A stretch of 52,273 nt of DNA from Chiloscyllium plagiosum (lineage: Eukaryota): positions 102,570,231 to 102,622,503 of the forward strand of contig NC_057718.1 in NCBI RefSeq assembly GCF_004010195.1, given 5' to 3'. A program made the position numbers and the translations under genes. This document shows positions 1 through 52,273 of this stretch, piece after piece. Under the pieces are notes generated by a model. That model saw only the letters and a list, made by a program, of their open reading frames with translations, did no database searches and was not told where the DNA came from. Every line of letters begins with the position of its first letter. The first letter of the stretch is position 1.

Positions 1-145
1 TGGAACCTGCAACAGCCAATCCTGTCCCTGTTCTGCCCATGTCTCCGTAATAGCCACAACATCGAAATCCCAATCGAAAACCCACGCTGCAAGTTCACCT
101 ACCTTATTTCGTATACTTCTTTGCATTGAAGATACACACTTCAAG
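1..145 (-). mobile_element. CR1 LINE ORF2 fragment (APE endonuclease N-terminus)
   Basis: The reverse strand reads LKCV..NA.SIRNKVGELAAWVFDWDFDVVAITETWAEQGQDWLLQVP (with frameshifts), the typical start of a CR1 endonuclease; it runs off the left edge. Confidence 0.85.
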
Positions 146-1371
146 CCACTTTCCTGTTTACAGGCACCCTCCTTTGAGATTGATGCCATGTTCCTAACCT
201 CCCTACACTCCCTTGTTTCTACTGAATTGAGAAATGAAGATCATTGCAGGCAAAAGTAGTTTACCAATATTAATGGATCAAACTTTGTTTTGAATCAAAC
301 TTGTATGTTTCATAAATGACTACATGCAAGGCTGATTAATTGTTAATTCTGGCTAGAAATCCAAACACAGTGGAAGAACTGGGCGATTTGTCATCTGTGT
401 AGAACATTACATCAAAGCATACCAATGCAACAGCAGCAACTTAGTGATGTAGAAAAACTGCTTCACCTAAAAATTCTTTTCCTTAATTCTTGGTTTGTTA
501 AAGTTCCAACATTTTAAACTCTTGATGCTTAAGTATTTCAGTAATGCACACTCACTTTTAGGCTGGAGTCTTGCTGTTTGTTGCTGAATTTGATTTGTAA
601 ATGTTGCTTATTTTTACCCTGTTTCTGTTGTATTCATTTTTCAAAGGTTATATAAGCTGAATATCCAGTGGTAACAGCCACAGAAACTGTATTTATGAAG
701 TGCCTTTAGCATAAGAATGTTCTTCATGGTCCTTCAGGAGCACAGTGGAATTGATGCTGCCTACCATATCTATCTTCAAGTTTGATTTTAGGGACTGCCT
801 CATAGAATGAGGGAGGGATGAAGAGCTCCCTAGGGAATTGCACAGCTTTGGACCTACATCACTGGAAAGCACGGTCAATGGTCTTTCGTTTGAAGGGAGT
901 AGTTAAAACACAAAACTAATGTTGGAGGAATCCAGAATCCTTAGGCTATGAGGCAAGAGCTGATTATGAAGAAGGCCTTGTGGTTATGGAAGAAGTTTGA
1001 ACATGAAAATTTTAAGAACGATGTATTTGCGAACTGGAAATCTATGTATGTCAGCAAGCATGAGACTGCTGGAAGATTAATGCTTTGTCTGCATAACAAT
1101 GTGTGGCAGAGTTTGGGTGAAGTGCTATTTGTGAAGGACAAAAACTGTAAGACTGGCATGACAAGTCTCGAAATCTATGCGCTAGTTGATTGGAAAGTAA
1201 CAAAAGCATGAAAGAAATTTTAACACATTTCAGCTGAGCCAGAAGTGGAGACAAAAAATGAAGGTGCTTTTTGTGAGAAAGATAATACTAAGGTTGGAAG
1301 GTCAGTGTAGGGTCAAATTTCAGTTGCGAGCAATATGATTTAGATGGGTTGAGTTCTCCCAGTGGTCTTAG

Positions 1372-2432
1372 TCATACAACATGGATACAGACTCTTCCGT
1401 CCAACTTGTCCGTGCTGACCAAGTTTCCCAAACTAAACTCGTTCCATTTGCCTGCATCTGGCTCCCTATTCCTCTAAACTTTTCCTGTTCATGTACCTGT
1501 CCAAATGTCTTTTAAATGTGTTGGGTTCTTTTTTTCTTGAGATTCTTACACACCTGATGCAACTGCAACATGCCACCTTCCTGTGAACAAGCAAAATGTT
1601 ACTAAGCATAGTACAGTACAAGCTTTCGTAGGAACCCTTTTACACACTACACAATGCTTGCAAAGCCATGTCAGGAGATCTGTCTGAACTAAGACCAGTC
1701 TTTCCTTTAGACAAAAACTTTACATCACAGTCAGTAATGCCCACAAGACAAACCCCAGCCATCCCCCATAGTCACATGTCACTGAAGGCACAATGCAGTG
1801 ACCTGATCATCTCCAGAAGCAATGTAATGTAAGTCATTCCTTAATGGCCAAATCTGTTGTGAATCATTTTTTAATTAGAGGGTGAGTTCAGAATTCCAAC
1901 TGTAATATTCTTATTGATTTATGAATAATAATATTCTTTTATTCCGAATAACTAGGAAATGGCCGTGCAAATGGCTCTGAATGGCATGGGGTAGGAATGT
2001 AAATTCCTTACATTCTACCTATAAGACACGGACGTCCCACCCTAGTCTCGACATCCGATATCCTGCAGGTCAGCAGAGCAAATTAAACCTATAATATTTC
2101 AAATGTTGTAACTACCTGCATCTACCACTTCCTGCAGCAGTTCATTCCACATACGATCCACCCTCTCTGTGGGGGGATAAAAGTTGCCCCTCAGGTCCTT
2201 TTTTAAATTTTGCCCATATCACCTTAAACCTGTGTTCTTTAGTTTTGGACTTCATTCCCTGAGTAAAAGACCTTTTTGCTGTTAACCTTATCTATGTCCG
2301 TCATGATTTTATAAACCTCAGTGTTCTCCACCCCAGTGAAACATATCGTCATGTCCAGCTTCTCCTTTATAACTCAAACCCTCCATTCCCGGCAACATCC
2401 TTGTAATTTTTTTCTGAGTCCTCTCCTATTTA
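1372..2432 (-). mobile_element. CR1 LINE 3' end, interrupted by a solo LTR
   Basis: CR1-like 3' sequence at 1372-1518 resumes at 2102-2432. Removing the insert and one AATG restores 'cttttaaatgttgtaactacc'. Confidence 0.75.
1519..2101. mobile_element. Solo LTR, 583 bp (Gypsy/ERV type)
   Basis: Begins TG (tgttggg) and ends CA (atttca); 4-bp TSD AATG at 1515-1518 and 2102-2105; splits a CR1 remnant cleanly. Confidence 0.75.
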
Positions 2433-5400
2433 GGAATCTGTTCATTTGGAGAAACTGTGGCCCATCCATGGTTAAGTGCCAGGCAGTATGACAATTGAGA
2501 TGGGAAGAGCAGCTGGTGTGAGTGGATGCCATAAGCATATATGGGCTTGCCAAAAGGATAAATAGGGGGGCGCAAAAATAAATCTTTGGACAGGACTCTA
2601 TTATATAGATTGGCTAGTTCTGCTTGTTACCTCGTTACCACACTGTAAAGAACCTAAGTGCTTGCACTATACCTTATATTTTTCAACTTTGGCTGTGCCA
2701 GATAAGTAGATTATTCTTAACATCCAAATATTGTTCCCAAAACCAACACTTTGTGTTTGGATTTCTGATGTACCAAAGCAATCTTGAGACAAGTTGTGAA
2801 TTTTAAAATAAGATTAGATTGCCCTCTTCAGGGCAAGTGTATAAATGGAAAAATAAAATATTTCTTTCTTAGTACAGACAACTCTTCTACCAGATGATGC
2901 AAGAATGGGCAAAACATGACAGTTGGCTTAATAGACACTGATTATGGTATTTTACACTAAGTGGAATTTCCTGCGAGTGTGCTGGTATGTAATTCTTTTC
3001 AGTGCTCACTGATGAAATACATCTGCTTTTATCAAAACAAATTAGCGTCTGTTTAATTGAGTCAGCATGCAAGAAAGTTCAGATGTGTATGGATTAACTT
3101 ATTCAATCATTTGAATGAAATCCTTGTGGCCCAAACTAGACATTAACTTGCCAACTTGTCCTTAAACACACAACTCACTCAAATAATACTATTACTATGA
3201 TCTACATCACTCAGAACCCCAATAAATGAGCATAAAAAGCTAAACTGTCTTTTTTGATGCTTAATTGAAGTGTGGTTGGATCTGTCAGATGTTGGTTAAT
3301 GCTGGTGCTACGGGACCAGGGCCATCAGTGTTGCAGCCTTGCTGAGGTAATGTGTGTACTCATTATACCTAAATTAGCACTGACATGGTAAATTAATGTT
3401 ATACTACTTTTGACCTGTCCAAGGAGGTGGTCATGTTTTTATGTTATGAATGTAACATTGCTTGAGCCTAGTAGGCGATGGACAGCCTTCAGATTATGTA
3501 CCCCTTTGGAAAGGCAGATAAAGATGGGTAGGTATATGAGAGATTGGAAGAAATATTACACTCCTCATGGACAGTCCTTTTTAAGGCTATTCTTTCATAG
3601 CTCTCCAATTCTTAACTTGGAAATATGTGGATAAAGGTGAATTATCTGTGAGCACACAAGGCTGGGATGGGCTTGAGAAAAGATGACGACTTGCCTTGAC
3701 TGTCATTGAATGCTTTGACAACTAGCTTCACTACAAACCAGGATTTGGATTAAACAATTGGTGTTGAGTGTGCTTGTATTATGACAATTTTGGACTTTTG
3801 AGAATATCAAGATGGCTGGCATATTGTAATTTGGCCCATGTATATCTTTGCCCATTCTGCACTTGAATAACGAAACAGATATTTCAACTGTGGTCACACT
3901 TGAAGTATGTTGCCTGGGTATGAGTTCAAAAGCTCTTGTGTTTAAGGTTTTGGTCCATGGTATGACTGGCCAGAGAGGATAAATATTCTTATTGAGGCTT
4001 CTGGCACCGTGAATTGAAGAGACCTGCAGTGATCTAGCAATGAAGTTTTTCAGTGATTTAACAATGCGTTGTAGCTAATTTCAATTCTCGATTGCATCTA
4101 AAATCTATGATTGCCCAATTACGGATAAAATCTCTATATCTGGCTGAGAGTTGTCCCTAGGAATGTAGGGGATGAGTGTTCACAACTGGTGTTAAATGCA
4201 GCAGCTTAGGTTGGAATTTACAAAGGTGGTCAATTTCTAGATGTTCCATCTGAACCAGGCACCTATTTGAATTAGAAGAAAAACATTAGTGTCAGTAACC
4301 AATTACTCCCTGTATTGTCTAAACATTTCAAGTTGTGTTGAATCAGAGTTGTTTTTGCCTGGATTTACCTGGCATACTTGTACCATCTGGTTTTTAGATG
4401 AGGGAGCTATGAAGGATGAAATGCGTGAATTTCCTAGCTTGTATTGCCATTGGCCTCTTGGGCATATACTACAGAACTTGCATTCAATTTGTCAGCATTC
4501 TCATTAGCTTGCCTAATATCTTGAATTTCTTGTGATTCTAACAATTTTCTGATTTGGTTCATTTTATTAAATGATCCAAGAGCAACACTTCAGAAATTTT
4601 AAACCTCTAATTCAAATCAGAAACTAATGAGCTAGAAATATAAATGCACATATTACTGAGATTTTTTTTAATTGATGAAATGAATATATGAGGACTAAAG
4701 TATGGACACCTGCAAGCATGATTACAGATATTTGTAAAGAAGAAAAATGAAGAAAGGCCTAATTGAAGATTGTGTTTCACCTTGTACTATACCTAAAAAG
4801 GGATCTTGCTGAAGCCAACAAGACACAAATTAGATTCCCAACTGTTTTTCAGATGCAGAGTTATGTCAGTAACAGTCACATTAGAATATGCTGTCTTTAC
4901 AGTCTGAAGCTTGAAATTTGTCTGTATTTGTTTCTGATAATTTTTTAAATTTAAGTTTGAAATTTGCAAGAATCTGATGAGAGAAACTTATCACATTCGC
5001 CTCGCCGGCTGAGGAACAAGATTTAAAGCCATGGTTACAAAATGTGATGTAAACAATCCTCTGGGTTTTGCTTTACACTCAGCCAAATGCATGAGTGGTT
5101 TATTTCTGGTCTGTTAATAAATCTCTAACCACTTTAATGTTTAGCCAAATATCTCCCTATGCCATGAAAGCTGCATTCTTAAACTGAGTCTGAAATGTAG
5201 TTTTTTTTGGAAAGTATGAATTCTGTTCATACTTAATAGGCAATTAGACAGATGTTTTAATGCATATGTGTTAACTGCTTATATTCGTAAATAAAAGGAG
5301 TGAACTTTGTTACAAGAGTTTCCATTTTCCTTTGATTTCTTTATGGCAGTTTTATTAAATGTACAGTTAGAATTAACCTGCAGCTAAACTCAACTGTGAA

Positions 5401-6109
5401 GGCTCAGTTTTAATACTTCCTGTTTTACATTCTCCAATGCATTGGTTAATGAGTTATTGATGTAAAATGATTTTGCTCAATTCTTCCTATGTGATACATT
5501 CACTTTCTTGAGTCTGACCAGTTGGATTGTGGCTAATCTGTTTAACTCCATTAGCTGAGTTGGTTCCATTCCCGTTCATACTTTTAATAAGTTTTCATGT
5601 GATCTGTGAATCTAACCTCAACGGATTTTGGGGAGCAGCCTTTCAGCCTTCCTAAGTACAACTGAAGGGCTGAACACATTTTAATTTAAAACTTCTAGTT
5701 TGCTAATGTTATTAAGAACATTAATTTTATGCTAATGTTATTATTGCTCCCTTGATGCTCAAGCGTTTTTAACTTTGGGAGATGAGCAGTTATCTTCCCA
5801 CTTTCTTTTCTCATGGGGATGCAAGTAACAGGAAAGTAAGACCTGCATTATGCTCTTCTTTTATTTTTAAGTCTCATTTAAGTATTTTTGAAAATTTGGT
5901 CTGGGAGGAAACCAAGCCATTTGGGGCACTGGAATGGGGGAGAAAAGGGGTAGATCACTAGAGATACCAATTCTATTTGGTGGTTAAGCTCCACAATAGA
6001 CTAAAATGCAGACTATTCAGATTTTTCACTTTCTTCGTAGCTACTGGTATATGTGTAAATACAATACATTTGGATTTTACAAAGTGAACTATGATGCAAG
6101 AGCACTCCC

Positions 6110-6295
6110 TGAAAGGGTGATGGAAGCATGTTGAATAACAATGTTCATAAAGCAAATTGGATAAATACTTGAAAAGGAAAGATTCCCTAACAGTAGGGAA
6201 GGACCTGGGAATGGAACTAATTAGATAACTATTTCAGAGAGTCTACATAGGTACAAATGGCCTCCTCCAATGCTGTGTCATTACTTGATGCTATA
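6110..6295 (+). mobile_element. Decayed CR1 3' end
   Basis: 'gaaagggtgatggaagca...aaattggataaatacttgaaaagg...aaatggcctcctccaatgctgt' resembles a CR1 3' terminus. Confidence 0.5.
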
Positions 6296-7369
6296 GAAGT
6301 ATTAGATTTTGTTAAATATTTAGCATACATGTTACAATTTGTATTATAAATAATCTTCACTCCATTTTTTGTAATCTATTTCCTTTTGAAGGATCCATCT
6401 TAAAATGTATGATTTAAGAATATGATTCACAGTTACAACTTATCTCCATTGTAACATGCTATTTAGTATTAGCTGCAGTTAGTGTTCTGCATATTTTTAA
6501 CAAAATATAATCTGTGGTAACAAATGCAGTGAGGAACAGCTTTGCCAGGTTTGCCAAATGTAATTTACAATATTTGGTACAGTGTTGAGTTTCTATTCTG
6601 GATGCTACCCAATCTATCTCTCACTCCATTAAAGGATAAATGCAAGCCAAGCTGAGTTGTAGCTCATAGCTGATCTTTTATTATCTTTCCTACTTTGCTT
6701 GTCCTAAGGAATGAATAGGATTTAGTCCCAGCCCAGTCCCATTTGGGCTTTGAAACACTTACTGTTTGCTCTATCTTCTAGGACGTGCTGTTAGGGTAGT
6801 GATAGAAGCAAATATAATTGCAAAGTTTGAGGTATTTAGACAGACACATGAACAGGCAGAGAATAGAGGGATATGGATCATGTGTGGCCAGATGGGATTA
6901 GTTTAGAATTGCATCATTGGTGAAGTGTGGGAAAAAAGTGAAATACTGAGCCACCCTCTAAGGGCAGAAATAAGTGCAAAGATTTAGGTCATGCTGAACA
7001 GGAGTGGGAGTTGCATGTAGGCTCATCCATAGTGGTAGGAAGTGAGAATTACATGTCCCGTGCATAATTTTGTTAGTGTTGACTGAACTGGAAGTTAGTA
7101 TAGCTCAAAGACTGAGGAAGGGAGTCAGTATGTTGAGTGAAATGCATCAGGTTGAAAAATGGAACTGGTGAGTTTATAAGTTGCATATAATGAAATGCAA
7201 TGTCAAGGAATGTGTAGTGTTGTGGATGAGAGCTTGGTTTTATCTCATTACTGTCATGTGAGAGAGGACTTTTTGATGAGAAAATAGAAATCAAATATAA
7301 TTGCCAGAAAATAACAATGGCAAGCAGAAATATTGTGCATGTCTCAGTCACAAAAACTTTTTGAATAAA

Positions 7370-7525
7370 AATGTGAAGTGCTGGAGAAGCTCAGCACATC
7401 TGGTCATGTTATTCTGAAGATTCATATTGGGCTCTAACTTTATTTCTCTCTTCACAAATGCTGCCACACCTCAAGTTTCTTCAGCATTTTCTATTTTTAT
7501 TTCAGATCTACAGTATCTGCATACT
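7370..7525. mobile_element. Highly decayed Penelope-derived fold-back remnant
   Basis: 'gtgctggagaagctcagc...tctgaaga...tttcttcagcattttctatttttatttcagatct..agtatctgca' has the same layout as the better preserved element at 13785. Confidence 0.5.
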
Positions 7526-8345
7526 TAAGAAAAATAAATCTAAGTCAAAATATTCATGTTTTTTCTTCAGATATAGTTTTTACTTCAGGATTCAGTAATT
7601 GTAAAGAGATGCCACAACAAGTGGAATCCATTCTTGATTGCTTGGATGCACTAGAGACAAAGATCATACAATAGCTAACCCACTTTTTTTTTTAAATATA
7701 CTCCCTCCTATTCTGCTTAAGTATCCCAGTGGTAGATTTTAAAATAGTTTTTATTAGCTTAAATACTGACGTCAAGAATAGATCATTCAGTTTCACTTTT
7801 CAACATGGTTTGTAAAATTAGCAGTTGTTCCACTGGTGATGAACTTGTTCTAATTACTTTGTGCCAACAGTCCAACTGGAGAATTATTGATTGGGGCACT
7901 GCCGAATTGCATGTGGTTTAGCCTTGAGGAATGTGAATTTTGTCAATAATTTGGTCTCCAGTTTAAGAAACTAAATAAATTGCTTATAATCACTTCACAA
8001 TAGCATTATTTTTCTGTGGGTTATCACTTTTATCCAGAAGTAATGAAACACATTTAATTCCCATTGCGTAGGCTGTTTCTTCAAACGGTCTGATTGTAGC
8101 ATTAGGGAACAAATTAAAAGCCATCATCTGACATTTTGTGAATACACGTTATAGATACATTTTATTATGAGTAATTATTCATGAGCAGCTGGCACTGTGA
8201 ACCAGCATAGCATAATTTGATTTGATTTGTTTTGTTTTAGAAATGGCTAATTGGTTTCCAGTTAAACATGTTATAGTAACATAGTATTTAGAAAACGGCA
8301 GTTTTGCTTGAACTTGGTTTCTTTGATTTTATTGTATCATCAGCT

Positions 8346-8604
8346 GGTGTGGCTCAGTGGTGGGTTCGATCCCACCTTCAGGTGCTCCGGTTTCCTTCCC
8401 AGTCTAATGATGTGCAGGTTAGGTGGATTGGCCATACTAATCTGCCCTGTGGTATCCAGGGATGTGCAGGCTATGTGAATTAGCCATGGGAAATGCAAAG
8501 TGACAGGGATAGGGTATAGGGTGGGTCTAGGTGGGATGTTCTTCGGAGGATTGGTATGGGCTTGATGGGTCAAATGGTCTGCTTCAACACTGTAGACATT
8601 CTAT
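8346..8604 (+). mobile_element. HE1-like V-SINE, internally deleted
   Basis: A-box 'tggctcagtgg', B-box 'ggttcgatccc', core 'ggtgctccggtttccttccc...gtgcaggttaggtggattggcc'. Confidence 0.8.
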
Positions 8605-8869
8605 CAAAAAGTGATAGTCCATGTTATGGAATATTTGATATCTGCATACTTCCTGAAAATTTGGATACTCTGATTTAGAAGATTAAATCCTTTGGAGCCT
8701 TCCAGCTTAGACCTGGACATCATTATTTGTGTAACAAAAAATAATTTGCCATTATGCAGCATTTAAATTTAAAGATATTATGAAGTGCAATTTGCCACAG
8801 AACCACAAATAGGTTTTGGGGATCAAAAATTTGATTAAAGGTTTATGTTTCAAGCTTCTCAAAAAGAGT

Positions 8870-9490
8870 AACCTGACTCCGAGCCTGTCCACCATGTACA
8901 AGGCATAAATCAGGAGTGTGATGGAATGTACTCTTTTGGATGAGTGCAGCACCAACAACACTCAAGACACTTGACACCACCCTCAGCACAAATCAGTCCC
9001 ACATGATTGGCACCCCATCCTAATGTCTTCAACATTCATTCTGTCAACCGTTGACTCTCCAGTGATGGTAGTATGCACCATCCACAAAATGCATTGTAAC
9101 AACTCACCAAGGCTTCTTTTGTCAGAATCTACCAAACTCATGATCTCTACCACATAGAAGGACAAGAGCAGCAGATATTTGGGAATACCACTTGCAAGTT
9201 CCTCTCCAAGCCCCACTCTGTCTTGATTTTGAAGCTATATTTCTGTTCAATCACTGGAGCTGTGCAGAAATCATTTAGCTTCCTCTGCAACAGTAGCTGT
9301 AGGTGTACCTATGCTCTGTGGTTTGCAGCAGTTCAAGAAGCCATGATGTGGAGGTGCCAGTGGGATGGACGAAGTTAGATCACACAACACCAGGCTATAG
9401 TCCAACAGATTTATTTGAAAATGAAGGCAGCTCGCCACCCTCTTGTAAAAGGCAACTGCGAGTGGGTGATAAATGCTAGCCCAGCTAGTG
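8870..9490 (+). mobile_element. Decayed CR1/L2-group LINE 3' part, with a short Penelope-like piece at about 9345-9420
   Basis: Translates to remnants such as YKA.IRSVME...WMSAAPTTLKTLDT, an RT C-terminal region of a repeat that recurs in this window. Confidence 0.6.
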
Positions 9491-10477
9491 ATGTGTGGGT
9501 TGAGGAAAGGAATTTCAGAATTTGGGGCTATGCAGACAAAGGCATAGCCACTAATGGAGCAGTAATGAAAATCAGGAAAGCTTCAGAGTTTAGAGAATTG
9601 CAGATGCCCATTGGTCTCACCCTAACATTATATTTGCATTTAAAATGCTGTTTTAACTTGCTATTTTCAGCAGTTCACAAGGAAATGTTTTTTGAAGAGA
9701 GAGGATTTGGGCCACTTGTGTTGGCAGTTTTGGGTGCATCATAGTACATTAATTGGAAACTTTTTGTGTTTAACTGTACTTTATAATTTAGTTGTAAATG
9801 ATATGCTTAGGCATGTCTCAAATGTCTGGTTGTAGCTATTAGTAAATGTGCCTTGATATAGTTTTAAAGTGGCAAACTAATACTCGATTTAAAAATTAGT
9901 TAATTGGTGGAATGGTAGTTATGGGCTTCAATTTATTTAAGTTTGTACTGATATACTGAATAGAGCGTTAAACCCAAACTCTCTCCTATGCTTTTTAACT
10001 GATCTTCACTGTTGAGAAAGTGATTAGTTCATTCGGTTTGTCTATTTACACAATACAAATAAATCTGCATCTTCTCCACAGATTCTAAAGCTTTGTACAT
10101 ATCTTGTAAATGAAGGGGGGCATGTAATGTGATGTTTTCTGGATTGATTCTCTCCTGTGCAATCACTGTCAAGCCAACAGAAACAATAACTAACACAACT
10201 TCTGCAAGACATTCACAAATAGGGCTGCTGTAAAACTATACCAAATACTGCTTGTTTTTCCTACCTATGCAATGCATACCTAGAGTGGCTGAGGTAAATG
10301 AGAACAAGTTTTTATAAGCCTTGCTGAAATATGGACTTATAGTGTACTAATTGTTTTCCTCATCAAATATTTTCTTTGTAAAATCAGGCAGTATATTTGT
10401 GCCAACAAATCATAAAGCTTCTACACTGGCAAAATGGTGGGAGTAAATTAGGGTTATAAAATGAGTGAATCATTTTC

Positions 10478-10580
10478 TGGTTAACCTATTAAGAGATATT
10501 GTGACAAATGTCTCTGGAGCAAGTGGGACTGGAACCCAGACCACCTGGTTTGGAAGCAGGGGCACTACCACTGCATCATG
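10478..10580 (-). mobile_element. Short tRNA-derived SINE
   Basis: The reverse strand has 'gcagtggtagtgcccct...ctgggttccagtcccac' (A/B-box-like); related copy at 37143-37262. Confidence 0.5.
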
Positions 10581-11685
10581 GAGTGAGTTAAACTAAAATA
10601 TCATTTAAACACGTGCAGCTGTGGAGACTGAAATCCCAATAAATTGTGTATAAGCTGAAAGTGAAATTGCAGTATCTATTGGAGTGATTCATTTTAAACA
10701 ATTTAACTTTGGATCCATTCATTGGTATGAAGGCCAATGGCTTTCATGTCTTTTTCTTTAGTTCTAGCAGTTGACTTTCTTTACTTCGTTTATGTTTTGT
10801 TATGGATCTGTCAGTGTGAATATTGACAGGCCATTCTATGCCACTGGACTATTGCTCGTTTTCCATGAGGCCACAAGCGGAAACTTTGAATTTCTTTGTA
10901 TAGCCAGATGATTGAAGCTTTCTTTCCAGTTTCCTTTCCACTCCTTCAGTGGCTAGGATGACACTAATTTTGTGCAAACTAAGAATTGAAGTGGAGTGTC
11001 CTGAGATTTTACTGCTGACGAGTCATATACTTTAATCATTAGGAGTCACTTTCATGTGCGGAGCATATAATTGGTTGGCCTTCTGTAATAATGAGGGAAA
11101 TCTATGATGCCATTCCTCACGGCCTATTCAGACTTCTGTCTATGCACTTACAAATAACTTAGTGTGAGCATGGAATTCTGTCTCTTAACACACACATTTC
11201 AAAAGTCAAAGGCAATGGTCCATTTGTGAGAGAACGAGTGCACTTTATTCAAAATATTTCAGAGGTGCTTCAGCTGAAGAGTCTGGTTTAAATTGTTTGT
11301 TGTTAAGAGCAATTAGTTTGCCGTTATGTTGCATCTTTTCATCATGCTCAGGACATTCCAAAGAACTTCACATCAATTTTTGGTGTAATTGAATTCAACT
11401 ACCAATTTGTACATAGCCAGATCCCACAAACAGCAGTTAATGAATTCCAGCTGATCCTTTAAATCCTTTTTACATGAAAATATTAGCTTGCCTGTCCTCT
11501 TCCTCCTCCCAAATGTGGTTTTTAGTCCTTGAACAGTCAGAAATGCCCATCTCTATTGTCTCATGAGCTTCAACATTGCTACTTGCTCATTATGGTGTCC
11601 CAAAAAAAGGAGCAGATGTAGAATATTCAGCTCTTCAAGCCGAGTTTGCCATTCATTATGATCGTGACTGATCATCTAATTTGAT

Positions 11686-11889
11686 GTGGAGGTGCCGGTA
11701 TTGGACCGGGTTTGGACAAAATTTAAAAATCACACGACACCAGGTTGTAGTCCAACAAGCTTATTTGGAAGTACAAGCTTTCGGATTGCTGCTCCTTCGT
11801 CGGGTAGCTAGTGGAGTAGGATCATACGACGTAGATTCTGCACTTCCAAATAAACCTGTTGGACCATAAACTAGTGTCCTGTGATTTCA
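11686..11889. mobile_element. Short Penelope-like fold-back element
   Basis: Inverted arms 'ccaggttgtagtccaacaagcttatttggaagt' and 'acttccaaataaacctgttggaccataaactag'; 12-bp direct repeat ATCTAATTTGAT at 11674-11685 and 11890-11901; degenerate hammerhead on the - strand (CCGACGA-A-GGA..TCC-GAAAGCTT). Confidence 0.75.
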
Positions 11890-11927
11890 ATCTAATTTGA
11901 TAGCCTGTTCCTGATTTTCCCCCATAT

Positions 11928-12294
11928 TTGGATGTAGGTTAGGTCGCTGAGCTAGAAGGTTTGTTTTCAGACATTTTGTCACCTTACTAGATGACATCTT
12001 CAGTGAGCCTCCGAATGAAGCACTGGTGGTGTAGCCTGCTTTCTGTTTTTGTTTCCTAGGGTTGATGTCATTTCCTGTGGTGACATTTCCTATGGTGATC
12101 TCATTTCCAGTTCTTAGGGGGTGGTAAATGGGATCCAAGTCACTGTGTTTGTTGATAAAGTTCTGGTTGGATCATGTCACCTGAAGATGTCACCCAGTAT
12201 GGTGAGAAAATAATCTGAAAACGAACCTTCCAGCTCAGTGACCAAACCTACATCCAGAACCTCAACCTGAGTTACATATCTTCTCAAAACTCGC
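11928..12294. mobile_element. Penelope-like element: truncated, with inverted pseudo-LTR
   Basis: Inverted arms at about 11930-12005 and 12180-12255; - strand ORF tail ..DLDPIYHPLR; 12-bp TSD TTTCCCCCATAT at 11916-11927 and 12295-12306. Confidence 0.85.
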
Positions 12295-12712
12295 TTTCCC
12301 CCATATCCTTTGATTCCTTTAGGCCCAAGTGCTATATCTAACTCTTTCCTGAAATTATACAATGTTTTGGCCTCAACTGTTTGCTGTGGTAGTGGATTCC
12401 TCAGCAGTCTGACTGAAGAATTTTTCTCCATCTCTGTCTAAATGGAAAACCATTTTAGAACTATGACCCTGGTTCTGGATTCCCCCACCATTTGATAAAC
12501 CTTCGCTGTTGTCTTTCTTTTATAAAAAGAATATCCTTCCTCAGATAAGGAGACCAAAATGACATGCAATTCCAGGTGTGTAAGGTGTATACTAAGGCCC
12601 TGTATAATTGCAGCAAGACATCCCTACTCCATACTCAAATCCACTTGACTGTCAATCTGGCTCAGACTTTGGTTTGTCTGTCTGAGTGTTTCCTTTAGTA
12701 GAAAGGCAAGAG

Positions 12713-12860
12713 GCAGGAAAAACACAATAAGCTAGGCAACATCAGGTCGACATTTCAGATGTAACCCTGCACCTCCTGATAATGTCTGGCTCGCTGTGTT
12801 CTTCCAGCCTCCTGCCTGTCCACTTTGGATTCCAGCATCTGCAGTTTTTTTTCATCTCTA
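12713..12860. mobile_element. Decayed Penelope-derived fold-back remnant
   Basis: 'gcaggaaaaacacaataagctaggcaacatcagg ... cctgataatgtctggctcgctgtgttcttccagc...ggattccagcatctgcagttttt'. Confidence 0.55.
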
Positions 12861-13784
12861 ACCATGAGTGTTTAGTTTGACAGTTGGTTTTGTAATCTCA
12901 GTGGGACTTGATTTGAATTAATTGCTTGTTATCTTGATTGGTAACTGACCCATTGTGAAGTGTTGTTTAGAATTGGTATTGTCACTCAGTGAAGTTATCA
13001 AAGCTGATGGGTACTTTTGGTCACCAAGAAACCTGCTTTAGTATCAGAAAATTGAGCACTTGCTAAGGTTTCCCTCTAGTTTTCCAATTGTGCAATTTCT
13101 CTGAAAATTCTCTATGAACAATTGTCACATTAATTTTTTTTGAAAAGTTCAATAGGTTTCCCTGAAGTGAGTCCTTGAGTGTGTCACTGTTAATTTGTTG
13201 CAGGTTGTTCCAATCCATAATTGTTCTTGATAAAAGAATTCTAAGAGTCTTATGTTTTTCTCTCTTTGTGCATAAGCCACTGGCAACTCCAGGAGTAGTC
13301 CAAAGAACTTAAATTTGAAGCTGTAACAGTTATGGGTGAGTTAAGACAACCAGTCCAGTAAATTCCAAGTATTTCTCCATCATTTTTGTTTTATCTGAAT
13401 AAATAAATAAATCTGTACAAATATTTTAATGCATGCTCAGCTTCAAGTATATTTTAGAGCAAATGTTAGACCTAACTGGAGGTTAACCCAAATACAGCAG
13501 AAATTAAGGTCACCACTGTGTTCACTGGTGCTCTTATGGAAACTAATATTGAGCTCTGATTTATGAGAAACTGTTGGGAATAATCCTAATGGTAATTACT
13601 CTGTTTGCCTATTTGATTGCAGGTGTGTGTTTTTGTGACAAAAGAGGGAAAGGAAATCTTCGAGCCTATATTCTACCTTCAAATAATATCCCCAGTAACA
13701 GTTTGACTAATTGCTTATTGGCTACAGTCTGTAGGAATTTTGTTAAAAATTATCGCCATGCTTGTCTGACCAAGTAATTATGTA

Positions 13785-14152
13785 CTGAAAATGTGTTGCT
13801 GGAAAAGCGCAGCAGGTCAGGCAGCATCCAGGGAACAGGAGAATCGACGTTTCAGGCATAAGCCCTTCTTCAGGAATCAAGCTTATTGTGTTTTTCCTGC
13901 CTCTTGCCTTTCTACTAAAGGAAACACTCAGACAGACAAACCAAAGTCTGAGCCAGATTGACAGTCAAGTGGATTTGAGTATGGAGTAGGGATGTCTTGC
14001 TGCAGTTATACATGGCCTTAGTAAGGCCACACCTGGAATTATGCCCAAAACGTCGATACTCCTGTTCCCTGGATGCTGCCTGACCTGCTGCGCTTTTCCA
14101 GCAACACATTTTCAGCTCTGATCTCCAGCATCTGCAGACCTCACTTTCTCCT
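13785..14152. mobile_element. Penelope-derived fold-back element with captured local DNA in its centre
   Basis: 76-bp inverted arms at 13785-13860 and 14040-14115 (3 mismatches); 14-bp TSD CAAGTAATTATGTA at 13771-13784 and 14153-14166; the centre, 13880-14040, is the reverse complement of 12568-12733. Confidence 0.9.
13841..13878 (-). ncRNA. Minimal type I hammerhead ribozyme motif (Penelope type)
   Basis: - strand GAUUC-CUGAAGA-A-GGGC-UUAU-GCCU-GAAAC-GUC-GAUUC: intact CUGANGA and GAAA core, stem II, palindromic ACGU stem III and a GUC cleavage triplet. Confidence 0.7.
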
Positions 14153-14434
14153 CAAGTAATTATGTATAAAAGCTTAGTACATGGTAATACAGTACTTTGT
14201 GACATGCTAAGCCATACCAAAGCTTGGCATAGTAGATGCCTGTGGAATTATTATTCTAAATTAGTAACATTGTAAAGTTCTAGTTCGTGCCTTTCAGCAA
14301 AAATTAATGCAGTGTTGAGTCATGTATGATTGGTATGACAAATTGGTGAAAGTAAGCATCAGCTAATGTGAAAAAGTTTTTTTTGCAAATAGCTTCATTG
14401 GTGTCATTGAGATGTTAAACTTGATTATTAATCG

Positions 14435-15089
14435 TGTGACGATGCTGTCACTTTAACAAGGTCATTTTGTCCTTGGGTCTTGTTTTATAGAGAGATGGTG
14501 GAGGCATAGGTGCCAAAACATCTGGAACAAACCTAGTTTAACAAAAGACAAAGGAGTGGCCAGTTCTCCCATTTCTAGTTTGGTTTACTTATAACCGTTT
14601 CTCTGCTACATGCTTCAGATGATTCTTGACTGGCTTCTCTCTCTCTGAAATCTCCTGCCTGTAAGAACTGTTAAGAATTTACCGTTTGTCAAAGAATATG
14701 TTTATGTAGTGTTATGGGAATTGGAACAGCCCCTTAGTAAGTTGCTGTATCAAGCCAGTTGTTTTCCAATAATTAAAGTTATTCTAAATTCTGGGAGTTT
14801 TTATTTGTTTTCAATTTTTTTAGATTAGATTAGATTCCTTAGTGTGGAAACAGGCCCTTTGGCCCAACAAGTCCACGCCGACCTTCTGAACAGCAACGCA
14901 CCCAGACCCATTCCCCTACATTTCACCACTGCACCTAACACTACAGGCGTTTTGCTTAAAGCAGGGTGGTCTGACCAGCTCTACAACACCTCTAATATCG
15001 ACTCCATATCTGCCTTTAAAATAAAAAAAAGTTGGGATTTATGCTTCCTTTTTAAAATATTTTGAGGGGGTCTGACCTGGTCCACAACA
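14435..15089 (-). mobile_element. Solo LTR (Gypsy-like) with an internal SINE fragment
   Basis: TG...CA termini (tgtgacg...ccacaaca); imperfect 4-bp TSD ATCG/ATGG; one end is related to the end of the 17430-18066 element. Confidence 0.6.
14822..14945 (-). mobile_element. HE1-like SINE 3' fragment
   Basis: 'agattagattagattcc..gtgtggaaacaggccctttggcccaac...gcacctaacacta' matches the other HE1 copies in the window. Confidence 0.75.
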
Positions 15090-15729
15090 ATGGACATTTT
15101 TGTTAATATCTGTGCAATGAAAAGTGCTATATGCCTTGTATATCAGTTGGAAGGATCCAAGTGCTAAAACAATTTTACTTTTACTTGCAGTTGCAATGCT
15201 AATATCTGTATTGAGCCTCTCTGGAGCAGTCAGAAATTAGCTTCTTGCAGAGTAAAAACTGGCAAGTGACACATTGAGGTTATAATATAGACTGGGATTT
15301 TGAAAAATGACAAATTGGAATGGGTATTAAAAGGTTGACATGATAGGCTTAGCTGTACTAAGGAATGGGGGGTGCACATAAATGTACAGCAATAATGTGT
15401 GAGATATCGTGGATTTCATATTTGGCTATTTTTAGATGTCACACTTGAAGTATCCTGTCCTAATAAAGCTACTGTAAAGGTTAAAGTATGTAACTCCATT
15501 TCCAAGCTGATAGTCTGTCTATCTAAAGTAAATTTCTGGTCTGGCTGTCTTTGTAATATAATGTCTGATATAATGGATGATCTGATTATGACTTTATTTC
15601 TATTTTTGTTAGCTCCTTGATGAACCCTGACTTCCTTGTAGATCAAAGATGTAAGGCAGACCTGAATACGTGAAGAGAATTCTAAATACAATTGATCCTC
15701 AAATTCTGAAGGTCATCATGAATGGGAGA

Positions 15730-16320
15730 TCCCTTAATGTCCCCTAAGTTCTAGATAATTCTCCTGCCAAGTGGAAGCACCCTCTCGGCATCTCTGCTGT
15801 TTATCTCCTCTGAGCCTTTCATTAGAGCATAGAATAACAAATATGAGTCCAACCTGCTGAACCTTTTCACATAAGACAATCTGTTCACCTCTGAAATTAG
15901 CCTAGTGGACTTGTATTGGAAGCCGTTCAGACCCATGTATCTTTCGTTTAGGTGAGCTAAACTGTGTATGCTTCTGTAAGTGCTATCTCATCAACACTGT
16001 TTACGGTTGTACAATGATTCCCTACTTTACCTCATCTGTCTTGCACTAAAAGCCAACATTCCATTTGCCTTCTGAATTACTTGCTGCATGTACATACTAA
16101 CTTCAATGAGTCGTGTACCAGGACGCCCGGGTCCTTGTGTACTGCAGTATTCTGCAGTGTCTCTCTATTTAAATGACATGTTGCCTTTCAATTTTCTTTG
16201 TCAAATCCACAAAATATTTGTCACTTGCATTACCACTCAATATCCCTTTGCAAACTCTTTGTATTCTCCTTTAAACTTACTTTCCTATTTGTCTTTACAT
16301 CAAGAGCAAATTTGGCTACA
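15730..16320 (-). mobile_element. Decayed CR1 LINE fragment
   Basis: ORF-track remnant RLISEVNRLSYVKRFSRL..AERVLPL, typical of the CR1 ORF2 C-terminal region. Confidence 0.6.
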
Positions 16321-16339
16321 GGAGTGGTAGGTTTAACTT

Positions 16340-16780
16340 TGAGTAAAGGTTGGACAGATTGTGTCTGTATTCATTAGAGATTGGAAGAATTAAGACTGTT
16401 TTGCTGAGTTGATTTGATGTGGTGGATGCTGAAAGGATGTTTTTCCTTGTGGGAGAGTCTATAACTAGAGAGACAGCTTTTTCTTAAAAAGCATTTTAGA
16501 ACATTTGGGGGCTTATTTTAAGGTGAGAGGAGAATCCTTTTTTTTTAAAAAAGGACATGAAGGGTAACTTTTTGGAATCATTCATGTGTGGAAAGAATTG
16601 TCAGAGGCAATGGCGGATGTAGGTACAGTTACAATATTTAAAAGGCATTTTGGATCAGCATGTGAATAGAAGAGGTTGGAAAGGATATGGGCCAAACGGG
16701 ATTAGTTTAGCTTGGCAACATGTTCAGTATGGACTGGTTGGACCAATTGGTCTGTTTCCATGCTGCATGACGTTATGATT
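16340..16780 (+). mobile_element. Decayed CR1 3' fragments
   Basis: 'ggatgctgaaaggatgttttccttgtgggagagtct...ggatatgggccaaac...ggtctgtttccatgctgcatgac'. Confidence 0.55.
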
Positions 16781-17041
16781 CAGATTTTCTTTGAGATTAA
16801 GATTCTGAGGAATTCCTTTCTCCCAAAAAAATCTGAATATTCTGATGACACCAGTGGACAGAACTGCCTCCTTTTGTTAGGGATATGTCAGGGGTAGGTG
16901 GACTTATGGATTTGAGACCACAATCAGTACAGACATGATCTTATTGAACACTGTCAAGATCAGGTGCTGAACAGCCACATTTTACTCCTAATTAATTCAT
17001 ATATTTGCATGCTGTTGACTAAGAATTGATCGATTTTCCTT

Positions 17042-17394
17042 TGAAGATCTAAAACTTGAATACATGCTGACGTAACTAGTTGTTGTCAGGAACAACCACT
17101 TAATACCCATTCTTACAAACTTAGGTGAAATTTCTATGCTGTAGAGGAAGCATTGTCTGCTAATCTTTGTGGACACAGACTATGGTTAGTCAGTTATGCT
17201 ACTTTAACAGGTTTAAAAGCTATTTTATGCAGTTTTAAGCGGAATTGCCAATTTGAAGTCTAGAAGCTATTTTGATATCTTATTTGCAGTAAGAAGTCAT
17301 TTTATTTCCACCTAAATTAGGAAGAATATGTATTAAGTGGTTGTTCCTGACAACAACTAGTTACCTCAGCCTGTATTCAGGTTTCAGATCCTCA
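17042..17394. repeat. 65-bp inverted repeat pair around a 223-bp spacer (MITE/Crypton-like)
   Basis: 17042-17106 versus the reverse complement of 17330-17394: 5 mismatches, all in the outer half; the inner 35 bp are identical. Confidence 0.85.
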
Positions 17395-17429
17395 TCTTAA
17401 TATCAATTTCAAAGTTGATAGTTTTGTAT

Positions 17430-18066
17430 CTCGTGCCTAATGAACTAGCCTTAACCCCTTCAGAATATTTAGAGATGCCAGACTGTAACCTTTTGTTTTA
17501 AAGGTAAATGTAAAGGATTGCATTCCAGATGCAATTTGATTGTTTTGCTTTAAATCCAGTAGTTTGAACACAGTTTATTCATCTACTATAGTTAAAACAC
17601 AACAAATGGACGAAGGAATTGGAATAATTTAACTCTATTGGAAAGCTTAATAGATTAATACAGTAACTATTACTAATTAGATGTTCCAATATAGTAACAT
17701 CCCATAAGCACAACCTTGACAAAAGGTAAATTCAGAAAATAGATTGGAGTTCAAATGAGATGGCAGCTCAGGAGAAAAAACCCTCAAATTCTGAGTGTGT
17801 CTAGCAGCCAGGCGAGATTTCTTGCAGCTTCCTAATCTGAGACCCCAACAATAACTATTTTTTTTAAAAAAAAACTAAACTGAAAATCCTGGTTCTTTTG
17901 AGCCACACCCATCCAGGTTGTTTCTTATGTTCCAACTTGCTAAAAATCCAGGGCCCCTCAAGCTATTTACTGTCGTGGCTATAGTAGACTGCTCGGTAGC
18001 TCTGTCTTTAAGAAAAAGAAGTTTTAAAAGGTCAAAATAACCTTTTCAAGCCATGGTATAATCACA
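17430..18066 (+). mobile_element. Probable decayed solo LTR
   Basis: Its 3' end 'aaggtcaaaataaccttttcaag...aatcaca' resembles the reverse complement of the 14435 LTR start; the left boundary is uncertain. Confidence 0.45.
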
Positions 18067-18594
18067 AATGTTCTATTAAATTGGATGGGAACAGTTGTAT
18101 TTATCGATTAGTGCACACCCCTGTAAGGTGTTTATTTAAATTCCTTTCCAAAACTTGTTAGTTTCAGAGTTGGACATGTTGCATTCTGACCAATTCACAT
18201 TTCACAAATTTGATGTTGCCAGTTGTTGCTCTGAGAGGCTGTGGCATTTTCCTGTAAGTTTTTCCCTGGCTGCCTTGAATTTTGGCACAATGTGGAAGTA
18301 ATTGGATTGGCGATCCCAAATTTAATGTCAGGCTGTAAGCACTGACTGCTAATTTAGCATATGAATCTGGTTTTACTTATACTTCCACAGTGGGCCCTTT
18401 ATCCTAAGAAACCTTAGAGATATCCCTTCTTCTGGGACTAACCCAGGATATACCGTGGCCCTCTGAAATTCACTTGAATTTCCTGATGTTCCACTTATCC
18501 TCCAAGTTGTGAAGCTTTATGGGAAGCCTACCATTCGTTTGTAGCTAAGTGATTCTTGAACTTCTCGTCAAAGATACTTTATTTTTAAAAAAAA

Positions 18595-19125
18595 ATGTGG
18601 ATTGTAGGTGTTGACTGGGCCAGCAATTAATGCCCATCTCCAATAACCCTTAAAGGTGCCAATGAGCTGCTGCCTTGAAATGTGTAATTTGTATATATGG
18701 TAGGTACACCCACAGTGTTTTTAGGAACACTGCACTACATTTTGTAGGTGGTACACACTGCTCCTACAATGCTGAATTCTATGCCGTCAAATGGATTGTT
18801 TTGTTCTGGGTTACTTGAGTAATGGGGCTGTTTCCATCCGTGCAATTGAGGTGTATTCCATTACTTTCTCGGCTTGTGCTTTGGTGGTGGTGGAATGGAT
18901 TTCAGGGGTTGAGAAACGAGTTACTTGCTACAGAGTTACCAGCTTCTGTTCTGCTCTTGTAGCTACAGTATTTATATAGTTGGGCCTGTTCAATTTCTGT
19001 TCAGTGGTAACCCTCTGTTAATGGTGAACAATGTTTAGCAAAGTTAAGTACCTGTAATACAATTGAATGTCAAGGAGTGATGGTTACATTCTTTTTGTTG
19101 GTGTGTGATTGTCTGGCACTTGTTT
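18595..19125 (-). mobile_element. Decayed CR1/L2-group LINE
   Basis: Reverse-complement similarity to the 8870-9490 family ('gggccagcaattaatgcccatc...gagctgctgccttgaa...ggtacacccacagtg'). Confidence 0.5.
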
Positions 19126-20494
19126 GAGCAATAGTCCAGACCAAACTTGCATTTCACTGCATTCACCAAATTAACTTCTGGTTTTCACTTTGATAACTAT
19201 AGACTCTTTACTAGCTTTAACAAGGCAAATCCTACAGCCTGTTTTCCCCTCCAGTTCTGTCTTCAAACTGGACATGAACATTGACCACATTCCATGTAAT
19301 GAATGAAGTTAGTATTTTCTCTGCTTATAGTTCAGGCTTTATTAACATTTACCACCTCTTTTTTTTTTTCTCTCACGCGCTCTCTCAACTCTGGAGCTGC
19401 CACTTTGATGTCAAAGCTGAACTGTTAACTGTGTGCTTGCTCATAGTCTCTGCCCTAGGGTTCCCCTCAATCCATCTCCACGATAACGTGGTATGCTTTA
19501 GGATGTTTAAAACAAAAATGCAAACTAATCACCTTTTTTGTTATTCAAGTAACTTTTTTGATTCTGTCACCTGTGTGAATAATTTATGTCCAGTGGAACT
19601 TACAACCTTTTCTAGAATTATTATTGGTCCTGGCAAGGGACTCTTATTCAAATTGGGCTTGAATTTATTTTAAACTGGGAGCTATATAAAATATTTTCAG
19701 TATTTTATTGGGATAAATGTCCTCCTGGCTCTGTTGAGCTTGAGATATGCCTTTCATTGTTAACAGTATCTTTTAATTCTAATTAATTCAAGCTTGTTTG
19801 ATTTTTGCATTCATTTGAGGTGTATATTCATTTCTTAATAGTGTTTGCATTTATTTATCTTCATTATGATTCCTAAAACTAAAAAATTACTTTAAAGTGT
19901 TACATGTGAAACTAGCTTTTTGCAACACTGGATAATGCAGATTTGATTTAATGTTTTTTAAAATCTGGATATTTTCATTTTCCTTTTAAAAAGGCTGGAA
20001 ATTGGAGGAGTTGCAGCACGCTCATCATTGACTTGGAGAGAAAACTAAACTTCACACTAATTTTCGTATAGCAGATAATTGTTTTTGTCTGCATACTGCA
20101 AGTCATGTGCCCAGTGTAGGATCTTTGGATGTATCAAGTGTGATGCACTGAAAAACCTTTTCTGGTACTGCAGTTCTTAATTTACATAGACCCCTGTTGA
20201 ATGGAGTTGCAGCCAGGATTGAAGTATGCTGATTAACTTCACAATTAACCTGCACTACAGTAGAAAATCAGTACTGTTAAGACAGCACTCAAAGATCTAT
20301 CTTTTAGCAAAGGAGTGCTGAGGATTACCTATCACTAGAAATACTTTGATTACTTCAGTAATCAGATGGAAAGTGTTCAACAGTGCGAATAGCTACTGGA
20401 TCAACCAGCAATCATCCACTTACAATTTTTATTTGAACAGATTTTAAATTTGGGGGAGATGTTGCTATTTCCAACAAAGAATTATGTGCCTTCA

Positions 20495-21730
20495 CCCGTA
20501 GGCCCCTCTGTTCTACAACACTATCCTAGTCCCTACCATTAATTGTATAAGCGAAACCCTGGTTGTATCAAAATGCAATACCTTGCAGTTATCCAGCTTG
20601 AACTCCATCTGTCATTTTCAGCCCATTGACCCATTTGATCAAGATCCCTTTGTAATCTGAGAAAATCTTCTTCACTGTCTACTATTCCACCAAACCGACT
20701 AAGCATGCCCTCCATCAACTCATCCAAATCCTTTCTGTAAATGACAACAAGAGTACCCAGAACCGATCCCTGTGGAACACTGCTGGTCATGGGCCTCCAG
20801 TCCAAAAAGCAACACTATTTACTCTGTCTCTTGCCATTAAGCCAATTATGCACCCACTTGGCAAGTTACTGATTAGGCTACCATGTGGAACCTTGGTCAA
20901 AGGCTTTACTAATGTCTACCACACTGCCATCATCATTCTTTTTGGTAACTTTCGCAAAAGAACTCAGTCAAATTTGAGAGACATGATTTTCCTTTCACAA
21001 AGCTATGCTGACTATCCCTAATCAATTTTTACCTCTTTAAATGCCTGTAAATCTTGCCTATTATAATTCCCCCCAACAACTTACCCACAACTAAAGTCAG
21101 ACTCACTGATCTATAGTTCCCTGGTTTCTCCTTCCAAAGTTTCTTAAAATTACATCATTAGCCACCCTCCAGTCATCAGGCATCTCACTTGTTATACATG
21201 CTGCAAATATTTCTGCAAGGGGTCTCTTACTTCCCACAAAGTTCTGGGATACGTTAAATCAGGTCCCAGAAATTTATCTACCTTTTTATATGTTTAAGAC
21301 CTCCTTGAACTTCCTCTTCTGTCATCTAAACTGTTTTCAAAACATCAATATTTATTTTCCTGAGTTCTCTAGCCTCCATTTCTTTCTCCACAGTAAAACC
21401 TGACATGAAATATTCATTTCGTATCTTTCCCCATCTCCTGGGGTCCTGTGCAAAGATAGAATCTCTATCTTTATTCATCCATTGTTCCTTAATCTTACCA
21501 GCTTTCCCTTTTCATTCTAACATATTGCCTCGAAACTCTTGTCATCACACTCTTGAACACCTTCCACTTTGCAGGTGCCCTCTTACCTGTAAACTGTCTA
21601 CTCCAATCAACTTTTTAAAGTTATTGTCTCATACCATTAAAACTAGCCTTACTCAAATTAAAAACTTGAATTTTTATGGAAGGCGTATCCTTTTTCCATA
21701 ACGATTTTGAAACCAATATCATTATGATCA
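20495..21730 (-). mobile_element. CR1 LINE RT fragment
   Basis: ORF track DWRPMTSSVPQGSVLG..LQRDLDQMGQWAE (CR1 RT motifs). Confidence 0.85.
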
Positions 21731-21989
21731 CTAGTTTATAACTGGGTTGGATTGGGATCCTCAAATATTGAATGGGCATGAAATTGAATTTTGATTTAAT
21801 TTTTCAATTGTGCTGCCAGTTGTTCATAGAAGAAATTACTTGTCATATAGTACTTAGCCACCAGGACCAGAAGGGTCCCATCCTGACTTCCTGTTCTTTC
21901 ATATTTCACTTTTAGTGAGGATTTTGAGCTGGCCTCAGCTTTACTGGTTGGGCAGGCTAATGAATATGTCTTTATCCAATGCTGAAAGT

Positions 21990-22328
21990 GTGGTACGGTG
22001 GCTCAGTGGTTAGCTCTACTGCCTCACAGCATCAGGGACCTGGGTTCAATTCTACCCTCGGGAATGTCTGTGTGGAGTTTGCACATTCTCCCCATGTCTG
22101 CGTGGGTTTCCTCCGAGTGCTCAGGTTTCCTCCCACAAAGATGTGCGGGTTAGGTGAATTGACCATGCTAAATTGCCCACATAGTGTTCATGGATGTGGA
22201 GGTTAGGTGCATTAGTCAGGGGTAAATATAGAATAATAGGGTAAGGGAATGGATCTGGTATGTTACTCTTCGAAGGGTTTTTGTGGACTTGGGCCAGATA
22301 GCCTGCTTCCATAATGTATGGATTCGAT
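21990..22328 (+). mobile_element. HE1-like V-SINE, near full length
   Basis: 'ggtggctcagtggttagc..ctgcctcacagc..agggacctgggttcaattc...gtctgtgtggagtttgcacattctcccc...gggtttcctccg'. Confidence 0.9.
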
Positions 22329-23919
22329 GTCTCGCTTGGGTCAGGTTAATTTCAGATTTGGCTAAAATAGTATCGATGGTGAAGTATTTGTCAGCATTTG
22401 TATTTAGGCTTGATGATGATCACAGGAGGTCCATGCCAGTATGATATTCTGCCCACAGATATGCTGTAAGGAGAGAGTTGGGGAAAAATAAGTGAAGTCT
22501 GTTGGACAGATTTTGTTCCAAACATATATTTGACTGGGTGCCACATCTTGATTCCCTGAGTGGTGTGCCTGAATCTGACTGACTTCCCCATGAGTACTAA
22601 TGCTATGACTAATCGCCCCAGTAGCAGGTTCTGCAGCTCAGAACCTGAACCACCACCACCACCAACAGTCATGTGACTCTAGAAACATGACTGATTTGGC
22701 AAAAGGTCCTGCCCCTCGCCCTGTACCACATGTGCATTACTCCCCAAACCAGTACCGGTCTCTCAGCACCTGAAATAATGTGGTCACCCTGGACGAACTC
22801 CATGGGACAGCAACCCGACCCCACCACCCCAGATTGATCTGCATGTAATAGGAGATGAAATGCATGTTATTTAAACAACTAACGACGAGTCTAAAGTCTC
22901 TCCACTCACGGGTGAAGGATACCACTAAACCACCCTCCAATCACAATCGTGACTTCGAAGGAGTAGAAAATGTGTCTTAATCAGAGACTGGGAAAGGCCA
23001 AAGTTGGGACCCTGCTGGAAAGTACTGTTCAGGGTGTTGCTCCAACTGTAGTGAAGGCTAAAGGAAAGGATAGCTGGATTCATCCTGAGCAACTGTGAAC
23101 GATGACAGAGGAGGAGGAGGAAAAAGACCAAGAAGGGCTGATTTTTTTAAAAATAAACTTTAATCTGTACCTCTGTATAGCCAGCCCTGCTATTGATACT
23201 GTATGCCTCTACACTTGTCTGCAGTAAGGTGACCAGATGGATTTGTCAAGGGAAATTACCATTATGGTAGGACTAGCAGGATATGTCTACTTCTGTTCAA
23301 CTAGGCTCTTGAAGGGAGGATTAAGATTTGCAGTCGGGGTAGACATAACCAGGCCATCATTTGTGCAGGGCAGACATTCTCATTTGTACCAATAAGCAAG
23401 GGAGCCCATTTGAGATATGGAATGTGACTAAAATTGATTACTGTAATAGACTGTCCAAACTGATCGCAATTTGGTCCTGCACCAAAGAAGTCTGTGATAA
23501 TTCCAGTGTTGGCATTGGGGCTGCAAGTTTAAGTTTACCTGCCAAAGGGATCGCCTGGAAGGGAGAGACCATCACCTATTGTATGAAGGGAAGTGCTATA
23601 GTGAGGCCCTAGAAGTTAACCCCTCCCTGCTGAAGGAAAATTATATGGTGGGAAGGCAAAAGAGGGAAACTCCCCAGTAACCACCTGGAATACGAAGGAA
23701 GCTTCACTGGTCATGGATGAGGATGTTGGAAGTGTTCATCTGCAATGAAAAAACTTCTTGCCTTTACCGCTCCTGCCACCTTCACAACTGTGACGGTGGC
23801 AGGACATGCAAGATGTAAGTTGCCCTTGCGACAGATCAGACAGATCAGATTGTGTTCTCTTCAAAAGAAGGGAACAGCTACTATGTGGAAAAGTCAATGA
23901 AAGATTTAGTTGCAGAGTA

Positions 23920-24870
23920 CTTCAGGAATGATGACTGGGTTGACAGTCAGTGGGGTTTATGGAAGGGAAATTGTGTTTGAATCTACTGGAATTTTTTGTG
24001 GATATCATTGGTACAGTTGACTGGGGGAGCCAGTGGTGTGACTTGGGCTTTGAGAAGGCTTTTAATAAGACCCCATAAGAGATTAATGTGTAAAATTTAA
24101 AGCACATGGCATTGGGGGTAGCGTTCTGACTGGCAGAAAATTAGGAAAGACTAGGAATAAGCAATCATTTTCTGAGCAGCAGCCAGTAGCTAATCAGTGT
24201 TTAGAACCCAGCTATTCACTGTATGTGTTAATAATTTTAATGAGGGAACTGAATGTAATATCTTCAGGCTTGCAGATGATACACAACTGGATGGGTGAAC
24301 TGAGAGGAGGATGCAGAGATACTTCAGAATGATTTGGACAACTTGAGTGAGTGGGCAAATGCATGGTGGTTGCAATTAGTGTGGATAAATGTGAAGTTAC
24401 TCACTTTGATAACAAAACTAGGCAGCAGATTATTATCTGAATGGGGAAGGGTGAGATGCAGTGGGACCTGGTTGTCCTTGTACACCATCCACTGAAAATA
24501 AACACGTAGGGTGCCGCAGCTCGTGAAAAAGACAAATTATATGTTGTTGGTCTTGGTGAGAGGATTTGAGAACAGGAGCAGGGATGTCTTGCTGCATTTG
24601 CATTTGTATGGGGCCTGGAATATTGAGCATAGGTTTAGTTGTCTCATCGGAGGACGGAAGTTCTGGCGATGAAGCAAGTGCAATGAAGATTTACCAGACA
24701 GATTCCTGAAATTACAAGACTGACATATGAAGAGAGTGTGGATTGGTTAGGACTGTGTTCACTGGGGTTTAGAATAATGAAGTATCTCATAGAAATCTAA
24801 CAGTCTGAGGGTAGGCCAATTAAGACTGAGATGTGGAGATTTGTTTTCACCTGGAATGTGGGGAGTCTGT
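23920..24870 (+). mobile_element. Decayed CR1 LINE RT region
   Basis: Remnants of DFxKAFDK ('gagaaggcttttaataag'), ADDT ('gcagatgatacacaactg') and 'gataaatgtgaagttactcacttt'. Confidence 0.75.
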
Positions 24871-25125
24871 CACAGAAAATGAAGAGGAAGTGAGAATAAG
24901 GAATGAGTTGGATGATCGGGCGGTGCTGAGTTTTAGCAATTTGACATTATAAATATTGACATATTTCCAAATCAGGTTGGTAAGTGGTTTGTTGGACGAA
25001 CTTGCAAGTGGTGGTGTTCCCAAGTATCTATTGTCCTTTCCTTTTTTTTAAATCAATGATTGAGAGTTTGTAAAGTAGTATTAGAGGAACCTGGGTGCAT
25101 TTCTGCAATGCATCTTGTAGACAAT

Positions 25126-25530
25126 GATGTGGAGGTGCTGGAGTTGGACTGGGGTGGACAAAGTTTTTGATTTTAAAAAAAAAATTTTCTCAAACACTGG
25201 ATTATAGTCCCAACAGGTTTGTTTGAAAGTATAAGCTTTCAGAGCACTGCTCCTTTGTCAGGTAACTAGTGGGGCAGGATCATAACGCACAGAATTTATA
25301 GTAAAAGATAAAAGTACCACACAACTGATGCGGTGTTTTAAACAAACTTCGATTGCTGTTAAGTCTTTAATCACTGAGAATGGAGTTGTAGGTTTCGATT
25401 TGATTTAATGTGTAATTCCTAGAACTACTTTCAAGTCATAGTCCTGAGATAACTTAAAAGTTTTATCAGTATGAAGAAAAAGTGACATCTCAGCTCAGAT
25501 AATGCATTAAAGGTGTTAGGTTAGAGTCTG
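25126..25530. mobile_element. Penelope-like pseudo-LTR fragment (same family as 11686)
   Basis: 'gatgtggaggtgctggagttggactggggtggacaaag...tagtcccaacaggtttgtttgaaagtataagctttcagagcactgctcc'; degenerate hammerhead on the - strand. Confidence 0.65.
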
Positions 25531-25834
25531 TTGTGCACACTGCTACTATGAACAATCTTATTGGAATGCTTGAATGTTTTTGAAAGGACTTTGAGTATGG
25601 CTGTAATATTATTTGTTCAAAAGGATTTTGAGATTCTAATATTCATCCTCCCTAGTAGGATCTGGATTGTCGACTATTTCTGACAGGACTGGTAACTAGT
25701 CAAATTTGCTAATGTCAACTGCTTGTTTTAATTTGCTTGAATGATATTAGCCATTTGTAACAATGGTGTGAGTAAGAATCATTTAGTGTCCTGCATTCCT
25801 TATGATTTTGTAGTTGTTACTCCAGTCAAAGTAA

Positions 25835-26700
25835 ATGTTACAGTACAGGAACAGGCTCTTTGGCCATCTAAGCCTGCGCCAATCCAGATTTCTCTAAACC
25901 TGTCACCTGTTTTCTAAAGGTCTGTATCCCCCTGCTCCCTGTCCATTCGTGTATCTGTCTAGATACATCTTAAATGATGCTATCATTTCTGTCTCTGCCA
26001 CTTCAGCTGGTAATGTGTTCCAAGTACCCACCACTGTGTAAAAAACGTTCCACGCATATTTCCCCTAAACTTTTCCCCTTGCTTCGAGCTTAGACCCCTA
26101 GTAATTGAGTCCCCCACGCTGGGAAGAAGTTTCCTGCTATCCACCCTGTCTATACCCCTTATGATTTTGTAGACCTCAATCAGTTCCCCCCTCAACCTCT
26201 TTCTACTCATCCTCTCTTCATAGCTAGCATCCTCCGTACCAAGCAATATCCTAATGAATCTCCTGTGCACTCTCCCCAAAGTATCCACATCCTTTTGGTA
26301 ATGTGGCAACCAGAGCTGTACTCAGTATTCCAAATGTGGCTGAACCAAAGTCCTATGGAACTGTAACATGATCTGCTAACTCTTGTACTCGGTACCCCAG
26401 CCAATGAAGGAAAGCATGCTGTATGCCTCCTCGACCAATTTATTGACCTGCATTGCCGCCTTCAGGGAACAATGGACCTGAACACCCAGATCTTTCTACA
26501 TAGTTTCCTCAGGACTTTTTCGTTTACTGTATAGTTCGCTCTTGAATTGAGTCTTGCAAAATGCATCACCTCACATTTGCCCAGATTGAACTGCATTTGC
26601 CATTTCTCTACCCAATTCTTTAATCTATCTATATTCTTCTGTATTCTCTGAACGTCCTCTTCACTATCTGCTACTCCATCCATCTTAGTGTCATCTGCCA
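25835..26700 (-). mobile_element. CR1 LINE, RT C-terminus to 3' end
   Basis: ORF track ADDTKMDGVADSEEDVQRIQ..WQMQFN..KCEVMHF and RLRGELIEVYKIIRGIDRVD. Confidence 0.9.
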
Positions 26701-26886
26701 TCTGGTTGCAGAGGCTTATGTCATAAATTATCCAGTTGGATTTTTTGTTTCAAAGTGCATAGCCACTTCCAAATGTTTCTCTATCATGTCATGTTTTAGC
26801 CTTTTTGTATGGTTTTGTAATAGAAGTTGATGTTGAAGCAAGATATATCATTTATATCAACTGGCACAATTTGCTGGCTATTGGTC

Positions 26887-27144
26887 TTAGATTAGATTCC
26901 CTAGTGTGGAAACAGGCCCTTAGGCCCAGCAAGTCTACACCAACCCTCTGAAGAGCAATCCCCCCCCCAGACCCATTCCCCTACATTTACCCATGACTAA
27001 TGCACCTAACACTATGGGCAATTTAGCATGGCCAATTCACCTAACCTGCACATCTTTGGACTGTGGGAGGAAACCCACACAGACAGTCGCCCGAGGCTCT
27101 GGTGCTGTGAGGCAGCAGTGCTAACCACTGAGCCACCGTGCCGC
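26887..27144 (-). mobile_element. HE1-like V-SINE
   Basis: Ends 'gtgaggcagcagtgctaaccactgagccaccgtgccgc', the reverse complement of the SINE head. Confidence 0.9.
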
Positions 27145-28254
27145 ACCTCTTAACTGCTGAGCTTCACCACATCCATTTGAATGATTGACGACTAGATGTT
27201 TTGCTGTTGTGCGCAATTTCCTGCTGTGAGCTTAGTGGGATCTTTGGAATTTGTCATTTACTGAGAGCTGTCAAGGGTTGAGGGTCGAATTGTCCTTAAC
27301 CCTTATTGCTTCTCCATTTTAAATATCTCTTTTTAGATATTTTTCAATCAACAAAATGTGCAAGGGAGTGCATCAGTCCATTAAAACAAACATATGTGAG
27401 GGTAACTGCATAATCTATTTTGATCTCCTCAGTGTTCAGCTGATATAATTAATATCTTAAGGTGAGCATGTTTTCTTTGTTTGAAACATCCCTGATCCTT
27501 CACTTCCTCTTGTCTTCCAAACAGGACCACCCTCCTCTTGCATGAGGGGTGACGGGAGGGGTGGGGCTAGGTTTTCATGGCTTGTCATGTATCTCCAACA
27601 GCCTGTATCTGTTCTGAAATGTCTGGTCAATCCATGGTCTCATTTTTCATGTTTCATTTTAGATGTTGCTTCCTTCTATTGTTTGTGAAAGGCTATGGAT
27701 TTGAACAATATACAGTCCAAACTGTTCTTGTACATGGAATCAAAAGTGTCTAAAGTATAGAAGCTGTCATGGTGTGTTTGATCTGAAAGCACCAAGTCCA
27801 TTCAATCATTAAACAAAACAATGTCCAAATCTCTACCTGCACTGGCTAAAGATTAATTGGCTTTTTGTTCGCTCAAATGCACGAAAGCCAGACTCCTCAA
27901 CTCCTTGGATAGAACAAGGATTTGATTAATCTCTGTAGCAGCTGGGTCATATGACAATCGACTGAAGCTTGGAGTTAGTAACCAATGTATTGTCTGGGTC
28001 TGCTGTCAGCATTGCACCAGCAGAGACTGGATCAAGATGGCTAAGGCCAGGGCAAGCAAGAACCTGGGTGAGCAGCATGTTAAAGAGCTACTTCTGAATT
28101 TAGATTGGCATGGAGAGGAACATTTGTATACCTGGAGTTTGAATCTTCATCCATCCTATAGTTTTGTGAAGAAAATGGAGCTACTTTCCAACTCCTTTTG
28201 GTGGTTACAGCGTTGTATGCAAAAGATATTAATACACCGATTTTATTTTTTCAG

Positions 28255-28431
28255 TTGATGCTGATGAGATTAAACGGCTAGGAAAGCGGTTTAAGAAACT
28301 GGATTTGGACAATTCTGGCTCATTGAGTGTAGAAGAATTTATGTCCCTACCCGAGTTGCAACAGAACCCTCTAGTGCAACGGGTTATAGATATATTTGAC
28401 ACCGATGGAAATGGTGAAGTTGACTTTAAAG
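28255..28431 (+). CDS. PPP3R1: Calcineurin subunit B type 1, coding exon (exon 3 by human numbering; EF1-EF2)
   Basis: ttttcAG|TTGATGCT...TTTAAAG|GTaagg; 177 nt; (F)[58 protein letters not shown]. Confidence 0.98.
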
Positions 28432-29869
28432 GTAAGGTCCTTTTCAGCAATTAAGTTTGAAAACGTTTTTGAGCAAAATGTTTAATTTTCAAAAAGTTTT
28501 AGTTTCGTGTCTGCATTTCTGCTTGCTCTTTAAAAGGAAACCTATGAATATAAAGTGTTCATGTAAAAATTATATTATTGCATTGCTTAATAAATAAATT
28601 CAAGTTGTTTGTTAACATTACTCAAGAAAGGTTTATTATGTTTAGAATTTTCTGCATAGGAAAATGTGCTTACTGAAATTAAGAAGATAAAACATATTAT
28701 TCATCTAATTTTGAAAATCTGGTTTGGAGAATTTGTACTGCAGACCTTAAACTAGAAATTCCAAATTTAAATTATTCAACTGTTGAAGCAAGGTGTTTAA
28801 TGTTAGGGAAATGGTGATAATTCATCAATGATTCATCTTCACTTTTATTTACCCTTTAATGTGAGCTGTGTATTGAATCTTAATATACTAATAAGGATTC
28901 AAGCTTAATTTATCGTTTGTCAAAATTGTATTGTAAGGCACATTTTTCAGTACTAAAATAGATGAGTATGTATTAACAGAGCTCCATAGAATTAATACGT
29001 TCTCAAGCACATAATTCAATGTGCCACAAAATCAAAAGCATCTTTTTAGTACGAGTGCAATTGTTTAGTTACCAAGTATATTGTTCTATGTTCTATATAT
29101 GTTAAGTACATTAGTGTATCTGAATTTTTAAACATAGCCGTTGGGAAAGTCATGGATTTGGGACAGTATTTAATATTTTATCACCTATTCCAAGAATATT
29201 TGATGGGCTTTCTGGATATCCTTTAAAATTATATTAAATTTGTATGATTTGAGTAAATTGAATTTGTAATATTTAATATGTTGGTAATTTCAGCATTGCA
29301 CCTTCGATTTCAAAAGGTTCCAATCTGTGTATCAATTTTATACAGTTGAGCTGCTAAATTTCAAGTGAAGTATACCAATTTTTAACCATGCCTATTTTAT
29401 CAACATCCCTATTTCATTTCCCTATATTTTGCAATGTAGCAATCGAGTTATAATTTGATGTACAAAACAAATCAGATTTTGTTTGATAAAAGCTAATTAA
29501 AAAATAGAAAAATGAACAAACTGCTTCAACACTGATTGTAGATGTATTAGGTTTTATCATTGGAAACTTTAAAATCTTTAACAATCAAGTTAAAACTCTG
29601 AAGATTAAACTTTTTTTTTAAAACTCAAAATAGATTAAAAATTGTTTGGGAGATGGGGCTCTTCAGGATCAAAAAATAGTTGTATTCCATAGGGGAAACT
29701 TTCTTGCTTCAACTTGGCTCCTCTGTTCAAATGATTGAAACATAAACGTTGTGATTACTTCAAATACAGTTTAATAGAAACAATTTTTTTAAAACCATGC
29801 CTGAAATTGTGCAAATGCCAAGAGATATGTCACTGATTCGGTAAACCATATTTGCCTGTGCTTTAATTA

Positions 29870-30088
29870 TTTCGGGTTGGTTAGCTTTGTTAGCTGCACG
29901 CTGGTTTGTAAGGCAGAATAATGCCAAGAGTGTAGATTCAATTCCTACTCTGAGGTTACCATGAAGGGCTCTCTTTCTCAAACACTCCCCTTGCCTGACG
30001 TATGGTGATCCTTGGGTTAAACAATCACCAGTTATCTCTGTGTAATAAGAGGGAAGCCCTATGATCCAGAAAGAACTATGGGACCTTT
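29870..30088 (+). mobile_element. Decayed tRNA-derived SINE
   Basis: 'ttagctttgttagctg..gctggtttgt...gattcaattcc..ctgaggttaccatgaagg...gggttaaacaatcaccag'; a recognisable shark-type SINE layout. Confidence 0.55.
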
Positions 30089-32063
30089 TATCTTTTATTT
30101 ATGTCTAGAGATCAATTCAGCTAATTTAAGAATTGTTTATCAGACATTGATGCAAGTTTATATTTGATGCAACTAATGGAATATTTCTTCAGTTGTTTTG
30201 TCTCAACTTGTTAAGTTCATTTCACAAATGTTCCTTTACCTATAATTTCCTAGATTTAAAGGAATGAATAGTGTCTTTTGTTTTTCTAAGAATAAATCTA
30301 TCTTCAGGACAGGTATTAGAAGTACAGTTTTAGTTCAGAAGTCCTTAATACAAATTGACTTAAATTACTCAAGTAGTTTACGATTGTAAAAGGAGCCAGT
30401 TTCTCCCAAAAAATTATGTTCTGAGTGTTAGATTTCTACCCAGATTGAGATGTGACTGACAAGTATAGTCAGTTTGCATCAGCCTTAAGCTGGTTTCATC
30501 TCCCATCTGGTCATGTGAAGTCTTTTGATGTAATTCCCTGAGACCTTGAATAGGATTTAGTTGAAGGTAATGTAAAGCTCCACTTCCATGGTTATAAAAA
30601 TAACACTCAATAATCTGAGCTTGACGCACAGCAAGGGATAGCCTGCCTTTGTTTGACATTTTCTAAACCGTAAATAGTTTAGAATGATTTGCTACATCAT
30701 CTGGCAGAATGTTTGTTAATTTTGGAATGTTAGGTGCAATAGATATTACATTGGGAGTCCTGACGTTTGCTGAATGAAATGCTTAGGTGATTCCATAGGA
30801 ATAAATGGTGAGGGTTTGCATTTCACCATCTCCATAAGGATGTTGAATATAGTCTTAAACTTATCAACTTATTCTATCCTACTATATGAATGCAGCAAAG
30901 TACCATTATTATAACATAGAGGAGAAATTAATTTGCTTCAAGCAACTTTCACTCAAAGGTGCAGGCTCAGGTCTTCCTTTTGGTTGAGGCGTGGGTGAAA
31001 ATATGGTTGCGATTGGCAGAATTTATTTGAGGTCCTTTTTTAAAAATGGATGTTTGAGGAAATTGCTGCAGTTAGTGCTTCTAAGTGTTACTTTTACATT
31101 TAGGGTAAACTCTTTTAGGATGGACTTGTTTAAAGAAAAAATAAACCTACCACATTAACAATTCCACTAAATGTGGTGAAAACATTTTAAACCTCTTAAG
31201 GTAATACTGCTAACAATTTTATGCAAGTCAATGTTTAAATATTTCAGGTGTACTCGTCCTGTTCTCCTTTTTTCTCTGTGAATGTTTCCAAAACATTCAA
31301 GATGGTGACCTCGAGCCAGTTCTGTAACGCTGTGCTGAATTTTCTACTGAAGGATACTAACATTGTAGTATCTATTTTGGTATAAATTGTCTTAACTGAG
31401 GAGGTAGGAATGTCTCCAGGAGAGTAACACCATACTAGTGAAGCAGATTGCAATGACAATGTCAAACCAAGGACAAGCAGCATCAGATTTTTTTTTTTAA
31501 CTTCTCAGGCTTGTCGTGGTATTTGTATAATGGACCCATTGATGTGTGATAATCCTAAATGAGCTAGTGTAATTTGTAAGGCAACAATTATCTAAGATGT
31601 ACTGCAGTGCATTGTGCTACTTACAAGGTGCTGCTTGATCTGTAAATGACACACCTGTATTTCTTTTAGTCCCTCTTTTTTTTTCCTGCACCTGCACAGT
31701 AGTTCAGGATAGATATTGTGATTTAGTGCGTGCATGCATGCATGACGCTCAACCTAGTGGTGGTGTTGCCACATGTGCAGTCTTTCTCTATTTGTATTTT
31801 TTAAACTTGAAATTCTGTACTTTCTATTCCAGTACTAAAATCGTAGAGGTATACAGCATGGAACAAACCCTTCAGCCAACTCATCCATGCCAACCTGATT
31901 TTCAAAACTGCACAAGTCCCATTTGCCTGCATTTGGCCCATATCCCTCTAAATCTTTCATTTTATATTTTACTATCTGCTTCCCTGTTGACTTTCAGATG
32001 ACTGGCCTCTGCAGACTGACAGTCCTGGATGATTGAGCTTTTGAGATGTGAAATTGCTAATAT

Positions 32064-33281
32064 GGGATGTAAATTTGCTCGCTGAGCTGTAGGTTTGATA
32101 TCCAGATGTTTCATTACCTGGCTAGGTAACATCATCAGTGGCGACCTCCAAGTGAAGCGAAGCTGTTGTCTCCTTTCTATTTATGTGTTTGTCCTGGATG
32201 GAGTTCCTGGGGTTTGTGGTGATGTCATTTCCTGGTTTTTCACCCCCCCCCCCCCCACCATCAATCACATTGCTAATGAAAACATCATGAAGCTAGTGGA
32301 CCTGTGCCTCACCACCCACTTTCACCTTCAACAACATAATCTACAAACAAACCAACGGCACACCCATGGGATCTCCGCTATCAGTATTTATAGCAGAAGC
32401 GGTAATGCAGAGACTAGAACAAACAGCCCTACCAACCATCAAACCAAAAATCTGGGTCCACTATGTAGATGACACCTTTGTCATCACAAAATGAAACAAG
32501 ATAGAAGAGACATTTAACATCATCAACAACACATTCACAGGCATAAAGTTCACCAAGGAGGAAGAAACCGACAACAAACTCTCATTCCTGGACGTCACAG
32601 TCAAAAGAGAGGACAACGGAGGACTACAAACCTGCGTATACAGAAAACCGACAAACACTGACCAAATACTTAACTACACCAGCAACCATCCCACCCCTCG
32701 GAATCCTAGTAGCACACAAACCCACCAACATACTCAAACAAAAACTAACAAACTTAAAAGACCCAGTACATCCCATGGACAAAACCAACGTTATCTACAA
32801 AATTCCATGCAAGCACTGCCACAAACACTACGTAGGACAAACAGGAAGAAAGTTAGCCAGGATATACGAACACAAGCTATCCACAAAAAGACACGACCCT
32901 CTCTCCCTCGTAGCCCTACACACGGATGAAAAAAAAACACCATTTTGACTGGGATAACACCTCTATCCTGGGACAGGCTAAGCAAAGAGATGCCAGAGAA
33001 TTCCTAGAGCACTCCAACCACAACGCCATAAACACACACACAGATCTAGACACCATCTATCAACCCCTCAGAAAATGAACAGGAAATGACATCACCACAA
33101 ACCCTAGGAACCCCATCCAGGAGAAAGATATAAATAGAAAGTAGGAGACAACCGCTTCGCTTCATTTGGAGGTTGCCACTGATGTTACCTAGCCAGGTAA
33201 TGAAACGTCTGGATATCAAACCTACAGCTCAGCGAGCAAACCTACACCCTAAACCTCAACCTGAGCTACAAACCTTGCAAC
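32064..33281 (+). mobile_element. 5'-truncated Penelope/Poseidon-like retroelement (RT plus GIY-YIG remnants) with inverted 5' pseudo-LTR
   Basis: RT: YKQTNGTPMGSPLS..IWVHYVDDTFVI. GIY-YIG: KTNVIYKIPCKHCHKHYVGQTGRKL. Frameshifts and stops present. Inverted arms at about 32064-32240 and 33080-33250; TSD TGCTAATAT at 32055-32063 and 33282-33290. Confidence 0.93.
32102..32141 (-). ncRNA. Minimal hammerhead ribozyme motif in the inverted pseudo-LTR
   Basis: - strand CCA-CUGAUGA-U-GUUACC-UAGCCA-GGUAAU-GAAAC-AUC-UGG: stems I and II pair; the triplet is AUC, versus GUC in the + strand copy at 33176-33212. Confidence 0.6.
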
Positions 33282-34399
33282 TGCTAATATATTGTCCTGT
33301 TTCAGTTCCATAATGGGGAATGGTGTTGCTCCTTTTCAATGAATATCTGGTATAAGTACTTGAAAAAAGTGGTTTTCTTTAAAGTATTTAACATTGTTAC
33401 AGGCATGCTCAAAGCAAGAAACACTTTGGCTTAAATTTGAAAAACATGGCCCCAAAGGGCTTGTACAGGTTTTGTCCGTGATGAGCTCATCAGTTGCTGT
33501 AATTAGTCATATGCTGAATTTGGTTCACTTGGGCTCTGAGGGATCTGTCTTATTCTTTGACATTCCCTTTGTTTGAGACAGTTACTTACACTGTATACAT
33601 TTCTTTCCCTTATCCACAGGCGAGGCTACAGTTTGCGTTGTTATGGATTATTTGGAATCTTTCATCTTAGGTAGAATTTTGCATATAGTTGACATGGTAT
33701 TTTGAGCATTGGAATTATGTAAATGTTGAGCTAGCTGATATTTAATTGTTTAGAAGTACGGAAGCTTAGTTTTGGTCAAAGAGACATGCTATTGAAGTTT
33801 TTCATCTTGCCCTCATTAGGACAGAATCTCAAGAGTATCAAATCTCGGGGCAACATCTCACCTTGTATGAGAAGATTGTTTGGTTGGCACATGGAATTTG
33901 ATTCTTAGAGGTGTTACCATAGAGAATATGCCAAGGAATAGTTAACTACCAACCTTTCATTTAAACTTAAACCAGGCAGCTCTGCTTTGGTCAAGGTATT
34001 GCCATGGTAAATACACAAGGGAATATTTGGCCCATAAGCTTTTGTTTATCTGCAAAGGTGCAAGTGGACTTGTTAATTCTGTTTGCAAAGATTAGAGCCC
34101 CGCATGTGAATATGTGGCTACTAATATTTATACCAATTTAAGTATTCAAGTTCCAACAAGTGCAACTTGTATGTACTTGAAAAATTTGGATAACTACCAC
34201 ATAAATGCCGGTTATAACATTTTGGTTTTACAGGCACCAAGATACTGCAACTTACATTTGAGTTCATGTTTTCAGAAATTGGTAACTGATGTAGTGTTAT
34301 ATTATCTTTAATCTTGGATTATTGCATCACAGAATTGGTATGATGCAATAAGAACCTGTTAGCTCCTTGTCTGTGCCAGCTCTCCAACATAATGTTTAG

Positions 34400-35070
34400 A
34401 ATATAAAGAGTGTCAGGGCATTCCTAAGAGGCAGATCAGGAAGGCAAAGAGAGTATATGCAATAGTTTTGAAAATAGGGTTAACGATAATCATTGCTCAC
34501 TCCTTTTGAGAGTAGCAGTTTGGGATATTATGTGGAGGTTCTACAGGATGTTATTGAGGCCTATTCTGGAGTTGTGTGCACAGTTTTAGCCTCCCTGTTA
34601 TAGGAGGATTTTATTAAGCTGGAGGGGGTTCACAAGATTTTTGAGGATGTTGCCAGGAATGAAGGGTTTAAGATATGAGAGACCCTGCATAGGCTGGGAC
34701 TTTTTTTCACTAGAATGTAGGAAATTGAGAGGTGACTTTATAGTGGCTTATAAAATAATGAAGAATATAGGTAAGGTGAATGGCAGGTGTCTTTTCCTGA
34801 AGGTGGAGGATTTCCAGACTAGGGGGTATATTTTTCAAGGTGAGAGAAAAGAAATTTTAAAGACATAGGCAATTTTTTTGTTTAAACACAATGGTTCATG
34901 TGTGGAATGAACTTCCAGAGGAAGTGGTGGATACAGGTATCATTGCAATGTTTAAAAGACACGTGGATAAATACATGAGCATCAAGTGTTTAGAGGGATA
35001 TGGCCCAGGCAAAGGCAGGTGGGACTAGATTGTTTCTGATAGAGTCAGCAGGGATTGGTTGGAGTGGAGG
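34400..35070 (+). mobile_element. CR1 LINE 3' region
   Basis: ORF track RMLPGMKGLRYER..FFSLECRKLRGDFIVAYKIMKNI. Confidence 0.85.
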
Positions 35071-35606
35071 ATACTCAGTGACTCGTTTTTATATTTTGAC
35101 TGAATATTGAACAAAACCAGTGCCTGAACTCCTCCTCAAAAAGATGTCAGCATTTTTAACTGGGAGAAATGTTGAGTAGCTAGTGTATTTATTAGGTCTG
35201 GAAATTAATTGATGGACTAAAAAAGCAAGGGTGATGTGAGAAAAAGCATTTTCACTCGAGGTAGCAGTTAGATTGCACTGCCTGGAAGTGCGGTAGAGGA
35301 AGGCTCAATTTGGGGCATTCAGGGGGGCATTGGATGGTTAATTGGAGAAAAAATAGTAAGCGAGGGCATAGTGAGAAAGCAGGTGGTTGGCACTAGATGA
35401 TTTGAATGCAGGCATGATGGACTGAGTGGGCTTTGCATCATAAGACTTCTGCAATTCTTTGAAAAGTTTGAAATGTTGAATTGGGTGAGTGAAATTGAAA
35501 TGAGTTGTTGAATTTGTCTGAACTTTAGGGTACTTTCTGCCTCTAATTTTGTTTGTTGGTTCTGTGTGGCGTGTTTAAAGTGGTCTCTCCACATCCAATA
35601 CAATGG

Positions 35607-35898
35607 ACTCCCTACAGTGTGGAAACAGGCCCTTCAGCCCATCAAGTCCACACAGACCCATTCCCCTACCCTATATCTACCCCTGACTAATGCACCTAAC
35701 ACTATGGGCAATTTAGCATGGCCAATCCACCTGACCTGCACATCTTTGGACTGTGGGAGGAAACCGGAGCACCCAGAGGAAACCCACCCAGACACGGAGA
35801 ATGTGCAAACTCCACACGGGCAGTCACCAAAGGCTGGCATCGAGCCTGGGACCCTGGTGCTGAGGCAGCAGTGCTAACCACTCAGCCACCGTGCCGCC
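35607..35898 (-). mobile_element. HE1-like V-SINE
   Basis: 'gggaggaaaccggagcacccagaggaaaccc...tgcaaactccacac...gtgctaaccactcagccaccgtgccgcc'. Confidence 0.9.
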
Positions 35899-37142
35899 TT
35901 ATGTGTAGATTAAATGTTGCACTTCAGTCATAAGCAGCATCAAAATGTGCAGGTGCTATAATTATAATTCTAAAAGTTTCAAATCCTAACGTACCATCCT
36001 GCAGAAGGTTTGACAAAATGAGTCAAATAGTTTGAGAGTTAATTTGGATGCTATCAGTCACTGTTTCACTTTTGTAATTTAAGTGTAAAAGACAGGACAG
36101 CAGGAATAAATGGTTTTTTTTTCCACCTCCTTGGGTTGAAGGCAGTAGTTCTTTGCCAAAGCTTGCTTTGTCAGTAACAATTAACTGTTTTACAAACTAT
36201 CAGACCCTCTAGTTGGAGAATCAAGTCACTGCTGTGTGGTTCTGCTAATATGATTTAGTGAAAAGGTTGTGTATGGAGGAGCAGCTTGTAAACAGCAGGG
36301 TGTGTGCATTCAAATTTGCCCAATGACTGCAGAACTGCTTGACCATTGGAATCAGGAGGGCCTGAGTGTACATTCCCCAGCCTATAGTTTGTGACTGGTG
36401 GCTCTGGACTCTGGAGTGGCATAGGACCCAACTGAAGCCCCTGTTAAGAATGAGCTTCCTTGAATCAATTTGCATCCAACCAATTTTTAAAATATTTTCT
36501 GTTCAAAAAGTTGTGAAATGCATAATTGTTCTATTTTAATTTCACAAAGGCAGGCTTTAAATTTAATATCTTGTTGTGTTTGTGCAGTGCTGAAGACAAT
36601 TAGACTTCGAGTAACCAGACAGTATTGTTATAAGTAGGGAATAGGACATCACTCCCTGTTGTTAATGTGCAATACAGAAAACTCTCCTCGTATTGGGCAA
36701 AGGGACTTCAGATATGTTTGGCAACAGTTTTTTTTCATAAAAGGCCATTCTTCAGAAGGTGTGATGTATTTTATTGTCATTGCTACAACTTACTGAGATT
36801 CAGCAAGAGAGTGCACTCTATACCCTCCAATGAAAAATAACCATCCATCTGCATAATTGATAGTTAAGGTAAGATAAAACACATGAAACAGTCAAAATGA
36901 GTGAAGCAGTCAAGATGAGAAACTGGTTGCTCATTTGTTTGCATAAATTTATGCATGCTCAGTTTGGACTCAATGCAGTATTTGTTCTTCATGGAATAGT
37001 TTTCCAAGATGTTTCTCCACCCATATGTGAATGTGTGATGAACGCTATCAGTTCACCAAGGAGGAAGCTTTCCTTAAAATAAGGGTTAAACTTAGATTCA
37101 GTTTAACCCTTTTAAGTAAAAGCTGGTCTCTTAGTGAGCAAA

Positions 37143-37262
37143 AGGGAACCTCTTGTAATGCACTGGTAGTGTCCTGAACCATGGACTGGAAGGCCCGTGT
37201 TCAAGTCTCACCTGTTCCTGAGGTGTGAAAATATCATCGCTGAACAGGTGAATGAGAAAAAT
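37143..37262 (+). mobile_element. Short tRNA-derived SINE
   Basis: 'gcactggtagtgtcc...ggcccgtgttcaagtctcacctg...ctgaacagg'; related to 10478-10580. Confidence 0.5.
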
Positions 37263-37460
37263 GGGTTAAAGTTAGCTAGAATACGATGCTAGTTTGAAGA
37301 CTCCCTGAATTTGGATGTTGAGTATAATAACCATGTATTTACAAAGCATTTTGAAACAATTGGAATGCAATGTTTGATTATTGTTTAAAAATGATTAGTT
37401 TCTTTTGTGATTGGTTGTTTCAAAGTATCAACCAACTCTGTTATGGAATTGTTCTTGTAG

Positions 37461-37520
37461 AGTTTATTGAAGGCGTCTCCCAATTTAGTGTCAAAGGTGA
37501 TAAAGAACAGAAATTGCGAT
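37461..37520 (+). CDS. PPP3R1: Calcineurin B coding exon (exon 4)
   Basis: ttgtAG|AGTTTATT...TTGCGAT|GTaagt; 60 nt; (E)FIEGVSQFSVKGDKEQKLR; phases match the neighbouring exons. Confidence 0.98.
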
Positions 37521-38052
37521 GTAAGTATGATTTTAGTGTACTTGAATTTTGAGTGATTAATGCATATTTCCTTTGACTGCATTGCTTATTGTTTGGTACT
37601 GAAGGTAATTGAAATATTTGTGGACTTAACCATTTAAAGTTCGAAAGAGGATAAAGCCACTCCATTTTAATTTTAATTTTGAACCTTCTGGGTATTGATT
37701 GACCTAAGCTGAGTGAGAAGTACTCTTTTCCCCTGATCCAGGAAGCCAGTGAGCTCAAGCCCAACTCTAGGGATGTGAACACATAATTTTGACTGCCACT
37801 TGTGTAATAATATTCAGGAAGTGCAGCATTATTAAAGTTATAGCCAAGTTTACTTTCAGTTGCCAGGAAACTCAACTCTGGAATTCCCTCCGTGTCTTCC
37901 TTAACCCTTTACTTTTCTCCTTGAAGATATTTTTTGTTTGAAACACAACCTCTCTGCCCAAGCTTTAGTTAATCTGACTATTTTATAATGCTATTGCAAA
38001 ACACCTTTGAGCACACTATTATGTTAAAGGTGCTATATAAGTTGTCAGTTAA

Positions 38053-38254
38053 GTCATAGAATCCCTACAGTGCAGATTAGAGGTCATTTGACTGATCGAG
38101 TTTCCCAACAGCATTTCGCTCAGACCAGAGCACCTGGCAGAAACCAGGCAGACTCTGGGAGAACATACAAACTCCATAGTCACCCAAGGCCAGAATTGAA
38201 CCCGGGTCCGTGGTGCTGAGGCAGCAGTGTTAACCTTTGTGCCACTGTGTTGCC
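38053..38254 (-). mobile_element. Decayed HE1-like SINE
   Basis: 'gaattgaacccgggtccgtggtgctgaggcagcagtgttaacc..tgtgccactgtgttgcc'. Confidence 0.75.
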
Positions 38255-38516
38255 GTAGAAACTATTTTAAAATGAATATTAGCTGAATACTTCAAAAATG
38301 TTCAGACACATCTTGAAATTTATATTGTTACTCTTCATGTGGTAGAAAATGCATTTTCCCCCATTATGAATTAATGATCATCTGCTCAAATGTATTTTCA
38401 ACCCAAAGGTGAAAGTAACTCAAAATTGTCTAGAAGATTCCTAAAGTAAAACCTTTAAAATTGAGTTTTACAGTGTCATGACTGCAACAGCAATTCAAAC
38501 TATTTTTCTTTTTCAG

Positions 38517-38701
38517 TTGCTTTCCGCATCTATGACATGGATAAGGATGGGTACATCTCTAATGGAGAGCTTTTCCAGGTGTTGAAGATGATGGTGGGGA
38601 ACAATCTAAAAGACACTCAGCTACAGCAAATTGTAGACAAAACCATAATTAATGCAGATAAAGATGGAGATGGGAGAATATCTTTTGAAGAGTTTTGTGC
38701 A
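38517..38701 (+). CDS. PPP3R1: Calcineurin B coding exon (exon 5; EF3-EF4)
   Basis: ttttcAG|TTGCTTTC...TGTGCA|GTaagt; 185 nt; (F)[61 protein letters not shown]. Confidence 0.98.
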
Positions 38702-41019
38702 GTAAGTAAATCTGCTTTCTGGATAACAACATGCTGCAGCATTTGCGTACCTCCTTGTCTGAACAATTTGCCAGAACAGAGCATTGCTAAGTTATTAGAT
38801 TTGTTCTGTTAATAAAAGATAAAATGAGAAGTTTTTAAATATTGACCATTAAATTAGACATGCTTTTATTGATATATGAGACACCTTATCAGGGAAATGT
38901 TTTATTAATGTCAAATTTTAATGCTGTTGGGAGTATTGAAATATTTGACTAACTGGATTTAATTTTTTAAAATTCATTTTCCTGCTTGGTCAAGTCATAG
39001 CCAAAGCAACCTTGATAAGTATTTGAAGGGGAGCTTACTCCTGGCAGTTTAATTTACAATAGACTTCATTCTCCAGCACCAGTGCTGCTGAAAAATGAAA
39101 TTATTTATCACTGGGAAAATTTGTGATTGTCTGCGAGGCTTTCCCTTCAATCATGAGATGCATGTAGAGTTAAATCATGATCCAGCCATGTGGAATGATG
39201 TTTGAGTACATTCTTTGTGTCTAGGCTTCCTCTCCTTCAAATTCACCATTGCTCCTTGACTGAAATAGTCTTCAGCAATGGCATGTACTCACCTGCTAAC
39301 ATGGTTCCAGGAGTGACTGCCACTGAGAAACAGTCCACAGTTCAATGCTCAGTTAATTGACACAGACTATGCCAGTTCCAGTTTATCATATACTTCATTG
39401 CCAGACGATGTAAATACAAATGAGGACAGTAGCTTGGAACAATCCATATACTGAGCATTACTATCCAAATATAGCTGAAAAAGGCCTATACGTTTAGCAC
39501 ATCAGACCTCACAGATGGTGCTTTGGATGCTAAATGGTAGCTTTCCTTAGCAAAAATGGATTCTCCTTCATATGCATTTGTTGATGTTTTTGAACTGAAA
39601 ATGGATGAGTTAATAGGTCAGTCAGCCATCCTGAACACAAGATGATATCAGCTGTTCAGGGCTAAGCAGGTTAGTTTGAATTTGGTAGCCTTTGAATTCT
39701 GGATTGGGTCATTAAGGTGGAGTGGAAAAGGTTGTGGTGTTTGTGACAGAACAAGTAGATTGTGTGGTATTACTGCAACATTCTGATGCAGTTTTCATAT
39801 GTTGAGCCTAGGTTCCTCAGAACACAGGTTATACTCCAACGGTGGATGCATAGTCAAAATGTGAACGGATGCCATAATGGTTTGCTTTATTAGTTTGATT
39901 TTTTTTTTGTATCAGCTGTTTCAAGAGCTGCAACTGAGCCTAGTGCTGCTCTTCCCCTATCCAAATGTGTACACTTGACAGCTGAGGTGTCACTGCACCT
40001 AAGTGTATTTATGTTCTCAATCCAGCAGTGCAAACTGTTGCCTTGGCTACTCTTGGCCAGCTCAGCACAGGTGGACTGAGCATTTGCACTAGCCATCGAG
40101 AAGCTCAAGTTGTTTTTCAGTCACTATGTTCTGACAGCTGTGCCCACCTGACCTGTTGTAATACATAAATTGCAGATATTCATGACTTTGTACAAAATGT
40201 AAGAAATGTTTGTCTTGCAGTATGTTGAAGGTTAGTGCTAAGATGAGGCTCATCTTGCTTGAAACGCAAAAGCAGTGGGATTGAAGAAAATAAAATGGAG
40301 GGATATACCTTTTGTTGGTTATATAACTACAGAGTAAGAACCTATAATTCCCAAAATGGGAATTGAACTTTACTCCAGTTATGTGAAACACAATCTTGGC
40401 ATATTAGAATCTATTTAGTTTGGTGTAGACACATCTATGGCTAATCTGGAATGAGACTTCCTTATTCATATTGTAATATTTTCTGAATTTTGATTTTCTT
40501 ATTGAAATGATTACAGTGGCAATCCATTATAAAATGGTTCAATATACTGCAATTTTCTTAATGCAGAGGTCTTGCTAAAACAGAAATCTTTTATTCAAAT
40601 CTTGCTAGTTAAGAATAGGAGTTTTCATATTAACATGCTCTGGTGATATAGCAATTTTAATTTTGGACTCCAATATCTGTTGTTATATGTTTCTGGCTTG
40701 TACTATTGATTCTGCTATAATGCATGTTTCTTCAAAGCGAATTGGCTACAACACAATCAAAGAATTTGTAGAATGTGAACTTACCTGTATTGGCTATAAT
40801 GTGATTATAGTCCCATCGGTTTAAATGGTGCTGGTATTATGTGATTTTCTTAACACAGAATCGCACAGGAATGGAACTATTGTTTTCTATCAGAACAGAC
40901 TGTATGTATTGATGATTTAAAGAGCCTGTCTCCTAATTATCCAAGATGTTGCATGTTTTGCTGCTCTGTATCGTCCAATGACTGAGGCAAATACTTACCA
41001 TTTGTACTTTCCCATCCAG

Positions 41020-41067
41020 GTTGTAGGAGGCCTAGACATCCACAAAAAGATGGTTGTTGATGTGTGA
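41020..41067 (+). CDS. PPP3R1: Calcineurin B last coding exon (exon 6)
   Basis: cccatccAG|GTTGTAGGAGGC...GATGTGTGA; VVGGLDIHKKMVVDV*. Confidence 0.98.
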   Translation, partial: VVGGLDIHKKMVVDV

Positions 41068-42940
41068 CCTCTTTCAAGGCTCTACCCAACACTTCTGCTT
41101 TCTTCTCCATTTCTGAAGATCTGCTCAAGATGTCCAGCAATGCTTTCTGTGTATTTAATGGAAGTATTTTCTCTGTGAAGCCACTTTTTCCAACATGAGC
41201 CTCAAGCCAACTAAGTGTTATTGAACTTCAATTCTCTCAATAACCCAGTGTAGCACTTTAAAAAGTCTGAAGGACAGCTGTAAAGGAGCATCTCAGTGTG
41301 GTGGAGAAGGGGAAGGGGCTGGATTCTTATTTATTTCATTCTCATCTTTTATAACAAGGAAGTATATCTATAGCTTTGTAAATGTAAAAGTAGTAGTTTG
41401 GGCTTTAATAAAACTTGATGCAGAGACTTGATTTGAAATAATAAAACAAAAGGTAGTCTACGAAGTGCCAAGCATGGATTACACAAATCATTTTAAGATA
41501 CTTCTGTCATAACATTGTGTTTTTATTTGCTTTCCCATTATATGTATTTCATGTCTGGTAATAAATTTAAAAATGGTTGAAAAATAGTTTATGTGAACAG
41601 GGTTTTTTTCACTGTTCTTGTTTTGGTATGTTGACTTTTGAACATTTTTGCTTCTGGTCACAATTATTTACATTTTGTTAATGAATGTTCCATATTTTGG
41701 GTTCCTTTATTAGGAACTGTCTCTTTAGTTAGTTCCTCTTGGTAACTACTCCAGCATATTGTAGATGCCAAGGCTTCAAAGTAAAATGGCAGGATAATTA
41801 TGGTATGTTCTTGTGTACTGTTGTGGTAAGTTGGTGAGTAAGACACTTTATCAGAATTCATTGTTTTTGAAGTCTCACCAGATTTAAACTACACTTTGAC
41901 CTTGCAGGGACATGTTTCAGAACAAAATATCCCAATTACACTCAAACTTTTTAAAAAAGATGCAGTTCTGTTCATTTCAGTATTTGGACGGGAAATTTAA
42001 TAATCTGCATCTGTTAATGTGGTCTTTTGTTCAGGAGAAAACTTTACATTCAAAGTTAGTTAGTTATACCTCCTGGTTATCCTCTTGTCACATGTGAAGT
42101 TGTAATTTTTTTAAAGTTTTTGAAATTATTCTTCCTTGTCTGATTGCAGTTTGTTCAAGTGCAATACGATGCGCTGTATTTAGAGTTCCTTTTCCCTCAA
42201 ACTATCCCCTTGGCTTTCTAGGATAGGTTATTAAGGAAAAAACAAAACTTACACCAAGAATACTTTCTATAATTGATGTAATCCAGTCTCTTCATTTTAA
42301 AATCTGTTATGGGGAAAAGGGAAGCAGTCAAAACTGCTTTGTGCTAAGATCAAATCATTCATGTAGCTCTCTCCCATTGCTGTTCCTTCAGCTAAGTGCT
42401 GCACACTGCTGGGCTCTGACTTTGTGTGAGAGATCCAGGTGCTTGGTGTCCTTGCATGATTAACTTTTGCATGTAGATTGAAATATTCCTCGTTTACATA
42501 AATTGCAATGTTCATATAAAAGTTGCCAAATGTTGGTAAATGTTGAAGAAAAAGAACTCCACTAACTATACTCTTTCTTCCTCTGGATCAGTGCATGGTT
42601 CGTAATCATAGCCAGTTCTATCTGCTCCACTGTCAATTGCCATGTGCTCTGTTTCAAGGGGAATCTAGTCTTCTGTGAATTTACTTGTACATAAGTATTT
42701 GTTAGTCATGGAGGGAATGCTCTTTCCCACTGCTTGTGCATAAGTTGACTGCAGTCCAACGTAGAGCACACATCTTTTTCCTTATGTGGGAATGTTTTTA
42801 GTTTGTGTAGGGGGGAGAAAAAACAGTTAAATGTTGAATGTTGAGTTTTCTTCTCTGCATGTTGCATCATATGCTGTGGGATTATTGGAACCTTCATCTG
42901 TAAGTACATTGAAAATAAAATATTTGAACCTTCTTTGTCT
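41068..42940 (+). other. PPP3R1: PPP3R1 3'UTR (repeat-free, several candidate poly(A) signals)
   Basis: Follows the stop codon; no recognisable repeats; AATAAA at 41407, 41440, 41560 and 42914. The 3' end is inferred from the last signal. Confidence 0.7.
42914..42919 (+). terminator. Probable distal polyadenylation signal of PPP3R1
   Basis: AATAAA with an upstream TGTA (42898-42902 region) and a downstream U/GU-rich stretch 'ttctttgtctgatt'. Confidence 0.6.
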
Positions 42941-43391
42941 GATTAGCTTACTTTTGAGGGAGAGTAGTTCTGTTAAACTTGGTTAATATTGAGTCTGGTA
43001 TGACTTAGACCAGTTCTGCCAAAGAATTAATCATAATGTCAAGTCTACTGTTACACTGACTTGCTGAGTTTTTCAACATTTACTGGAAATTTAAAGGATA
43101 TCTTTCCCTGGAAACCTTGTCCATTCCTAACTTGAACCAAGCCTTGCTTCATCTACTGTAGTTTGCAGTAGACTGAGGTCTTATGCCTGAGCAAAGTCAT
43201 CTTGTAACATTAAGCTCTAGTACATACATCTGAAATTGTCTTAACAAAAACAAAAGATGCAGCCAAGAAAAAATGGATGTCGAATGCTGTTCCAAATCAC
43301 ACCTATGAAAGTACCTACAAAAGTTTAATTTCTTAGCAATCAAGCAGTTATGATCATGGTAACTGATAACAAGCTGTGCAAAGTAGAACAA

Positions 43392-43397
43392 TTTATT
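43392..43397 (-). terminator. Probable polyadenylation signal of PNO1
   Basis: TTTATT on + (AATAAA on -), about 140 nt after the PNO1 stop, followed on - by a U/GU-rich stretch 'ttgttctactttgcacagcttgttatc'. Confidence 0.55.
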
Positions 43398-43535
43398 TCT
43401 GTTCAATCCTGACTTGTAAATGCCAGTACACTAGGGGAAAATATTCTGTAAAATAAATAGGTATTAAAGAAAAATACTCCCAAATCAGTTCCTTAATTTG
43501 TTGTGCATTGAGATCACTGTACACGAATTGCATAA

Positions 43536-43603
43536 TCAGAAGCGTTCTGCTGCTCTGTTTGCTACTGCTCGGATATTGCCATAAACTTTCGATGGAGGGC
43601 TCC
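43536..43603 (-). CDS. PNO1: PNO1 (partner of NOB1/Dim2) last coding exon
   Basis: ttaattacAG|GGAGCCCT...TTCTGA; (G)SPPSKVYGNIRAVANRAAERF*. Confidence 0.97.
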
Positions 43604-43759
43604 CTGTAATTAAAAGTGATTAGATTAAATCAGACAGCTACAGTGACAGGATTGAATACAAAACATAAGTGTTGGCATTCACATTATGCAAAGATGTTTT
43701 ACTGAAGTGAACCTGAACCTAACTGCTTGGTATGAGAGTAAACCTCTAAAGGTCACCTG

Positions 43760-44610
43760 TTCAGCCTCTCCCTATAGCTCAAATCCTCCAACTGTGGCAA
43801 CATCCTTGCAAATCTTTACTGAACCCTTTCAAGTTTCACAACATCCTTCCAATAGGAAGGAGAACAGAATTACATGCAATATTCCAACACTGGCCTAACC
43901 AATGTCCTATACAGCTGCAACATGACTCCTGTACTCTGACCATTAAAAGACAACATGCCACCTTCACTTTCAAGGTCTTTGTTCAGCAACACTGCCTTAG
44001 ACCTTTAAGTATGCTTTCCCAAAATGCAGCACCTCACATTGGTCCATCTGATCAAGATTCCATTGTAATTGGAGATAACCTTTGCTGTCATCTGCAAACT
44101 TACTAACTATACCTCTTATGCTCACATCCAAAACATTTATATAGTGAAAACTAGTGGACCCAGCACTGATCCTTGTAGCATTCCACTGGTCACAGGCCTC
44201 CAGTCTGAAAAACAACCCTCCACCACCCTCTGTCTTCTACCTTTGAGTCAGTTCTGTATCCAAATGGCTTGTTCTCCATATTCCACGAGATCTCACCTTG
44301 CTAATCAGTCTCCCATGGGGAACCTTGTCGAACACCTTACTGAAGTCCATATAGATCACATCTACACATCAATCCTCAGGTTTTTTTTTGAAGTAACAAT
44401 CAAGTTTGAGATGATTTCCCACGCAAAGCCCTGTTGACTATCCCGAAATCAGTCCTTGCCTTTCCAAATACATGTACATCCTGTCCCTCAGGATTCCCTC
44501 CAACGTCAGGCTCACCGGTCTGTAGTTCCCTGGCTAGTCCTTACCACCTTTCTTAAACAATGGCACCACGTTAGCCAACCTCCAGTCTTCTGGCATCTCA
44601 CCTGTGACTA
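43760..44610 (-). mobile_element. CR1 LINE RT fragment in a PNO1 intron
   Basis: ORF track GIVSKFADDSKGYLQLQWNLDQMDQCEVLHFGK. Confidence 0.85.
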
Positions 44611-45214
44611 TTGATCAAAGTAATGCTGGATAAACTCCATGTATAGTCTTACTGAAATAAGGCTAGGCAGCAAAGGAGTTGCTAATATGAATTTGGTTTC
44701 CCAGCAAAAAAGTATTCTGCTTTTATTGATGACTTTGCTCAGAATATTCAGGTTTTCATTCTTACCATAAAGATAAGAGCAGAAATTGGGCCATATACCC
44801 ATCGTCTGCTCTGCCATTCAATCATGGCTGATTTGTTTCTCTACTCCATTCTCCCACTTTCTCCCTGTAACACTTGGTTCTTGAGTACCTTTCTATCTGT
44901 CTTAAATATACTCAATGACCTGGCCTCCATAGCCTTGACAACTGGGAACACTTATTCACCCTACAAATGACCAGTTTTTTTTCCTAAAGATATTAGAGGC
45001 TTCTGAGAAACTAGTGTATTCCAGTTATGGTCCAGTAGTCAACTTAATCAAAGCAAAACACAAAAACAGACACTTTAGAATATGATCATGCAACAGGAAA
45101 TAAACTTTTTTTCCCCCAAATTGTTTACTGCTGACAGGATGTTACTTTTTAAAAGGAATTCCATGCATTTGTTGCTAGTTTCCAAATGCTTGCAGATTAA
45201 GATCACTACCGTAC

Positions 45215-45285
45215 CTAGGATAAGGTTGCAGATTGCTGTCCGAGCCATCTTAATATTCTGAAAAGAACCAAGGATGTGGACTTTC
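45215..45285 (-). CDS. PNO1: PNO1 coding exon
   Basis: ttttaatAG|GAAAGTC...ATCCTAG|GTacgg; 71 nt; KVHILGSFQNIKMARTAICNLIL(G). Confidence 0.97.
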
Positions 45286-45674
45286 CTATTAAAACAATAA
45301 TTCACACAACACATCATACTTCTTGGAAGTCAGCTCCATGTTCAACTCAACATATTAGTCTCCAGCTATATTTAGCATTCTAAAAAAAATACAAGTGAAT
45401 AAGGGGGTTGCTAATAAGAATGAAAAGCATGTAGTATATTTCAAACCACTGTCTCGTAAGAGGTCTTCAGAGAAAAACAAACTTAGATCGCATTTCCAAG
45501 AAACCAGCATTGAAATATACTGTCTATTCTTCAGTCACGTATTTACACTTCCTTATAGTCTAGCATTACTGTATTGTAGTATCAAATACAATACAGTTTA
45601 ATAATTCATCTGCTCCAGTCCTCGTTCTTGCATATCCAAATTAGTCATGGTGTACATTTTTAAAAAGGATGTTT

Positions 45675-46700
45675 CATAGCACAGTACAAGCCTTTGATAT
45701 TGTTCCAACTTTGTATCCTATTCTAAGATCAAACTAACCTATATACCTTTCATTTTACTATGTGCCTATCCAAGAGTTGCTTAAATGTCCCTAACTCCAC
45801 TACACTACCACCACTGGCATTCCATGCACCCACTACGTGGTGTAAAGAATCGACCTCTGACATTTCCCCTCAATGTTCCTCCAATCACCTTAAAATTATG
45901 CCCCCTTATGATAGACTCTTTCCCCAGGGCAGAAATGGCTGACTATTCACTATTTATGTCTCATCATCCCGGTCACCTCTCGCCTTAGCTCTCTCAACCT
46001 TTCTTCATAAGACATGCCCTCTAGTCCAGGCAGCATCCTGGTACATCTTCTCTGCCCCCTCTCTAAAGGTTCCACATCCTTCCTATAATGTAGTAACCAG
46101 AACTGAACAATATTCCAAGTGTGGTCGCAACAGGGCTCTATACAGCTGCAGCATAACCTCACGGCTCTGAAACTCAACCCCCTGCTAATGAAAGTCAACA
46201 TATCATATGCCTTCTTAACATCCCTATCAACTTGGGTGGCAACCTTGAGGGATCTATCGATATGGACTCCAAGATCCATCTGTTCCTCCATACTGCCAAG
46301 AATCTTGCCTTTAACTCTATTCAAATTTCACCTTCCAAAATGAATCACTTCACACCTTTCCTGGTTGAACTCCATCTGCCACTTATCAGTCCAGTTCTGC
46401 ATCCTGTTAAATGTCCCAATGCAACCTACAACAGTCCTCCACAACTCCACCAACTTTTGTGTCATCAGCAAACTTACTAACCCATCCAAATCATTTATAA
46501 AAATCATAAAGAGATCCCAGAACAGAATCCTGTGGAACACCAGGCTGAATACTTTCCATCTACTACCACCCTGTCTTCTAAGGGCCAGCCAATTCTGTAT
46601 TCAGACAGCCAAATTTTCCTGTCAAAGATCATTGCCAAAGGTACAGCAATCTCTTCCCTCACCACCTGTAGTAACCTTGGGTATGTCCCTTCTTTTGCTT
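45675..46700 (-). mobile_element. CR1 LINE RT to 3' end in a PNO1 intron
   Basis: ORF track WQMEFNQERCEVIHFGR, DLGVHIDRSLKVATQVDR and RMLPGLEGMSYEERLREL. Confidence 0.9.
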
Positions 46701-47342
46701 GTGAAAATAGTGGAATTTGCACAATTGGCAAGTTGAAGACTGGTTTTGATTAGCTTCCAACATCACAATGCTAACATATCCTTATATTTCAACCAGTGTG
46801 CCACTATGGATTTCTTAACTTGGCCAAGGTACAACAGAAATGAAATACTTGTAATTACTTATTATGCATTTTCCAGAGGTGATTCATCACAATCCAAAAT
46901 GCAGGATGTCTCCCAGCTAAGACAAAACACACTGCATCACTTGATTTCACCAGCAAGAACATTAAGGAAATGGTACAGCAAACCTGGTTTTAACTGGCAC
47001 CCTCGATAAACCAGCAAAAATTATACACCTGAAATACCAAAATGTTTACTGTAGTATTGCAACCTCTGCAATGTCTGAGTAGTCAATTGAAGGTGCTAGT
47101 GAGAAGGCTCTCTGCCGGCACAGATGCATTATTATCTAAGTGATTTATGTTGCAAATAAAGCACAACAGCGATGGGTCTACCCTGCATTAGGTTTCTATT
47201 AGCCTGTGTTTTTACATCAATTATGAGGACTTGATCAACTGGTCGCATAGGTGCTGGTTAATAAAACATTTACTTGATGTTTTAGCTTTTAATGCTAATC
47301 CCACACGGAGAAAATTAAAAAGCAAGATGATTGTATACTTAC

Positions 47343-47460
47343 GAGTCAGCAAGAACTACTCTTGTTCTTGTTACATTCTCTATTGTAAATTTAGTTTTTC
47401 CTCCTTTACCAGCTATTCGTCCTATTGCCCTGGAAAGGTGGTCACCTTTTAATGGTTTCA
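47343..47460 (-). CDS. PNO1: PNO1 coding exon (KH domain, GKGG loop)
   Basis: ttcctccAG|TGAAACC...GCTGACTC|GTaagt; 118 nt; (V)[38 protein letters not shown](S). Confidence 0.97.
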
Positions 47461-48204
47461 CTGGAGGAAGAAATCAAGTCTGAATTGTTGTCTCTATTTA
47501 TACTTTCAAACTTAATGCATAACCAGATAAAAAGTTTAGATGTTGAGAATTGATTATTCCTATTTGAAAGGAAGTTAGGCTTCCCGAGATTTCCCCCAAC
47601 TGTCATAAAACAAATTCCACCTTCCATTGGTAGTATTGCCTGTGGAGCTGAACTGCTACTAAAACACATCGCTATACATTTGTCACTTCCAGATTTGAGT
47701 GACCCTAGTCTGCCATCCTCTGTACACTTCAAATTATCTAAAATCATTCATTTAAAAACCAAATTTTTCCCATCAATTTCAATTTAAAAGATGTTCCTCA
47801 TTTTTATGACTATGCATTACAGCCTCACAAAGCTCTTCCAGCCTTACTATTGGCTCCTTGCATTCCCCAGTACATCCAAAAAACTGCATTCCTTCAAAAT
47901 AGCGTTCAGCACCAACAATTCTTCACTCAATTGCAACTTTGTGCATTAAATCAATCGCCTCCCACCACATACTTCTCCACATCTTTCATTATTTTAAGAT
48001 CTTTCCTAAACCTACTTCTAGCCCTCCAAAATTTCTTTGTAAGTCAATTTATGACTATTTATACCCTTGAACCTTTCGGGATGTTAATATAAATATATAA
48101 TGGAGTTCCAGCAATGCCTGACAGAACCAAGTTAACAAGCCATAACTTTATCACAGTCAAAATCAATTTTGATACCGATGAAACAACAGCCATAATAAAC
48201 TCAC

Positions 48205-48265
48205 CATCTGTAATGTCAAATGTTTCTAGGAATAGGTCATCCAACCGAATTAATGCTAAGGCATC
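48205..48265 (-). CDS. PNO1: PNO1 coding exon
   Basis: tttatatAG|GATGCC...ACAGATG|GTgagt; 61 nt; DALALIRLDDLFLETFDITD. Confidence 0.97.
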
Positions 48266-49055
48266 CTATATAAATAGATAAAATAAGTGAATTTTATGCA
48301 CTGCAAGTTTAACAATTAAAAAATGCATAACTAGAGATTGAATTTCCTGAGTAAGATGCTAAATCAAGATTCAATTTGCCTATTCCACTTGCACAAGATT
48401 GAATGTCTCTGTTCTAGCACACTATAGATTTGTGTCTCCATTTTTCATGGGATCGGAGTATCACTGGCTAGGCCTGTAGTTACTGCCCATTTATGATGGT
48501 CTTTCAACAAAGAATAGTTAAGAATTAACCACACTGTTGTGGATCCGAGTGACATTATCTCTACTGCTACTGAAACCCATCTCCACAGTTATATCACTTT
48601 CAGGCTTGGAGTGACCAGTATCATTAATAAACCAGATAGATTGTTGCAACAACTGATGGCAATAATCAATGTCACCATTAGCAAGAGTAGTTTCATATTC
48701 TTAATTAACTGAATTTAGACTCCTCCCACTGCTGTGGTAGGATCTGAACATATCGCATTACCTTGTGCTAGTCGACTGACATTGCCAGTATGCCACCATC
48801 TTCCCACAAGATGGAATAAACATGAAACCTTGTTTTGCATTCTGCTGGACAAAGAATGCATTAAACCATTTCCTGTTAAGGGTCCAATTTTGTGGATAAA
48901 TGTTAAACTGCACCATTAGAACTTTTAGTTTCACAAAAAATCCTGAATTGTATCTTTATAAGGCTTTCCTTAAGTTTAGATGTCTAGGCCTTCACAATTC
49001 TTAACTGTTCCCTTCTGCTTCTCATTGCAGATCAGTTACTAATACAACACCTAGT

Positions 49056-49340
49056 GTCATAGAATTCCTAGTGTGGAAACAGGCCACTTGGCCCAACAAC
49101 GCTCTGAAGAGTAACCCACCCAGACCTATTCCCCTACCCTATTACTCTATGTTTCCCCTGACTAATGCACCTAACCCACACACCTTTAGCATGGCCAATC
49201 TACCTAACCTGCACATCTTTGGACTGTGGGAAGAAACCTCAGCACCCAGGGGAAACCCACACAGACATCACCCACAGTTGGAATCGATCCCGGGTCCCTG
49301 ACTCTGAGGCAGCAGTGCTAACCACTAAGCCACCCCCGTG
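49056..49340 (-). mobile_element. HE1-like V-SINE
   Basis: 'gtgtggaaacaggcc...acctaacctgcacatctttggactgtggg...gaggcagcagtgctaaccactaagccacc'. Confidence 0.85.
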
Positions 49341-49949
49341 TTAATGCGATTGATCATTATAGAATTTCAACAAACCTCGATACTTTAAAGGATAATAAAA
49401 CTATAATGGCACGAAAGCCAAATACAGGGCAACCTTAATTGTCTGAACACCATGGGCGGGGAGTATTTCATTCAGATAACTGATCAATGCAAGGTTTGGA
49501 TAAGTTAGATAAAATTAGTTATGGGATGTAGATGCTGCTGACTATTAATGCTTGGAGGACAGTTAAGAGTCAACCACTGCTGTGGTTCATATTTATACAG
49601 ACCCTCCTTAAGAGGCATTCGTAAACCAGGTGAATTTTTTAATGACAATCAACAGAGGTTACATGGGAGCCATTAGCTTCTTAAGCCAGATTGTAACTGA
49701 ATTTAAATGTCACTATCTACCATAGTCAGACTTAAATGCATACCCTCAGAACACAACTGCTGGGGTTCTGGATTACTAGTCCAGTGGTAACACCATGACA
49801 CCATCGCTTCTTCTGACTGAACAACATTCAACCTCTATTCTAAACAAGTACTGTTTCAAAACATTGGTATTTATTGGTAATTGAAGAGGAGTACATGTTA
49901 CTTCACTGCAAGATATTTAGCATTAACCACCCTCAGTGCATGAACTCAC

Positions 49950-50033
49950 CTCCACTTGGAATCCAAGAACAAAAGCCTTTACAAAGTCTGCAGCCTTCGT
50001 CAACGCACCTATATCTTGTGTGTCTTTACAAGT
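49950..50033 (-). CDS. PNO1: PNO1 coding exon
   Basis: ctttgccAG|ACTTGT...GTGGAG|GTgagt; 84 nt; TCKDTQDIGALTKAADFVKAFVLGFQVE. Confidence 0.97.
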
Positions 50034-50670
50034 CTGGCAAAGAATTGCACAAATACTTTTACAGAACAGCTATGGATGTCAAGCACTCAGGTTCGCTAGT
50101 ACCTTAATGAATAATATCAAAACAAGCACAGAACAAAGATTACAAAACAGCAGCAAATGATAAATAGTCAGTAGATCAGAGAGAATTTGTGGAGCGAAAG
50201 AATGTGACATTTCTGCCAGAATCTGCACAGGCATAAAGTCCATTCTTTTCCATAGATGATGCAAGACTTGCTGAGCATGCTTTTAATTTAATGTTCCCAG
50301 CATTTGTCATGTGATGCTTTTGTAAAGGTTATGACATCATCTGTTCAAAGGTTATCATGTACCATTGACCAAAAACAAACCAAACCAGATTGAATGTATA
50401 ACACACTACCACCTGGAATCAGCCCAGGCGTCTAGATCCATAGTGAAATTGATTAAACCACATGATGAGACAGACTAGGTCTCTGCTCAATTCAAAGCAG
50501 GTGTAATACAATTTCCCTTAACAGCATAAGGAAGAAGAGCAGGAGTGGACTAGCAGTCCCTCGGGACTGCTCCACCATTCATCAGGTGGATGGCTGATCT
50601 GACATTCTTCACGTCCACTTTCCTGTATTTTGTACATAACCTTTGGTTCCCCAAATGACCAAGAATCTAT

Positions 50671-51182
50671 TTGAGTTGGATGGAGGCTTGCTCGCTGAAC
50701 TGGAAGGTTTGTTTTCTAACATTTTGTCACTATACTAGGTCACATCAGTGAGCCTCCAGTGAAGTGCTAGTGGATATCCCGCTTTCGATTTGTGTTTAGG
50801 TTTCTTTGGGTGGTTGATCTCATTTCTAGCCTTTTCCTCAGAGAAGGCAGATGGGGTCAAAAATTAATGTGCTTGTTGATAGAGTGCTGGCTGGATTGCC
50901 ATACTTCAAGGAATTCTTGTGTGTGTGTGTTTGGTTTATCCCAGGATGGATGTGTTGTCTCAAAGTATGGATTTGGACCCGAATTACCTTGCTCTGAGAA
51001 AAAAGGACCAGAAATGACATCACCCACCCAAAGAAAATCTAAACACAAATAGAAAGCAGGACATAGCACTGACGACGTTACCTTATATGATGACAAAACA
51101 TTGGAAAACAAACATTCCAGCTCAGCGAGCAAACTTACATCGAGAACCTCAACCTGAGCTACAAATCTTCCCAAAAATCACT
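50671..51182. mobile_element. Penelope-like element with inverted pseudo-LTR, inserted into a CR1 3' remnant
   Basis: Inverted arms; - strand ORF tail QEFLEVWQSSQHSINKHINFDPI; direct repeat AATCTAT at 50664-50670 and 51183-51189; same family as 11928-12294. Confidence 0.8.
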
Positions 51183-51750
51183 AATCTATCACAACCTTAA
51201 ACATAAATAAGGACTCAGCCCCCACAGTTCTGTGACACGGAGTCCCAAGGACTCAAATCTCAAGAAATTCTTCCTTATCAGACACTAGGCCCTCTGGTCC
51301 TAAAAGTGAGTCAGTTATACTGCAAAGGACTGGAGTGCATTTATAAATAATTTACATTAGAAATCCTTTAACATTAAGAATTAGATTCTGGTCTTGAAAC
51401 CAAGGTGAGTGGTTTGGTTCTGGAATACATTGCTCAGATGTGACAGAAATTAATTCAACTGTGGCTTTCAAAACAGCACAGGATAATTACTTTAAGAAAT
51501 ATGGACGGCTACCGGGAAAAAGGTGAGGAACAACATGAGGTGTGCTGTTAAGATGGGCCAAATGGTCTGTTTCAGTGCTACCATTCTGTTATAGAAAAGC
51601 CTATCTATGCAAAACCAGGTTTATAGAAAGGAAATGGATCCATTCTAGCCCCTGCCCTGAACAAAACACCTAAATCAGGAGCTGGTACAGCCCTTCATGT
51701 CACTGACACATTTTATTTCCTTTTGTAAGTACAGATCCCAGTGTAATTAC

Positions 51751-51900
51751 CTTGATTTCAACATTTCTGGTTTTCAGGTTAAATCTCACTTGGAGCTGCA
51801 AGTGTTCAACAATTGGGGTGAAGATTTTCAACCAGTTTTCTTTCAAAGGTGTATATCTGTGTGCAGGTACAGCTACTTTGCGAATTTCATCCTTGCCATC
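51751..51900 (-). CDS. PNO1: PNO1 coding exon (exon 2 by human numbering; exon 1 outside the window)
   Basis: ttttcttttAG|GATGGC...ATCAAG|GTaatt; 150 nt; DGKDEIRKVAVPAHRYTPLKENWLKIFTPIVEHLQLQVRFNLKTRNVEIK. Confidence 0.97.
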
Positions 51901-52018
51901 CTAAAAGAAAAATGGATATCACTCAGGATTAATGTAAACTTAGAAAAGCACCATGTCATCCCTTTAATGGATCAGTAGAAAGACAATAAGATAGAGGAGC
52001 AGAATAAGAACATTTGGC

Positions 52019-52240
52019 CTATTGAGTTTGTTGTGCCATTTGATCACACCTGAGGCATTTCTCAACCACATTCTCCTGCCTACTGTCTGAAATCCTTGAC
52101 CCCTTAACAATCAAGAACAGTGGAGGCGTCTATTGAGTTTGTTGTGCCATTTGATCACACCTGAGGCATTTCTCAACCACATTCTCCTGCCTACTGTCTG
52201 AAATCCTTGACCCCTTAACAATCAAGAACAGTGGAGGCGT
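52019..52240. repeat. Perfect 111-bp tandem duplication
   Basis: 52019-52129 is identical to 52130-52240 (ctattgag...ggaggcgt), followed by a G-rich end. Confidence 0.92.
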
Positions 52241-52273
52241 GGGGGGGCGGGGAATTGGGGTTGGGGGGGGAGG

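Follow-up and report, generated by a model that had tools for sequence, protein, structure and literature searches.

Canonical insertions of the endonuclease-bearing (EN+) Penelope-like elements Penelope and Poseidon are described, in the accessible parts of PMC8557442, PMC3846280 and PMC11167929, as an inverted, 5'-truncated copy beside a direct copy, with a tail of 30-40 bp on one side only, a TSD at an A/T-rich target and a hammerhead motif. In vitro, the protein of a lizard Poseidon element cuts a nick in each target strand and extends both, starting at two RNA sites that delimit the tail, and the accessible part of the same source presents the joining of the inner ends of a Penelope-like insertion as a step still awaiting experimental demonstration (PMC11167929). 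For L1, 22 templated insertions at junctions have been reported, typically shorter than 250 bp and no farther than 15 bp from the site (as outlined in bioRxiv 2024.08.27.596794), colon clones have yielded fold-back duplications of 52-220 bp as well as a single co-insertion of a nearby pre-mRNA (as summarized in PMC10191854), and inversions and inverted duplications from resected L1 ends have been described (bioRxiv 2024.12.14.628481, accessible part). An inverted orientation from a donor on the same side is, according to the accessible sections of PMC11724301 and bioRxiv 2024.12.14.628481, the product of fold-back of a resected end. At the "snap-back" and "extra template" 5' junctions of R2, the 3' end of the cDNA primes further synthesis, with itself, nearby DNA or a different RNA as the template, before the junction is closed (PMC11371274, accessible part), and at double-strand breaks in yeast a resected end folds, undergoes short synthesis, is released and is end-joined to give an inverted product; in the cases outlined in PMC11724301, these insertions are primed by a 10-bp inverted microhomology within ~60 bp of the break and have a length of mostly 5-34 bp. 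Penelope elements of Adineta vaga have captured host sequence of 0.9 kb to gene size, framed by Penelope terminal repeats and a TSD and located between direct repeats or before the 3' repeat; mobilization in trans has been proposed for these captures, and no local donor is described in the accessible part of PMC3846280.

Here we describe a Penelope-like insertion in the window, i.e., the whole 52,273-nucleotide stretch of Chiloscyllium plagiosum DNA that was analyzed. The insertion has all of the EN+ features listed above (the inverted truncated copy, the 30-40-bp tail at one end, the TSD at an A/T-rich target and the hammerhead motif), but it differs from canonical insertions, in which just element ends are present, in having 161 bp of local host DNA at the junction of its two arms. 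As in the templated and fold-back insertions of L1, genomic DNA of <250 bp that is not part of the element has been duplicated into the insertion in inverted orientation, with 0-2 nt of homology, with the donor intact and with a perfect TSD retained. Unlike in L1, where templates typically lie within 15 bp or arise from fold-back at a small hairpin, the donor lies upstream and ends 1,037 bp from the TSD, the copy sits between two cDNAs and not against a flank, and a tether may have been provided by an older related element. The R2 junctions resemble this locus in their priming on nearby DNA or RNA, but they come from engineered insertions in the rDNA of human cells with one cDNA per insertion, whereas this is a germline Penelope-like fossil. 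The yeast fold-backs share the inverted product, but here there is no inverted microhomology at the priming point and the loop would be ~1.1 kb. Host sequence is framed by Penelope ends and a TSD here as in Adineta vaga, but the arms are inverted and the donor is 1 kb away, in contrast to a host sequence that lies between direct terminal repeats and moves as a unit.

The spacer works like an L1 or R2 templated insertion, but without the distance and priming-homology features of those classes. A first-pass annotation of this DNA had proposed a route for transposon-driven local templated inversions, the novelty of which was overstated, given that templated and fold-back insertions at L1 and R2 junctions have already been published; the kind of insertion scar is known, and the testable aspects here are the ~1-kb reach, the possible tether and the scar in the donor. 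No report of local capture at a Penelope arm-arm junction was found in a search of literature titles and abstract openings, a search that most subscription papers fell outside. Captures at arm-arm junctions matter because the free end, the exposed strand and the distance reached can all be read from them.

Structure of the Penelope-Like Insertion

The coordinates of the insertion, of the donor of its spacer and of the associated features are listed in Table 1.

Table 1. Features of the insertion locus and its surroundings (positions are those of the window).
Feature	Position	Strand	Remarks
Donor tract	12568..12733	+	CR1 remnant, unique middle, then the first 37 nt of the older Penelope remnant
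Donor scar, 4-for-9 replacement	12581..12589	+	8/9 nt match flanks within 12 bp; CR1 frame broken
Older Penelope-like fold-back remnant	12697..12864	.	Decayed possible TSD 12683-12696 / 12865-12878 (12/14)
Right arm of older remnant, proposed tether	12766..12808	+	Complementary to the new left arm at 13798-13839 (29/43 columns)
Left TSD, 14 bp	13771..13784	.	11/14 A/T; single copy at the empty site of organism C
Penelope-like insertion, 368 bp	13785-14152		TSD, inverted arms, one-sided tail, hammerhead core
Left arm	13785..13879	-	Inverted, 5'-truncated Penelope-like end without tail; hammerhead core
Captured inverted copy, 161 bp	13880..14040	-	Corresponds to 12568-12733; last 2 nt in common with the right arm
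Right arm	14039..14115	+	5'-truncated inside the hammerhead; no plus-strand catalytic core
Tail, one side only, 37 nt	14116..14152	+	Family 3' end at 14152
Right TSD	14153..14166	.	14/14 identical to the left TSD
Four coding exons, calcineurin B type 1 (PPP3R1)	28255..41067	+	Starts near 28255, 37462, 38517 and 41020

Both TSD copies abut the ends of the element exactly, in agreement with the perfect 14-bp TSD originally claimed. The inverted arms, given in that annotation as 76 bp, are present as well but are 77 nt long (13785-13861 and 14039-14115) and have three differences (96% complementary), two of them at one CpG. Family sequence in the left arm extends past the paired part to 13877-13879, that is, over 16-18 nt with no counterpart in the right arm, and the right arm has a 37-nt tail of its own; neither arm can therefore have been copied from the other as it stands, and formation of the left arm by snap-back on the right arm was rejected in that form. 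Since each arm has family sequence that is absent from the other, we infer that two first-strand cDNAs were made and that their 3' ends came together at the center of the element. The core of a hammerhead, found on the minus strand by a pattern scan, starts at 13873; an Rfam search with E values up to 1 gave no hammerhead match. The parents of EN+ insertions encode a telomerase-like RT and a GIY-YIG endonuclease; no ORF was found inside the insertion.

Contigs from four of 24 runs were compared with positions 12740-14900, two from organism A (X1 and X2, two samples from two studies), one from organism B (X10) and one from organism C (X12). Contigs of the element family have loose ends at 14152 in all four runs and also at 13877, and one joint among the family joints listed extends to 13879. 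That joint, together with the fact that both bases lengthen stem I of the hammerhead, led us to drop the idea that 13878-13879 are untemplated filler; the left junction of the copy has 0-2 extra nt. The base common to both arms at 13831 and 14069 makes up 31-37% of the family depth in organism A versus 2-4% in organisms B and C, where family depth is summed contig depth and not copy number, with some differences uncounted. Because both arms carry this base, they were assigned to one young subfamily, and the contrast between organism A and its relatives points to a young subfamily and one insertion event. The subfamily so marked amounts to about one third of the family depth in organism A, which has the look of a lineage-specific burst.

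A Local Inverted Copy Between the Arms

When the window was compared with itself, the spacer matched the reverse complement of the upstream donor tract with an E value of 3e-68, as the first-pass annotation had claimed. Counted from the left junction, copy and donor share 125 identical nt, the very figure that had been estimated, followed by two substitutions (12608/14005 and 12600/14013, donor/copy), a 4-for-9 replacement at donor 12581-12589 and a further 13 identical nt. The mosaic make-up proposed for the donor was also borne out, and its middle part, 12645-12697, has the copy as its sole match within the window. The copy fills the exact meeting point of the arms, with no trace of any other junction. 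At its right junction 2 nt are shared (14039-14040), so that this end was joined with little homology, and at the left junction (13879/13880), where priming would have occurred, there are 0 nt of microhomology, inverted or otherwise. Of the seven fold-back spacers in the window, each compared with the remaining sequence, this is the only one with a match to unique DNA nearby; the six others had none.

The spacer is a real, local and young copy that lies outside the family consensus. This upholds the earlier view that the tract was copied locally and is neither a dispersed repeat nor part of the family, in that the spacer is absent from family contigs and the middle of the donor is unmatched elsewhere in the window. 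The product is an inverted duplication and not an inversion, the term used in that annotation, as the donor remains in place. Metagenome contigs were also tried as a source of family copies, and a 31-nt pattern gave 0 loci in them; 48 metagenome loci found with a 19-nt pattern were taken as chance, none of them aligning over >26 nt.

Empty Site and Filled Allele in Independent Contigs

An orthologous empty site with one copy of the TSD, which was looked for in relatives, was found in the contig of organism C. This contig, ~4.4% diverged, runs from 12832-13770 straight into 14153-14470 and omits 382 nt, i.e., 368 plus 14. In both samples of organism A, flank contigs enter the element by 12-22 letters at each outer end, indicating the filled allele, although this reach is shorter than the 31-letter rule and one of the two samples may be the source of the assembly. 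Among the contig pieces listed from the four runs, no piece spans the inner junctions and none represents a spacer-free allele of this insertion.

The summed depth is in the millions on the arms versus 28-68 on 13908-13980, and the spacer is therefore not carried by the family contigs; the lower depth does not count copies of the spacer, as it is 44 in organism C, which is without the insertion. Pieces in X1 and X10 cover 13880-14011 without continuing into the left arm, and we read them as donor contigs, which would place the donor mosaic in organism B too. Family arms joined directly to each other, with the joint running from 13876 to 14039, were found in at least two contigs in X1, at least five in X2 and at least three in X10. 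In organism B the match of the flank contig ends at 13662 with 115 letters over, and 14273-14345 is uncovered; another rearrangement is possible there.

Differences Between Copy and Donor

All three differences between copy and donor fall in the CR1 part. To assign them, the copy and the donor were read in the CR1 sense and compared with other CR1 copies. The frame of the copy is unbroken through LVRPHLE, as it is in two other CR1 copies in the window, and the donor is frameshifted there; because the copy retains the CR1 frame, the replacement at 12581-12589 is derived in the donor. The scar destroys one arm of a 7-bp palindrome, which is intact in the copy. Short inserts that match nearby flanks are the pattern of polymerase-theta-type repair. 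At 12608/14005, three of four other aligned CR1 copies have the base of the copy, and the change is probably derived in the donor. At 14013 the copy is the deviant, since 83-94% of the family depth has the donor's base, and this change reads as derived in the copy. The statement in the earlier annotation that the copy is more CR1-like than its source is accordingly correct for the replacement and for 14005 and fails at 14013, where the copy departs from the family. The clustering of the differences at one end, also remarked upon there, is present but mildly unusual at most (P 0.03-0.08, by simulation).

The arms and the copy have similar divergence (one non-CpG difference in 77 nt for the arms versus two substitutions in 157 nt for the copy), and they look equally young. 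Because the ancestral CR1 frame survives in the copy, the donor would have been damaged either during the capture event or afterwards. We considered the C-to-T change at 12608 as a deaminase-type change, on the basis of its sequence context, and set this aside because one site proves nothing. The one private change of the copy lengthens the palindrome at 14013-14029 from 7 to 8 bp, which could be chance or a small template-switch correction.

Origin of the Spacer

The spacer is best explained by a template switch at the point where the two arms meet. The first-pass annotation had proposed that the RT or a repair polymerase switched to nearby DNA or nascent RNA during integration; the switch is supported, with DNA as its more probable template and integration as its more probable time. 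The reading that we favor, with a confidence that falls a little short of even, is that both target nicks primed cDNA and that the exposed top strand then served as the template for the end of the left cDNA, which had folded back onto it and was afterwards joined to the right cDNA via the two shared bases. The element endonuclease would have nicked the two strands 14 nt apart, and each 3' end would have primed first-strand cDNA, with the right arm and tail starting at the RNA end and the left arm at an inner start site. The two cDNA 3' ends would then have faced each other unjoined, with the bottom strand to the left of the break resected over at least 1.2 kb. The left cDNA would have folded onto its own top strand, where weak pairing to the older Penelope remnant (a proposal made post hoc) probably kept it in place, and been extended by 161 nt from 12733 to 12568; the product of this extension is seen in the sequence. 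Its new end would have been released and joined to the right cDNA through the two common bases, a microhomology that is present at the junction. The donor, single-stranded then or later, would have gained the one C-to-T change and the templated 4-for-9 replacement, the polarity of which is evident, as opposed to its timing. If the left cDNA primed, the donor lies on the side of the priming end, left of the site, and the copy is inverted, as this model predicts. We propose no function for the structure, which is a mutational scar.

Several points tell against fold-back of the left cDNA and keep it tentative: there is no homology at the priming point, the proposed tether is weak and separated from that point by unpaired nt, the inner junctions and any allele that would tie the capture to the insertion in time are absent from the listed contig pieces, the donor is farther away than typical L1 templates, and nascent RNA fits the orientation equally well. 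Resected DNA and pre-mRNA share top-strand polarity here, so the two templates are not told apart by it. With RNA as the template, the RT would have jumped, in the same event, from the left arm to a PPP3R1 pre-mRNA whose 3' end lay near 12733, and the resulting 161-nt copy would have been linked to the right cDNA. Relative to the exon-bearing plus strand the copy is antisense, as a cDNA of the pre-mRNA of this plus-strand gene would be, a start without microhomology and with 0-2 extra nt suits an end-to-end jump, and the same tether would serve on RNA; precedents, as far as the accessible parts of the sources go, are the single L1 case with a nearby pre-mRNA (PMC10191854) and the jumping of R2 proteins between templates (PMC11371274). 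Yet the tract bears no hallmark of RNA, having neither a splice junction nor poly(A) and just three differences, and transcription at this place is itself inferred, the upstream exons lying outside the window. A hammerhead-cut RNA end was rejected as the template because the plus strand is without a complete core that would make such an end. An RNA template also gives no cause for the damage to the donor DNA, and we regard it as unlikely; the DNA template is favored on two grounds, namely that resected ends are known to fold back, both at L1 breaks and in yeast, and that such fold-back would leave the donor open to the damage seen.

Slightly less probable again is a history in two steps, in which an ordinary fold-back inserted and its near-perfect palindrome later broke centrally and was patched by host repair with nearby DNA. 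Long palindromes are fragile, and family copies with directly joined arms do exist at nearly the same positions (13876 to 14039); moreover, fold-back templated insertions occur at any break, according to the accessible part of PMC11724301. Those directly joined contigs are short, however, and come from other loci (organism B has them too), the arms and the copy share a similar low divergence, and the junction of the cDNA ends is already an open break during integration, which makes a second lesion unneeded. Extension of the right-arm cDNA instead of the left, primed by two bases at 12568-12569 on the bottom strand and running to 12733, would make use of the sole microhomology, which is at this end, and would account for the copy and the right arm having the same sense; access would have been gained by duplex invasion or through antisense read-through RNA from the old remnant, and in one variant the last 35 nt came from another CR1 copy, which would explain the clustered differences, all three of which lie in the CR1 part. 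Two bases cannot pick out a site 1.2 kb away in duplex DNA, though, the register match of the remnant would have to be chance, copy and donor agree at 14014-14023 as far as the scar and again over the 13 nt past it, and an antisense transcript is not known here, which leaves this reading very improbable. An artefact of assembly, or a multicopy or family spacer, is the least credible of all: the absence of the inner junctions from the listed contig pieces and the outer contigs that enter by just 12-22 letters, under the 31-letter rule, would allow it, but the depth on the arms dwarfs that on 13908-13980, the site is empty in a relative (organism C), and an assembler would not invent the private base of the copy or its intact CR1 frame, which is missing from the donor.

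An Older Remnant as a Possible Tether

The older remnant next to the donor owes its family name to an earlier reading and to its likeness to the young element. L1 cDNA is said, in older L1 work, to pair with older L1 copies near the target; our literature search for such pairing returned nothing. At this locus the pairing register of the proposed tether (26605-26606) is 7-8 nt from that of the copy (26613). With this register required, in a banded score, the pairing is equaled at only two of the 988 candidate points tried over 10 kb of upstream sequence, and both coincide with the real point, in a test that was devised post hoc, after the data had been seen. Without the register condition the match is not significant, as 67 of 300 shuffles score as well, and by duplex energy it is equaled by 12 of the 988 tiles, which fall in three places, the remnant being the nearest one. 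An unpaired stretch of ~32-40 nt would separate the tether from the priming point, and the remnant's own hairpin (-26.0) would compete with the tether pairing. A stronger site on the bottom strand (-32.5 versus about -26 kcal/mol) was left unused, which suggests that the top strand alone was free, and this suits resected DNA and pre-mRNA equally. The end of the left cDNA may have been steered by pairing to the older Penelope remnant beside the donor. An Rfam match to mir-641 (E 0.023, far below its cut-off) merely reflects the hairpin of the old remnant and was discarded.

We speculate, and consider it rather doubtful as a general rule, that Penelope-like elements seal their head-to-head cDNA pair via a long-lived open break, in which a free end steered by weak pairing to the nearest older remnant within ~1 kb copies the adjoining DNA and scars the donor. 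If true, genomes crowded with remnants would acquire recurrent, predictable inverted duplications over kilobase range, and these would form a fossil record of the Penelope sealing step. A testable rule for how these elements make local inverted duplications and long duplexes in introns would follow if older remnants exert such a pull, over a range of ~1 kb, throughout the genome.

Host Gene and Predicted RNA Duplexes

The insertion probably lies in a long upstream intron of PPP3R1, based on the logic that no earlier exon of the gene and no CpG island were found in the window upstream of the four coding exons; the locus would then be transcribed as part of that intron. Five candidates for exon 2, chosen by the size and peptide of that exon, were rejected, as none was calcineurin-like. 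As a single locus, the structure is a harmless-looking scar in a probable intron.

The predicted RNA pairing is -298 kcal/mol for donor and copy and -146.5 for the arms, and when 12540-14180 is folded in silico, donor and copy form 158 pairs with each other, whereas the arms form none. The suggestion that the pre-mRNA gains two competing long duplexes is plausible to this extent, the two being mutually exclusive in the predicted fold, but its weight was overstated: an ordinary fold-back in the same gene, at 32065-33249, is about as stable (-292), and long duplexes are therefore ordinary in this gene.

Neighboring Repeats

Several other repeats were recorded in the window. Upstream of and around the donor, 11690-12864 holds three separate Penelope-like fold-back remnants and a CR1 remnant within 1.2 kb. 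A longer fold-back at 32065-33290, of another Penelope-like family, has an 845-nt spacer with broken ORF fragments, two of which (32495-32945) had no match in Pfam, and remnants related to it are found at 11929-12290 and 50679-51180. At 17029-17407 there is a 102-nt inverted repeat (83%) with a 175-nt spacer, for which no Penelope-like motif and no local spacer donor were noticed; it is possibly an old miniature DNA element or a fold-back duplication. Finally, an exact 16-bp direct repeat at 25798-26172, with its copies 359 bp apart, overlaps a region of minus-strand CR1 remnant and is a possible TSD of a further insertion.
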